Part shown: one piece after another, positions 1-64,000 of the stretch
Layout: every line of letters starts with the position of its first letter
Numbering within the stretch: position 1 is the first letter of the stretch
Assembly: GCA_963796275.1 (NCBI GenBank)
Contig: CAWCKY010000007.1
Coordinates: 544,001 to 608,000, forward strand
Source of the DNA: an uncultured Acidobacteriota bacterium
Lineage (GTDB): Bacteria; Acidobacteriota; Blastocatellia; RBC074
DNA length: 64,000 nt
Reading direction: 5' to 3'
Translations under genes and position numbers: made by a program
Notes under the pieces: model-generated
Seen by the model: only the letters and a program-made list of their open reading frames with translations
Database searches by the model: none
What the model was told of the DNA's origin: nothing

Positions 1-268
1 AATCGTTGTAAATCCCTATACGCTTGTTAGCAATTCTTGTATACTCGACTCCTTGTACCCATCTTGTATTTGTTTTGACCTCACGAAATCATGAAAAGTC
101 TTCATCATCACTCGCCTTTTGATTATTGCGGATTTCGGTTAAGCAGATACCAGCACGAAGACAAAGAGGAGAGAGGGGGATAGGTGTCTACTGTATGGGT
201 GCACGTTTGCATCTCTATCCCTCTGTTGCCAGTACGCTTACTTCGCCACTGAAATTGGATAAAGAAGA

Positions 269-1792
269 ATGAAAATTTTGCTCTACAACCCTGATAACGG
301 AATAACACGCAATTACATGCCGCATCTTTGGATGTTCGTGCTTCAATCCCTCACTCCTCCCGGTCACGAAGTGCTGCTGGTCGATGGCAACACACAGGCA
401 ATGGACGAGGAAGCTATCGCGCGCTTCGTGCGCGAGGAACAGATCGGGCTGGTGGGCATTGGCGCGATGACCCGCATGATAGCAAAAGCTTATCGGATGG
501 CCGACGCGATCCGCGCAACCGGGGTCCCCGTCGTCATGGGCGGACCCCACGTAACCGAAATGCCGGATGAAGCGCTCGGGCGGGATGGCGGTGTTCGCCA
601 CGCCGATGCGGTGGCCCTGGGTGAAGCCGATGAAACCTGGCCCAGGATTGTTGAGGATGCCGCCCGCGGTGAACTGAAAGAGGTCTATGAGCCCATAGAT
701 GAGACGGGCAAGGAACGCAAGCCGAGTCTTCAGCCCTATCCGATAATTCCGTGGGATACGCTCGATCTCAATCACTTCAATCTCGTTCCCAAGATACTGC
801 GGCCCATCCTCCGGCGTCTGGGAGTCAAGCTGAATTCGTTCCGTGTGGTGCCGATCGAATCGGGGCGCGGATGTCCTTACGGATGCGAATTCTGCACGGT
901 TACCGGCTTCTTCGGCGACTCGATCCGTTTTCGTTCCAACGAGAGCATCGTCGAGGAGATGTTGCGGCTGAAGGCCCGCGCACGGAGAGAAGGCGGTCAG
1001 ATCGCTGTGTCGTTCGTCGATGATAACTTTGCGATCAACATCAAAAGGACGAAATCGCTACTCCGCGACATTATCGCGGCCGATGCCCAGCTTCCATTTA
1101 TCGCGCAGATCAGCGCCAACCTGCTGCGCGACGAGGAACTGGTCGACCTCCTCGCCGCCGGCGGCGGCAGATGGATATTCATCGGCATGGAGTCGATCGA
1201 CCCGGTCAACCTGGCCGATGTCAACAAGGGCTTCAATAAGCCGGGAGAGTATGCGGCGGTGCTCGATCGGCTCGCCCAGCGCAACCTCTACGCCATCACA
1301 TCCTTCATCTTCGGGATGGACAACGACACGCCGGGAGTTGCCAAGCGGACGCTGGAACAGATTCAGAGCTGGCCGCCGGGGCTGCCCGTCTTCGGCCTGC
1401 TGACGCCATTCCCATCGACCCCGCTCTATAAGCGACTCGAGACGGCGGGACGGCTGACGCGGCCCAAGCACTGGCTCGATTTTGCGCCTTTTCAGATGGC
1501 GCACACGCCGCTCAAGATGAGTTCCTCGGAAGTTCATCGCGAGGTCGCTCTGGCGTGGACGGCTTCGTACAGCCCGGAACGGATCACCGAGGCGATCGAT
1601 TCGATCAATTACAAACCGGTCGAGTCCCGGATCATCCATCTCATCGCGCGCTTCTTCTTTCGCGGGATCTATTTTCCGCAGATGGGCGTGTGGGACTGGC
1701 TGAAAGTCATCGCTCAGAATCGAAAGACGATCTTCAGGCTGGTGGGAGAGGCATTTGGCGCGCGGAAGGCGCGAAAGAAACAGTCGGCATGA
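269..1792 (+). CDS. B12-binding domain / radical SAM protein
   Basis: 507-aa ORF; N-terminal cobalamin-binding-like region (VVMGGPHVT, ALGEAD) and radical SAM motif GRGCPYGCEFC (CxxxCxxC). Confidence 0.9.
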   Translation: MKILLYNPDNGITRNYMPHLWMFVLQSLTPPGHEVLLVDGNTQAMDEEAIARFVREEQIGLVGIGAMTRMIAKAYRMADAIRATGVPVVMGGPHVTEMPDEALGRDGGVRHADAVALGEADETWPRIVEDAARGELKEVYEPIDETGKERKPSLQPYPIIPWDTLDLNHFNLVPKILRPILRRLGVKLNSFRVVPIESGRGCPYGCEFCTVTGFFGDSIRFRSNESIVEEMLRLKARARREGGQIAVSFVDDNFAINIKRTKSLLRDIIAADAQLPFIAQISANLLRDEELVDLLAAGGGRWIFIGMESIDPVNLADVNKGFNKPGEYAAVLDRLAQRNLYAITSFIFGMDNDTPGVAKRTLEQIQSWPPGLPVFGLLTPFPSTPLYKRLETAGRLTRPKHWLDFAPFQMAHTPLKMSSSEVHREVALAWTASYSPERITEAIDSINYKPVESRIIHLIARFFFRGIYFPQMGVWDWLKVIAQNRKTIFRLVGEAFGARKARKKQSA

Positions 1793-1795
1793 CTA

Positions 1796-1870
1796 TTCAC
1801 CACAAAGCCGCACAAAGCAAAAAAGCCGGTAATAGAGCTTGGTATTTTTGTTTTTTGCATTTGTGGTGAA
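1796..1870. repeat. Degenerate extragenic inverted repeat (TTCACCACAAA...TTTGTGGTGAA), possible terminator
   Basis: 11-bp terminal inverted arms right after the radical SAM stop, with an imperfect A-rich/T-rich inner stem. Confidence 0.5.
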
Positions 1871-2255
1871 TCAGTCTTCGGCTTTTGCGCCGAGTCCCTT
1901 CAGCTCGCATCGCCGATAACGACGAAGCCGCCCCAATAGAATGGGTGTGCGTATTCCGGGTTTTGCATAACTTTCAATGCCGCCCGCCTCATCGCCTCCG
2001 CCGTGGAGGCGGCTGCTTGCGGTTTGTCATATCTAGCCTTAAACATTTTGTGAAACTCTACCATCAGGGCGGTCGTGCTCGATGCCTTTCCCTAATTTAC
2101 ATATGTCCCCCTCATTTACCAGCTCGGTCGCATGGCACTTCTTTTCTACTTTTCAACAGCCCTTACCGTATTGGCTCTGGTTATCGTTATCTTCGCTGCT
2201 ACTCGTAATGCTACCTTACCGCCATCGAACTACATTTTGCAAATGCCTATGTCCT

Positions 2256-2542
<287 letters not shown>

Positions 2543-2544
2543 AT

Positions 2545-2847
2545 TTAAAGTCCTGCCTGCGAGGCGGTAAAGGAGGCGGTAAAGGCTGAACCTTTCTTGT
2601 ACGCATCAAAGTTACCTGCATTACCTATAACATTTTTTTGTTCTCGACTGAAAAGGGGTTTCTCGCTCAAGATGAAATCAATATCCCTCGAGATATTCTG
2701 TTGATAGAAATCGAAGAGCTTCTGATCAAATGTGCGAATGGTAGTGGCGTCGTCCGACTGCGATAGAGAATAGACTTTCAGCGGACGATCGAAACATACA
2801 AGCCATGTCAAATAACAATGTTCCAAATGACAAAATATAAGAAACAT
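2545..2847 (-). CDS. Hypothetical protein or gene fragment in an AT-rich patch
   Basis: 100-aa ATG ORF; no recognised motif. Confidence 0.3.
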   Translation of the reverse strand: MFLIFCHLEHCYLTWLVCFDRPLKVYSLSQSDDATTIRTFDQKLFDFYQQNISRDIDFILSEKPLFSREQKNVIGNAGNFDAYKKGSAFTASFTASQAGL

Positions 2848-3372
2848 TTAGGTAATCACACAAACACTTCTGTTAGTAGGCGCTAAAACAGACAATACTA
2901 TTACATTACTTTTAATTGATAGAGATGATACCGTATACACTTTTCCTTTCTGTTTTAATCTTGCGACCTACAATTAACGGAATCAAACCGCAATAGATCA
3001 GCCTAATACTATTCACCCCATAGTTAATATAAAAAGAGCGAACTCATGCGTCTTACGTCAAACTAATGTTATTATGAGCATATTTAGGTAGAGCGAATTC
3101 TTGACATCGAGCTATTGAAGATTTAGTATCGCCGCGATCTATTATTCCCCCAAATTCCATCTCACGTTTCCACACATTAAGTGACCCCATTGAATTTGCA
3201 TTAGTGGTAAGTTGTGCGCTACTCGGCGTCTGCGAAGCCACATAGGCTGTTAAACAACCGATTCCATTTGGGAGCAGCGACTATCGTTTCCTCTTTCGAC
3301 AGATATTTTTGTCTGGGCTAGCTTTAGCTATGCCTTTAGCCAACGATCATACTAACTATTAGGAGGTTTTAG

Positions 3373-4731
3373 ATGAGAAAGACCTTTGTGATGTTCCTGA
3401 CTATAGCGCTTATGGGGCTTACATTATTACCGGAATCCGGGAAGGGGCAGAAGGATGTTACTACAGATTCACGTAGCGATGCGGAGTGGGTACCAGGTGA
3501 GATGTTGGTGCAGTTTAAGGCAGGTGCCGGAAATATTGGTAAGAATCAGGCGCTAGCCAGAATCAATGGCGAAGAGATGCAAATGGTGATGTCCGAAGAA
3601 CGCCGTAACGATGGTCAAGGGCATCTCGTTCTGGTGAGGTACCAGCCAGATATCCCGCTGGATGCGGCGATGAGCAGTCTGCGAGAAGATCCGAATGTGA
3701 TGTGGGTCGAGAAAAATCAGGTATACAGACACCAGCAGATGTCGAACGATCCGGGGTTTCCCCAGCTCTATGGGATGCAAGGTCCCACAACCTCTCCTGC
3801 CAACCAGTTCGGCAGCAATGCAGCGGCGGCGTGGGCTGCAGGTGCTACTGGCAGTGAAACGGTCTACGTCGGCGTCATTGACGAAGGTATTCAAATCATT
3901 CACCCAGATCTACAAGGCAATATCTGGGTTAATCCATTCGATCCCGTCAATGGCAGAGACGATGATAACAATGGCTTGGTGGACGATGTTAATGGCTTTG
4001 ATTTCGCCAATAACGACAATACGGTCTATGACGGCGGCCAGGCCGGCAATGCCGATGACCACGGCACCCATGTCGCCGGCACCATCGGAGCCGTTGGAAA
4101 TAACGGTTTAGGCGTGGTCGGCATAAATTGGGCTGTTACACTTATCTCTGGCAAGTTCCTCGGAACGAACGGAGGAACCACTGCCAACGCGGTGAGGGCT
4201 ATAGATTACTTCACCGACCTAAAACTCCGGCACGGCTTGAACATTGTCGCGACCAATAATTCGTGGGGTGGCGGCGGCTTCTCGCAGGCGCTGCGAGACG
4301 CTATTGAGCGCGCCAACCGTGCGGGCATCCTCTTTGTTGCCGCGGCGGGCAATAATGGGAGTAATAACGACACTACCGCGAACTACCCGTCAAATTACAC
4401 TAATGCCAATGTTATAGCAGTCGCCTCAATTACAAGTACTGGTGCCAGATCGTCCTTCTCGAACTTCGGAGCAACTACCGTCGATATCGGGGCTCCAGGA
4501 TCGGGCATCATCTCGACGACTGCCTTCAGCGTCTACTCGAATTTCAGTGGAACATCGATGGCGACGCCGCACGTCACCGGAGCCTGCGCTCTCTACGCGT
4601 CCGTGTATCCTGGTGCGAGCGCGGCGCAGATCAAAAACGCAATATTATCGAGCGGTGTACCTACTCCCTCACTCGCGGGCATAACCGTGACAGGACGTAG
4701 ACTTGATGTCTTTCGCGCCCTTACACAATAG
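3373..4731 (+). CDS. Secreted S8 (subtilisin-like) serine protease with propeptide
   Basis: AGGAGG RBS, signal peptide, triad motifs VGVIDEG, HGTHVAG and GTSMATP, oxyanion motif AAGN. Confidence 0.95.
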   Translation: MRKTFVMFLTIALMGLTLLPESGKGQKDVTTDSRSDAEWVPGEMLVQFKAGAGNIGKNQALARINGEEMQMVMSEERRNDGQGHLVLVRYQPDIPLDAAMSSLREDPNVMWVEKNQVYRHQQMSNDPGFPQLYGMQGPTTSPANQFGSNAAAAWAAGATGSETVYVGVIDEGIQIIHPDLQGNIWVNPFDPVNGRDDDNNGLVDDVNGFDFANNDNTVYDGGQAGNADDHGTHVAGTIGAVGNNGLGVVGINWAVTLISGKFLGTNGGTTANAVRAIDYFTDLKLRHGLNIVATNNSWGGGGFSQALRDAIERANRAGILFVAAAGNNGSNNDTTANYPSNYTNANVIAVASITSTGARSSFSNFGATTVDIGAPGSGIISTTAFSVYSNFSGTSMATPHVTGACALYASVYPGASAAQIKNAILSSGVPTPSLAGITVTGRRLDVFRALTQ

Positions 4732-4741
4732 AACTCGCGTG

Positions 4742-4768
4742 GTAGGACAGGTCGCCAACCTGTCCTAC
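4742..4768. repeat. REP-like palindrome GTAGGACAGG-N7-CCTGTCCTAC
   Basis: Perfect 10-bp inverted arms starting with GTAG, just after the protease stop. Confidence 0.7.
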
Positions 4769-4862
4769 TCATATATCGATTTTGGGAGACGAAATTCGGC
4801 TGCAATATTCCGTGTGAGCGTTCGGTTTCGACTGGAACGTTCTATATCTCCGCCAATGATTG

Positions 4863-4890
4863 AAAAGCCGCTATCGCTAGCGGCTTTTTT
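4863..4890 (+). terminator. Rho-independent terminator
   Basis: AAAAGCCGCTA-TCGC-TAGCGGCTTTTTT stem-loop followed by a T tract. Confidence 0.7.
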
Positions 4891-5353
4891 CTTGAAATAG
4901 TGATGGCACAGTCGGGATCAATCGCTTTGCCTCTACCACGCTGACGGTCGTCTTCAGGGTTCTGCAGCTATTGAATGCTAAAACATGCCGATTGTAATAA
5001 AGGTCACCAAACGAACAATCACGATCAAAGTCTAAGAGAGAAGGAAGAAGATAAGAGATTGGTGAGTCCTTCACCGACTCGGTATCTTCCGGAAGCTGAC
5101 ATATCCCCCAGGCAGATTCGAGTCTTCATTAGTGCCTTCCTTATGTGCGCGAATTTCACGATTTGCCCTTGTTCTCAGCCGCAATTTTCGTGAATATTCA
5201 ATAGTCTTGCACTGGGAATGAAAATGGATGGGACAAGCTACCACCCTATCCTGACCATTTTCTAAAGAATCATCATACCGCCACAGAGACGACCTAAAAC
5301 AATGACAATCACTGGAGCGCAAGCGCTCCCGGTGGTTGCAGAGGAGATAGATA

Positions 5354-6763
5354 ATGTCATTCGCCCGCATCCTTCCATTCCTTCTCTCTCTCGTCTTCGT
5401 CTCGACTCTGTCTCCCCAAAAGAGACAGACCGATCTGCCGAAGATAGAGGAAGAGACTCTGCGCCACTTTCAGGCGCTAATTAAAATCGACACCAGCGAC
5501 CCGCCGGGCCACGAAGCGCCGGCGGTCGAATATTTAAAAACCGTCCTGGAACGTGAGGGGATCGAGACGAAGACCTTTGCCCTGGATCCCAAGAGGCCCA
5601 ACCTCGTGGCCCGCATCCGCGGCAGCGGCAAAAAACGCCCGATCCTGATCATGGGGCACACGGATGTCGTCAATGTCGATCCGGCGAAATGGAAGCATCC
5701 TCCCTTCTCGGCGACGCGCGAGGGCGGCTACATATACGGGCGCGGAACGGTGGACGACAAAGATAACGTCGTGGCCGGGCTGATGTTGATGCTCTCGCTC
5801 AAACGGCAAAACGTTCCTCTCGACCGAGACGTCATCTACCTGGCCGAGTCGGGAGAGGAGGGAAGCGTCCGATACGGGATCGACTTCATGGTGAAGCAGC
5901 ACTTTCAGGAGATAGATGCCGAATACTGTTTCGCCGAGGGCGGCAATGTCGTCCGCACCGGCGGTAAGTTGCGCTACGCCGGGGTGGAAACCTCGGAAAA
6001 GATCCCCTATGCCGTGAGGCTAACTGCACGCGGGCCATCGGGACACGGATCGGTCCCGCTGCGCGGCAATGCCATCGCCCACCTCTCACAGGCTATTGCA
6101 AAGGTTTCCGCATGGCAGACTCCCATGAGACTGAATGACACGACCCGGACATATTTTGAACGGCTCGCCAAGATCAGCTCGCCCGAAGAGGCCGCGCGCT
6201 ATAACAATATCGTGCAGGGGAAAGACCTGGTCGCCGTTCAGGAATATTTTGCCGTGCACGCCCCGAGGCTCCATTCGACGCTCAGGACTTCGATCTCGCC
6301 GAATATCATCAAGGGCGGGTATCGTGTGAATGTGATCCCGTCGGAAGCCGAGGCGACGCTCGATATACGCGCACTGCCCGATGAAGACATACCGCGATTG
6401 TTGGAGCAGATCCGGCAGGTGATCAATGATCCGGCGGTCGAAGTCGCAAAGATCGAGCGAGACACGCGGCCGGGGGCCAAACCTTCGCGGCTCGATACCG
6501 AAGCTTTCAGGACCATCGAGGAGGCGGTCAAACGCAATTATGACGTGGTGACGATCCCGGTAATGAGCACTGGCGCGACCGACATGGCCTATCTTCGCGC
6601 GCGCGGCGTGCAGTGCTACGGCATCGGGCCTGTGATCGACAGCGAAGACGGTCCCAAGGGCTTTGGCGCGCACAGCGACCAGGAGCGGATACTCGAAGAA
6701 TCGCTCTACAAGTTCGTCCGCTTTCAATGGGAAGTCGTATTGAGTCTGGCGGCGACCGAGTGA
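5354..6763 (+). CDS. M20/M25/M40 family metallopeptidase (exported)
   Basis: GAGGAG RBS, signal peptide, motifs GHTDVV, GRGTVDDK, GEE, GATD, AHSDQER. Confidence 0.93.
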   Translation: MSFARILPFLLSLVFVSTLSPQKRQTDLPKIEEETLRHFQALIKIDTSDPPGHEAPAVEYLKTVLEREGIETKTFALDPKRPNLVARIRGSGKKRPILIMGHTDVVNVDPAKWKHPPFSATREGGYIYGRGTVDDKDNVVAGLMLMLSLKRQNVPLDRDVIYLAESGEEGSVRYGIDFMVKQHFQEIDAEYCFAEGGNVVRTGGKLRYAGVETSEKIPYAVRLTARGPSGHGSVPLRGNAIAHLSQAIAKVSAWQTPMRLNDTTRTYFERLAKISSPEEAARYNNIVQGKDLVAVQEYFAVHAPRLHSTLRTSISPNIIKGGYRVNVIPSEAEATLDIRALPDEDIPRLLEQIRQVINDPAVEVAKIERDTRPGAKPSRLDTEAFRTIEEAVKRNYDVVTIPVMSTGATDMAYLRARGVQCYGIGPVIDSEDGPKGFGAHSDQERILEESLYKFVRFQWEVVLSLAATE

Positions 6764-6810
6764 GTGGCAGCAGGGCAACAAGGGGGAAACAGGGGGGGTA
6801 ACAGAGGCCG

Positions 6811-7227
6811 ATGTTTGAAATACGACTACAGACCTTTTGGGCCGATGCGGATCCCGCGGGGCTGGTATATTTCGCCAATTTCTTTCGTTTTGTGGACAGC
6901 GCTGAGGCGGAGTTGTTTCGTTCGGCCGGGGCTGAAAGAATGGACCTCTGGGATGAGAGCGATGTTTGGATGCCCCGCGTGGAATCGTTCGCTAAGTTCA
7001 GCAAGCCGGTGCGGGCGGAAGAGGCTATCTTTGTCCGCCTGCGCACGCGGATCAAAGGCGAAAAGACGGTGCGAATGGAGTTCGAGATTTTAAGCGCGAA
7101 CGACCGTTCGCTGCTCGCCGAAGGCTACGTTACGGCGGTCTGCATAAGTCGCCAGACCTCCAGATCGTGTCCATTGCCTCCCAAGGTTCGCGCAGCCTAC
7201 GAGCAGGCTGCTGCTGAAGGCGGGTAG
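6811..7227 (+). CDS. Acyl-CoA thioesterase (4HBT/YbgC hotdog family)
   Basis: 138 aa; WADADPAGLVYFANFFRF motif. Confidence 0.88.
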   Translation: MFEIRLQTFWADADPAGLVYFANFFRFVDSAEAELFRSAGAERMDLWDESDVWMPRVESFAKFSKPVRAEEAIFVRLRTRIKGEKTVRMEFEILSANDRSLLAEGYVTAVCISRQTSRSCPLPPKVRAAYEQAAAEGG

Positions 7228-7309
7228 GATTGACAACATAAATTACAAAAGATAAGAAGCTGCACAAACATCATCGTTCTAAGTTTGTGGTGCATTTCTG
7301 TTTCTGACT

Positions 7310-8842
7310 ATGCGATTAACATATCCCGATTTGACACTGCATGAGGTCTTAAACGCTACAGCACGTAAATATCCGTCCCGTGTCGCGATCGTATTTGGAG
7401 ATCGAAGCCTGACCTTCTCCGACCTTGACGCCGAGTCGAACCGTTTGGCACACGGCCTTCGCGCGCTCGGGCTTGAGTCCGGCGATCGGCTCGGTCTCTT
7501 CATGCCTAACTGCCTGGAGTTTGAAATTGGCTTCTACGCAGCCAGCAAGCTCGGGGCAGCCGCCTGTCCCCTCAACTCCTCGTATCGCGAACGCGAGATC
7601 ACGTACCAGTTGAACGACTCGGGCGCTTCCATTCTTATCACGCATACCAGACTCTGGCCGGTGGTCGAGGCCGCGCGGCCGAATCTTGCGCATCTTCGCA
7701 CGATCGTCCTGATCGGTGACGATCTGTCATCGCCGAATGTTGTGCGATATCAGGACGTCGTCTCCGGTCAACCCGCCGATCCGCCGTCCGTGAATGTCGC
7801 TTCGGATCAACTCGCCGTGCTGCCTTATTCCAGCGGCACGACCGGCCTCCCGAAGGGCGTGATGCTGACGCACCGCAATATCGTCTCGAATCAGGAGCAG
7901 TATATCGATGTGACCCAACTCGGCCCCGACGATTCATATATCATCTATATGCCGCTCTCGCACATCTTCGGCATAACGATGATAGGCCTCGCAGTCCGGG
8001 CCGGAATGAAGCAGATCATCACCGAACGCTTTGATCTCGAGAATGTCGTTAATCTGATTGAAACGCACGGCGTGACCTGGCTCTTCGCCGTACCGCCGGT
8101 GCTGCTCGCGCTCGCCAACGCGCCCGACCTTGAAGCGTCGCAGTTCCGCTCGATCAAATACGTATTCAGCGCCGCCGCGCCGCTCGCGCCCGAGGTGGCG
8201 CGGCGCGTCGAATCCCGCTTCGGCCTGCGCGTGGTTCAGGGGTATGGTCTGACGGAAGCTTCGCCGGCCGTTTATCACAGCCCGCTGGATCCAGCGCGCA
8301 TCAAGCTCGAGAGCGGCGGCGTCCTCATGGCCGATACCGAGTCTCGGATCGTCGACCTCGAGACCGGCGAACGCACGCTTGCGCCCGGCGAGGTCGGCGA
8401 AATCGTCGTGCGCGGCCCGCAGGTGATGCAGGGATATTGGAACGCGCCGGAGGAGACCGCCAGGGCCTTGCGCGGAGGATGGTTGTATACGGGGGATATC
8501 GGGTGGTTGGACGAGGAAGGTTACATTTTCATCGTCGACCGCAAAAAGGAGATGATCAAGTATAAAAGCTTCAGCATAGCGCCAGCCGAACTGGAAGCCG
8601 TGCTGCTGGAACATCCCGACGTAGTCGATTGCGGCGTCACCGGAGTAGCTGATGCTGAGGCGGGTGAGGTGCCGAAAGCCTTCGTCGTTCTGCGCGCGGG
8701 GAGCAAGGTTGATACGGATGAACTGGCGCGGTTCGTCGCCGAACGCGTGGCCGGCTACAAGCAGATTCGCCAGTTCGAGGTGATGGAGAGCATTCCCAGG
8801 ACGCCGTCCGGCAAGATTCTGCGGCGAATGCTCAAGGGATAG
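7310..8842 (+). CDS. AMP-dependent acyl/aryl-CoA ligase (4-coumarate-CoA ligase / long-chain fatty acid-CoA ligase-like)
   Basis: YSSGTTGLPKG, QGYGLTE, TGDIG, DRKKEMIK and PRTPSGKILR motifs. Confidence 0.93.
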   Translation: MRLTYPDLTLHEVLNATARKYPSRVAIVFGDRSLTFSDLDAESNRLAHGLRALGLESGDRLGLFMPNCLEFEIGFYAASKLGAAACPLNSSYREREITYQLNDSGASILITHTRLWPVVEAARPNLAHLRTIVLIGDDLSSPNVVRYQDVVSGQPADPPSVNVASDQLAVLPYSSGTTGLPKGVMLTHRNIVSNQEQYIDVTQLGPDDSYIIYMPLSHIFGITMIGLAVRAGMKQIITERFDLENVVNLIETHGVTWLFAVPPVLLALANAPDLEASQFRSIKYVFSAAAPLAPEVARRVESRFGLRVVQGYGLTEASPAVYHSPLDPARIKLESGGVLMADTESRIVDLETGERTLAPGEVGEIVVRGPQVMQGYWNAPEETARALRGGWLYTGDIGWLDEEGYIFIVDRKKEMIKYKSFSIAPAELEAVLLEHPDVVDCGVTGVADAEAGEVPKAFVVLRAGSKVDTDELARFVAERVAGYKQIRQFEVMESIPRTPSGKILRRMLKG

Positions 8843-8858
8843 GATTTCTCCACAAGTA

Positions 8859-8909
8859 ACGCAAAAAGGACCACAAAAATCTCTCGGTGTTTTTGTGGTC
8901 CTTTTGCGT
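8859..8909. terminator. Inverted repeat / bidirectional terminator between convergent genes
   Basis: ACGCAAAAAGGACCACAAAAA ... TTTTTGTGGTCCTTTTGCGT, near-perfect stem. Confidence 0.7.
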
Positions 8910-8931
8910 CATCTGTAGTGAGTATTTCTTC

Positions 8932-11900
8932 CTAGAATGTGAACTTCATTCCGAGTTGGATGTCGCGCGGATTATTTCGCTGCGCTCCCACCAAGCCGAA
9001 TGCCATGTTGTTCGGATCGAGGTTTAACCCTGCGCCGAAGTAGGGGCTATTGAAGGCGTTGAGCGCCTCGGCTCGGAACTGCAATCGCTTCCGCTCGCTG
9101 AGGCTAAAGTTTTTCGTGAGCGACAGGTTGACGTTCAAGAATGACTGGTTGCGTAAGTTATCGAGCGTCGACGGGACGTTGCGATAGCCGAAATCGGACA
9201 GTGCCACGAGACCGGAATCGAAGGCCGAAAGTTCGTCGATTCCATACGTCTCCCCCTGCTCATTCTTTTGACCCACCCTGCTTCTCAACTCTGTCAAGTC
9301 GCCGGCATAGAACAATGGGTCATCGAAGAGGAACGGCTCGCCCTTTTGCCATTCATATGTGCCATTGAATTGCCACCCGCCAATAAACGCGTCGACGATG
9401 CGGTTCATGCCGCTTCCGAACCTCCGCCCGCGTCCCACGGGCAATTGATAGACCGCGGCGATCGTGAACCGATGCGGGCGCTCATCGGGCGAGATGCGGT
9501 TCTCCAGCACGGAATCGGAAGCATTCAGGTAACTCACCCGCTCGCGCAGCCGCGTCCAGGTATATGTCCCGGTGAAAGAGAAGCTGTTCGAAAATCGCTT
9601 CTGTGCCTGAAATTGTAGCGAGCTGTATCTGTTTGTGCCGTTGTACTGTTGGAGCCACACGTTGGCGAATTGTGGGAACGCCCCCATCGACCGCCAGCGC
9701 TCAATCTCCTGGTCGGTGTTCAGAGGGCTTCCGGTTCCCGGCAACAGGTTCCTGAAGGGGTTGGGTATCTCGTCCCCCAGGAAAGCTTCGGCTGCATCCG
9801 CAGTGTCAGGCGTATCTCCCAGATACTGCCGCGGGACGAAGTTCAAACTCCTGGTAACTGCCAGATCGTATCCGCGCGCCATGACGAAGTTGGCCTCGAC
9901 GACAAATTGTCCTGGCAGCTCTCGCTGAAAGCCCAGGATAAACCGCGCAAACTTCGCGTTCTTGCGGTTAGGAGTAATCAGAGGATTGTCTTGCGTTCCC
10001 GCATCGAAACCGACATTGCTCAGCAATCCGAGGCTGGCGCCGGGAGATGCCTGAAGTCCGGTAGGGAATGGGTTGTCGAAAGTCGCAATGAAATTCCGGC
10101 CATTGTCATTTGTCGGCACGAATGGCGTGAAACCGGAAAAGCCGATCTGGTAGGGAGTCTCGATCATGAATGGAGCCGTGAAGATGCCGAACCCGGCGCG
10201 CAGCACCGTCTTCTCGTTCAACTTGTAAGCTGCTCCTATGCGCGGCTGGAAGTTGCTCCTGTCCGCATTCCAGGCTGCCCGGTTGTTCTCGTCAGCATAG
10301 ATGAGCCCGCCAAGGATGCGAAATTGGTCGGGCGGCAGCAGAAAATTGCCCGGATTGGCATTATAGGCCGCTGTGTATGCGGCCCGAGCCGCCGCATCGA
10401 TCGGACTCGGCGTCGCCGAATCGAAATCGCGGACGATTCGATTGTAACGTTCGGTTTGGCCCGGTTCGATTTCGTAGCGCATCCCCAGATTCAGGGTGAG
10501 TTTCGGCGTTACGCGCCAGTCGTCATGAAAGAAGAATCCGTGAAAGACCGATTGGAGAGAGTAGTTGACCGGGTTTTCGATCCGGCTCTGAGTAGTTTGA
10601 GTGGTTGGAATGCCTAAAAGAAATGCGGCGACGTCCCGCCCGTAGGCGTTGCGAAGGGCGGCCGTCGTATTGGAGACCGGGCTCGTGTACATGCCGTCAA
10701 AGAAAAAGCGACCGCCCTGATAACCGTCGCTCGTGAAGTTCTCGCGGATGATGCGCAGGTCATAGCCGAACTTCGAAGCATGATTTCCGAAAATCTTGGT
10801 CACCGTGGGCTGAATTGATCCCATCTGGAACGGGCGCAGCAAGCCCGCATTGTAATCGGATCGATTCGAACCCAGGGTAGACCGGGTAGGCCTGCGTTGG
10901 TCGTAAGTTCTGATGTCGAAGCGCGGCAGATAGTTATAACCGCGCATCGACCCCAATGCTTCAGGTGTGAAACCCAGCAGCGCCGGATCGAAATCCTGGG
11001 CGGGCCGTCGTTCCTGCGCGAATCGGTTGATGCTCGCCCGCAAATCGAGCACGACGGTCGGTGACAATGTTACCGTATAGTCTATGTTGCCTCCGTCGTT
11101 GGTGCGGTATTCGAAGCCCTTGGTGATGGGGAAGTTGTTCACCACGCCCGCCCAGTCGTAACGATCTTCGGGATTGAAGCTGCGGTAGTACTTGCCGAAG
11201 ATCGATTGTTTGTCGCTGATTTTGTGATCGATACGAGTGAGCCAGGCCCGGTAGTTCGATCTCCGATTCATATTCGAGAAATAGTTCAAAGTGCCATCCG
11301 GACCACCTGTCCGATTAGGTAGCGGATAATATTTAAAATACGCGAGAGCAACCGGATCGAGCATCCCATTGGGGATGATATTGCCATCGAAGGGCGTCCG
11401 CATGTAATTACCTGTGCCGCTTTGCGGCGCGCTAAACGGGTTGTATATCTGCGTCCCCACAGCGAGCAGTTCCGAGAAATTGCCCTGCCGCATCAACTCC
11501 GTCGGTACGTCGAAGAGCTGCGGCTCCGCGACATTGTCCCTGATGCGTTCGTGCGAGAAGAGGAAGAAGGTGCGGTCGCGCCCGTTGTAGAGTTTGGGAA
11601 GATAGACGGGGCCGCTCAGCACTCCGCCGAAGCGGTGATATGATCTTTCGGGACGCTCAAGGCCCTGCTGGTTCGAGAAGAAGTTGTTGGCAGTGCGGCT
11701 CCGGTCGCGGTTGAAGTACCAGAGCGAGCCGTGCAGATCATTCGTCCCGCTTTTGACCGCGACGTTGACAGTCGCTCCCGCCGAATATCCCTGCTGCGCG
11801 TCGAAAAGTGTTGTCTGGACCTTGAACTCCTGAACGGCATCAGATGGCGGCGAAAAACCGACGCTGCCGTCAAAACCGTAATTGGGCGAGCCGTCCAGCG

Positions 11901-12486
11901 TGATCTGGTTTGCGCCGGTGGCGCCGTTCGCGCGGAAACTCGTCAGATTGCCGTTGGCTGTCGGACCGTTGAAGAGCGGATTGCCCGTGTAGAAGATGCC
12001 CGGCGTGAGAGTGGCCAACTGGTATGCCGTCCCTTCGGTCAACGGCAACTCGCTTATCTGGTTTCCGGAAACTATCGTTCCCGTGCTGACTGAACCGGTT
12101 TCCAGTATCGGCGAAGAACCGACTACTGTGACCGTCTCGGTCACACCGATCTCCATCTGGATGTCCAGCGACAATCTGTCGGCCACGCGGATCTCAATTC
12201 CTTCGCGAACCGCCGTCTTGAATCCCTGATTAGTTACCTGGAGCGTATATTTCCCAGGCTGTATGAGCGGGAAGTTATAACTGCCGTCTTCATTCGTCGT
12301 CGTGGTGGCGGTTATATTGGTCCCTGTATTTTTGATATTCACGGTTACTCCCGGGAGGGCCGCGCCCGCCGGGTCTGTGATTTTGCCTGTTATAGAACCG
12401 CGAAACTCCTGCCCGCTGGCAGTCACGGTCGCCGACAGAAGCAATAGCGTAAAAATCCAATAAAATCGTGTTTGGATATTATTCAT
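8932..12486 (-). CDS. TonB-dependent receptor with N-terminal carboxypeptidase-regulatory-like domain (Oar-like)
   Basis: Start moved to ATG 12486 (GAGGAG RBS); signal peptide, GSITGKITD, AVQEFKVQT, KSGTN, C-terminal PRDIQLGMKFTF. Confidence 0.93.
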   Translation of the reverse strand: MNNIQTRFYWIFTLLLLSATVTASGQEFRGSITGKITDPAGAALPGVTVNIKNTGTNITATTTTNEDGSYNFPLIQPGKYTLQVTNQGFKTAVREGIEIRVADRLSLDIQMEIGVTETVTVVGSSPILETGSVSTGTIVSGNQISELPLTEGTAYQLATLTPGIFYTGNPLFNGPTANGNLTSFRANGATGANQITLDGSPNYGFDGSVGFSPPSDAVQEFKVQTTLFDAQQGYSAGATVNVAVKSGTNDLHGSLWYFNRDRSRTANNFFSNQQGLERPERSYHRFGGVLSGPVYLPKLYNGRDRTFFLFSHERIRDNVAEPQLFDVPTELMRQGNFSELLAVGTQIYNPFSAPQSGTGNYMRTPFDGNIIPNGMLDPVALAYFKYYPLPNRTGGPDGTLNYFSNMNRRSNYRAWLTRIDHKISDKQSIFGKYYRSFNPEDRYDWAGVVNNFPITKGFEYRTNDGGNIDYTVTLSPTVVLDLRASINRFAQERRPAQDFDPALLGFTPEALGSMRGYNYLPRFDIRTYDQRRPTRSTLGSNRSDYNAGLLRPFQMGSIQPTVTKIFGNHASKFGYDLRIIRENFTSDGYQGGRFFFDGMYTSPVSNTTAALRNAYGRDVAAFLLGIPTTQTTQSRIENPVNYSLQSVFHGFFFHDDWRVTPKLTLNLGMRYEIEPGQTERYNRIVRDFDSATPSPIDAAARAAYTAAYNANPGNFLLPPDQFRILGGLIYADENNRAAWNADRSNFQPRIGAAYKLNEKTVLRAGFGIFTAPFMIETPYQIGFSGFTPFVPTNDNGRNFIATFDNPFPTGLQASPGASLGLLSNVGFDAGTQDNPLITPNRKNAKFARFILGFQRELPGQFVVEANFVMARGYDLAVTRSLNFVPRQYLGDTPDTADAAEAFLGDEIPNPFRNLLPGTGSPLNTDQEIERWRSMGAFPQFANVWLQQYNGTNRYSSLQFQAQKRFSNSFSFTGTYTWTRLRERVSYLNASDSVLENRISPDERPHRFTIAAVYQLPVGRGRRFGSGMNRIVDAFIGGWQFNGTYEWQKGEPFLFDDPLFYAGDLTELRSRVGQKNEQGETYGIDELSAFDSGLVALSDFGYRNVPSTLDNLRNQSFLNVNLSLTKNFSLSERKRLQFRAEALNAFNSPYFGAGLNLDPNNMAFGLVGAQRNNPRDIQLGMKFTF

Positions 12487-12845
12487 AGCACTCCTCTGAA
12501 AACTGAAATACCTCATCGTTTCAGTGCGCCGGCAAATGGTATGCAGTGCACCTCTACTCAAAGATTCTCAATTCCAGCAAAGCAAGGGTATTCAGCGATA
12601 TCGGCGGGGCAATAAGTCAGCTTGATTCAACCTGCCCGAATGGCGGACCTGATGGTAGAAGATATTCAATTCGCTATTCGAGCACATAGACCAAAGGTGG
12701 GCACAAATATACAGATAAGGGACGGCGCTTGTAAAATCTATAATTCCGAGCAGTTCGATCGATAAATTCGATGGATGAGGTCGAGCCGGCCCCTCGCGGT
12801 TCATATTCATCGGCCGGCGCGCTAAACCCGGATTACCGGCTTCAG

Positions 12846-13346
12846 TCAAACCCAGAGTTTTTTATTGAGCTCGAGGCCGTGCTCACGGCAATAGCTTACG
12901 TAATGGTTGATAAACCAGAAGACGTCGAGTGTCTCGAGCAGGTTATCGTTTTCGTCGAAGAATTCGATGGCCCCGTTGAGCCAGAATATCGTCTTCATGC
13001 CGTTAGGATCGTCGGAAACCAGAGTATGAATGGCGCCGGGGCTCTCCTGCACGTAACTGCCCGCCCGGGCGACCCAATCATATTCCAGGTATCGCCAACT
13101 CCCTTCCAGCGTGCAGGCGAAAATCCGGCCGCGATGGCGATGCCGGCCAAGCATCCCGCCCTTCTTTACCCAGAGAATGTTGGCGTACATGTTATTTCTC
13201 ACATCGAATGCGAGATGGCGGATGAAAACGTTCTCTACGTAAGGGACATATGGTGACTCATCTTCTCCGGGGCCGATATGAATGTCCGGAAAAGCATATT
13301 CTTTGACGACATCATCGAGGGTGCTTGTTGTGTCAATGACTGACAT
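12846..13346 (-). CDS. 2,4'-dihydroxyacetophenone dioxygenase (DAD) family cupin
   Basis: Start ATG 13346 with GGAGG RBS; RHRHRG, GSWRYLEYDWVARAGSYVQESPGAIHTL cupin motifs. Confidence 0.85.
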   Translation of the reverse strand: MSVIDTTSTLDDVVKEYAFPDIHIGPGEDESPYVPYVENVFIRHLAFDVRNNMYANILWVKKGGMLGRHRHRGRIFACTLEGSWRYLEYDWVARAGSYVQESPGAIHTLVSDDPNGMKTIFWLNGAIEFFDENDNLLETLDVFWFINHYVSYCREHGLELNKKLWV

Positions 13347-13560
13347 AGGTCCTCCGAAATGATTGGTAGGCAGGATTGGCCACTCCGCCATCCTGAAACC
13401 CGCCATAAATTCGCTGCTTTCCTAGAGACCCGGTACCTCCAGGTCGTTCGCAAAAGCCGTTACCATGAAGTTTTTAGATTTCACGCGCCAATAATCTTTG
13501 CTAAACCCGGTCCCATTAAATCTATTTCGAAGATAGCGATCGTTGTAGCTACAGTCGAGC

Positions 13561-15714
13561 TTACTTGGCACTGCTCTTTCCGCGTTTCTCTTCGTCCAGG
13601 CTCTGGTTTGCCCTGAAAATAACGTATGAGCGAATGTCCGTCGCATCTTTGCGCGTAATCTCTTGGGCAAAGGAAGACATGCCGGTCTTCTTTAATTTGC
13701 CTCCCAGTACGATGTCGAACCACAGATCGTTCGCGAGAGTGCTCGAATAACGCAGATCGGGCAATACTCCCCCCGCGACGGCAACATCTCCGTGGCAGGC
13801 GGCGCAGTAACGCTGGAATAACTGCTCACCCATCTTGAGCGTTGCTGCGTCGGCCTTTGACGGCGGAGGGGTGAGCACGGGCTCATCGAGTTTCGCTAAT
13901 TCCGGCAAACCGGCTTTTCCACCGATCTTGAAGACGAGCATTCGGCTGATATTACGAACGCGGCCGGATTTGAATGACACCTCGCCCGCGGCCAGCGGAA
14001 AGACGCCACCCCAACCTGCCAACACGGCTACGTACTGCTGGCCATTGACGGTATAAGTCACGGGTCCTGCCATAACGCCGGTCTGAGCTGCGAAGGACCA
14101 AACTTTCTCGCCTTTGTCGGCGCGATACGCTTCGAAGTTTCCGCTGGCCGTCCCTTCGAAGACGAGATTGCCCGCGGTCACCAGAACTCCGCCATTCCAG
14201 GGGCCGCGTCGATCTACCTTCCAAACCTCTTTTTGGTGTATCGGGTCCCATGCGAGCAGGCTTCCTCCCACGCTATCGATGATCGCTTTCTTAATCTTCG
14301 GATCTTGCGGCATTCCCGCCGCCACGACATCTATCCCGTAATTGTTGGCCAGTTTCTTGGGCTGAAACCCCTCGTCCGATTTATACAGGAACCCCGAGTC
14401 CTGTACCGGAATATAGACCAGGCCTGTGATGGGGCTGTATGACATAGGTTGCCAGCTGTGCGCGCCCAGAGGTCCCGGAAGTATCGGACCGGCCGGTTTG
14501 TCCGTGTAACGCGCGGTCGGCGCTTCGATCGGGCGTCCGCTCTTCATGTCGATGCCCGTCGCCCAGGTTACTTGAGTGTATGGCTTGGCGGAGATCAGTG
14601 CGCCGGTAGCGCGGTCTAGCACGTAGAAGAAGCCATTTTTGGGAGCGTGGAATAGCACCTTGCGCGCGCGACCTTCGACCGGCATATCGGCGAGTATTAT
14701 CTGCTGGCAGGCTGTGTAGTCCCACATCTCGCCCGGCGTCTCCTGGTAGTGCCAGACATATTCCCCCGTGTCCGGCTTGACTGCGACTATCGAGGAGAGG
14801 AAGAGATTATCGCCGCCACGGGGGCTGCGCACTCTCTGGTTCCATGGCGAGCCGTTGCCCACGCCGATGTAAAGAAGATCGAGCTCCGGGTCGTAAACTA
14901 TGGAGTCCCATACAGTCCCGCCGCCGCCGAACTTCCACCATTCGCCGGTCCAGGTCTTCGCGGCCTTCTCGAGAATCGGGCTCTCGAACGGTTTGGAAGG
15001 ATCGCCGGGGACCGTGTAGAAGCGCCACAGAATCTTGCCGCTCTCGGCGTCATACGCCGAAACGTAACCGCGCACCCCCATCTCCGCTCCGCCGTTGCCG
15101 ATGATAACTTTGCCCTTGGCCACGCGCGGCGCTCCCGTAATGGTGTAGCGAAAATTGCGGTCGATGGTGAGCGTCTCCCAGAGAGGTTTGCCGTTCGCCG
15201 CATCGAGCGCCACCAGCCTCCCATCGAGAGTGCCGACGAAAACTTTGCCCTTCCAGACCGCCACGCCGCGATTGACCACATCACAGCAGGCATTGACCGA
15301 CCACTCGGGCGGCACTTTCGGATCGTACGACCAGAGGAGCGCTCCGGTCGCGGCATTCAGCGCGAAGACCTTGCTCCAGGCGCTCGTGAAGTACATCACG
15401 CCGTCGACGACTATCGGCGTGGCTTCCTGGCCGCGATCCGTATCGAGGTCATAAAACCACGCAAGTCCCAGCCCTCCGATGTTGCGGTCATCGATCTCCT
15501 TCAATGGGCTGAATCGTTGTTCACTGTATGTGCGGCCGTGGCTCATCCAGTTTCCGGGCTCCTGGTCGGCGCCGGTTATGCGCGCCCCGTCGACATTTGC
15601 CGGTTTTTGGCTTGAGGCCGGGCCGTCACTTGACTGTTGACCGCGGGATATCCACCCGCCGTAGATTGAGAGCGCCAAAACCATCGCGATGACGCGAACA
15701 GTAGAACGAGTCAT
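13561..15714 (-). CDS. PQQ-dependent quinohemoprotein alcohol dehydrogenase (type II)
   Basis: Signal peptide, RFSPL, vicinal cysteines [19 protein letters not shown]-terminal heme motif CAACH. Confidence 0.95.
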
Positions 15715-15791
15715 ATTTTCTCCTCAGACCGCCTTGTTCAGTCGGTGAGCTTTCCTATCGTCTCAGCCCCCCGAATAGGTCAAACACATTG

Positions 15792-15805
15792 TTTGATATA
15801 TCAAA
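15792..15805. promoter_or_regulatory. Palindromic operator candidate TTTGATATATCAAA between the divergent ADH and TBDR genes
   Basis: Perfect 14-bp palindrome, extendable by ACATT/AATGT; regulator unknown (GntR-like by resemblance only). Confidence 0.5.
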
Positions 15806-16008
15806 AATGTCACGCAAGCAAGGAGAGGCATTACGTTAATACCTTTTTCTCGTTGGGTCTTGTGATCGAATAAAGCCCAATTCTGATATGGCAGAGATGC
15901 AGCTTTTTCTTGACACCGAGTAGCGGCAATCTGCATACTCGTAACATTCGCTTAAGCGTTCCCGCAAAACTTCTCGTCTCCGACCTGTCGGTGAAAGGGG
16001 TGTATGTT

Positions 16009-19000
16009 ATGAGCGTTCGAACCGGCCTTAAATATTTCATTGTTATCGTCATTATACTTGGTTGTACCACAACCGGCTTTTCCCAGGCCACCACCAGCTT
16101 CGCTCAACTCAACGGAACAGTATTCGATCCAAACGGCGCCGCGGTGGCAAAAGCCGCGATCGCGCTTCGGCATCTCGATACCAATCAACTTTATACGGCG
16201 GTCTCCAACGACGCCGGGCGCTATCTGATTCCCAATCTCCGGCCGGGAAGATATGAGTTGACGGTCAACTATAGCGGGTTTGCCAAATACACGCAGCCCG
16301 AGATCATATTGAACGTGGGGCAAACCGCGACTGTCAATGTGAATTTGAGGGTAACGGTGGAGGAATCGATCTCGGTCACCGGCGAAGCGGCTGCCATTGA
16401 GCCGACGCGCACCGAGATCAGTCAGGTGATCGAGACTCGGCAGATCGCGTCACTGCCCGTCAGCGGCCGCCTCTTCACCGATTTCGCCCTCTTGACCCCG
16501 GGGGTGGCCACGGGCCGCACCAGTCTTGGTGCTACGTTCACCGAGTTCGAGATAACGCAGATATCTTTCGGCGGCATGCGCTCCTTCAGCAATCTGATCA
16601 CCGTGGACGGATCCGACTTCATCAACTCGATTACCGGCGTGCAGCGCGCCACGCCCCCACAGGAATCGGTGCAGGAGTTCCGGGTGGTCAACAATAGCTT
16701 CGGCACCGAATACGGGCGTGCCCTCGGCGGGATCGTCAATGTGGTCACCAAGTCCGGCACGAATGAATGGCACGGATCGGTATACGAATATTTTCAGAAC
16801 AGCGCGTTGAACGCGCGTTCATTGTTACAGCCGGAACCGCAATCGAAAACGCTCAGGCAAAACCAGTTCGGGGCGTCAATCGGCGGGCCGATCATCAAGG
16901 ACAAGACCTTCCTCTTCGCGAATTACGAGGGCCAGCGGCGCGCGGAAGCTCCGGTCTTTCCGCCCAGTCTTGTGAACGGGCTCGCAGCGATCAATCAGGC
17001 CAAGGCATATCTAGGCATTGCGCCCGAAGATATTACGGTTTTGAAGATCAAAAATAACGATTATGGTTTCGCTCGCGTCGATCATCAGCTCACCAAGAAC
17101 AATCGCATATCGTTCCGGTTCAACATTGAGAATGCACGCGACCCCAATCAGTTGGTAGGCAATACGGAAGATGGAGGCGGCATCGGCACGCCCAGCGGCG
17201 GGCGTAATCTATTCATTAACGATCAATCGCTGGTCGGCACGCTGAATTCTGTCCTGAGGCCCAACCTGGTCAATACATTTCTGGTGCAATATGCCAGAAG
17301 GCGTTACGATTTTCCTGGTTCAACTGGCGAGCCGAATCTGGACATCCCCAATGACCTCTCATTCGGCCACAACTTCGGCGCTTTAGATGAGATCTACGAG
17401 GATCGCCTCCAATTCTCCAACACGCTGGGATGGGTCAAGGGGAATCATTACGCGAAATTCGGGTACGATGCCAACTATATATGGGATTCCACCATCTATC
17501 CGGGATTCACGCCGGTTCGGGTCATCCTGCCGGGCATCAACTGCCTGATCGATTTCGCCAATTTTGTGAATGTCGGAGGCGGACCGCCGCTCGCTCCGGT
17601 GTCCGGCCAGGCGTGTTCTCTTCCTCCATTTTTCGGAGGAGTGGGAGCGACTTTCTATGGCGTCGCGCTCGCGCGAAACGAATATGTGGACGGACAATTC
17701 CCGCTCAACAATGCTCGCCCGCTGGATGTGCGGACCTGGGCAAATGCTTTTGATCCAGCATTGAGAGAGAGCTATCAATATAAACTCAACCACAGCTATC
17801 AGGGATTTTTCGCCCAGGATCAATGGAAAATGACTCCCAAATTAACCGTCAACTATGGCCTGCGGTATGACTTTGAGACCGGTTTGGGAAACCAGATCGA
17901 TTCATATTGGGGAGCTGTCCAGCCGAGAGTGGGACTGGCCTATTCTCCAGACAATAAGACCGTTATCCGCGCCGGCTACGGCCTATTTTTTGACCGCAAT
18001 AATATGACGTTCTTCTTTATTACGGGAAACCAGAAGACGATCCCCGGCTTCTTGCCTGGAATAACTCTTCCGATGATACAGAATGGCGCGGATACGGGCG
18101 GCTGGCAGTTGAATCTGGTCAATGCGGCTGCGTTCTTGCCGTCACCGCTCATATGTCAAGGTATTACGCCCGAAGGAGCGCCTCCAGGATTTTGCCTCGG
18201 CGCGGCTGCAACCGCGGCCAAGAGCATCATCACGACGGGCGCCTATCCGCGCGTATTTCTTGCCGGTGATTGTCCACCGGCTTGCACCGTCGGAGCCGGA
18301 GGGATGGCGCGCAACAATCACAAGCTGCCGTATGCCAATCAGGCGAGCCTCGAGATCAACCGCGAAGTCGCAAAAGGGCTGACGGTCGGCGGCGGATATC
18401 TCTTCGTCGGCTCGCACAGGCTGATACTGGGCAATGGTTTGAACATCCCGTGTCCCCAGGGGACGAGTAAGCCGCAGAATCCCGCCATCGCTCAGGGATG
18501 GCTAAATCCGGACGGGACGCTCTCCAATTGCTCGGGGACGCCCTTATTGCTGGCCGGCAAACCTGTTTTCACAGACTCGCTGGAATTTCCCAATGGCGGA
18601 TTTCTCGACTACAACAATGGAGTCGTCAACGCGTACTACCATGGCCTCGCTCTGCAATTGACCCAGAGGCTCGGCAGAAATCTCTATCTCAACGCCAACT
18701 ACACGTACTCGCACATCATCGACAACGGAAACTTCACTACTTTCATCAACCTCCCGCAGAACCAGTTCGATTACGCATCGGAGAAAGCGAATTCGAACCA
18801 GGATGTTCGTCACAGGTTTGTTGCGAACTTCAATATGACCGCACCGGATAGGAGTTTTCTGCGTAACTTTTCATTGAGCGGAATACTCACATTGCAGACC
18901 GGACGCCCCTTCACCATCTTCACGGGCGGCGACTCGAACGGTGACACGAACCCGGTAACCGATCGCGTCGGTCTGATAGGCAGGAATACTTACATCGGCG

Positions 19001-19350
19001 ATGCGCTGCGCGCGCTCGACCTGAGGATTTCGCGATACATTCAAATACGCGAGGGCGTGAGGCTCGATCTGATGTTCGATGCGTTCAACCTCTTCAACCG
19101 CCCCAACGTCGATGAAGTATTCAGCGTTTACGGCTCCCCGATCTTCTGCGGAGCCGTACCGGCGCAGTATCGGGATACCGCATCTCGCGCAATCCAGAGC
19201 GGGCAGGCCTGTCCCGCTTTCGCGGCTCCGGCTGGAGTCACCGTGCCGGCGCAGTTTTTTGTACCACCAACTCCGAACCCTAATTTTGGAACGCCGAGAA
19301 CAATGCTGAACCCGCGGCAATTACAGTTCGCGGTGAAGTTCACGTTTTAG
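16009..19350 (+). CDS. TonB-dependent receptor (Oar-like)
   Basis: Likely ATG 16009; signal peptide, SVQEFRVV, TKSGTNEWHG, C-terminal PRQLQFAVKFTF. Confidence 0.93.
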   Translation: MSVRTGLKYFIVIVIILGCTTTGFSQATTSFAQLNGTVFDPNGAAVAKAAIALRHLDTNQLYTAVSNDAGRYLIPNLRPGRYELTVNYSGFAKYTQPEIILNVGQTATVNVNLRVTVEESISVTGEAAAIEPTRTEISQVIETRQIASLPVSGRLFTDFALLTPGVATGRTSLGATFTEFEITQISFGGMRSFSNLITVDGSDFINSITGVQRATPPQESVQEFRVVNNSFGTEYGRALGGIVNVVTKSGTNEWHGSVYEYFQNSALNARSLLQPEPQSKTLRQNQFGASIGGPIIKDKTFLFANYEGQRRAEAPVFPPSLVNGLAAINQAKAYLGIAPEDITVLKIKNNDYGFARVDHQLTKNNRISFRFNIENARDPNQLVGNTEDGGGIGTPSGGRNLFINDQSLVGTLNSVLRPNLVNTFLVQYARRRYDFPGSTGEPNLDIPNDLSFGHNFGALDEIYEDRLQFSNTLGWVKGNHYAKFGYDANYIWDSTIYPGFTPVRVILPGINCLIDFANFVNVGGGPPLAPVSGQACSLPPFFGGVGATFYGVALARNEYVDGQFPLNNARPLDVRTWANAFDPALRESYQYKLNHSYQGFFAQDQWKMTPKLTVNYGLRYDFETGLGNQIDSYWGAVQPRVGLAYSPDNKTVIRAGYGLFFDRNNMTFFFITGNQKTIPGFLPGITLPMIQNGADTGGWQLNLVNAAAFLPSPLICQGITPEGAPPGFCLGAAATAAKSIITTGAYPRVFLAGDCPPACTVGAGGMARNNHKLPYANQASLEINREVAKGLTVGGGYLFVGSHRLILGNGLNIPCPQGTSKPQNPAIAQGWLNPDGTLSNCSGTPLLLAGKPVFTDSLEFPNGGFLDYNNGVVNAYYHGLALQLTQRLGRNLYLNANYTYSHIIDNGNFTTFINLPQNQFDYASEKANSNQDVRHRFVANFNMTAPDRSFLRNFSLSGILTLQTGRPFTIFTGGDSNGDTNPVTDRVGLIGRNTYIGDALRALDLRISRYIQIREGVRLDLMFDAFNLFNRPNVDEVFSVYGSPIFCGAVPAQYRDTASRAIQSGQACPAFAAPAGVTVPAQFFVPPTPNPNFGTPRTMLNPRQLQFAVKFTF

Positions 19351-19525
19351 CGCATTCAAGAAAAAGACGTCATGCATCAAGCGCCAAAGGGGCGCGGAAT
19401 GGAATAGCCGGGCTATTCGGGATTTGAGTCTCATTGGTGACTTGACCAGGGGGGGACCTTTGCTCCACCTCTGCATAATAAAGCTTGCGCAATATAGCTT
19501 GCGCAAAAGTGAGAATGCCGAAACA

Positions 19526-19602
19526 ATCAGACCGCGAGCGGCGCGAGCGAGCCTCTATCAACGATTAACGAAGACTCGCTCGCTACCGCTCGCGGTACTG
19601 AT
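19526..19602. repeat. REP-like inverted doublet (ACCGCGAGCGG...CCGCTCGCGGT)
   Basis: ATCAGACCGCGAGCGGCGCGAGCGAG pairs imperfectly with CTCGCTCGCTACCGCTCGCGGTACTGAT. Confidence 0.75.
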
Positions 19603-19624
19603 TTTTGATGTGAGGTGCTAGAAC

Positions 19625-20992
19625 ATGTCAATCCCGGTTGCTGGAACCGATCAGACAACAGCGCATGAATCCCGCAGGTCAAGTATGCGCTACGCCTGGT
19701 ATGTCGTATTCGTCTTGATGATCTGTTACACGATCTCGTTTATCGATCGCCAGATACTCAGTCTTCTGGTCGCCCCCATCAAGCGTGATCTCGGCATCAG
19801 TGATACTAAAATCGGGTTGTTGCAGGGGCTTGCATTCGCCCTGTTCTATACGTTGCTCGGGTTCCCGCTGGGCTGGATTGCCGATCGTTACAGCCGGCGC
19901 AATCTGATAGCCGCGGGCGTATTCTTCTGGAGTCTGATGACGGCGCTAAGCAGCATCGCCACGAGTTTCTCGTCATTGTTCTTCGCGCGTATGGGCGTCG
20001 GAGTCGGCGAAGCCACACTGGGACCGTCAGCATTCTCTTTGATATCAGACTACTTTCCCAAAGAGCGGCTGGGGGGCGCCCTGAGCGTTTATTCTATGGG
20101 CATATTCATCGGTTCAGGGCTCGCGCTCATTGTCGGTGGGACGGTGGTCGGCGCCGTGCAGGAGATGCCCGCCGTCACTATGCCGGTGATCGGTGTAATG
20201 GCTTCATGGCGCCTCACTTTTCTGATCGTCGGAATCCCCGGGCTCGCCATCGGCCTTCTCGCCTATACTATTCAGGAGCCTCTTCGCCGGAACCTTTTAC
20301 GAAACTCGGACGGAATGGTCATGCAGTTGAATATACGCGATGTCGTGCGCCAGCTGGTATTACGCTGGAAGTCGGTCGTCGGGGTCTCGCTGGCGCTGTC
20401 GTCGCAGGCGATGTGCAATTATGCAATGCTCGCCTGGTCGCCGACATTTTTTCAGCGCGTCCACAATTGGAGCCCCAGCAAGACTGGCTTGATCCTCGGC
20501 AGCATGATTCTTACGGTGGGGATTATCGGGATGTATTTCGGCGGCAGGCTTTGTGATCACTGGATGGAACGGCGGATCAAAGAAGCGCCGTTGAAAGTGG
20601 GGGTGATCAGCACCGTCTGCGCCGGGCTCTTTTTCGGTCTGTCGATGAACATGCCGAGTCTTACGTTGCTGCTGGCCTTTATGGTTCCCGCGCAGTTCTT
20701 TCTAGCCATGCCGGTCGGGAGTTCTTATGCGGCTTTGCAACTGATCTTTCCCAACCAGATGCGCGGTCAGGTGTCGGCCCTGTTGATCTTCACCATCAAC
20801 ATCGGAGGTTTGGTGCTGGGGCCATTCCTCCCCGGCTTCTTCAACGATTACCTGTTCAATGACGAAAACATGGTTGGCTATTCGCTTACGCTCACAGTAG
20901 TCATGGCTTCATTGGTGTCGGCGGTGTTATTTAGATCGACTTATGGGCCATATAGAAGACATTACGCGCAGATGCAGGAAATGGTCGTGTGA
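19625..20992 (+). CDS. MFS transporter, spinster-like
   Basis: SFIDRQILSLL, motif A GWIADRYSRR, RMGVGVGEA, about 12 hydrophobic segments. Confidence 0.92.
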   Translation: MSIPVAGTDQTTAHESRRSSMRYAWYVVFVLMICYTISFIDRQILSLLVAPIKRDLGISDTKIGLLQGLAFALFYTLLGFPLGWIADRYSRRNLIAAGVFFWSLMTALSSIATSFSSLFFARMGVGVGEATLGPSAFSLISDYFPKERLGGALSVYSMGIFIGSGLALIVGGTVVGAVQEMPAVTMPVIGVMASWRLTFLIVGIPGLAIGLLAYTIQEPLRRNLLRNSDGMVMQLNIRDVVRQLVLRWKSVVGVSLALSSQAMCNYAMLAWSPTFFQRVHNWSPSKTGLILGSMILTVGIIGMYFGGRLCDHWMERRIKEAPLKVGVISTVCAGLFFGLSMNMPSLTLLLAFMVPAQFFLAMPVGSSYAALQLIFPNQMRGQVSALLIFTINIGGLVLGPFLPGFFNDYLFNDENMVGYSLTLTVVMASLVSAVLFRSTYGPYRRHYAQMQEMVV

Positions 20993-21093
20993 TGCGGATC
21001 CGCGTCGATACATGCCGCGAGGCGGGAGTCGCGAATTCGTAGCGTACCGATCAAAGTTTTGATAATTTATAGCCAGTAATAGAAAGGGCGAAT

Positions 21094-21777
21094 ATGTCGG
21101 ATATTACCGGAAGGCAATGTGTACATTGCGGAGCGGGCCTCGCGATGGGGCGCCGGTACTGTCTCGTTTGCCAGATGCCGGTTCCCGACACCGCGCCGCT
21201 TCTTAATGCGCAAACGGGGGAAGCGGAGCAGACCGGATCGTCAGGTCAACTTGCTGACATCGTCCGCCAGATACCTTCCACGCATCGGCCGGACAAGACG
21301 CTGGTTTTCGTGCCGGAGCGTCGCGAAGCCCGCCTCAGACGAAAGCGCCGCAATCGACGCATCATCATCTCGAGTCTGATCGGTTGCGTCATCCTGATCA
21401 CTCTGTCCGTTATTTACTTTCGCGCTGCCGAACAGAAACAAGCGCTCGCCCGGCAACAGCGGCGCGAATTGATGGCGCGTGGGGAGCTCGATCGGTTCGC
21501 CAAGTCGCTGGAATTTTTCTACGAAGATGTTGGGCGTTACCCCACGGAAAAAGAGGGCCTCGCCGCACTCAGCACGCGGCCGATCGCGGCCGCCAACTGG
21601 CACGGCCCATATATCGACGGCGATTTTTCGGTCGACCCCTGGGGCAACGATTATATTTATAAGGGTTATGATGATGGCGAGGGGTACGAACTGTTCTCGT
21701 ATGGGCCCGATGGGGAAGAGGGTAAAAAAATATTTCTGCAAGTGAATTCGACCGGCCAGGGCGCGGCTCCCAAATAG
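21094..21777 (+). CDS. Zinc-ribbon + TM + GspG-like (T2SSG) pseudopilin-domain protein
   Basis: CVHC...CLVC N-terminus, basic stretch, TM helix, then GRYPTEKEGLAAL, WHGPY, DPWGNDY, LFSYGPDG. Confidence 0.75.
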   Translation: MSDITGRQCVHCGAGLAMGRRYCLVCQMPVPDTAPLLNAQTGEAEQTGSSGQLADIVRQIPSTHRPDKTLVFVPERREARLRRKRRNRRIIISSLIGCVILITLSVIYFRAAEQKQALARQQRRELMARGELDRFAKSLEFFYEDVGRYPTEKEGLAALSTRPIAAANWHGPYIDGDFSVDPWGNDYIYKGYDDGEGYELFSYGPDGEEGKKIFLQVNSTGQGAAPK

Positions 21778-21849
21778 TAATGATAATTTATAGACAAATT
21801 GATAATTCGTATAAATTGAAGCCACAGTGTGTACGAACTATTATCAATT

Positions 21850-22714
21850 ATGAATAAACGAGCTGAAAAGAACTCCCTGCTCAGCGGCATCGGCGCGCGG
21901 GTGAGGGCAATGAGGTTGGAATGCGGTATGACGGTCAAAGAGTTCGCCGAGCGTGCGGCGATCTCTCCGCGTTTCATCAATCAGCTTGAAGCGGGAGATG
22001 GCAATATCTCTATCGCCCGGCTTGCACGTGTGGCCGAGGGACTCGGCCGCACACTGCCTGAGCTGATTCCACCACCGGAAGATGATGGATCTATTCGCTC
22101 GCGCACCTGGCGGCTATTGAGCGAATGCAGCGATGAGGATTGGCAGGAGCTTCACCAATGGCTGGAGAAGCGTAGCGGGAACCGGCTGGAGCAATCTTTT
22201 ATCGCGCTCATCGGTTTGCGCGGGGCGGGGAAATCGACAGTTGGCACGCTGCTCGCCAGGCGTCTCAAGCAACAGTTCGTTGAACTCGATCAATGGGTCG
22301 AAGAAGCCGCCGGAATGCCGCTTGGTGAAATCTTCGCCACACACGGCGAAGGATATTACCGGCGTCTCGAACGAGAAGCGCTGTCTCAGCTCTTTGTGAC
22401 TGCCTCCACCTCGGGCGGCTGCGTCTTCGCGCCGGGCGGTTCGATTGTGACCGATGCCGAGAGTTGGGAGCTTATCAAGAGGCGCTGTTTCACCGTCTGG
22501 TTGCATGCCCACGCCGGCAGAATTTATGAATCGAATGAGGCGCCAGGGTGATACCCGGCCAATGCAGGGGCGGCCCGCGGCGATGGCCGAATTGAGAGAC
22601 CTGCTCCAGCGGCGCGAACCGCTCTACGCCGAGTCGCAGCTGCACATCAAAACTACCGCTAAGTCGCCGGCCGAGATTACTTCACAGATCATAAAAGCAC
22701 TGGAAGAAAGTTGA
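21850..22714 (+). CDS. boxR: BoxR/BzdR-type regulator (XRE HTH + shikimate-kinase-like domain), split by a +1 frameshift near 22510
   Basis: HTH, GLRGAGKST P-loop, YYRRLEREAL; removing one C from GCCC at 22507-22510 gives WLHATPAEFMNRMRRQGDTRPM...LYAE; adjacent to hcr/box genes. Confidence 0.88.
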
Positions 22715-22835
22715 TGGTTGATAGTTGATAGTGGCTTTGTTGCATAAATCGTAAATGAATATTTCAGTTGACAGTTGTTAGTTTTCAGTTGCTGATCGAA
22801 TAAGCTCAGCTAAAACTAAAAACTGAAAATAACTG
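22711..22835. repeat. Heptamer arrays: TTGATRG x3, then degenerate TTTCAGT-type units and an inverted AACTGAA-type array
   Basis: ttgatgg-ttgatag-ttgatag overlaps the boxR stop; 22762-22794 is imperfectly complementary to 22806-22835. Confidence 0.75.
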
Positions 22836-22841
22836 CTCACC

Positions 22842-23028
22842 CTCTTCGCCGCGTTAGCGGCGGTTGATTGTAGCCGTGGGTTTTAACCCACGGTGGCGGT
22901 AGATTTTTTCACGTCGCGTCAGCGACGGTTGAATTCAGGCGTCGCTAACGCGACGCGGGAATATCCTTCAAGCCTTCCGTGGGTTAAAACCCACGGCTAC
23001 AATCAACCGCCGCTAACGCGGCGAAGAG
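22842..23028. mobile_element. 187-bp REPIN/MITE-like non-autonomous element
   Basis: Perfect 52-bp terminal inverted repeats (22842-22893, 22977-23028) plus a nested 16-bp inner inverted repeat. Confidence 0.75.
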
Positions 23029-23100
23029 CATATATAGAGTTTTCAGTTGATAGTTTGTTAGATTATTACCGTAGTGTTTAAGGGCTATCGACTAGTATTT

Positions 23101-23170
23101 ACCAGCTACCAGCTACCAGCTACCAGCTACCAGCTACCAGCTACCAGCTACCAGCTACTATCAACTATCA
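23101..23170. repeat. Heptamer tandem repeat (ACCAGCT)8(ACTATCA)2 overlapping the hcrB stop
   Basis: Read directly from the sequence. Confidence 0.95.
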
Positions 23171-24144
23171 ATTTCTTTCAGCGCTCTGATCACATAAGTC
23201 CGAGTCATTTGTTTCCGCCAGCCCATCACGAAGTCGGTATTATCGAGCGGGCGCGCCTTGATGTAGCAGGCATCGGCAGCAGCGTGGATGTTTTCCGGAT
23301 TTAGCGGCTTGCCGACCAGCGTCTCTGCTGCCTCAATCACATCGATCGGTGCAGGCGCTATACCGCCGAGCACGATGCGCGCATTTTCAATTGTGCCGCT
23401 ATCCGATCGCTTCACCGACGCGGCCACACCCAACACCGGAAAATCGAACGAACCGCGCCGTCGCAACTTCTGATATGTTGCCTGCATTCCGTCAGCCGGC
23501 GGTAGATAAATTTCTGTCAGCAATTCATCGGTCTGTTTTCGCAAGTAATGAATTCCGTCGTGGTTGTAAAGCTCTTTCGCTTCAATCACGCGCTCGCCTG
23601 CGACCGAAACGAATTTGAGTTTTGCGCCGATAGCTACCATGACGGGCGCGAGGTCGGATGATTGCACAGCCCAGCACATGTGACTTCCGGGGGCGACCCA
23701 GCAGGTGTCGCCGTCTTTTTTCAGGCAAAAGTTGACGCTCCGGCGCCACTCGTAATTCTGATTGTAGTAATTGCAGCGCGTATCGAGCAGCAGATTGCCG
23801 CCGATCGTGCCCATATTGCGCAACAGCGGCGTCGAGATCAGCCTCGCTGCTCGGGTTACCACGGGCCATATCGTTTTGATAAGTTCGTTTTCGCAGATTT
23901 CGCTGAGCAGTATACCCGCACCGATGGAGATGCCGGATGACGCATCACCGCGAATTTCATGGAGCTCGGACAGGCGCATCACTGAGATGACGGTTTCAGG
24001 CATCTGCTGGCGCCGCTTCATATTTGGATAAAGATCCGTACCGCCGGCTACGAACATCGCCTCCGGGCCGGCGTGAGAGATCATTCGAACGGCGTCATCG
24101 ACGGTACGCGGCAGCAGGTAATCAAATTTTGGAAGTCGCATCAT
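23161..24144 (-). CDS. hcrB: 4-hydroxybenzoyl-CoA reductase beta subunit (FAD, [4Fe-4S])
   Basis: AGGTDL, RNMGTIGGN, cysteine insert CX15CX7CX8C, KLRRRGSFDFP. Confidence 0.9.
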   Translation of the reverse strand: MMRLPKFDYLLPRTVDDAVRMISHAGPEAMFVAGGTDLYPNMKRRQQMPETVISVMRLSELHEIRGDASSGISIGAGILLSEICENELIKTIWPVVTRAARLISTPLLRNMGTIGGNLLLDTRCNYYNQNYEWRRSVNFCLKKDGDTCWVAPGSHMCWAVQSSDLAPVMVAIGAKLKFVSVAGERVIEAKELYNHDGIHYLRKQTDELLTEIYLPPADGMQATYQKLRRRGSFDFPVLGVAASVKRSDSGTIENARIVLGGIAPAPIDVIEAAETLVGKPLNPENIHAAADACYIKARPLDNTDFVMGWRKQMTRTYVIRALKEIDS

Positions 24145-24148
24145 AAAA

Positions 24149-24174
24149 AGTTTTCAGTTTTCAGTTTTCAGTTT
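24149..24174. repeat. Left arm of a perfect 26-bp heptamer-built inverted repeat
   Basis: AGTTTTCAGTTTTCAGTTTTCAGTTT; exact reverse complement at 24573-24598. Confidence 0.95.
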
Positions 24175-24226
24175 ATAGTTCAATCAGTATTAACTTCTAC
24201 CTTTGGCCACCCCGGAAAGGTGTATT

Positions 24227-24593
24227 ATGAGATCTCAGTTGTACCGAGACTTAATCGTATGGAAGAAAAGCATTGAGTTATGTATTTATGTTTACAAGTT
24301 ATGCATCACCTTCCCTAAATCCGAGTTATATGGAATTGCGAATCAAATGAAACGGGCCTCTGTTTCCGTTCCTTCAAACATAGCCGAAGGACAGGCACGA
24401 CAGCGTTCAAATGAGTTTCTATATTTCTTGTCAATTGCCAACGGGTCATTGGCCGAACTTGATACTCAGCGCATTATTGCCGAAAAATTGGGTTTTCTTT
24501 CTTGCGATAGCAGTTCAGAATCTTGATCTTCAGATAGCGGAGCTACGCAAAATGCTCAATTCCTTGATAAGGAAACTGAAAACTGAAAACTGA
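24227..24593 (+). CDS. Four-helix-bundle protein (23S rRNA IVP-like family), +1 frameshift near 24505-24520
   Basis: YRDLIVWKKS, FPKSELYGIANQMKRASVSVPSNIAEG, FLSIANGSLAELDTQ; last helix QIAELRKMLNSLIRKL lies in the +1 frame. Confidence 0.9.
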
Positions 24594-24598
24594 AAACT
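24573..24598. repeat. Right arm of the 26-bp heptamer inverted repeat
   Basis: AAACTGAAAACTGAAAACTGAAAACT; encodes KLKTEN-stop of the four-helix-bundle gene. Confidence 0.95.
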
Positions 24599-24603
24599 AA
24601 TTT

Positions 24604-27552
24604 TCACTCTATCACATGCACTGCCTGACGCGGCAATTCGGCCCCATCCCCGCCCTCTTCCGGCGTCAATACGCGTAGCGGTTCCGGCCACTCAACCTCT
24701 GGCACCGAGCGCGGACCGTAGCGCCCATCATTTCCTTGTTTACCTTGAGCCATTGCGCGCAGCGCCGAGCGCACCTTCTCCGGCGTGATCGGTACTTCGT
24801 CGATCCGCACACCGACCGCGTCATAGACGGCATTGGCGATCACCGGCGGTATGGGCAGCAGCGGACCCTGCCCGACCTCCTTCGCGCCGAATGGTCCGTT
24901 GGGATCTGGGTCTTCGATAAGATATGTTTCCACTTCACACATTTCCATCGTCGTCGGGCTTTTGTATTCGAGCAGGGAAGGGAATTTGTGTACTAGATTG
25001 CGCTTCGCACGATAGGTCATCTCTTCCATCAGCGCTTCCCCGAGGCCCATATAGACGCTGCCCTCGACTTGCCCTATCGCCGCGCTCGCGTTTATCGCTT
25101 TGCCGATATCGTGCGCGACCCAGATCCGCTCGACTGCTATGATGCCGGTCTCCGGATCGACCTCTACTTCTGCTACTGCTGCCGAGTAGCTATAAGCCGG
25201 CGACGGTCCGACGCCACCGCCCTTGAATTTCGCGGCCGAATCTGGAGGCGAATAAGAGCCGACTGTGCCGATCGTCCCGAACTTCACTTCGGCCATCACG
25301 ACCGCTTCGGCAAATGAGATGCCGTTTTCAGGATGCTCGACGTCGAAAACGCGGCGATTCGCAAAGGCTATCTGCTCCTTCGGCGCATGGAGCTTCTCCG
25401 CGGCAGCAATCGCCAGCAATTCGCGCGCTCGTTCCGCCGCCTGAATTGCGGCGTTTCCCGTCATCAGCGTTACGCGGCTCGAGTAGCTGCCCAGATCGAC
25501 CGGCGTCAGATCGGTGTCGCCGGTAACGACGCGGATATCGAATGGATCGATGCCCAACAAATCGGCGACGATAAAGGCGAGAACCGTATCGGATCCCTGT
25601 CCGATCTCAGTCGATCCGCACATCACGCACACGCCTCCCTGCCGGTCCAGCCGAAGCTGCACACCGGAGTGCGGCATATTATTCCAGTAGATCGGCAAAC
25701 CTGCTCCTGATAGATACGAACTGCACGCGATGCCGATACCGCGGCCGTAAGGCAGTTTGCGGAATTTGCTCTTCCAATCGGAGACCGATACGACTTTCTC
25801 GATGCACGCGCCCAATCCCATGCTGCCGATGCGCAGGTAGTTGACCGTCAGCGAATGCGGCGGCGCCAGATGGCGCATTCGCATCTCCGCCGGATCTAAC
25901 CCGAGTTGTTCGGCAATCTTGTCGATTTGGATTTCGAGTGCAAAGCGCGGCTGCGGTGTGCCGTGCCCGCGCTTCGGGCCGCACGGCGGTTTATTGGTGA
26001 ATGCGCGCAAACCGCGGAAGCGATAGCGCGGGATGTTGTAAGTCACCGTCTGCAGCGCGCCCGTGTAAAAGGTCGATGCGACTCCGTAGCTGCCGTATGC
26101 GCCTCCGTCGAGAAACGACTGGAAATCCATCGCTGTGATAGCGCCATCTTTCTTGGCTCCGGTCTTGACCTTCATCAGTACCGGATGGCGCCCCCGATGG
26201 CAATAGAAAACCTCTTCGCGAGTGAGCGCGACCTTGACCGGGCGGCCCGTGACCTTGGCTAGCTTACAGACGGCGATCTCGTGGTTGAAAGGATCGGTCT
26301 TGCCGCCGAATCCTCCGCCGTTGGGCGTGGCGATGACGCGAATGTGGCTGGCGGGGATTTGAAGAACCTTGGCGAGCGCGCGATGAACATAATGAGGAGT
26401 CTGTGTCGATGACCACAGCGTAAGTTTGCCGTCGTGATCGCATTGCGCTACCGCGGCGTGCTGTTCCAGCGGCAGATGCGTGCTGCCTTCATAGAAGAAG
26501 ATGTCCTCTCGAATGATATCGGCTTCGGCGAAGCCCGCGTCGGGCTCGCCGAATTGGAGGTGAACTTTCTTGTGAATGTTGCCGCCATCGCCGTAATCGT
26601 GAATGCGCGGATCGCGTATGTTTATGGCCTCTTCGATCGATGCGACGGCCTCCAGTCGTTCATATTCGACTTCGATCAGGTTCATCGCCTCGAACGCCGT
26701 CTCTTCGTCGATCGCCGCTATCGCCGCGACCGGATCACCGATCATCCGGACCTTCTCAATGCATAGCGTATGTTCGTCCTGACTCACCGGTAGAATGCCG
26801 TAGGGGATGGGCAGGTCTCGCCCCGTGATGATGGCTTTCACGCCGGGTAACGCCCGGGCACGGGTGACGTCGATATTTTTGATCAGGGCGTGTGGGAGAG
26901 GTGACCGCAACAGTTTGGCGTAGAGCATGCGGGGCAATTCGATATCATCGGCGAAACGCGTCTCCCCGGTGCACTTCGAGCGCGCATCCACCTTACGGTT
27001 ATGCTTCACGCTTTCCTTATCCGCCGCTGAATCTGCCGCTGCTTCTACTGCTTCAAATATCTTGAGATAACCGGTACAGCGGCAGAGATTGCCGGAGAGC
27101 GCTTCCTTGATTTCATCCCGCGACGGATGAGCATTGCGATCAAGGAGTTCTTTCGCCGCCAGCAGAAAAGCCGGTGTGCAGTAACCGCATTGCGCCGCGC
27201 TGAGATCAGCGAAAGCTTTCTGCAGCGGATGAAGCTGTCCACATTCAGCCATTCCCTCAACCGTCGTTACCTCACATCCCTCCAGATCGAGCCCGAGCGC
27301 GAGACAGGATAATATCGGTCTTCCGTCGACGAGCACCGTGCACGTGCCACACTCGCCAAGCTCGCAGCCATGTTTCGTGCCGGTCAGCCCAAGGTCCTCG
27401 CGCAAGACCTCCAGCAGCGTCTTGTGCGGCAAACAGGCTACCTCAACCTCTTCGCCGTTGACCTTTAATTGGAGATGTTTTTTCCGCTTCTCCCTCCACA
27501 GGCCGTCAGCCGCATCCGTCGGAATTGTTTTGTCCACTTTAGACCTGTTCAT
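24604..27552 (-). CDS. hcrA: Fused 4-hydroxybenzoyl-CoA reductase gamma (2x[2Fe-2S]) and alpha (molybdopterin) subunits
   Basis: GCELGECGTC, QCGYC and GNLCRCTGY, followed in frame by the Mo domain (GGGFGG, GPKRGHG, GSYSSR, GAKEVGQG); upstream of hcrB. Confidence 0.88.
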   Translation of the reverse strand: MNRSKVDKTIPTDAADGLWREKRKKHLQLKVNGEEVEVACLPHKTLLEVLREDLGLTGTKHGCELGECGTCTVLVDGRPILSCLALGLDLEGCEVTTVEGMAECGQLHPLQKAFADLSAAQCGYCTPAFLLAAKELLDRNAHPSRDEIKEALSGNLCRCTGYLKIFEAVEAAADSAADKESVKHNRKVDARSKCTGETRFADDIELPRMLYAKLLRSPLPHALIKNIDVTRARALPGVKAIITGRDLPIPYGILPVSQDEHTLCIEKVRMIGDPVAAIAAIDEETAFEAMNLIEVEYERLEAVASIEEAINIRDPRIHDYGDGGNIHKKVHLQFGEPDAGFAEADIIREDIFFYEGSTHLPLEQHAAVAQCDHDGKLTLWSSTQTPHYVHRALAKVLQIPASHIRVIATPNGGGFGGKTDPFNHEIAVCKLAKVTGRPVKVALTREEVFYCHRGRHPVLMKVKTGAKKDGAITAMDFQSFLDGGAYGSYGVASTFYTGALQTVTYNIPRYRFRGLRAFTNKPPCGPKRGHGTPQPRFALEIQIDKIAEQLGLDPAEMRMRHLAPPHSLTVNYLRIGSMGLGACIEKVVSVSDWKSKFRKLPYGRGIGIACSSYLSGAGLPIYWNNMPHSGVQLRLDRQGGVCVMCGSTEIGQGSDTVLAFIVADLLGIDPFDIRVVTGDTDLTPVDLGSYSSRVTLMTGNAAIQAAERARELLAIAAAEKLHAPKEQIAFANRRVFDVEHPENGISFAEAVVMAEVKFGTIGTVGSYSPPDSAAKFKGGGVGPSPAYSYSAAVAEVEVDPETGIIAVERIWVAHDIGKAINASAAIGQVEGSVYMGLGEALMEEMTYRAKRNLVHKFPSLLEYKSPTTMEMCEVETYLIEDPDPNGPFGAKEVGQGPLLPIPPVIANAVYDAVGVRIDEVPITPEKVRSALRAMAQGKQGNDGRYGPRSVPEVEWPEPLRVLTPEEGGDGAELPRQAVHVIE

Positions 27553-27571
27553 GAATATGCATTATAATGCA
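27548..27571. promoter_or_regulatory. BzdR/BoxR-type operator TGCA-N6-TGCA containing a TATAAT -10 box
   Basis: TGCATTATAATGCA at 27558-27571, with an overlapping TTCA-N6-TGCA at 27548-27561, between divergent hcr and box operons. Confidence 0.7.
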
Positions 27572-27626
27572 GTAGCGGATAAAATGAACAGGCGATATAG
27601 TGCGACTTGATAAATGATAGATATTC

Positions 27627-27691
27627 GAAAGTTGAAAGTTGAAAGTTGAAAGTTGAAAGTTGATTGATAGACGATAGTGAGCTGTGAGCAG
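27627..27691. repeat. Heptamer array (GAAAGTT)5 followed by variant heptamers
   Basis: Five exact copies, then TTGATAG, ACGATAG, TGAGCTG, TGAGCAG. Confidence 0.9.
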
Positions 27692-27744
27692 TGCGTGCTA
27701 GATGGAGAAGCAGATCACCGCGGTAACAACAAAAAGGGGCTCTT

Positions 27745-29388
27745 ATGATCGATTTTCAGACTGCGCCGGAGCATTACCGTCACTGGAAGCTGACGGTCGA
27801 TGGCGCCGTCGCGACGCTGGCGATGGACGTGCAGGAAGAACAAACGCTCGGGCCGGGATACAAGCTGAAACTTAACTCCTACGACCTCGGAGTCGACATT
27901 GAACTTGCCGATGCCATCGAGCGGCTGCGTTTTGAGCACCCTCAGGTCGGAGTCGTCGTCGTCACCAGCCTCAAACCGCGAATCTTCTGCGCCGGGGCTA
28001 ACATATATATGTTAGGCAGTTCGTCTCACGCCGCGAAGGTCAACTTCTGCAAGTTTACCAATGAGACGCGCTGTGCGATTGAAGACGATTCGCGCCATTC
28101 GGGGCGGCGCTATATCGCGGCTCTCAATGGAACCGCATCGGGTGGCGGATACGAACTGGCAATCGCCTGCGATGAAATCTATCTAGTTGACGACGGCTAC
28201 GCGGCCGTTTCGCTGCCGGAGATCCCGCTGCTCGGCGTCCTTCCGGGGACTGGCGGATTGACCCGGCTTGTCGATAAACGCCGGGTGCGGCGCGACCGCG
28301 CTGATGTTTTCTCGACCATCGCTGAGGGGGTGCGTGGCAAGCGTGCGAAAGACTGGGGATTGATCGAGGATTGTTTCCCAACTACGAAGTTCCAGGATGC
28401 AATTGCGGCGCGATCGCGGGAGATCATCGCGCAAAATAGAATCCAGTCGGGCGACACAAGCGGGCTGCAGGGCATTCGGCTCAACCCGCTCGAGGTCGAT
28501 GTTACGCCTGATACGCGCGCGTACAGATACGTCAGCCTGCGTCTCAATCGCGATCGGCGATATGCGGACTTAACAGTGCGAGGGCCCGAAGACGGTCTCC
28601 CCGCCGAACCTTCCGAGATTCAGCGCATGGGCGACGCCTGGTGGCCGATCCGAGCCTTCCGTGAACTCGATAATGCGCTGCTGCACCTGCGCGTCAATGA
28701 ACCGGAGATAGGTCTGGTCTGCCTGCGGACGGAAGGCGACATCGGCAGCGCCCTCGCAATTGATTCGACTCTGAAAATGCGGTCTGATTTCTGGCTGGTT
28801 CGCGAAACCGTACTGCTGATGGCGCGTGTGTTGCGCAGGCTCGACCTGACGGCCAAAAGTTTCTTTGCCATGATAGAACCGGGAAGTTGTTTCGCCGGCA
28901 GTCTGTTGGAACTTGCGCTCGCGGCCGACCGCAGCTATATGCTCAATGATCCGAAACAGTCGAATGAACTGGCGATCAGCGATCTCAATATCTCCGGCTT
29001 TCCGATGAGCAATGGCCTGACGCGCCTGCAATCGCGCTTCTTCTCGGATCCGCGAAAGATCGCCGAGGTAGCCGAACATCAAGGCCGGTTTGATCCGGTT
29101 GCGGCTGATGACGTCGGTCTCATCACCCTAGCACCCGATGATCTGGATTGGGATGACGAAATTCGCCTGGCCATTGAAGAACGGACCGCGCTTTCGCCCG
29201 ATGCGCTGACCGGAATGGAAGCTTCGCTGCGATTTGTCGGCCCTGAGACGCCCGAGACCAAAATTTTTGGCCGTTTGACCGCCTGGCAAAATTGGATCTT
29301 TCAGCGCCCCAATGCCATCGGTGAACAGGGCGCGCTCACAAATTATGGTAAGCCGACGCAGCCTAAATTTGACTACCGGAGAACCTAG
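27745..29388 (+). CDS. boxC: 2,3-epoxybenzoyl-CoA dihydrolase
   Basis: YRHWKL, LKLNSYDLGVDIELADA, KVNFCKFTNETR, IFGRLTAWQNWIFQRPNA. Confidence 0.96.
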   Translation: MIDFQTAPEHYRHWKLTVDGAVATLAMDVQEEQTLGPGYKLKLNSYDLGVDIELADAIERLRFEHPQVGVVVVTSLKPRIFCAGANIYMLGSSSHAAKVNFCKFTNETRCAIEDDSRHSGRRYIAALNGTASGGGYELAIACDEIYLVDDGYAAVSLPEIPLLGVLPGTGGLTRLVDKRRVRRDRADVFSTIAEGVRGKRAKDWGLIEDCFPTTKFQDAIAARSREIIAQNRIQSGDTSGLQGIRLNPLEVDVTPDTRAYRYVSLRLNRDRRYADLTVRGPEDGLPAEPSEIQRMGDAWWPIRAFRELDNALLHLRVNEPEIGLVCLRTEGDIGSALAIDSTLKMRSDFWLVRETVLLMARVLRRLDLTAKSFFAMIEPGSCFAGSLLELALAADRSYMLNDPKQSNELAISDLNISGFPMSNGLTRLQSRFFSDPRKIAEVAEHQGRFDPVAADDVGLITLAPDDLDWDDEIRLAIEERTALSPDALTGMEASLRFVGPETPETKIFGRLTAWQNWIFQRPNAIGEQGALTNYGKPTQPKFDYRRT

Positions 29389-29393
29389 AAGAG

Positions 29394-29476
29394 AATGGAT
29401 AATGGATAATGGTCAGTTATCGACAACAACCACTATCAACTATCAACTATCAACTATCAACTTTGAATTATGAATT

Positions 29477-29480
<4 letters not shown>
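29394..29480. repeat. Mixed heptamer arrays (AATGGAT)2, (ACTATCA)4 and (ATTATGA)2 filling the boxC-boxB spacer
   Basis: Read directly; the last ATTATGA supplies the boxB ATG. Confidence 0.9.
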
Positions 29481-30883
<1,403 letters not shown>

Positions 30884-30925
30884 TATTTCGGAATATAAAT
30901 CTCATCGCACTATTCCGCTAATTGT

Positions 30926-31513
30926 CTATTGCCGGGTCCAGATGAAACCCAGGTTCACCCGGACGGGCCGATCCTTACCAAATGAATTGAGAACCTCAAT
31001 ATATGGTGCGGGGCCGCCCGGTCCTCCCAAAGGCCTGCTGTGAGAAGTACCGCTAAAAGCCGTGTCCGACGGGTCTTCCGCTCCCTGACGGCGCTGTCCC
31101 AGGCGACGCTGATACCATTCTTCGATCTTGATCATATCGATGTCCCATTCCCGGCCCAATCGCATCGCGAGCCGATACGCTTCGTCGGTGGTGGCCGCTG
31201 CGTAGAAGAGGTCCATGCTCCGAATGACTTCACCTTCACGGCGGCACATGACCGTCCGCACATTGGCCTCCAGTATTTTATTCTCCGGTAACCTTACTTT
31301 GATTCGCACTCCGCCTTCCAGGGAGAAGGCGGTTGAATCAGTAGGCCATTTCACGTCCCAGGTCGTGTGCCCGCTGCTGAGGTCCCAGTCAAGGAGCTCC
31401 TTCGGCTGGGATCCTGAGAACGGGTTGCATGCGATCGAGAGCGTTACTGCCAGGACGGCTGCGCACAATTTGTAAACATAACCGGTTTGGCTTTGCGTCA
31501 ACTTACCCATCAT
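30926..31513 (-). CDS. Hypothetical lipoprotein
   Basis: 195 aa; hydrophobic leader ending LSIA-C (lipobox-like). Confidence 0.65.
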   Translation of the reverse strand: MMGKLTQSQTGYVYKLCAAVLAVTLSIACNPFSGSQPKELLDWDLSSGHTTWDVKWPTDSTAFSLEGGVRIKVRLPENKILEANVRTVMCRREGEVIRSMDLFYAAATTDEAYRLAMRLGREWDIDMIKIEEWYQRRLGQRRQGAEDPSDTAFSGTSHSRPLGGPGGPAPYIEVLNSFGKDRPVRVNLGFIWTRQ

Positions 31514-31519
31514 TTACGT

Positions 31520-33179
31520 CTACGCCAGGGTAATCTGCAAACGCGTAACCGACGCCGGCGCAAAACTGCATGTCGCCGTGCCGTCTACTCTCACCGCCGC
31601 CTTTCCATCTTTCGGCTCGATATTGCGCGGGTTTTCGAAACTGTTATGCGCGCGCATATCGCCGGCCGATAACACCGTCACCTTGACCTCCTTGATCGCA
31701 GCGCCGCGCAGCGCGATCTCGGTCTCGCGCGACTGGTTCAGATTCCGGATTGGTGACGGTCAATGTCAATTGGCGGTCTTTCCTCGATGCCGAGCCCGCC
31801 AGACCGCGGATCGTCGCGAGTTTGCCGTTTCGCGTGTATGAAGTACGAGGCCCGGAGCAGACGGTTCGCACCGACTCGCCGCTCTGGTGCGCCGCGTACA
31901 TATCGAACACGTGATAGGTGGGCGTCAGGACGAACTTGTCTTCGTGCGCCAGGAAGAGCGACTGCAGGCAATTGACGAGCTGCGCGATATTGGCCATCGC
32001 TACTTTATCGGCGTGCCTGTGAAATATGTCGAGCGTCAATCCCGCCAGCAATGCGTCGCGCATCGTGGCCTGCTGGCCCAGCAGATGCGTTTTATGAGCT
32101 TCGGTTCCGGGTTTATACCATGCTCCCCATTCGTCTACTGCCAGCTTGATCCTGTGCTGGCGGTCGAATTCGCCCATTATCGCCCAGTGGTCTGTGATCA
32201 AGGTTTCCATGCGGCCCGCTTCATTCAAGAGTTCATACCATTCCTCGACTGAATAATTGAGCGCATCCCCCTTGCCCTGGCGCCAATCATTGGTGCGCCC
32301 CGAACTGACGTTCCACGAGTAGTGATGCAGCGCCCATGCCCACATTCGCCCGAAGCCGCCGCGCTCCGCGAGCCGGGCGAAAAATCGCCGCGACCAGGAG
32401 AGATCGCCCCCGTTCGGCCCTGATCCGATGTAGGATAAAGGCATCCCGTAGCGAGGCACCCATTCAGAAAAACGCCGGTATTCAGCCGCATACTCTTCCG
32501 GCGTGAAATTGCCGCCGCATCCCCACGATTCATTGCCCACGCCCCAGTAGCGCACTCGATAGGGCTCGCGTTGCCCGGCGGCGGCGCGCATCTCGGCCAG
32601 CGTCGTGCTTCCCGGAGGTGAGTTGCAATATTCGACCCATTCGTAAAAATCCCGCGCCGTCAGGCTGCGTAGATTGGCGGCCAGGTATGACTGAGCGCCG
32701 ATCAGCCGGCAGAATCGCAGGAAATCGTCAGTGCCGAATTGGTTGGTATCGTATTTCCATGGGCCGTCAGGCGCCCCCTCCGGCCATTCCCAAGCGTCCA
32801 CCCAGAAATTAGTCCGGCGCGGACGCTGTGCGCGCGGCCCAATGCCGTCGCGCCAGTTGTAGCTATCGGCGAAGCAACCGCCCGGCCAGCGTACGACGCC
32901 GGGTTTGATCCGCTGCATCGCCTCGACCAGCGCCAGGCGAATACCGTCGATATTGGGAATCTTCGAGTTCTGGCCGACCCATATACCGTCATAAACCACC
33001 CCGCCGAGATGTTCGACGAAATGGCCGTAGATCTCCGGAGCGATCTTTCCTATCGGCTCGTCGAGCAGAATCTCGATCCTGGCATCGGCCAGGCGGGACT
33101 GGCGAGCGGAAGTGGCGGTGCCGGCCAGTAGCGTCACACTACCGGTCATAGCTGCGTTCAAAAAATCGCGTCGTTTCAC
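31520..33179 (-). CDS. Tat-exported alpha-L-arabinofuranosidase (GH51), +1 frameshift near 31745
   Basis: KRRDFL Tat motif, [37 protein letters not shown]; removing one base restores TNPNLNQSRE...AHNSFENP to a TAG at 31520. Confidence 0.92.
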
Positions 33180-33301
33180 TTTCTCCTCCAGAAATAGACA
33201 GTATGTACAGTATTTACAGTATTTGTCAGGATTTCAGGTTCGTTCGATTGAACGATTGGCCGCATATAATAGCATTGCAATTTATCAACCGGCTACCTAT
33301 T

Positions 33302-34483
33302 ATGAACCGAATGAAATACCTTAGATTATCCTCGTGTGTGACCATAAAGTCTGTTTGTTTAATCGCATTTCTTTCCTTCTCCTATTCAACATTTGCTCAG
33401 GCTGACGTGCAGCAGCTGATCCGACAGTTGCAGGAGAAGGAGAAGAGTGTCCGTATCGCCGCCCTCAATGAGGTGAAGCGACTGGGGCCGAAAGCTCAAG
33501 ATGCATTGCCCGCATTGATCGACTTACTGAAGGACCCGGATGATGAGATTCGCAAGGGATCATCGGAAGCGATAGGGCTGATGGGCGTCGCGGCCAACCC
33601 TGCCGTTCCAGCGCTTGTGGATGCGCTTAAGGATAAAAACAATTCGGTCCGCAGCAATGCGGCGTTCGCCCTCGGAAAAATCGGACCCGAGGCGAAATCT
33701 GCCCTTCCAGCACTGGGCCAGCTATTGAAAGACCCGAATGGCTCCGTGCGTAGCAGCGCGGCTTTTGCGCTCGGACGGTTCGGAAGCGATGCGCGAGACT
33801 ACATCCCCGGGTTGATAGCATTGTTGGACGATCAGAACGAGTCGGTTCGCAAAGATTCCGCAGATGCGCTCGGTCGTATCGGCCCAGAAGCCAGAGCTGC
33901 CATCCCCAAACTGATCGTTCTTCTGAATGACAAGAGTGTCACTGTTCGCAGATATTCAGCCGAATCCCTGGGGAAAATGGGATCGGATGCCAGATCGGCT
34001 ATCCCGGCATTGAATGAATCATTGAAAGATCCGGAGTTCGTCGTCCGGACTTATGCTCTTCAATCTCTGGAGAATATAGGCGTCGAGAGAGGGGCCCTTA
34101 TCAAGGTCTATATCGATTTACTGAAGGACAAGAGCGAGCACATCCGAACCTATGTCGCGGAAGCATTGGGGAAGCTGGGGCTCGAGGCCAGAGCCGCGAT
34201 ACCTGCTCTTGTCGAATCTCTAAAAGACCCGGATTGGACTGTGCGCTCGAGCGCAGCGAAGGGGCTCGGGAAGATGGGTGTAGAAGCGAGCGCCGCTGTG
34301 CCCGGATTGATGGAATTGTTATCAGACCAAGAGAAGATCGTAAGGGCAAATTCGGCGGCTGCTTTAGGTGAGATGGGGGAAGCGGCGAAAATAGCCATAC
34401 CGGCATTGACTAAACTGACGGAGGACCAGGCGCAGGTGGTAAGGCTGTCGGCCGCTCAATCGATAAAAAAGCTCGGACGCTGA
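33302..34483 (+). CDS. HEAT/PBS-lyase-like repeat protein with signal peptide
   Basis: About ten 33-aa repeats of type AIPALxxxLKDxxxxVRxxAAxALGxxG; start uncertain (33302 or 33311). Confidence 0.88.
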   Translation: MNRMKYLRLSSCVTIKSVCLIAFLSFSYSTFAQADVQQLIRQLQEKEKSVRIAALNEVKRLGPKAQDALPALIDLLKDPDDEIRKGSSEAIGLMGVAANPAVPALVDALKDKNNSVRSNAAFALGKIGPEAKSALPALGQLLKDPNGSVRSSAAFALGRFGSDARDYIPGLIALLDDQNESVRKDSADALGRIGPEARAAIPKLIVLLNDKSVTVRRYSAESLGKMGSDARSAIPALNESLKDPEFVVRTYALQSLENIGVERGALIKVYIDLLKDKSEHIRTYVAEALGKLGLEARAAIPALVESLKDPDWTVRSSAAKGLGKMGVEASAAVPGLMELLSDQEKIVRANSAAALGEMGEAAKIAIPALTKLTEDQAQVVRLSAAQSIKKLGR

Positions 34484-34571
34484 ACGCTGTGCGGGGGGAG
34501 CATAATCGATTCTGGTTCCGACGTGGGCGAAATCCAGGCCGGTTACGCTCCCGCGACAGCTAACCGCTAAT

Positions 34572-35420
34572 TTAAGCTTTCAGCTTCTTCCAGTTGGCGA
34601 GGCAACGTTCCGCCGTCTCGAGCGAAGAAAATCTGCTGCCTTCCTGCTCGATGAGATAATACTCGACCCCGCCTTTCGATTCGGCTGCCTCGATTATCTT
34701 AGTCCACGGCGCATCGCCCTCTCCCAGCAGAACGTGATATCCCTTATCTTCCCCCGCACCCCAGTCCTTGCAATGGATAGATTTTATGCGGCCCGGATTT
34801 GCCTTGATCCAGGCAACCGGGTCAGCTCCGGCGCTCACACAAGTTCCTACATCGAGTTGCAGTGCCACATCTTTCGGGGTGTTGGCTGCGAGCACATCCA
34901 TCGGACGTTTGCCGTCAACCGCAACGAATTCCGGGCTGTGATTATGGAACCCGGCTCGCATTCCGAGCGGCCTCAGTTTTTCAGCAGCCTTTGTGAGCTG
35001 GTCTGCTACGCCCTTCCAGCCATCGAGTCCGGTGACTTTTCCGGGGCTGGCCATGACGATATATTTGGATCCCAGAATCTTGTTCAATTCGATCGCCTTA
35101 TCCAGCGCATCGGGCGCGAAGACGTTGGAGCCGTTATGAGTGGAGGGACAGCGGATGCCCAGGTCGTCGAGGAGCTTCCGCACCTCTTTGGCGTAGTCGG
35201 GCGTCCACTGGTAGTAGGGCGAGAAGAATTCGACCACTTGGTAGCCCATCTTCGCTACCGCTCGAACGGTACCCGTGAGATCTTTCCCCAGTTCGTCGCG
35301 AACCGAATAGAGTTCGATGCCAACTGGAATAGCTTTGCGCCGTTGCGCACCGTATGCGAGCGGCCCGGCGGCTGCCATTGCCAGGAACGTACGTCGTGAG
35401 ATGGAATCAATGGATGTCAT
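34572..35420 (-). CDS. Tat-exported sugar phosphate isomerase/epimerase (xylose-isomerase-like TIM barrel)
   Basis: SRRTFL, ELYSVR, FHNH, LDVG, IHCKD, IEQE; GGAGG RBS. Confidence 0.9.
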   Translation of the reverse strand: MTSIDSISRRTFLAMAAAGPLAYGAQRRKAIPVGIELYSVRDELGKDLTGTVRAVAKMGYQVVEFFSPYYQWTPDYAKEVRKLLDDLGIRCPSTHNGSNVFAPDALDKAIELNKILGSKYIVMASPGKVTGLDGWKGVADQLTKAAEKLRPLGMRAGFHNHSPEFVAVDGKRPMDVLAANTPKDVALQLDVGTCVSAGADPVAWIKANPGRIKSIHCKDWGAGEDKGYHVLLGEGDAPWTKIIEAAESKGGVEYYLIEQEGSRFSSLETAERCLANWKKLKA

Positions 35421-35436
35421 AATTTCCTCCGGAAAT

Positions 35437-35517
35437 AGTTTTCAATTTTCAGGTTTCGATTGCGCGATCTCGATCGGCAGCCGAAACCTAAAACTGAAAA
35501 CTGAAAACTGATAACTA
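35437..35517. repeat. Inverted pair of AGTTTTC-type heptamer arrays forming a hairpin
   Basis: AGTTTTCAATTTTCAGGTTTCG (35437-35458) pairs with CGAAACCTAAAACTGAAAACT (35482-35502), followed by further units. Confidence 0.8.
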
Positions 35518-35529
35518 TTTTTCACAGTT

Positions 35530-37041
35530 TCAGGGATTAATCAGCCGATAGCTCACGAATGCCAGATTTCGGCTATCGGGCGACCAGGACGGAACGTTGA
35601 TCGTGCCCTGTCCGCCGAAGAGCTTGGCCAGCACCTGAATCTCGCCTCCGCCGACCGGCATCAATCGCAGCATCACGTCTTTATTGGCTGGATGCCCTTT
35701 CACGTCTTTTTCATAAGAGAGAATTACGAGCCATTTGCCGTCGGGCGAAGGATGCGCAAACCAGTTGTTGTATTCGTCGGATGTTACCTGTTGCTGTTCG
35801 CTCCCATCGGTCTTCATCCGCCAGATCTGCATCGTCCCTGTCCGCTCAGAGTTGAAATATATGTATTTGCCGTCGTGCGAATAATCGGGACCATCATCCA
35901 GCCCGTTTGCACTCGTGAGCCGCTTCTCTTCGCCGCCCGCGACGGGAATGGTATAGATGTCGAAATTGCCGTTTCTCTCGGCGCAATATGCCAGCGTCTT
36001 CCCATCCGTAGACCACCCGTGCCAGTAAGACGGGGCAAGCTCAGTGACGCGGCGCGGCGTCCCGCCGCCGATCGGCAAAACATAAATGCGCGACTTGCGG
36101 TCATCTTGCGCTTGATCGCTGATGACAAGCTGCGTGCCGTCGGGAGAGATGCCATGATCGTTGTTGCAGCGAGTGGCGAATCCGGTGTCGAGCAATTCCG
36201 GCTCTTTCCCGCCCACCGCCAGTTTGTACATGCGCCCGCCCTGGTTGAAGAGAAAGTATTTGCCATCGCGCGACCAGTTGGGTGCTTCGAAGTGCGCACG
36301 CGTGCGATAGACCACGCGCCTGTCCTTAGAGGCAATCGCTATCGTTTCAAGCGTGCTTTCCAGTACCGGCTGGCCGGCGGCCTGCGGCTTGGGCGTTGCT
36401 ATCTCGACATTTGAGAAGATGGCTTTCTCCAGCGCGTTGTTGTCATGTGCGCAGACCCCCAGACCTACGTAGTACGGCTCGCTCAGTTTTAGTCGGAAAG
36501 AACCTCCGGCCGATTGCAGCGCTTCGCCCTCGCGTGCGATCGACATGTACACGTACTCGCCCTGCTTCTCGATCTGAATTCGCCTTGGTCCGGCGACATT
36601 CGATTGAATCTCGCGCGTCGGCCCGCCCTTCGCTTCTCGGTACTGCAGCGAGGTGAGGCCGTCACCATGCAATGCCGCATCGGCGTACGCTGAATCGTGA
36701 TCCAAACTCTGCCTGATGATGAGGCACGCCTTGCGATGCGTGTTGCCGCCGGTGCCGACAAAATTGACGTCAGCCGCAAGTGAGACGTCGCCCGACATCC
36801 GCTTCCAGGCAAAATGAAATGCGTCAGCTGTAGACCACATATTCTCTCCGCCGCCCGCTATGGTGTAGCTTTTTCGCGCGGCATCGTATTCGACCGATCC
36901 GGTTTTACGGACCTCGCCGATATCGCCGTTCTTCTCGAATATTCCCAGCGGCGCATCTGGTGAAGACAGAAAACCGGCTGTGAGGATAATTCCAAATAGC
37001 AGCAAGAATATTTGGGTGAATCGTCTCATTTCAGTATTCAA
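35530..37041 (-). CDS. TolB-like PD40 beta-propeller protein with N-terminal beta-sandwich domain
   Basis: Signal peptide, repeated W/YSxDG motifs, [24 protein letters not shown]. Confidence 0.88.
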
Positions 37042-37117
37042 GCAGCCTCCAACTGCGAGTAATTTATGTTTTTGGTCGGGGGCGTGTATTACAAATATAT
37101 AGCGAGGGAAATGTTCT

Positions 37118-38806
37118 TTAGAATTTTATCTGTTCCAGATAACGCAGGCTTCGGGGAATTTGTTGAATTGAATCCGGCGACTCGTCTTCGATGAAATACC
37201 ATCTCACGCCGGCCTTTCGCGCGGCTTTCAAAATAGCCGGCCAATCCATCATGCCGGTGCCGAGCGCCACGTCATTCTTCACATCGGAAACACCCGTGAG
37301 CAATCCCGTCGGGGTACCCTTCCTCATGTCCTTGACGTGCATCAACTCGAAGCGGCTTCCATATTTGTCGAGCAACTTGACCGGGTCCTGTCCGGGATGA
37401 ATAACCCAGAAAACGTCCATCTGATATCGGACAAACTGGGGTTTCGTTTCGGCCATCATAAGATCGAACAAAGTGCCATTCCCGTGCGGCCGAAATTCAT
37501 AGCCGTGGATGTGATAGAAGAATTTCAGGCCGTGTTTGGCGAGCGCATCGCCAGCCCGATTGAAGACAGCGCTCGCTTCACGAGCAGTCTTTTCGTCAAA
37601 TGACTCGGCCTGATGCGGGATCCAGGCGCAACCGACATACTGCAGACCGAGCGCTTTTGCCTCGCGCGCCACCTCCTCGACCTGGTCGCGATAGCGCTCA
37701 TACGGGAAGTGGCCGCTGATCGGCTTCAGTCCTCTGGCATCGAGAAGTTCCTTGAATTTCGCGGGCGCAAGGTTGTAAGTGCCGGCCAGCTCGACATTTT
37801 CGATCCCAAAACTTCGGACCCTGTCGAGAGTTGCCGGGATATCCTTGGCGAATTGTTCGCGCAAGCTATAAAGCTGAAGACCGATCGGCCCTTTGAAACT
37901 CTCTCCTGTGCCGGTCGGATGTTGGTTCAACATGCCGAGGTCCCCTAGCCATTCGTGAAATCTATGATGCCAGGTTCCGAAAGGAATCCCGTTGCGGTTG
38001 CGGATTCCGCCGCCGTGGCCGCCGTGGCCGTAAATGTGCAGTTCGACGGGAACTCCTACGCTAAAAAGAGAATTATAGAAATCAACAGTCTGACGCGCAT
38101 GTGATTGATCATCGATGCCCGCGCTTGTGAGGAAAGCCGGTGCGGCATCGGGTGGAGCTGTGAGGTCCATCGGCCTCCAACCTGCGTATACAAGGCCGGC
38201 GAAATCGGGGCGGCTGCTCTGACGATCTATCGGATCGGACGCGCTCGGATTGCCGCGATCAAACCGGATATCTGCGAGCGCGGCGAGCGCTCCGCCTGCG
38301 GAGAACCCCAGGATACCGACGCGAGTAGGATTGATTTTCCATTCTTCAGCGCGAGCGCGTATGATCCGAAGCGCGCGCTGAGTATCCTGGAGCGCCTCTC
38401 CTTCCACCGTGTATTTATAGTTTGGGGTTTGCGCCAAACGGTATTTCAGTATGAAGACGGCCACACCCATACCGTTGAGCCACTCCGTCAGATCATAGCC
38501 CTCCGTCCCCACGTTCAGTTCGCGATGACCGCCACCCGGCGCGACGATAATTGCCGCTCCGTTCGCCTTGTCGGGCGTGGGCAAAAAGACTTCCATAGAT
38601 GGATTGTGGACGTTGCGTACCTGGCGGACGCGCTGACCGGGCTGCGGATCAGGAGGGTTCGTGATCTCTTTTTCGCTCGACCCCTGCAGAGTGGCTGCGC
38701 CATTTGGCCAGAGAAAGACCACTCGTGAAGCAGGTTCCATCGCCAGGGCAGCTGTATGAGCGAGCAATGGCAATAATAGGGCGAGAAAGAGTATCTTCAA
38801 TGTCAT
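37118..38806 (-). CDS. Fusion of an alpha/beta-hydrolase (esterase-like) and a sugar phosphate isomerase/epimerase domain
   Basis: PGGG and GFSAGG in the N-half; [26 protein letters not shown] in the C-half. Confidence 0.85.
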
Positions 38807-38970
38807 GGACAGTCATACCTTTCAGAAGGCCATCGACCGGCTACATCGACCGGCCAGACCAAAAAACCTAATTAAATCCGGATGATCTCGAACACTCACT
38901 CGAAAGTTTTGCTATTTTGGACGGAATTGAACATTTATAGCAATAGCGCTATACAACTTTCACGACATTC

Positions 38971-40215
38971 TTATTTTCTCTTCTGCGTATCGAAATATAA
39001 TCGCGCACTTTGTTTGCCCGTCTCGTTTTCCATTGCGTAAAATGATGCACTTATAGCCCCCAATGGCTTGATCGCAATCCCCAGCGTCTTCCCGTCGATC
39101 ATCCGCTGCAGCACCGGCTTTGAAATCGTTAGATAAGTTTTTTCTCCATCACCCTCGGTGACCGGCCAGTCGATGATCATCTGGCTGCTGAGCACGCGAT
39201 TGAGCGGTTGATAATGGCATAAACTATCGGTAGTAACTGTCAGCTGATTCCAACTGGGGGTTCCTCCCAGTATCTCGACGACGCGAACGATCCCGAAATC
39301 TTTTAGTTCCTTACCTTTTCGCTGGACCGAATGAGTCGTCAGCTCTAACAGGCCATGGCCCGCAACTTTATTTCCCGCATATCCGCTCAGGTCCCAGCGC
39401 AGGATCACATATCGAGTGCCTTCCACTGTCAGTAGACTGATCTTTTTTTCGCCGTACCGAACATACCAGTCGTTCAAGTTCACATCCGTGTTCTCAATGT
39501 CGATCATACTATCCTGAGCCACTTTCACCTCGTGGGCGAAGCTCTTTGGATTTGGCACGGGCGGATGATAGGGAATCGCGTCTCCTTTGTCGGGCCCGGC
39601 AATGGCGACATCGACGATATCGACTTTGATGTAGTCGACATCGACGCGGTATTTTTCCAGGCCCCAATCGATGAGAGCCATATGACCGAAGACCGTATCA
39701 CCCGGCCTGGCATCGAAATCCCGCGTAGTCATACTGATCGTGTGCCAGTTTTCCGCATCGGGAATGTCAAACTCAAGGAGATGGGAATGATGGTCAGTCG
39801 TCCTCTGCGTTTTGACCTGCAGATTCACGCGGCGCGGCGCATGGCTGACCCGGATGCGCGCTTCAATACGAAATTCGCGCCCCGGGATCTCGAGCAATGA
39901 CAGGTCCATCCCATCGGAGACCTTGCGCTGAACGAGCGCCCACCAGATGCCACGTTTATCGGTGGTGGCGTCCACGAAAATGGAGCCAAAATCTTCTCCT
40001 CCTTGACGGAAGTCCATCGTCGCCGTACCGTCTCCCGTCCGAAATGCCCAGTCAGTAATGCCCGTGCGGTCGATCTTGAGGGAAGGTCCATTGAAGTCAT
40101 CGATGAATTGAGCTGGTGTCCGCTCGCAGAGCAAAATCGTCGCAAAAACAATCAAGATACATTGTTTCGAGTATTTGAATTTCATGCCTATAACCAACGC
40201 GGAAAAATTCACCAT
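38971..40215 (-). CDS. Secreted hypothetical protein, beta-rich
   Basis: 414-aa ORF with signal-like leader then QFIDDF; may start at ATG 40185. Confidence 0.7.
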   Translation of the reverse strand: MVNFSALVIGMKFKYSKQCILIVFATILLCERTPAQFIDDFNGPSLKIDRTGITDWAFRTGDGTATMDFRQGGEDFGSIFVDATTDKRGIWWALVQRKVSDGMDLSLLEIPGREFRIEARIRVSHAPRRVNLQVKTQRTTDHHSHLLEFDIPDAENWHTISMTTRDFDARPGDTVFGHMALIDWGLEKYRVDVDYIKVDIVDVAIAGPDKGDAIPYHPPVPNPKSFAHEVKVAQDSMIDIENTDVNLNDWYVRYGEKKISLLTVEGTRYVILRWDLSGYAGNKVAGHGLLELTTHSVQRKGKELKDFGIVRVVEILGGTPSWNQLTVTTDSLCHYQPLNRVLSSQMIIDWPVTEGDGEKTYLTISKPVLQRMIDGKTLGIAIKPLGAISASFYAMENETGKQSARLYFDTQKRK

Positions 40216-40559
40216 ATCTCCCCACGCTGCCGGGATTGTGGTTTTGATCGATTTCGAGGTAATCGAGGTGATCGCGATTACCTCGAGCTATACACTCTCA
40301 GTAGCCATGTGCAGGTATTCTGCCACGTTTGTCAGCACAACAAGAAATGCATACGCGTCAACGTTAGAGGAAAGCTTCAGGAAGAACGGCAGCGCGGAAT
40401 GGAGATTGATCGGAAATCGCGGAAGATGTAGTGCCGGCTGATAGTACAGAAGAAGCGGCACGCGCGCTGAACGATGAATCAAGGAAACAGGGGGAGCCAG
40501 CCTTTTGGCTGATTGATCCATCGTTCAACGGAGCATGCTTCGTGGGACGTAGCTTTATA

Positions 40560-40787
40560 GTTGGGAGTTCCGCGTTTACGCGGTCTTATCTTTTCGCATG
40601 ATTTTCTCACCGCCTGAAGGCGGAACTCCCAACATGTTTGGAGTTCCGCGTTTACGCGGTCTTTTCTTTTTCGCATGATTTTCTCACCGCCTGAAGGCGG
40701 AACTCCCAACATGTTTGGAGTTCCGCGTTTACGCGGTCTTTTCTTTTTCGCATGATTTTCTCACCGCCTGAAGGCGGAACTCCCAAC
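40560..40787. repeat. Three tandem 76-77-bp REP doublets (GGAGTTCCGCGTTTACGCGG...CCGCCTGAAGGCGGAACTCC)
   Basis: Units start at 40560, 40636 and 40713; copies 2 and 3 are identical. Confidence 0.93.
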
Positions 40788-40873
40788 GCGTTTTCAATGC
40801 GAGAAAAATTTATAGGTGCAAACTTGTCAAATAACTGAATACCGCATGTCTAATGCCTATCATCCGGTGGCCG

Positions 40874-43800
40874 TCAAAAGATCAGCTTGAGCGCCAGTTG
40901 AATCTGGCGCGGGCCGTTACCCTGGCCGCCGATGGTCCCGAAGTTGTTGGAGTCGACTTGACCATTCGGCCCGCCCAGACGCACGCGATTGAACGCATTG
41001 AAGAACTCGATGCGGAACTGTGCGTTCCACTTGCCCTCCTTGAAGTAGTTGTTCTTGAACAATGAGAGATCGAAGTTCTTTTCGCCGTCCATCCGCAGAT
41101 TGGGCATGACGCGCGGTGAGTTGCCGAAGGTGAAGGCTGGAGTGATTGCGAATGCCGATGTGTCGAACCATTTCGCCAGCTTGGCATCCTTGGTGCCGTC
41201 GATATTGGCATTATTCCCATTCCAGGTTGGGCGCTGCGTTGGATTGAAAAGACCGACATTGTTCTGTCCCTGCGTAATGAGAATCGGCAGGCCGCTCTGG
41301 AAGGTCACGATGCCGTTAAACTGCCAGCCTCCGACCAGCCAGTTGGCTGCGGAGGGCAAGCTGCCGCCGAACTTTTTGCCACGGCCGAACGGCATGTCAT
41401 AGACGAAGCTGTTCACGAAACGATGAGTTATGTCCTGTGATCCGATGGAGCGTTCGGCCGCGCGGTCATAGACGTTCTGCCGTGAGCTTGCCTGGCCCAG
41501 AAAACCCACCGTGGTCGACACGTCATCGATCAGCTTGTTCCAGGTGTATGCGACCAGGATGCTCAGGCCATTCGAGAATCGCTTGTCGGCCCTCAACGTC
41601 CCACCGTGATAGATCGAGAAGCCATATGGGACGCGGAAGGCATTGATCCCGTCGTATTGCGGGTATGGCCGCAACAGCCGGCCGCGGGCGACGGTCGATG
41701 AGCGCAAATTCGAAGATGGGTTGGTGATTATACCGAAGAACGGGTTCGTGACCTGATCCTGCAGCTCAGTCCCGAACCTCAGGAACGAGGCCGGCAACTG
41801 CGACTGCGTGATTCCGTTCTCACCAGCCAGCAACCGTGTACCTTTGCTGCCGATATAGGCAGCCTCAAAGACGATGTTGCCGGGCAGTTCACGCTGTATA
41901 TTGAAATTCCATTGCTGAATGTAGGGACTATGGTGATCGGGGATTACTCCTTCGCCGATGCCCAGGCCGATGTTGGTTGCCGTTCCAAGCGAGGTGCCCG
42001 GCGGTAGATTGAACCCATTCGGGAAAGGATTGTCGAAGAACCCGATCGGGTCTCGCCCGTTCAGGCTGACGATCATATTCGATGAGGTGCGATATCCGAT
42101 CATCCCCGCCGTTCCGGTGTGCCCGGCTGCCTGCAGAACCGAGGGGGCATAGTAGATGCCGTAGGCGGCGCGCACCACCGTCCTATCATTCAGGCTGTAT
42201 GCGAAACCGATGCGCGGGCCCCAATTGTTCTTATCGGTCGGAAACTGGCGGCGCTCCTCTGCCGTGACGAAATTGATCGCTCCTTTCAGATCAGCTGGAT
42301 TGAAGTACGGGTTGGCCGGAACCATGCTGGCGATCGGGGAGGGAGCATCGAAATCGAAGACGCTCAGCCGATTATAACGTTCGGTGCGCGGCACATCGAG
42401 GTCGTAGCGCAGGCCCAAAGTAATCGTCAGTTTCGGCGTCATTCTCCACGTGTCTTCAAAATACAATGCCCAATACGAACTTGACGATGCCGGGGTCGGA
42501 TCATGGCTGACTGTGCCTGAATTCGGGATGCCGATCAGCATCGAAGCCAAGCCGAATCCGTCCATGTTGCTGCCCTGGTTCGGGTCGCGTTGCGTCCAGG
42601 TCGGAGAGAAGTTGTACTCGCCCGAAGGCTGGCCCAACTGCAGGAAATTGAGCATCAGCTTGCGGTAGTCCATGCCGAATTTGAACGTATGGCGCGGGAG
42701 AGTCTTCGTCACGTTGGCGTTGAAGCTATGGGTGGTCGGCGCGATGACCAGATCGTTGAATGTCTCCTGCCCTAACGAAGAAAGTCCTCCCACATTGATG
42801 CGTGGGAATTCAGCAGCTTGTGCTACCCCTTGGATAGCCGCCGGGAAGCCGAGTTGCGTAATATCGAAACCGGTTGAGAACGGGATGCGCACGACCGTCC
42901 GCCGATTGAGGCCGTAGCGCGCGTTGAGGAAGAGCGTCGGATTGACAGTGTAGACGTTATCCACCGAAATGCTCTTCGAGGTGCTGTCTGTAGGGCCTGC
43001 GTTATTCGGCGTAGCAGGGTTGGCGAAATGGTTGAATGGACGATTAGGATTTTTGAAAAGCGTAGAGAATCGCACGAAAGAGCGCCAGTTCGCCGTGAAG
43101 TTGTGATCCACGCGCGAGTCGATCTGATTGGAGTTACTGATGTTCGTGCCGACCGCCGTGAAGTTGTTCTGCTGCGTATTGGCGTTGATCGGCGTGGTGT
43201 TGGGCAGCGGCCAGTATTGCATCAGGTTGAGCGCGATCGGGTTGAGCAGGGCGGTCGGGATCTTGTTGCACGCTTCGCCGCCTACCTGCCTATTGTTCGG
43301 TTGAAGCGGGAGAGGATTTCCATCCGCGCCACACCTGAATGGATCGCGGGTAAATCGCCCGGGCGTGGTTCGATCTGCCTCGGTCGAGAACGGATTATAT
43401 AATTGAATTCGCTGTCCGCCGGCAGTCATCAGATTGGAGAAATCGCCCCGCCGCCATTCGGCCAGCGGGACAGTGAAGGTGCCGACCGATGCCGCCCCCT
43501 GGCGCAGACCTTCGTAATTAACAAAGAAGAATGTCCGATCCGTTCGGATGGGTCCGCCAACATTCCCGCCAAACTGATGGCGTTTGAAGCTGCCCTTCTC
43601 TATGCCGGCCCGGTTGCTGAAGAAGTTGTTGGCATCGAGCAAACTGTTGCGCGTAAACCCGAAACCCGTCCAGTGATACTGATTCGTACCGCTCTTGGTC
43701 ACCAGATTGATCACTCCGCCACCGAGACGGCCGAATTCGGCGCTGACCGAATTGGTCTGCACGCTGAATTCCTGCACCGCGTCCACCGACGGCGTGTAGT

Positions 43801-44422
43801 TCAGATCGAGGATCGACACGTTATTTTCCGCGTTCACATTTGAGATGCCGTCGATCGTCACTTCGCTGGTCGCATTGCGCCCGCCGCTTATGAACGGCGA
43901 CGACCCGGGGCCCGGGATCACACCCGGAGCAAGCGAAGCCAACGAGAACGGATTGCGCCCGTTGAGCGGGAGATCGATTATGCGTTTGTTTTCAATGGTC
44001 TGGCTGACGGTTGAACTCGTAAGTTCAATGGCTGCTGCCCCGGAGGATGTGACGGTGACGCTCTCCGTCGTATCGCCTATCTCCAGGGTTACATCCATCT
44101 CACGGATCTGCTGGACATCGAGTTTGACTTCATCTAGTGTTGCGGTCTTGAACCCGGATCTTTTAATATTGATTCGGTAGAGACCGGGTTTTAATTGTGG
44201 AACGACATAACTGCCGTTGCCTTCGGTCGTAACAACCCGGGTCTCGTTCGTTCCTTTATTAATGATAGATACTTCCGCTCCGGCGATGACCGCGCCGGCT
44301 GCATCCTGAACGGTTCCGCGTATCGTGCCGGTGAATTGCTGCGCACTGACTGGAAATGAGATTCCGACGAGCAGTATCAAAATAAACATAATAAGACGTA
44401 CCGCTGGTAATTGATTTGACAT
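40874..44422 (-). CDS. TonB-dependent receptor (Oar-like)
   Basis: AGGAG RBS, signal peptide, LPLNGRN, AVQEFSVQT, TKSGTN, C-terminal PRQIQLALKLIF. Confidence 0.94.
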   Translation of the reverse strand: MSNQLPAVRLIMFILILLVGISFPVSAQQFTGTIRGTVQDAAGAVIAGAEVSIINKGTNETRVVTTEGNGSYVVPQLKPGLYRINIKRSGFKTATLDEVKLDVQQIREMDVTLEIGDTTESVTVTSSGAAAIELTSSTVSQTIENKRIIDLPLNGRNPFSLASLAPGVIPGPGSSPFISGGRNATSEVTIDGISNVNAENNVSILDLNYTPSVDAVQEFSVQTNSVSAEFGRLGGGVINLVTKSGTNQYHWTGFGFTRNSLLDANNFFSNRAGIEKGSFKRHQFGGNVGGPIRTDRTFFFVNYEGLRQGAASVGTFTVPLAEWRRGDFSNLMTAGGQRIQLYNPFSTEADRTTPGRFTRDPFRCGADGNPLPLQPNNRQVGGEACNKIPTALLNPIALNLMQYWPLPNTTPINANTQQNNFTAVGTNISNSNQIDSRVDHNFTANWRSFVRFSTLFKNPNRPFNHFANPATPNNAGPTDSTSKSISVDNVYTVNPTLFLNARYGLNRRTVVRIPFSTGFDITQLGFPAAIQGVAQAAEFPRINVGGLSSLGQETFNDLVIAPTTHSFNANVTKTLPRHTFKFGMDYRKLMLNFLQLGQPSGEYNFSPTWTQRDPNQGSNMDGFGLASMLIGIPNSGTVSHDPTPASSSSYWALYFEDTWRMTPKLTITLGLRYDLDVPRTERYNRLSVFDFDAPSPIASMVPANPYFNPADLKGAINFVTAEERRQFPTDKNNWGPRIGFAYSLNDRTVVRAAYGIYYAPSVLQAAGHTGTAGMIGYRTSSNMIVSLNGRDPIGFFDNPFPNGFNLPPGTSLGTATNIGLGIGEGVIPDHHSPYIQQWNFNIQRELPGNIVFEAAYIGSKGTRLLAGENGITQSQLPASFLRFGTELQDQVTNPFFGIITNPSSNLRSSTVARGRLLRPYPQYDGINAFRVPYGFSIYHGGTLRADKRFSNGLSILVAYTWNKLIDDVSTTVGFLGQASSRQNVYDRAAERSIGSQDITHRFVNSFVYDMPFGRGKKFGGSLPSAANWLVGGWQFNGIVTFQSGLPILITQGQNNVGLFNPTQRPTWNGNNANIDGTKDAKLAKWFDTSAFAITPAFTFGNSPRVMPNLRMDGEKNFDLSLFKNNYFKEGKWNAQFRIEFFNAFNRVRLGGPNGQVDSNNFGTIGGQGNGPRQIQLALKLIF

Positions 44423-44936
44423 TAGTCTCCTGTGTGATGGGTGGGATTTACACGATTTTTCAATGATTTGGTAAGCGAAATAAGCTAAATCTTTGCTAAA
44501 CTTGAAAAATCTTGAAGATCCGCTTACCTGATCTATTAAATGAAGTCTAGAGTTATCCCAGCAAGTTCGTGAGTGATTGACTAAGTATTGATTGAATGCT
44601 GAATCGGAGCAGGCCTATTTATATTTTTGTCTAGAGTATTGGTCTAGTGTTTTCCTGGCAAAGCTGTTTGAAGAACAATTAATCGGTCGCGTTTCAGAAG
44701 GAGGATGATCTTTCTAAACCAATGCGTCCGGGATTTAAACCAATTGTAACCTACAGGCAGTTTGGTAGGCTCTCGGGCGGACACATTGGCCTGATTATCA
44801 ACGGCATATAATTAATATTTCCGAAACGCGACCGAAATCGTCAGGTTCGAGATTATGTGTTCTTGGATTCAAAGTCCTTTAGATTAGCTAAATTTTTGGT
44901 AAAGAAAGTTGTAAAGATCAGCTAAATGCTGTTTTT

Positions 44937-47196
44937 ATGATTCACTTGGAATCCAAACTTGGGTTGTATTACGAATTTGGGCCTTTCCGGCTTGACCCGG
45001 GAGAACACCGCTTCTATCGCGACGGTGAGATAATACTTTTGCCTCCCAAGGAATTCGATCTCCTTTTGCTTCTGGTGAAGAGCTCCGGAAAGATAATGGA
45101 TAGGGAGAGTCTAATAAAAGCTCTCTGGCCAAGGACGGTCGTCGAAGAGGCAAATCTCAATGTTCACATTTCGGCTCTGCGGAAGACCCTCGGCGAAAAG
45201 CCGGACGAATATCGATATATCGAGACTATACCTAGATTGGGTTATCGCTTCATCGCGCCGGTCATAGAAGTCAATACTGCCGCTAAGATAGAAGCGCAGG
45301 CGCATCCGTTCAAGAATTCGTCCGAACTTCTGTTTCCACCGACCTGGACAGGGGATGAGAAGGTACTGAGCCTGGACGGCACTTCTCAGCAGAGGATCCG
45401 ATCCCGGTTACTCGCGCCCTCGTATGTCTGCGGCGACATTGCCAATCTGGCTGCTCGCGCTCTCCGCGCTAGGCATTCTCGCCATCCTGATACTCAAGCC
45501 ATACCGCTCGGGGATACCCGGGAACGGAATAGAGAAGTCGTTGGAAGTGGTTCCGCTGACTACCTATCCTGGACATGAGTATCAGCCGGCTTTTTCGCCG
45601 GATGGGAATCAAATAGCATTTGTCTGGACGGGAGAAACCGGCGACAACAGCGACATCTATGTAAGGCTGGTTGATGGCAGCAATTCGGTGAGACTGACTA
45701 CGCATCCTGGTGATGACGTAAATCCTGTCTGGTCGCCTGATGGAAGCATGATCGCCTTCTATCGCAATACAGGGGACCGTGACGGAGTATATATAATGCC
45801 TTCACTGGGCGGAGCAGAGCGCAAGGTGACCGATGCCTGGGCGAATCGCTTCAGTTTCGGAAGTCGTACATGGCTCCACTGGTCTCCCGACGGGAAATGG
45901 CTTGTGTTGAGCGACAAGCTTTCAGATGATGAGCCATTCGGACTTTTTCTTATCTCGCCCGAAACCGGAGAGAGGCGCCGCCTGACATCGCCTCCGGTAA
46001 GCTATATCGGGGATTGCAGTCCGGCCTTTTCGCCCGATGGATCGCAGGTGGGTTTTGTGCGAGTCTTCAGCGCCGTAGTCGGTGAGGTATTCCTCGTCTC
46101 GCTTGATGGAGGCGAACCGGTGCGGCTGACGCACGACGGGGGCGGCGCAAGCAATCTGACCTGGGTACAGGATGGGCGCGAGATCGTTTTCTCCACACGG
46201 TATGGCGGGAGAGCTCAATTGCAGAGGCTTCCGATCGGAGGCACGCCTCAATGGTTGGCGGCGAGCGGCACCGATGCCCATTACCCGGCCTTCTCCGCTC
46301 AGGGGAACCGGTTGGCCTGGACGAAAAATACTGCGAATTCAGATATCTTCAGAGCGTCTCTCGCAAACGAACGGGATGGGAGCAAATCATACTCCAGTTT
46401 TATCGTTTCAACAGCAGTTGAAGGCAGCCCGCAGTACTCGCCGGATGGGAGTAGGATCGTTTTCCAGTCGAATCGGACAGGCGGAGGAGAAATTTGGGTT
46501 TGCGGCAGCGAGGGAGAGAATCCGATACGGCTGACATCATTTCGCGGACCGCTCACCGGCTCGCCGAGATGGTCGCCCGATGGCCGGCATATCGTCCTCG
46601 ACTCACGGCCTGAAGGAAATGCCGATATCTATATCGTCAGCAGCGAAGGCGGCGGCCCGCCGCGGCGGCTGACGACCGATCCCGGTGAAGACATCGTGCC
46701 CAGCTTCTCGCGCGACGGGCGCTGGATCTATTTCTCCTCGAGCCGTAGCGGCAGGCTGCAGGTCTGGAAGATGGCGCCGGATGGAAGCGACGCCGTCCAG
46801 GTGACGAAAAATGGCGGTTTTGAGCCTCGTGAATCGCCTGATGGCCAGTGGCTATATTACGCGCGGGACCGAGGGTCATCATCGATCTGGCGCATCCCGG
46901 CGAGCGGCGGTGAAGAGACTCCGGTCTATGATTTTCAACAGAAGGCCCTCAGCCGGATGTGGTCGGTATTGAATGACGGTATTTATTTCGCTGTCGCCGA
47001 GTCATCTACTCGGTCAGCCATAAAGTTCTATAGCTTCACCAATGGAAGCGTGAAGACGGTCATCGATGGTATAGATGACGGTATCATGCCCAATAGCATT
47101 TCGGGTCTGACGATTTCGCCGGACGGGAGATGGGTGCTGTTTCCTCTAGTGATTCAGCGTGGTAGTGATTTGATGATGATTGAAAACTTTCGCTGA
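44937..47196 (+). CDS. OmpR/CadC-type winged-helix + TM + PD40 beta-propeller sensor-regulator, +1 frameshift at about 45370-45424
   Basis: YEFGPFRLD, VEEANLNVHISALRK and IETIPRLGYRF in one frame; TM helix and multiple PAFSPDG repeats in the +1 frame. Confidence 0.85.
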
Positions 47197-47419
47197 ATTC
47201 TTACCTCAGAGCAAACTTAGAAATGTACTCGACTATATCCACCGGCTTCCTCCGGCGCTGATCATAGTTGCTGATCATAATTATTGATAACAATCGAATT
47301 TAAAGTGCGCAGTCCTTATTTATCTACTCATCAGAAAGATTGCGACTTTGAAGTAGAAGCGAAATAGGTCACATCGCTCCGTCATATTACTTTTATCTGT
47401 CAACATAGATGTAAAAGCG

Positions 47420-48124
47420 ATGAAAGTTATTGCATCGACTGATGCGTCATATTCGAATAACATGCGAGAAAAAGAGGCTTGGCTTCAGCTGACCGAAGCC
47501 GAACAGCAAATAATTACGGCCAAACTGCCACTCAACCATACTGAAACAGCTCAAAAAGTATTTAACGACCGACTGACGGGAAAAAACGCCGAAGAAACAG
47601 AGGCTCTTGTAACAGCAATTAAGAACCTCATAGACAACGCAGGCGGTCGAGCTAACAGTGAAGTCTGGCAACAAATTCAGAGTATTGATGGCGGATGGGT
47701 GGATAAAAGGGACAGCTCGTCTGGGGCATTACATTTGAGCGTCAATAATTCCAAGGACTTTCTCACCGTCCTTCGGAAGAATGGGTATGATGTTAATCGA
47801 TACTACGAGGTTTTCAGTGATCACAAGCACTCCGCCCGATTCATAACCGAAACCTCATACCAGCCTGGGATGCACTTTGTACAGGAAGAGAATTATCCCG
47901 ATAACAAATTTGACGTCCATTGGGATCGAAGGTCTTCGGCCTTTAAAAAAGCATACCGGAAGTATTTCTTGCTGCCCGCTTTTGCCGAAAAAATCATTGA
48001 GCGGATAGGGGCAGGGAAGACACATACGAACCCTATCTCTTCCGCTCAAGTGAGACAGGATTTGAAGAAAATGGGTATGGTTCCTGATGAGGGTTCACCG
48101 CGGACTTTCAGCGAGTCGTCCTGA
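47420..48124 (+). CDS. Hypothetical protein (AT-richer than its neighbours)
   Basis: 234-aa ORF; no recognised motif. Confidence 0.65.
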   Translation: MKVIASTDASYSNNMREKEAWLQLTEAEQQIITAKLPLNHTETAQKVFNDRLTGKNAEETEALVTAIKNLIDNAGGRANSEVWQQIQSIDGGWVDKRDSSSGALHLSVNNSKDFLTVLRKNGYDVNRYYEVFSDHKHSARFITETSYQPGMHFVQEENYPDNKFDVHWDRRSSAFKKAYRKYFLLPAFAEKIIERIGAGKTHTNPISSAQVRQDLKKMGMVPDEGSPRTFSESS

Positions 48125-48248
48125 CAAGATAATAGAAATCAAGACAGCTCAGCCCGTCACGGATGCAACGAATAGTCCCCGATAATTCGTGCTGACCCAT
48201 CGCATCCGTGAAAATCCTTGGGGAATTCCCAGCGCTGATTTTCCGTTT

Positions 48249-48301
48249 CCCTTGTACTTCGACAGCAGTGCGAGTAGGATTTTGCTGTAGAAGCAACAGG
48301 G
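48249..48301 (+). promoter_or_regulatory. Sigma70 promoter with an overlapping inverted repeat (putative PadR operator)
   Basis: TTGTAC (48252)-N17-TAGGAT (48275); CCCTTGTACTTCGACAGCA is imperfectly complementary to TGCTGTAGAAGCAACAGGG. Confidence 0.55.
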
Positions 48302-48310
48302 GAGCTGAAT

Positions 48311-48643
48311 ATGGCAGAACAACGTATAGACTTACCGCAGGGGACACTGGACCTGTTGATCCTCAAGATCATAGCTCTCGGGCCTCAGCACGGATGGGCG
48401 ATCTCGGAGCGCGTTCAGCAGATCTCGAGCGATGCCCTTCAGGTTAAGCAGGGATCATTGTATCCGGCTCTTCACCGGCTGGAACGCCGCGGGTTGATTA
48501 AGGCGCGTTGGAACACTACCGAGAACAATCGGCAAGCGAAATATTATGAGCTGACCCGCCGCGGGCATAGACAATTGGAAGCCCAGGAAGATTCGTGGCG
48601 CAGACTGACCGCCGCGGTCAGCCAGATTCTGGACACTGCTTAA
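48311..48643 (+). CDS. PadR family transcriptional regulator (acidobacterial type)
   Basis: LPQGTLDLLILK, QGSLYPALHRLE, NNRQAKYYELT. Confidence 0.95.
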   Translation: MAEQRIDLPQGTLDLLILKIIALGPQHGWAISERVQQISSDALQVKQGSLYPALHRLERRGLIKARWNTTENNRQAKYYELTRRGHRQLEAQEDSWRRLTAAVSQILDTA

Positions 48644-48667
48644 TCCTCAGGTAGCCAGGAGGACACG

Positions 48668-51325
48668 ATGATAAGTGATCTGTTATATCGTCTGCGCGCC
48701 ATTTTCCGGCGGCGCTCGGTTGAACAGGAGCTCGACGAAGAGTTGCGATTCCACCTGGAAAACGAGATCGAAAAACTGATGCGATCGGGCCTCACTCGCG
48801 AGGAAGCGTCGAGAAAGGCCAGGCTGTTGCTAGGCGGAATGGATCAGGTGAAAGAGGAATGCCGGGAGGTGCGCGGCGTCTCGGTGGTTGAGACAGCGAT
48901 TCAGGACCTTCGCTATGGATTACGCGGGCTGCGCCGCAATCCGGGGTTGGCCATTATAGCTATAGTGACGTTGTCGTTGGGGATGGCCGCAAGCATCGTC
49001 GTGTTCAGCATATTCGAGGCGGTTCTGCTCAGGCCGCTGCCTTTTCGTGATGCTGATCGCCTGGTACAGATATGGGAGACGCGGCTCGAACGTGGGATCG
49101 ACCAGATGGGATTCAGCGAAGGCAACTTTTGGGATGTCCGCACGCGGAACCATTCCTTTGAGGCGGTTGCGGCCATTCACTATGACGAAGCCATTCTTAC
49201 CGGCAGCGGTCCGGCGAAGAAAGTCTCGATGAATTATGTTACGCCCAATTTTTTCCGCACCCTCGAGGTATCACCCCTGTTGGGGCGCAGCTTCTCAGAT
49301 GAGGATAAAGAGGACAATCGCGTGGCGATTCTCGGAAACCGGTTTTGGAAGGAGCAGTTCGGCGGGGATCCGGCGATCATCGGCAAATCGCTGCGGCTGA
49401 ACGATATGGTCTCATTCACAGTGGTGGGAGTGCTGCCGGCAGGTGAGCAGTGGATCAACGAGCAGATTTACGTGCAGGGCGGAGTCACCAACAGTGCAGA
49501 TGCCCCTCGCAGCAAAGGGGAAAGCAGAGTGATCGCTCGGCTAGCACCAGAAGTTTCGGCAGAAGCAGCGCAAGCAGACCTACTGCAAATCGCCGGCGTG
49601 CTCGCCCAATCCTACCCAATAGAAAACGAAGGCCTCGGATTCCGCCTGGAGTCTTCAAGCATATGGAAAGCCAGCGACACCACACGCCGGGCTCTCTGGG
49701 TGTTGTTCGGTGCGGTCACCTTCCTTTTGTTAATCGGATGCATGAACATCGCGAATCTCCTGCTGGCACGGGGCACAGCGCGGCAGCGGGAGATCGCCGT
49801 TCGTATCGTGCTCGGCGCAAGCCGCGGCCGGCTGGTTCGCTTTGTGATGATGGAGGTGATTCTGCTCACCGGATTCGGAGTCGCGCTCGGTCTGGCGATG
49901 GCGTACACCGCTCTGCGCGTGATGCATACAATTGAGATTGCCGGAATTCCACGGTTGGCGGACGCCAGCCTGAATCGCTGGGTACTTGTGTTCGCCGTAA
50001 TAATTGCGTCTCTGACCGGCTTGCTATCCGGTCTCGCACCGGCGCTGCAAGCGTGGGCTAGCGGGGTCACAGCCGCATTACGCGACAGCGACCGCCAGGC
50101 GGGAAGCCGCAGGCAAGGTCGCCTGCGTGCAACACTGGTCACTGGCGAGGTGGCGCTCTCGTTTCTATTGCTCGTGGGCGCAGGCCTGCTGATTCGCAGT
50201 TTCGTCCAGTTGATGAACGTGGACCGTGGATTCCAGTCCGAGGATCGACTGATGTTTAGGGTGAATATGCCAGGTCACTACTGGTGGAAAGGCACGGGCA
50301 GGCGGGTTCTTGACCGGCTTTTTGAGCGCCTGTCAGCCGTTCCCGGTGTGATCGCGGTCGGAGCGGTCAACGACCGGCCTCTGGAGCCTATACTGGGCCA
50401 CAGTGGAGCTACGGAAATCGATTCCGGTTCGCGATCGCAAAACTCTGAGCGCCGCACGCCGCTTACGGTCGGAGCGCGCATCGTTACGTCCGGTTACTTT
50501 CGTGCCATCGGGTTGCCCTTTCTTCACGGAAGAGGTTTCGACGAGAACGACGAAATGGTTTGGGAGCAGATATCTCCTAACACGCAACGGTCCGCATCGC
50601 CACGGCGCGTAGTTGTCAGCGGGCGACTGGCGAAGTTGCTCTTCCCCAATGAATATCCAGTCGGCAAACACGTGAGAATGAGAAATCTGGACGCCGAGGT
50701 TATAGGCGTAGTCGAAGATAGCCGCGAGCGCGGCTTGATCTCCGATCCCACACTCACCGTCTATCTTCCGCATGGCCGAAACCACTTGACGCCCGAGTTC
50801 GTCGTCCACACCCGTGCGAATCATCTCGATCTGGCGCAGGAAGTGCAAAAGATCGTCACCTCGCTGGACTCCAATCTTGCAGTTACTGATATTCGCTCAT
50901 TTGAAGAAGTGATATCCCGTTCCGTCACACCACAGCGGTTCAATGCCATTCTACTGGGAGTTTTCAGCGGACTCGCGCTACTGCTGGCGATCACCGGCAT
51001 CTACGGCGTGCTCTCCTATTCGATGAGCCGCCGTACATCCGAAATCGGGCTGCGTATGGCGCTCGGTGCAACAACAGGCAGCATCTTGCGGCTGACGATA
51101 CTACAAGGAATGCGACCCGTATTGCTGGGGATCGGGCTGGGTGGACTGGGAGCGTGGTGGCTGTCGGGCTACCTCGCATCGCTGCTCTTCGGGATCGAGC
51201 CATTCGACATTATCACCTACGCGGCGGTAGCAACGCTGCTTCTGGCGACGGCGCTGGCTGCCTGCTATCTTCCCGGCCGTCGCGCAATGCGGATTGATCC
51301 AGCTATAGCGCTGCGCATCGAGTAG
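48668..51325 (+). CDS. ADOP-type duplicated orphan ABC permease (MacB/FtsX-like)
   Basis: ELDEELRFHLE prefix, QDLRYGLR, NIANLLLAR, REIAVR, EIGLRMALGA, DPAIALRIE; follows PadR, no ATPase gene nearby. Confidence 0.95.
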   Translation: MISDLLYRLRAIFRRRSVEQELDEELRFHLENEIEKLMRSGLTREEASRKARLLLGGMDQVKEECREVRGVSVVETAIQDLRYGLRGLRRNPGLAIIAIVTLSLGMAASIVVFSIFEAVLLRPLPFRDADRLVQIWETRLERGIDQMGFSEGNFWDVRTRNHSFEAVAAIHYDEAILTGSGPAKKVSMNYVTPNFFRTLEVSPLLGRSFSDEDKEDNRVAILGNRFWKEQFGGDPAIIGKSLRLNDMVSFTVVGVLPAGEQWINEQIYVQGGVTNSADAPRSKGESRVIARLAPEVSAEAAQADLLQIAGVLAQSYPIENEGLGFRLESSSIWKASDTTRRALWVLFGAVTFLLLIGCMNIANLLLARGTARQREIAVRIVLGASRGRLVRFVMMEVILLTGFGVALGLAMAYTALRVMHTIEIAGIPRLADASLNRWVLVFAVIIASLTGLLSGLAPALQAWASGVTAALRDSDRQAGSRRQGRLRATLVTGEVALSFLLLVGAGLLIRSFVQLMNVDRGFQSEDRLMFRVNMPGHYWWKGTGRRVLDRLFERLSAVPGVIAVGAVNDRPLEPILGHSGATEIDSGSRSQNSERRTPLTVGARIVTSGYFRAIGLPFLHGRGFDENDEMVWEQISPNTQRSASPRRVVVSGRLAKLLFPNEYPVGKHVRMRNLDAEVIGVVEDSRERGLISDPTLTVYLPHGRNHLTPEFVVHTRANHLDLAQEVQKIVTSLDSNLAVTDIRSFEEVISRSVTPQRFNAILLGVFSGLALLLAITGIYGVLSYSMSRRTSEIGLRMALGATTGSILRLTILQGMRPVLLGIGLGGLGAWWLSGYLASLLFGIEPFDIITYAAVATLLLATALAACYLPGRRAMRIDPAIALRIE

Positions 51326-51333
51326 CTTTGTAG

Positions 51334-51708
51334 AGCCCGTGAAGCGGGCGATAGAATAAAGCCCAGGGTGTAGGCGAAGCCGGAACCCTGGGTGTAGTCA
51401 TAGTAAATGATTCAAGCCCATGAAATGGGCGGCAGATTTAGATCAACCGCACAACCTCGCGGTCTATCGCCCACTTCGTGGACTTGCGCGACTTGGTGGC
51501 GTGCAACCCAGGGTTCCGCATCGGCTCTACTCTGGGTGTAGTCATAGTAAATGGTTCAAGCCCATGAAATGGGCGGCAGATTTAGATCAACCGCGCAACC
51601 TCGCGGTCTATCGCCCACTTCGTGGGCTCGCGCGACTTGGTGGCGTGCACCCAGGGTTCCGCCTTCGGCTCTACCCTGGGCTTTATTCTATCGCCCGCTT
51701 CGCGGGCT
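51334..51708. mobile_element. REPIN/MITE-like element with terminal inverted repeats and an internal 144-bp duplication
   Basis: AGCCCGTGAAGCGGGCGATAGAATAAAGCCCAGGGT pairs with ACCCTGGGCTTTATTCTATCGCCCGCTTCGCGGGCT; direct repeats begin at 51388 and 51532. Confidence 0.8.
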
Positions 51709-51898
51709 TGAACAATTTCAGAAAACTTCGTTTACGCAATACTTAGGACGAATTGTGAAACCATCTATTAAGCATCTAATCAGCTAAATCATAAATCACT
51801 GCATCCCGCGAACCGACGTCACCCGCACGATTGAAAACTGACCTGTCAGTTTTAGTTTTGAAACGTGAATGACCTGATTCCCGCGTTGGTTTTCCCCC

Positions 51899-53494
51899 TC
51901 AATTCCGATCCGATACGCTTGGGTTCAATCCGCCGTCGAACTCAGCCAACATCGCGCAAACCTGGTCCAACACCACCGTCACATCCCGTCCGCTGCCTAC
52001 ATAGTTATTCCCCATCATACTGAATATCAACACTTGCCCGCGGTGAGTCGTGACGTACCCCGATAGCGAGTTGACATAGCTCAGCGTACCTGTTTTCCCC
52101 CGGAAGTTGTTGAATGCTTCCGTCTCCCGCATACGGCGTTCGAGCGTGCCATCAACGCCGGCAAGAGCCAGCGATTCGCGATACACGCTCGAGTGCTTAT
52201 GAATCAGCATGTATTCCAACAGCCTGGTCGTTGAGCGAGGAGTGACCAGATTCTGGCGCGCAAGACCTGAACCGTCGCGCAGACTCAGAGCACCTACCTC
52301 GATACCGGCCCGTTGCAGGAATCTCCGGCTCATTTCAGTGCCTAACGATGCAGTCTGTTTCGGCCGCTCATATTCGTCGAGCAAACCGTATTCAGGGTGG
52401 CGCGTGCCGAGTTGTCTGAGCAGCAGCTCTGTATGCAGGTTCTGGCTCTGTTTGTTGACGATTTTAAGCATCTCTGACAGGGGCTGAGATTCGTATTTCG
52501 CGACCTCTGTCATTTTCGATACGTCGATTGGCTCCGCGACGCGCGCGATAGCGTCTCGCCGCTCTATCCGCCCGCGCAAACGTATTTTCCGGCGGGCGAG
52601 AGCTTCTCGAAGCAGCGTGGCCGCGAAGACCGCAGGATTGTGAATTGCGATGTTGACTGAAACGCCGGGCGCTCTCCGCGGTATCGCCCCGAAAAACTCG
52701 ATATCATTGCTGTTGACCGGACGATGGACTCCGATGCGCGTTTGGCCGTTTGCGCTGGTGGTTGCGTTATTTATTATGCGAACGAAATTGGTGATCGGTT
52801 GGACTTTGATCACAGGTTTCTCGCCGACTTTGGAAGCGGGGGCGATGGTGAAGGTCAGCGTGTTGTCGTTTGCGGTGAGGGCGCTCACTTCTGCGCCGTA
52901 GTAAAACTGCATATCATCCCATTCCCATCCGGGGCCAACCAGATCGCCAGCAAAGAAGCTGTCGTCCCCGATGATGTTGCCCGCGATGACCCTGATTCCT
53001 CGCGCTTTGATCTGATCGGCCAGTTTCTCAATCGCGCTGATCTTGTTGGCCGGCATGAAGTCGCTGTATCGCTTGGGATCATCGGTCTCGAAGCGCGGAG
53101 AGAGATTGGGATCGCCGCGTCCGTAAAGGATCAGGTCGCCCTGCAGCACCCCTTTTACGATCGGGTTTGCAGCGTAGACGGAAGTCTTGATTTTGAATGT
53201 GGGACCGAAGGCATCCAGCGCCGCTGCCGAGGTATAAAGCTTCATATTCGATGCCGGCATAAATGCCTTGTCGGCGTCGCGCTCGAAAATGACCTGCCCA
53301 TCCGTCGTGATAATGCGCAACCCCCAGCGCGCGGAAGCGAATTTAGACTGGTCGATCAATTCCGTGATGCGCTCCTGCAGATCAGCCAGAGTTGCCGGTT
53401 TTGTACTCGTGGGCGCTGGTTGTTGTGATAGCGCGGGCGAAAGCGACAGCAGAATAATAAGGACTAAAATGGAGATTCTGTTTATGCTTTTCAT
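51899..53494 (-). CDS. dacB: D-alanyl-D-alanine carboxypeptidase/endopeptidase (PBP4, peptidase S13)
   Basis: PASNMK (SxxK), SQN, DGSGL and KTG motifs; signal peptide from ATG 53494. Confidence 0.93.
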
Positions 53495-53637
53495 TTCTTC
53501 AAGTAGGCGCGCCTGAGACTTTACAGCTAAGGCTCGCAAGAATCGCACGTATTTCAACACGACGTTATATATTATTTCTCAAATATACGAACTGTCACAC
53601 GGCAGATGGAAAATCAAGGGAGCGATCTTCGCTCTTC

Positions 53638-55986
53638 TCACATCAGGCGTTCACGCAAAAACGAAAATACCCTCGTATAGGCGCGGCGTGCGATATTTGG
53701 CCAACCATCGCCCGGCAGGATGACAGGGAAGTTCTTGGTGCCGGGTTGATTCCACGAATTGTCCCAGCCGCTGCCATCCCAAAACAGATCCACGTTCATG
53801 GCGCCGATCTCTTTCACCAATCCGCCCGGATCACGGCCATTGCCGTCGAACTTGTTGCCGAAAATTCGATTGCCTTCCGGGACGGAGCCGACGTCGAAAG
53901 TCTTCCCTCCGGGAAAGGCAAGCGCCAATCCGACGACGGCGATTCCCAAGCTGTTGTTGCCCCGAATAACATTCTCGGTAACTTCGGTGCGATCCGCGGC
54001 CATTATCAACATGCCAGTGCCGGGGACCACTCGCCCCACTATCGAATTGGGATCGCCAAAATTCGGATGGTTGTTGTTGACGATGCGGTTGCGCACTACG
54101 CGCGTATCGCTGCCGACTTTTGATGGATTGTTTGGCAAAAGGAAAACAAGGATGCCGCCTGTGTTGTCGTGTACGTAGTTATTCTCGACCAGCGCGTTGA
54201 CGGAGTTTTCGATTTCGATGCCGGTGACATTGTTGTAAGCCTCATTGTTGCGTACAACGATGTCGCTCGATTGACCGACGTATATTCCGGCATCCTTGAT
54301 TCCGGTGACACGACAGTTTTCGATGAGCACGCCCTTGCATTCGACCGGATAAACCCCGTACAGCCCTGCATTATTAACCTCCAGGGCGCGGAACGTCGCG
54401 TTCGTACCCCCGTGAACGGTGATCCCATTATTGACATAGTCTTTGATCGCCAGACCCTCAATCGTGAAATTGTGGCTCGATGTAATGACGGCGTCGGTCA
54501 ACCTGTTCAGCCCGTCCAGCGTGGGTTTCTCTCCATTCACGCGCAGGCCCCGGATAGTGATGTTGTCGACGTCGACCAGCAATGATTCGTGATAGCTGCC
54601 GGGTAGAATTTCGATCGTGTCGCCGGCGATCGTGCGATCGATGACTGACTGAATCGATTCGCCCGGTTTGATGCGCCAGGTTGCCGGCTGACGTTGTTCT
54701 CTCCGATTTCGCGCCAGCTCAGCATTCACCGGACGGGGTTGGACTATCGCAGTAATTTTTATCCGCTCAACTACGGGTAATCCGGAAGGCACGCGCGCGG
54801 GAAATGCGGGCTTTTTCGTTTCATCGGTCAAGGCGTGCAGAAAGGCGATAATCGCTTTCTTCTCCTGGGGGCTGAGTATGAAACGGCGGATCTTATCATC
54901 GAGGTTCGGGAGGGCCATATCGAAACTCAGACCCCCGCCGACCGAATAGAAGGATAGGACCTCTTCGAGCGTCTGGAATCGTCCGTTGTGCATATAAGGC
55001 GCGGTCAGGGCGATGTTCCGCAACGTCGGAACTTTGAAGGCATGTTTGTACGGCTCGCCGCCAACCACCTCAGCGCGCCCAATGTCTCCTGTTTGTCCCG
55101 GTATTCCCGGTTGCCCCGATTGCACCGGCAGAGGTGGCACGCCGATCACTTTAAAATCCGGATTGGCGAAGGTGGGAAAACCGTGACATTCAAAGCAGCG
55201 GGTCTTGAGCGAGCGAAAGAGTGTCAGGCCATGCCGCTGTTCCGCAGTGAGCGCGGTCGCATCGCCAGCCGCGTAACGGTCGAATGGCGAGTTATTGCTG
55301 ATGATCGTTCTTTCAAACGCCGCGACGGCATTGGTCACATTATCAAAATTGACTGCCGAACCGCCGCTGCCGCCGAATGCCTTGTCGAACATCTGCGAAT
55401 ATTCGGGAATTGCCTTCAGTTCGCTGACCAGATCATCAGGGTTCTGGTTCATCTCGTCCGCTGAAGTGATCGGCGAACGCGCCTGGTGCTCCAGGTCATC
55501 GGCGCGGCCGTCCCAAAATAGTTTGTGTGAGAATGCTGCGTTCCAAATGGTAGGTGAGCCGCGTTTGATTTGCTTGCCGCCCATCCTATCGGGGCCGATG
55601 CCCTTGCCGCCTTTGCCCATCGCTAAATTGCGGCCGTCGCTGAAACCCAGGTCGGGATGATGGCAGGTCGCACAGGACTGTGTGTTATCACCCGACAGAA
55701 CAGGGTCGAAGTATAGCAATCGACCGAGCTCGGCTTTCTCCGGCGTATTGGGGTTATGCGCGCGCTGGTTCATCTCCGGGAATGGGCGGCGCAGCCCCCC
55801 GCTGCCCGGATTGCCGTTGGTTGCGCTCCCGGAAGGTATATCCGGGGAAAATGGGATCATTCCTATAACGAGTATTGCGATTACGATTATTCCCAGCGTC
55901 GCAATGAAAAGCATCAGAATGCGGCGCGCCCAGTTGTTTGGTGAAATGGCGGGGTTGGAGTTGAGAACATCGCTGGTATCGTCCAT
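53638..55986 (-). CDS. Di-heme cytochrome c peroxidase/MauG-family domain fused to a parallel beta-helix domain
   Basis: TM anchor, [34 protein letters not shown]; then [27 protein letters not shown] beta-helix repeats. Confidence 0.9.
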
Positions 55987-56262
55987 CGTTGTATTCTCCC
56001 CTGAAGATTGTCTGGATTTTACAGGACTATCCAGAATTTACCGCGATCCTGTAATTCTCGATTATCTCTTAAATCATCTCTCGTGTGTCTAAATATATTC
56101 AAAACGTTAGGATGTATATATTTTCATTACCGGCCGTGTCAATTCGTACTTTGGTGTGTTGACTCGCTTGTGATGTTAGAATTATTCTGATTTTGCCTAA
56201 GGTTCTATAGATAAAATGGATCATCAGAATAGGAGAATCTGATATGAGTATCTGATATTAGT

Positions 56263-56673
56263 TTGAAAACGACATTGATAGCCGTGCTGCTTGCAGCCAC
56301 AGTAGTAGTAGTCGCAGCGCAGAAGAAGGCGGCGAATAATTCGCCCGACAACGGCCAACCCAGGCTGGCTATGGATTCGTTCGAACACTCGTTCGGAACG
56401 GTCAAAGCAGGGACGCCATTGAAACATACATTCAAGGTCAAAAACGATGGCAAAGCCCCTCTCGCAATAACTAACGTCAGCCCCGCGTGCGGCTGCACTA
56501 CGACCAATTATGATAAAGCGATTGAGCCCGGACAAACGGGGGGGATCACTCTGGAGATCGATAAGACGGAAAGCTATAAAGGTGAGGTGGTGAAGACCGC
56601 CGAAGTTACCACCAATGATCCGAATAAGACGAGATTCACACTAGTTCTCCGTGCCAATGTCACTGCCAAGTGA
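56263..56673 (+). CDS. DUF1573-like Ig-fold exported protein
   Basis: Signal peptide, FGTV, HTFKVKNDGKAPL, PACGCT, IEPGQTG; true start may be ATG 56244 if one base is an insertion error. Confidence 0.85.
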   Translation: MKTTLIAVLLAATVVVVAAQKKAANNSPDNGQPRLAMDSFEHSFGTVKAGTPLKHTFKVKNDGKAPLAITNVSPACGCTTTNYDKAIEPGQTGGITLEIDKTESYKGEVVKTAEVTTNDPNKTRFTLVLRANVTAK

Positions 56674-56714
56674 GCTCATTCATTACTTTTTCTTCGAGGG
56701 ACAAAACGAATTCT

Positions 56715-57185
56715 ATGCTAAGACGATTGATCACCATAACTGTTACAAGTTTAATTTTCCCCGCCGGCCTCTTGATTTCGGCGTGCAGCGGTAACAGCGC
56801 TCATAATCATCAGGGACATGTATCTCCGACACCTGGCAGCGCTTCTGCTCCCGCGATGGCGAAAAGGGTTCCGGCCTACTTTAAAGAACCGCCGGATATA
56901 AAACTGCTGCCAGCTACCTTGTCTCCCGCCATGTTCAGCGGTCAAACCAGGGAAGCATATCAGATAGCGCAAGATATTCCGGAAACTCTGGCTCAACTGC
57001 CGTGTTTCTGTTATTGCGATTATTCAGTCGGTCACAAGAGTCTTCACAGCTGTTTCGAGGATGAACACTCGGTCGGATGCGCACTGTGTCAGGATAGCGC
57101 GATGATGGCTAAAGAGCTCAAGGACGATGGCCTCAACATCGAACAGATCCGTGAAAAGTTGATCGCCAAATACAACAAGCACTAA
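56715..57185 (+). CDS. PCYCGC/CYCXC-motif Cys-rich lipoprotein
   Basis: Lipobox LISA-C, His-rich linker, LPCFCYC, GHKSLHSCF, CALC. Confidence 0.85.
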   Translation: MLRRLITITVTSLIFPAGLLISACSGNSAHNHQGHVSPTPGSASAPAMAKRVPAYFKEPPDIKLLPATLSPAMFSGQTREAYQIAQDIPETLAQLPCFCYCDYSVGHKSLHSCFEDEHSVGCALCQDSAMMAKELKDDGLNIEQIREKLIAKYNKH

Positions 57186-57673
57186 GGTCGTCTGGTCACC
57201 CAGAGGACAGCCAGTACGGCATAAAGGGCCATTCCAATCCAGCGCAATGGCCCTTCTACGAAAACTACGGTGGCATTGAAGATAATGATGAGCAGGAATA
57301 CGTGCCATGCCACCGTCAGGATATTTGGGCGACGTCGAAAGTTCTCCGGCAACAGCCACCACCAGGCTACATCCACCACCCAGGCGAGCATCACCGCATA
57401 GTTAATGTACATCCCGCCGCCCCAGTAGATTCCGAATACTTTGGCCGTTTGACGGGCGGTTTCGCGATAGACCGAGTACTGGCTCCAACCGTGATAGTGG
57501 TGGAGTGCGAGCGCGACATGGACGAGAAGACTGAGGCAGCCCGCAGTCCAAATCAGTCTTGCTGCAGATTCCCATTTCCATTTTTTGTCGGCGATGAAAT
57601 ATGCCGTCGCGAGGTAATATGCGGCGAGCGTAAACCAGATGGTGATTCGTGTCAGAAATTCGCCCCTGTTCAT
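57182..57673 (-). CDS. Hypothetical membrane protein (about 5 TM)
   Basis: 163 aa with hydrophobic segments; start overlaps the oxygenase stop. Confidence 0.75.
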   Translation of the reverse strand: MNRGEFLTRITIWFTLAAYYLATAYFIADKKWKWESAARLIWTAGCLSLLVHVALALHHYHGWSQYSVYRETARQTAKVFGIYWGGGMYINYAVMLAWVVDVAWWWLLPENFRRRPNILTVAWHVFLLIIIFNATVVFVEGPLRWIGMALYAVLAVLWVTRRP

Positions 57674-58677
57674 TATAAAATCTTCTTCTTCAGGTCGGGG
57701 AAAACTTGGGAGACCTTACTAAGCAGATAATCTCCGTATGTTCCCATGGATCCATGCACGCTGGCGTGGTCCCAGCGGTCTTCCTCGTCGTCATGTGATG
57801 ACCGGCACAGATCGATGGGTTTCACTTCAACATTGAAGTTCGGGTCGAAGAAAAATGGGAAGGAGAGGCGATTTCTATGAGAGAGGTTTCTTACGCGATG
57901 AGGGGTTGAGCGATAAAACCCGCCTGTCATGCGATCAAGCATATCTCCTATATTACAGACAAGAGACCCGGGTACTGGCGGGGCATCAATCCAACCCGAT
58001 TTCGCTTTAATCTGCAGCCCGCCCGACTCGTCTTGTTGCAAGATGGTGAGAATGCCATAGTCAGTGTGTTCTCCAACACCCCATGAATACTTATCGTCGG
58101 CCTTTTCGGGAAATGGCGGATAATTGAAGATGCGGAATAGTGTCAACGGGTCTGAAGTGTAACGATCAGCGAAATAACTTTCTTCGAGATCGAGGCTGAG
58201 GGCGATGCCGGCCATCAATCGGTGGCCGAGTGTCGTCATAGCGTCCATATAATTCAACACGGTTTCGCGGAATTCCGGGAGCTTGGCGGGGAAAAGATTC
58301 CGACCGTGCATCGGGGCGCCGGCTTTGACCATGGGGTGATCATCCGGCAACTCCGCCCCGAAATAGATGCCCTCCTTCAGATCGGGGTTACCCGACGTCA
58401 ATTCTCCGCCGACCGGGAAATATCCGCGCCACGCGCGGCCGCCCAGAGACATTTTGATTTCGAGTTTGGTCTCCAGGTCCTGTGAGAAAAACTGCCGGCT
58501 CAGGCTTCCCAATCGTTGCTGCAACTCCTCGCCGATACCATGGCCGGTGATATAGAAAAAACCGTATTCGCGGCAGGCCCGACCGATGTGGTCAGATGCC
58601 TCGCGCACTTCGCCGGATCCGCAGGCGAGAGCAGTGATGTCGATAACAGGTAATTGTGAATGCCTTTCGCTCATCAA
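57673..58677 (-). CDS. 2OG-Fe(II) oxygenase, isopenicillin N synthase family
   Basis: LPVIDI, GFFYITGHG, HTD...H iron ligands (STPHRV), RLS motif. Confidence 0.93.
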   Translation of the reverse strand: MMSERHSQLPVIDITALACGSGEVREASDHIGRACREYGFFYITGHGIGEELQQRLGSLSRQFFSQDLETKLEIKMSLGGRAWRGYFPVGGELTSGNPDLKEGIYFGAELPDDHPMVKAGAPMHGRNLFPAKLPEFRETVLNYMDAMTTLGHRLMAGIALSLDLEESYFADRYTSDPLTLFRIFNYPPFPEKADDKYSWGVGEHTDYGILTILQQDESGGLQIKAKSGWIDAPPVPGSLVCNIGDMLDRMTGGFYRSTPHRVRNLSHRNRLSFPFFFDPNFNVEVKPIDLCRSSHDDEEDRWDHASVHGSMGTYGDYLLSKVSQVFPDLKKKIL

Positions 58678-58798
58678 ATCCGTGACGGAATTCTAAACCA
58701 GGTCGATTTGCAGTAAAATCCATTCCAACTGCAATACTCTGACTGAATCAGGTATAACACGAGCGATCATCCAATAAAGGGAATTAAGGAGAGCCTAC

Positions 58799-59650
58799 AT
58801 GAAATTGATCAGCAACTCACTCCTGATCGGATTTGTTTTGTCTTTCATCCCGGGCGATGTTTTCGGGCAGGTTGCGGCGGACCAGTCCGCGGAGTTGCGC
58901 GGCGGCAAGGGGTTCATCGCCACGCGCGTCTACTCGTTTGAAGATGACAAAAAGATTCTCGCGCTCTTCGATGGCCTGCGCGTCGCCGATGTATCGGACG
59001 GGATGGACAAGGCTGGACTGCACAGCACGGGGCTAATGAGCTCCGATATACGACCTCTCTGGAAGGACACGATCAACTATGCGCACCGCTTTATCGGAAT
59101 TGCGGTCACGGCGCGTTACGTGCCGTCGCAAAACCCTCCGGCGGGCAAAATGAGCCCGCCGGAGTTCGATAAGTGGGAAGGCGCGTGGTATTCGCAGAAA
59201 TCGAGCGAGCCGTTCATCCCCTTGCTGCGCGAAGGTTCGGCGCTCGTCATCGAAGAGGCCGGCGAAGCCGATGTCGGTTCGATCGGCTCGAACAATATCC
59301 TGGCGTGGAAAGCGCGCGGGATGGTCGGAGTGGTGACGAGCAACACGGCGCGCGATACGGACGAGATCATTGCGCAGAAAGTCCCGCTCTACTTTCAGAA
59401 GCCGGGGCGGGGCATTCGACCCGGCCGCAACGAGATCGAATCGGTCAACCGGCCGATCGTTTGCGGAGGCGCGCTGGTCAAACCGGGAGACGTGATCGTG
59501 GCTGATGGCGACGGCGTGATCGTGGTGCCGCGCGCACACGCCGAGGATGTCGCGCGCTTCGCCCGGATGGTCATCGATAATGATAAGGCGGCGCGCACGA
59601 AACTTTACGAAAAACTGGGTATGCCGAAGGATAAATCAGTCAACCAGTAA
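58799..59650 (+). CDS. RraA/HMG-aldolase family protein with signal peptide
   Basis: AGGAG RBS; RVADVSDGMD, GIAVT, ARDTDE, VKPGDVIVADGDGVIVVP. Confidence 0.85.
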   Translation: MKLISNSLLIGFVLSFIPGDVFGQVAADQSAELRGGKGFIATRVYSFEDDKKILALFDGLRVADVSDGMDKAGLHSTGLMSSDIRPLWKDTINYAHRFIGIAVTARYVPSQNPPAGKMSPPEFDKWEGAWYSQKSSEPFIPLLREGSALVIEEAGEADVGSIGSNNILAWKARGMVGVVTSNTARDTDEIIAQKVPLYFQKPGRGIRPGRNEIESVNRPIVCGGALVKPGDVIVADGDGVIVVPRAHAEDVARFARMVIDNDKAARTKLYEKLGMPKDKSVNQ

Positions 59651-59666
59651 TAATGTGGAGGAAGCC

Positions 59667-61250
59667 ATGAACCTGCCAACATCGAGAAGATCGTTTCTCA
59701 AAACCAGTGCGAGCGCCGGTGCGCTGATCGGATTGGGAGATCTTTCATTCTTATCGCAATTGCCCCCGGTTGCGCGCGCGGACGCTCAATTGACTTCCAG
59801 GGCCGTCCGATTGAATCCTGAAATCGAGCCGCTGGTACGCTTGCTCGAAGATACACCGCGCGATCGATTGCTTGAGGTAGTAGCCGAACGAATCATGCGG
59901 GATGCACGGGGCAACCGGGGCAACGGGGGCAACCGGGGCAACGGGAGCAAAAAAACCAACGTGGGCGACGAAGGGCTGGAGTATCGAGAATTGCTGGCGG
60001 CACTGTTGTTAGCCGGAATACGCAACATTCAACCGCGGCCGGTCGGTTTCAAATTTCACGCAGTGCTCGTCGTCAATTCGGCGCATCTGGCCAGTATAGC
60101 CAGCCCCGATTCTGACCGATGGCTGCCGATCTTCTGGGCCCTCGATCATTTCAAGGAATCCCAGGCTCGCGATGTGCGAGAGGGAGATTGGACGATGAGC
60201 CCGGTCAACGAGTCTGCCGTTCCCGGGCCGACCAAAGCCCGTCAAGCATTTATCGAGGCGATGGACAAGTGGGATGTACCGGCGGCCGATGCAGCCGTGG
60301 CGGGGCTGGTTCGCAGCGCAAGCGCGCAGGAATTGTTCGAGATATTTTGCCGCTACGGCGCGCGTGACTTCCGGGATATCGGTCACAAGGCCATCTATGT
60401 GGCGAATGGGTGGCGCACTCTGCAACACATCGGCTGGCAGCACGCGGAGGTGGTTTTTCGTTCGCTCGCTTATGCGCTCCTCTATCACGAAGGCGGGAAT
60501 CCGGCGAGCCGGGATGCTGCGCCCGATCGCCCGTGGCGGCGCAACCAGTCGAAGGCCGCGAATATTCGCGGGCGCTTGCAGCAGGGCAAACCAGACGCAG
60601 CGGCGACCGCGGAATTGTTGGCGACTTTGCGCCAGGCTACCGACGAAGAGGCGTGCGATAAAGTGGTAGACCAGCTCAATCGCGGCGTAGGGACGCAACC
60701 TATCTGGGATGCTTTTTTCCTGGGATCCGGCGAATTGCTCATGCGACAGCCGGGGATCGTATCGCTGCACGCGGTAACCTCGACCAACGCGCTATATTTC
60801 GCATATCGAAACAGCACTGATGACGGGACCAGGAAGATGTTATTGCTGCAGAACGCCGCCTTCCTCACGCTATTCCGCGGAGATCCGGCGGGCGACAATG
60901 CCGTCAAGATAGATATATTCGAACCGGCACCGCTCAAAGCCAGAGATCAGGCGATGAACGAGATTTTTGCGGATGTGAGCAATGACAGGATGGTCGCCGC
61001 CCGCAAAATGCTGTCACATCTCAGCGAAACCTCACATCCGGAGACGCTGATCGACAGTGCCAGGCGTCTGATATTTCTCAAAGGAAATAACGCGCACGAT
61101 TACAAGTACAGCTCGGCTGTTCTGGAAGATTACTATAACGTTTCCGATATCTGGCGTAACCGTTTCCTGGCGTCCAGCGCCTTCAACCTGCGCGGGTCCG
61201 GCAGTCCGGATAATGAACTGGTCAAACGGACGCGTGCGGCATTGCTGTAA
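59667..61250 (+). CDS. Tat-exported helical hypothetical protein with internally repeated His motifs
   Basis: GGAGG RBS, SRRSFLK Tat motif; FHAVL/LHAVT and GHKAIY/AHDYKY pairs. Confidence 0.82.
   Translation: MNLPTSRRSFLKTSASAGALIGLGDLSFLSQLPPVARADAQLTSRAVRLNPEIEPLVRLLEDTPRDRLLEVVAERIMRDARGNRGNGGNRGNGSKKTNVGDEGLEYRELLAALLLAGIRNIQPRPVGFKFHAVLVVNSAHLASIASPDSDRWLPIFWALDHFKESQARDVREGDWTMSPVNESAVPGPTKARQAFIEAMDKWDVPAADAAVAGLVRSASAQELFEIFCRYGARDFRDIGHKAIYVANGWRTLQHIGWQHAEVVFRSLAYALLYHEGGNPASRDAAPDRPWRRNQSKAANIRGRLQQGKPDAAATAELLATLRQATDEEACDKVVDQLNRGVGTQPIWDAFFLGSGELLMRQPGIVSLHAVTSTNALYFAYRNSTDDGTRKMLLLQNAAFLTLFRGDPAGDNAVKIDIFEPAPLKARDQAMNEIFADVSNDRMVAARKMLSHLSETSHPETLIDSARRLIFLKGNNAHDYKYSSAVLEDYYNVSDIWRNRFLASSAFNLRGSGSPDNELVKRTRAALL
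59907..59942 (+). repeat. In-frame 9-bp tandem repeat (SGGGGCAAC)4 encoding RGN/GGN
   Basis: Read directly from the sequence. Confidence 0.85.
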
Positions 61251-61331
61251 AGAGATTACGAAAGAAGGAGTCAAGGGGCGGAATTCGGGGACGAATAAAC
61301 ACTTGCGAAATTCTCCTGACATTCGCCTTCA

Positions 61332-64000
61332 TTAAATCATTGCTTCTCGCAAGACCTCAGCCGGGTGTTTAGCGCGCCGGCCGGTCAGATGCTCGATCTG
61401 CTGGCGGCACGAGATGCCTGGCGCGACGATCTCGGCGTTCGCCGGTTGCGCTAGAACGGCAGGCGCCAGGCGCCGCTTGCCCAGGTTGACGGAAATGTCG
61501 TAGTGCTCTTTCTCGAAACCGAAAGAACCAGCCATTCCGCAACATCCCGAATCGACTTCGATCACCTCGAAGTTGGCCCATTTCAGCGCCGCGACAGTCG
61601 GAGCTGTGCCTACCATCGCTTTCTGGTGACAATGACCGTGGAGCAGCGCTTGCCGCCGGTCTTCTTTAAATGCCAGAGCTAGTCCATCGGTTTTCTCCCT
61701 CAGGAGGAATTCTTCGAGCAGAAAGCTTGATCGAGCTACTTTCCTGGCATCATCGGTTCGCAGCATTTCCACCGACTCATCGCGTAGCGTGAGCAGGCAG
61801 GATGGTTCGAGCCCGACGACCGCGATGTCGCGTTCGACCCAAGGGATGAGCCGCGCCACGTTCCAGGCGGCATGCTCTTTGGCTTCGCTTAGCATACCTT
61901 TGGAGATGAGCGGTCGGCCGCAGCACTTCTTGTTCACCAACTCAACGCGATATCCAGCTGACTCTAAAAGCTCGACGGCGGCGCGTCCGATCTCGGGCGC
62001 GTTATAGGTAACGAACGTATCGTGAAAGAGAACCACCGCTCCGCGCGGCGCCGCTTTCAAACGCTTCCGGGCATAGAACCATGTTGTGAAAGATTCGTTC
62101 GCGAATGGCGGGAGCGGGCGACGGCAGTCGATGCCGAGAAGTTGATCCATGAGCCAACGATTGAGCCGGGATGAAGCGATTCTGTTCGAAACCGGTGCAA
62201 ACTTCGAACCGATCTGCGAAAGCCTGGCAATGCGCCCGAATATCCGGTTCCGCAGCGGTAGTCCGTGTACACGGTGATAGTGATGGAGGAACTCATATTT
62301 CAGCTTCGCCATATCCACATTGGCAGGGCATTCGGACTTGCACGCCTTGCATTCGAGGCAGAGGTCCATGACTTCGTAGAGCCGGCGGCTGGTGAAGTCG
62401 GAGGCGGGAAGATGGCCGGAGAGCACCGCGCGCAGCGCATTGGCGCGACCGCGGGTGGAATGTTCTTCGTCTTTCGTCGCCATGTATGAAGGGCACATCG
62501 TCCCTTCGAGCGTTTTTCGGCAAACGCCGGCGCCGTTGCACATTTCGACCGATGCGGCGAATCCACCCTGTTTGGAAAAGTCGAGCAAGGTGACGGGCTC
62601 CCACGTCTTGTATTCTGGGCCATACCTCAGGTGTTCCGTGAGAGGCGGACTGTCAACGATATTCCCCGGGTTCATCAAATTTTTCGGGTCGAAGGCCCGC
62701 TTCAATTCGCGAAATGCTTCGAGAATCGTCGATCCATACACACGCTCCAGATAGGGGCTGCGCGCCCGGCCGTCTCCATGCTCGCTCGAGATCGCTCCGC
62801 CGAACTCCATCACCAGGTCGGTAATCTCATCGGCGATCGCTTTCACCTGTGCGAGCGACTTTTGTGTTTTGAGGTTTATCATCGGCCGGATGTGTAGACA
62901 CCCGACCGAGCAATGGCCATAGTAGGCGCCATCGGTTCCATGCTTGGACATGATCTCGCGGAAACGAGGTACGAAGACCGGAAGATGCTTCGGATCGACC
63001 GCCGTATCTTCGACGAACGCGATGGGCTTGGCATCGCCCTTGATGCCCATCAACAGCCCGAGGCCCGCTTTGCGAAGCTTCCAGATAGCTCGTTGTTCAT
63101 CCGGGTCATACGCTATGTGAGCGGCGTAGCCGAACCGGCGTCTGGCACGCAGCGACTCGAGCGCTTCGACTTTGCCCCTGACCTCAGCATCGCTCTCGCC
63201 TGCATATTCGACGCCCAGAATAACGGCCGGGTCTCCCTGAATGAATCCCATGCGCTGTGAAATCTCGAAATTGGCGCGAGCCAGGTCGAGGATCATCTTG
63301 TCGGTCATTTCGACCGAGTACGGCCCGGTCTCTAGAATGTCTTGCGATGATTCGAGAGCCTCCTGAATGTCCTGATAATGCACGACGACCAAGGCTGTCT
63401 TCTTCGGCCGTTCGACCACTCGCACCTTCGCTTCGACGACATTGAGCAGCGTTCCTTCGGAGCCGACGACCAAGCGCGCCATGTTGAGCGGCCGGTCCTT
63501 CACGAGTTCATCGAGATTGTATCCGCATACGCGCCGCCAGTACGTGGGATAACGGGCGAGAATCTCATCGCGGTAGATATTCTTGATGTGCGCCACTCTT
63601 CGGTAGATTTCACCTTCCAGGCCGGAGAGCTTCATCTTCTCCGCCAATGATTGGGGCGTGACCTCGCCAAAGACCGCTTTGCTCCCGTCGGCCAGAATCG
63701 CCGTCAATTCGAGGACGTGGTCTATCGTGAGGCCGTAGGCGATCGAATGAGAACCTCCGGAATTATTGCCGATCATTCCACCGAGCGTCGCGCGACTTGA
63801 CGTCGATGTGTCGGGACCGAAAAGCAGCCCCATCGGGCGCAGATGTTGATTGAGTTCATCCTGGACAAGGCCGGGCTGAACCCTAGCCCATAGCTCTTCC
63901 CGATTGACCTCGATCACCTGGTTGAGATGTGCCGAATAGTCGATGATGACCGCATAATTGACCGTTTGACCGGTCAGCGAGGTTCCGCCGCCGCGCGGCA
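61332..64000 (-). CDS. FAD-binding and Fe-S oxidoreductase (GlcD/GlcF fusion, YdiJ/Dld-like), 5' end beyond the window
   Basis: Frame open to the window edge (PRGGGTSLTGQ); GGMIGNN, SEHGDG, CNGAGVC, CLECKACKSECP, CCG domains. Confidence 0.93.
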   Translation of the reverse strand, partial: PRGGGTSLTGQTVNYAVIIDYSAHLNQVIEVNREELWARVQPGLVQDELNQHLRPMGLLFGPDTSTSSRATLGGMIGNNSGGSHSIAYGLTIDHVLELTAILADGSKAVFGEVTPQSLAEKMKLSGLEGEIYRRVAHIKNIYRDEILARYPTYWRRVCGYNLDELVKDRPLNMARLVVGSEGTLLNVVEAKVRVVERPKKTALVVVHYQDIQEALESSQDILETGPYSVEMTDKMILDLARANFEISQRMGFIQGDPAVILGVEYAGESDAEVRGKVEALESLRARRRFGYAAHIAYDPDEQRAIWKLRKAGLGLLMGIKGDAKPIAFVEDTAVDPKHLPVFVPRFREIMSKHGTDGAYYGHCSVGCLHIRPMINLKTQKSLAQVKAIADEITDLVMEFGGAISSEHGDGRARSPYLERVYGSTILEAFRELKRAFDPKNLMNPGNIVDSPPLTEHLRYGPEYKTWEPVTLLDFSKQGGFAASVEMCNGAGVCRKTLEGTMCPSYMATKDEEHSTRGRANALRAVLSGHLPASDFTSRRLYEVMDLCLECKACKSECPANVDMAKLKYEFLHHYHRVHGLPLRNRIFGRIARLSQIGSKFAPVSNRIASSRLNRWLMDQLLGIDCRRPLPPFANESFTTWFYARKRLKAAPRGAVVLFHDTFVTYNAPEIGRAAVELLESAGYRVELVNKKCCGRPLISKGMLSEAKEHAAWNVARLIPWVERDIAVVGLEPSCLLTLRDESVEMLRTDDARKVARSSFLLEEFLLREKTDGLALAFKEDRRQALLHGHCHQKAMVGTAPTVAALKWANFEVIEVDSGCCGMAGSFGFEKEHYDISVNLGKRRLAPAVLAQPANAEIVAPGISCRQQIEHLTGRRAKHPAEVLREAMI

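Follow-up and report, generated by a model that had tools for sequence, protein, structure and literature searches.

A four-helix-bundle gene between inverted heptamer arms at an hcr-like gene junction, and its gene-less hairpin relatives, in an uncultured Acidobacteriota bacterium

What is a small AT-rich block, with ends that are exact reverse complements and a gene of its own, doing between two genes of an apparent operon? The question is raised by the window (the whole 64,000 nt stretch of DNA analysed), in which such a block lies between a fused hcrC/hcrA-like molybdopterin subunit gene (24604..27552, minus strand) and an hcrB-like FAD subunit gene (23161..24144, minus strand), the host genes upstream and downstream of it on the hcr strand, respectively. 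The left arm (24149..24174) is G/T-rich and consists of about 3.7 copies of AGTTTTC, its complement forming the A/C-rich arm on the hcr strand, and the right arm (24573..24598), made of GAAAACT units, is its exact reverse complement, so that two arms of 26 nt each, 100% complementary, stand 398 nt apart. The gap between the right arm and the hcrA-like stop (24604) is 5 nt, and that between the left arm and the hcrB-like start (24144) 4 nt, while the GC content of the block is 0.37–0.43 compared with 0.52–0.65 in the flanking genes, which confirms the coordinates and AT-richness given in an earlier note on this DNA. Perfect 26 nt inverted repeats within 500 nt were absent from 2 Mb of block-shuffled genome and present at 100 loci of the real one, 23 of them with period 7; the window stem is therefore real but not unique. 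There was no Rfam match on the cassette. The earlier note had assigned the surroundings to an hcr operon, and the best NCBIfam matches of the host genes are indeed to hcr, with adjoining boxC and boxB genes that both pass equivalog cut-offs, but the hcr-like genes all score below theirs (beta 260/405 bits, alpha 845/995 and gamma 172/258, the last fused to alpha).

Between the arms, opposite to both flanking genes, is a plus-strand four-helix-bundle gene of the PF05635/TIGR02436 family (24227..24593), preceded by a leader (24175..24226) with a purine-rich stretch resembling a ribosome site. The last ~35 nt of this leader and the start of the gene are 83% identical over 103 nt to a paralogous cassette (C3:319200-319657). 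With TIGR02436 (cut-off 24) the ORF from the ATG at 24227 reaches 104 bits, and with PF05635, for which the cut-off is 33.8, it reaches 110 bits, in keeping with the antisense gene and family named in the earlier note. The reading frame needs a correction: the ORF is frameshifted near 24520 in this assembly and loses some 20 codons by ending at 24526. Its C-terminus resumes in the next frame and closes at a TGA (24591-24593) inside the right arm, which thus gives the gene its stop. A strain about 93–94% alike, represented by contigs of run X2, carries the cassette at the same site and in the same orientation with one base fewer at 24520, and for this particular copy the extra base may be an assembly error. 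Three of the four cassette genes of this genome (G000) are frameshifted, far above the background rate of 5 in 136,410 aligned nt, which makes it likely that the set as a whole is decaying in this strain. The window cassette is an atypical antisense copy, perhaps a decaying one. A sigma-70-like match across 24151-24179 (9/12) was considered as a promoter in the left arm and rejected, the match being weak (3 found vs 1.0 expected) and its -10 word absent from the paralog. Excision was also set aside as a reading of the DNA-contig joints that apparently skip the cassette; these have sides of 22–27 nt with 8–40 other letters between them, and are read as gene-less hairpins from elsewhere.

Other heptamer repeats are present in the window. 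A gene-less hairpin with AGTTTTC-type arms (22758..22829) is nested within a composite element (22703-23179) that lies between the convergent bzdR-like and hcrB-like genes and has AGTTGAT-type outer arms, with the hcrB stop within an arm, a perfect 52 bp inverted repeat carrying a GTAG-type REP word, eight TACCAGC units and weak matches to Acido-Lenti-1 (28 vs 37 bits needed). The bzdR-like regulator gene (NF006015, 21829-22714) is interrupted at 22508 by a one-base indel which neither run X1 nor run X2 shares and which is probably an assembly error. Another gene-less heptamer hairpin (AATGGAT / ACTATCA, 29394..29462) is found at the boxC-boxB junction, an unpaired-looking (GAAAGTT)5 array (27627-27663) in the divergent hcrCA/boxC promoter region, and an AAAACTG array (35490-35516), a further family member, between two minus-strand genes.

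Inverted heptamer flanks, which by the reading in the earlier note should surround homologs of the gene, are present around most of them. Period-7 arms were detected on both flanks at 54 of 69 loci in a family/class set (one further locus gave no hit and was left out), 57 of 76 in a set from named genomes (4 of 80 loci being left out at contig ends) and 54 of 72 in a metagenome set (8 of 80 left out), whereas shifted control windows gave 0/133, 0/139 and 0/83, or 0 of 355 in total. Inverted complementarity scoring at least 12 was seen at 59, 64 and 62 loci of the three sets, periods of 5, 6, 8 and 9 tested likewise gave at most 1, and in 47/54, 48/57 and 45/54 cases the upstream arm was G-rich and the downstream arm C-rich. 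By their titles, the named loci come from Acidobacteria, Planctomycetes, Chloroflexota, Proteobacteria, Spirochaetes, Clostridia, Bacteroidales, Verrucomicrobia, a cyanobacterium and others. Matches were obtained to 31 plasmid records and to no phage record; in two cyanobacterial plasmid copies the arms are less regular. One four-helix-bundle gene with short repeat arms lies between cas10 and cmr3 in a type III-B CRISPR operon of a cyanobacterial plasmid (NZ_CP016476.1, L171), and another, in G011 (L135), is flanked by an inverted repeat of longer period than 7 (GGGGCGAC-like).

The five closest homologs (67–74%; L173, L181, L253, L254 and L255) have AGTTTTC-type arms at other junctions, which for the two titled Pyrinomonadaceae (L173 and L181) is the boxC-boxB junction, and three of the five end within the arm, like the window gene. 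Arm units vary widely but go with the protein: they agree within 1 mismatch in 31 of 104 pairs of proteins at least 55% identical, in different neighbourhoods, and in 23 of 762 distant pairs (<45% identity), these pairs not being independent of one another. Fifty cassettes fall into 33 junction clusters; nine protein pairs below 45% identity share a junction, as do 19 pairs at 55% identity or above, and many cassettes keep one junction across genera. There is no conserved terminus among cassettes and no leader motif common to the family, the GGCCAC-type word of three copies in this genome occurring in 1 of 69 foreign leaders (controls 54/1630). None of 229 homologous loci matched the genome's 23S rRNA, a group II intron reverse transcriptase of this genome (one query, E 1e-3, flanks of up to 1.5 kb) or one of its Y1 transposases (single query, same flanks). 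Arms and gene are portable together among unrelated junctions, and the transposase-less unit suggested in the earlier note agrees with both the other junctions of the closest homologs and the outcome of these two queries.

In the genome as a whole, exact period-7 arrays number 520, compared with 58 of period 6 and 43 of period 8, and only 16 of 613 stronger period-7 arrays are within called genes. They form 274 inverted pairs, mostly with loops under 100 nt, and the G/T-rich arm comes first in 216 of 222 short inverted pairs. After merging, 223 elements were obtained, none of them inside a called gene, with 171 between co-directional, 35 between convergent and 17 between divergent genes; the genes were predicted by the analysis's own caller, so starts are less reliable than stops. 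Arms that face a stop lie within 10 nt of it in 73% of 241 cases, compared with 39% for random placement in the same gap, whereas arms that face a start are no closer than random (56% vs 52% within 25 nt). The loops fall into families, with two motifs carried by 22 and 17 of 212 elements. Inverted heptamer arms bound each of the genome's four cassettes, whose units match 111, 110, 55 and about 10 of its 209 short elements; only 6 of 54 foreign cassette units match at least 10 of these. The window cassette is the gene-bearing form of a genome-wide family with about 220 gene-less hairpins, a family that the earlier note missed.

An origin of the gene-less hairpins as simple deletion relics was rejected for most of them, as a gene remnant was detected in 1 of 215 (7.5 bits vs 2.8 for the best reversed control). 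The loop of a gene-less AGTTTTC element at C3:321599-321703, 2 kb from the broken cassette C3:319200, still encodes the last codons of a four-helix-bundle protein. The arms do not copy host flanks (2.57 vs 2.69 and 3.19 vs 3.08 complementary bases of 8); in one family, runs of at least 4 flank-complementary bases are slightly more frequent than in the controls (12% vs 5%). Several further arrangements were noted. The motif TTTC-N1-2-GAGG precedes 19 of 113 element-adjoining starts compared with 82 of 5813 other starts, as if element end and host ribosome site made a recurrent joint, and in G002 the AGATGCT hairpins L156, L157, L158 and L166 each occupy the very tip of an inverted repeat from a second family (AAACAAACG-like arms), so that one hairpin is nested within another. 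A cassette of a second type, with TAGTTGA arms and in sense orientation, lies at C3:1318063-1318536 between hisD-like and hisC-like genes (named by eye), where the upstream gene takes its stop from the left arm and 2 nt separate the end of the right arm from the ATG, and an intact cassette with ACATTTT-type arms (C6:764240-764920) is followed by a 94 nt duplicate (97%) of its own 3' end.

Comparison of junctions between genomes shows gains and losses that are clean at stop/start junctions. The cleanest filled/empty pairs, the others being too diverged for a duplication check, are L092, where a cassette stands before a mutL-like gene in G002 and a 1 nt gap is found in G000, and L082, where a gene-less hairpin lies between TAA and AGGAGG, which overlap in G000. 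GATG occurs at both ends of the filled L092 site, but this 4 nt repeat is also part of the arm unit, so that duplication and microhomology look alike, and since G019 has a cassette at this site, G000 may have lost one. A syntenic junction was called in G000 for 29 of 57 armed cassettes, some of the pairings being weak, and held the gene in none and a gene-less hairpin in two. At the boxC-boxB junction of the window, a gene-less hairpin takes the place that the gene has in L173 and L181; together with L023, L115, L089, L160 and L165 this junction makes a set of junctions filled in one genome and gene-less or with another unit in a second, and L089, L160 and L165 have different heptamer units at one junction.

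Four units tested over 61 genomes gave bursts, in no more than three genomes each: AGTTTTC in G000, G002 and G020, AGATGCT in G002 (108 matches, with near-identical loops), AGTGATG in G016 and G041, and TAGTGGY in G003 and G039. These counts are overlapping pattern matches rather than copy numbers, and the units were picked from cassettes already seen. A cognate cassette was found in five of the eight bursts, that of G016 with its upstream arm alone confirmed, and was absent for AGTTTTC in G002 (73% complete, 3 genes) and in G020 (6 genes) and for TAGTGGY in G039 (7 genes). Conversely, six genomes have a cassette and only 0–1 hairpin matches. A prospective search for the cognate cassette was positive in G041 (L341, with AGTGATG arms recognised by eye, which the strict string test missed) and negative in G039.

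Many short intergenic hairpins near stops, lineage bursts with shared loops and a rarer gene-bearing partner are also features of REP/REPIN sequences with their RAYT genes and of bacterial MITEs, and REP/REPIN hairpins have a conserved GTAG/CGTC tetranucleotide at the foot. The family described here resembles both, including in the matching ends of the gene-bearing partner, and shares with MITEs the terminal inverted repeats and dispersed gene-less copies, but its partner gene is not a transposase and its arms are tandem heptamers of many units without a common terminal tetranucleotide. No GTAG/CGTC foot was seen, arm ends varying with the unit, and the GTAG-type repeat of G000 is a different sequence, belonging to a separate GTAG-type REP/Y1 system. 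The genome encodes both group II intron reverse transcriptases and Y1 transposases; among nine Y1 loci one has a single heptamer array within 1.5 kb and two are flanked by the GTAG-type repeat.

The predicted structure of an intact 74% relative (L253, pLDDT 96) matches Xcc0516 (2GSC) with a TM score of 0.92 and Z of 20.9, and the window protein matches the same protein by sequence (E 1.5e-22). Against Avd of diversity-generating retroelements (4DWL) the model gives a TM score of 0.80, Z 15.1 and an rmsd of 1.5 over 106 residues, at 13–14% identity, so that the structural kinship to Avd claimed in the earlier note is supported; a resemblance of PF05635 to Avd is also mentioned in PMC10053308, and the pentamer state is that of 2GSC as described in PMC4990558. 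The likeness to Avd (4DWL, 8UB7) is one of four-helix fold, with differences in the low identity, in the lack of a reverse transcriptase at the 229 loci (one query) and in the window neighbours, which are metabolic genes. No template/variable repeat pair was present among the direct repeats listed for 22500-26500.

The closest parallel is the ORF-bearing intervening sequence in helix 45 of the Coxiella burnetii 23S rRNA, which is described in PMC4990558 as having a 28 bp stem with GACAGAT heptamers and an S23p ORF, and as being cut by RNase III without re-ligation. Both that insert and the cassette are ~430–450 nt long, with a 26–28 bp stem formed from terminal inverted repeats, tandem heptamers of varying copy number in the stem and a decay-prone PF05635 ORF in the loop, features that uphold the kinship proposed in the earlier note. 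The cassette differs in lying at protein-gene junctions in either orientation, in having no 23S rRNA match at any of the 229 loci and in its hundreds of gene-less siblings. Published heptamer repeats offer a second parallel. GGGAATC of Xanthomonas, which lies close to stop codons and forms 70 inverted pairs in Xcc, GGGGA(C/T)T of Nostoc (both PMC4692102) and TAACTGA of Beggiatoaceae, placed before start codons (PMC4679880), are likewise intergenic, of period 7, near stops or starts, often in inverted pairs, and of lineage-specific unit. In those papers the repeats are read as G-quadruplexes or, for TAACTGA, as sites of an unknown regulator; their main texts do not contain the words 'helix bundle', that of PMC4679880 leaves the protein unmentioned, and neither text draws the link to the protein or to filled/empty pairs. 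In row 27 of supplementary file 2 of PMC4692102, one GGGAATC repeat is placed 6 nt beyond bccP, where it overlaps the start of XCC0516 (the gene of 2GSC); it is given there with neither an inverted partner nor a comment. In a full-text literature search, with subscription journals and bioRxiv supplements largely outside its reach, no publication was found that joins protein, heptamer arms and gene junctions.

With moderate confidence, we regard the block as a portable element, a four-helix-bundle gene enclosed by two inverted period-7 arms, and as the counterpart at an mRNA junction of the ORF-bearing 23S rRNA intervening sequence; its tolerance at the RNA level and the protein as trans-acting factor are the parts we infer. 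By this reading it is a variant of the intervening-sequence kind with MITE-like behaviour and no transposase, and would be tolerated because it interrupts no coding sequence and is folded away in the mRNA. In the predicted fold of hcr-strand RNA the arms pair (z -3.1), as the earlier note anticipated for the hcr mRNA, and the A/C-rich arm alone is predicted to be nearly unstructured before the ATG. Pairing at the RNA level is weakly supported, in that the strand test leans the right way, with G-U vs A-C pairs on the transcribed strand at 129:93, or 59:41 by element, but is not significant in either subset, and the cassette arms give 30:40.

By this account of a portable element, the G/U-rich arm would be placed just behind the stop and the A/C-rich arm ahead of the next ribosome site. 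Judging by the size of ribosome footprints, termination 5 nt ahead of the stem would bring the ribosome onto the stem foot and open it; alternatively, RNase III may cut the stem by analogy with the Coxiella insert, leaving two translatable messages without re-ligation. RNase III cutting is a feature of that insert, with which the cassette was compared by sequence and by the presence of an RNase III gene in the genome. More tentatively, an Avd-like pentamer would bind its own heptamer stem as the trans-acting factor of the element, gene-less hairpins would be non-autonomous partners of the protein, and the enzyme inserting new copies would be borrowed from the host. The window copy may have been inserted in antisense, which is atypical, or the segment between its arms may have been inverted. 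A bolder form of the account, which we put forward as a speculative possibility, is that the pentamer reads its own heptamer stem and, like Avd, delivers the RNA to a host-borrowed reverse transcriptase or repair machinery, by which cut-out hairpin RNAs would be copied back into stop/start junctions.

A different view of the same elements is that they form a domesticated regulon, in which the protein would be a host-useful RNA-binding regulator, the junction hairpins would be sites that tune processing or translation downstream, and the arms would provide autoregulation. It draws on signs of selection: dN/dS is 0.04–0.20 in 10 of 10 pairs, seven of them verified at the same junction, which indicates purifying selection, and a long stay at one junction under such selection suggests a benefit to the host. 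Both flanking genes are in sense with the cassette gene in 32 of 38 called cassettes and antisense in 1 of 38. These two results also limit the idea of a phenotypically silent unit in the earlier note, which suits the antisense, frameshifted window copy (it and the paralog at C3:319200 are the two antisense cassettes among the four of G000) but not the family. In addition, a ribosome site and start follow the arm at 51 of 205 start-facing ends compared with 3 of 241 stop-facing ones, and TAACTGA repeats before starts have been proposed as regulator sites (PMC4679880). Nevertheless, regulation of this kind seems unlikely to be the main explanation, as hairpins are absent or of another unit in most of the orthologous junctions inspected between G000 and G002, which belong to the same genus, G001 of that genus has no match to the AGTTTTC pattern, three of the four cassette genes of G000 are frameshifted against the low background given above, and the flanking genes have no evident common function.

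It is rather improbable that the hairpins arise and spread passively, by slippage and recombination between arrays independently of the protein, with the gene as cargo swapped by crossovers in both arms. Such a process would account for the junctions filled in one genome and gene-less or with another unit in the next, for the bursts lacking a cognate gene, for the other small cargo gathered at the hcrA-hcrB junction and for the REP-like repeats, which in 53 of 97 cases are no further than 250 nt from a heptamer array. The cargo is nevertheless specific: among 32 long G/T-first pairs in G000, judged by eye, compact gene-sized loops with such an ORF are those of three four-helix-bundle cassettes only, the remaining pairs enclosing repeats, transposase-like inserts (two hold transposase-like ORFs, possibly secondary inserts) and pairings across ordinary genes. 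Moreover, arms are lacking at the six hcrA-hcrB junctions that hold toxin-antitoxin or Uma2 genes, the fixed period and polarity (216/222) would be unexpected from slippage, and variants in one arm are not mirrored in the other (rho -0.02, n=84).

Among the 61 genomes searched, 15 besides G000 have hcrB homologs, and in all 15 the cassette is absent from the hcrA-hcrB junction and no period-7 array scoring above 6 occurs in the 1.5 kb before hcrB; the gene is thus not syntenic in hcr operons, a point raised in the earlier note. The gap between hcrA stop and hcrB is 10–1414 nt in the 13 relatives with an hcrA stop in reach, and six of these 13 junctions hold toxin-antitoxin or Uma2 genes. The cassette is thus a late, local arrival at a cargo-collecting junction. 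The junction has the look of a hot spot for small cargo, genes before hcrB in six relatives (L007-L012) comprising Phd-PIN, HicAB, BrnT, DUF4926, RidA-like and Uma2. A Shine-Dalgarno 4-mer is missing before hcrB in 8 of the 15 cassette-free relatives, in seven of which hcrA is 40–1414 nt off or not within 1.5 kb, so its absence is a trait of hcrB and not of the cassette, and, as judged from these sequences, hcrB does not need the cassette or its stem. The mechanism put forward in the earlier note, in which the stem loops the cassette out and brings hcrA stop and hcrB start side by side, so that coupling is restored (or in which the insert is excised and the message rejoined), is consequently very improbable: the predicted pairing, the 5 and 4 nt spacing and the 88 of 171 co-directional elements whose ends are no more than 25 nt from the stop and 35 nt from the start speak for it, but hcrB dispenses with a Shine-Dalgarno, often far from hcrA, in relatives without the stem, the junction tolerates other genes without arms, a stem 4 nt before the ATG is within the footprint of the initiating ribosome and would need opening first, the Coxiella relative is cut without re-ligation, and the genes on either side of 52 of the 223 elements are convergent or divergent.

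The value of this locus comes from the surrounding genome, in which cassette units match hairpin families. As one testable unit, it joins three questions, those of an orphan protein family, of abundant 7-base intergenic repeats and of the origin of ORF-bearing rRNA intervening sequences, to which a genome-scale view is added of about 220 junction hairpins with units matching resident cassettes and of unit-specific bursts in relatives. If mobility depends on the protein, DNA would be inserted between genes without breaking operons by a new route, and if RNA copying is involved, the elements would make up a class of mobile elements that work by a protein-repeat code and without a transposase. 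Such a code, if true, would explain together the orphan family, the ORF-bearing rRNA inserts and the period-7 repeats of bacteria.
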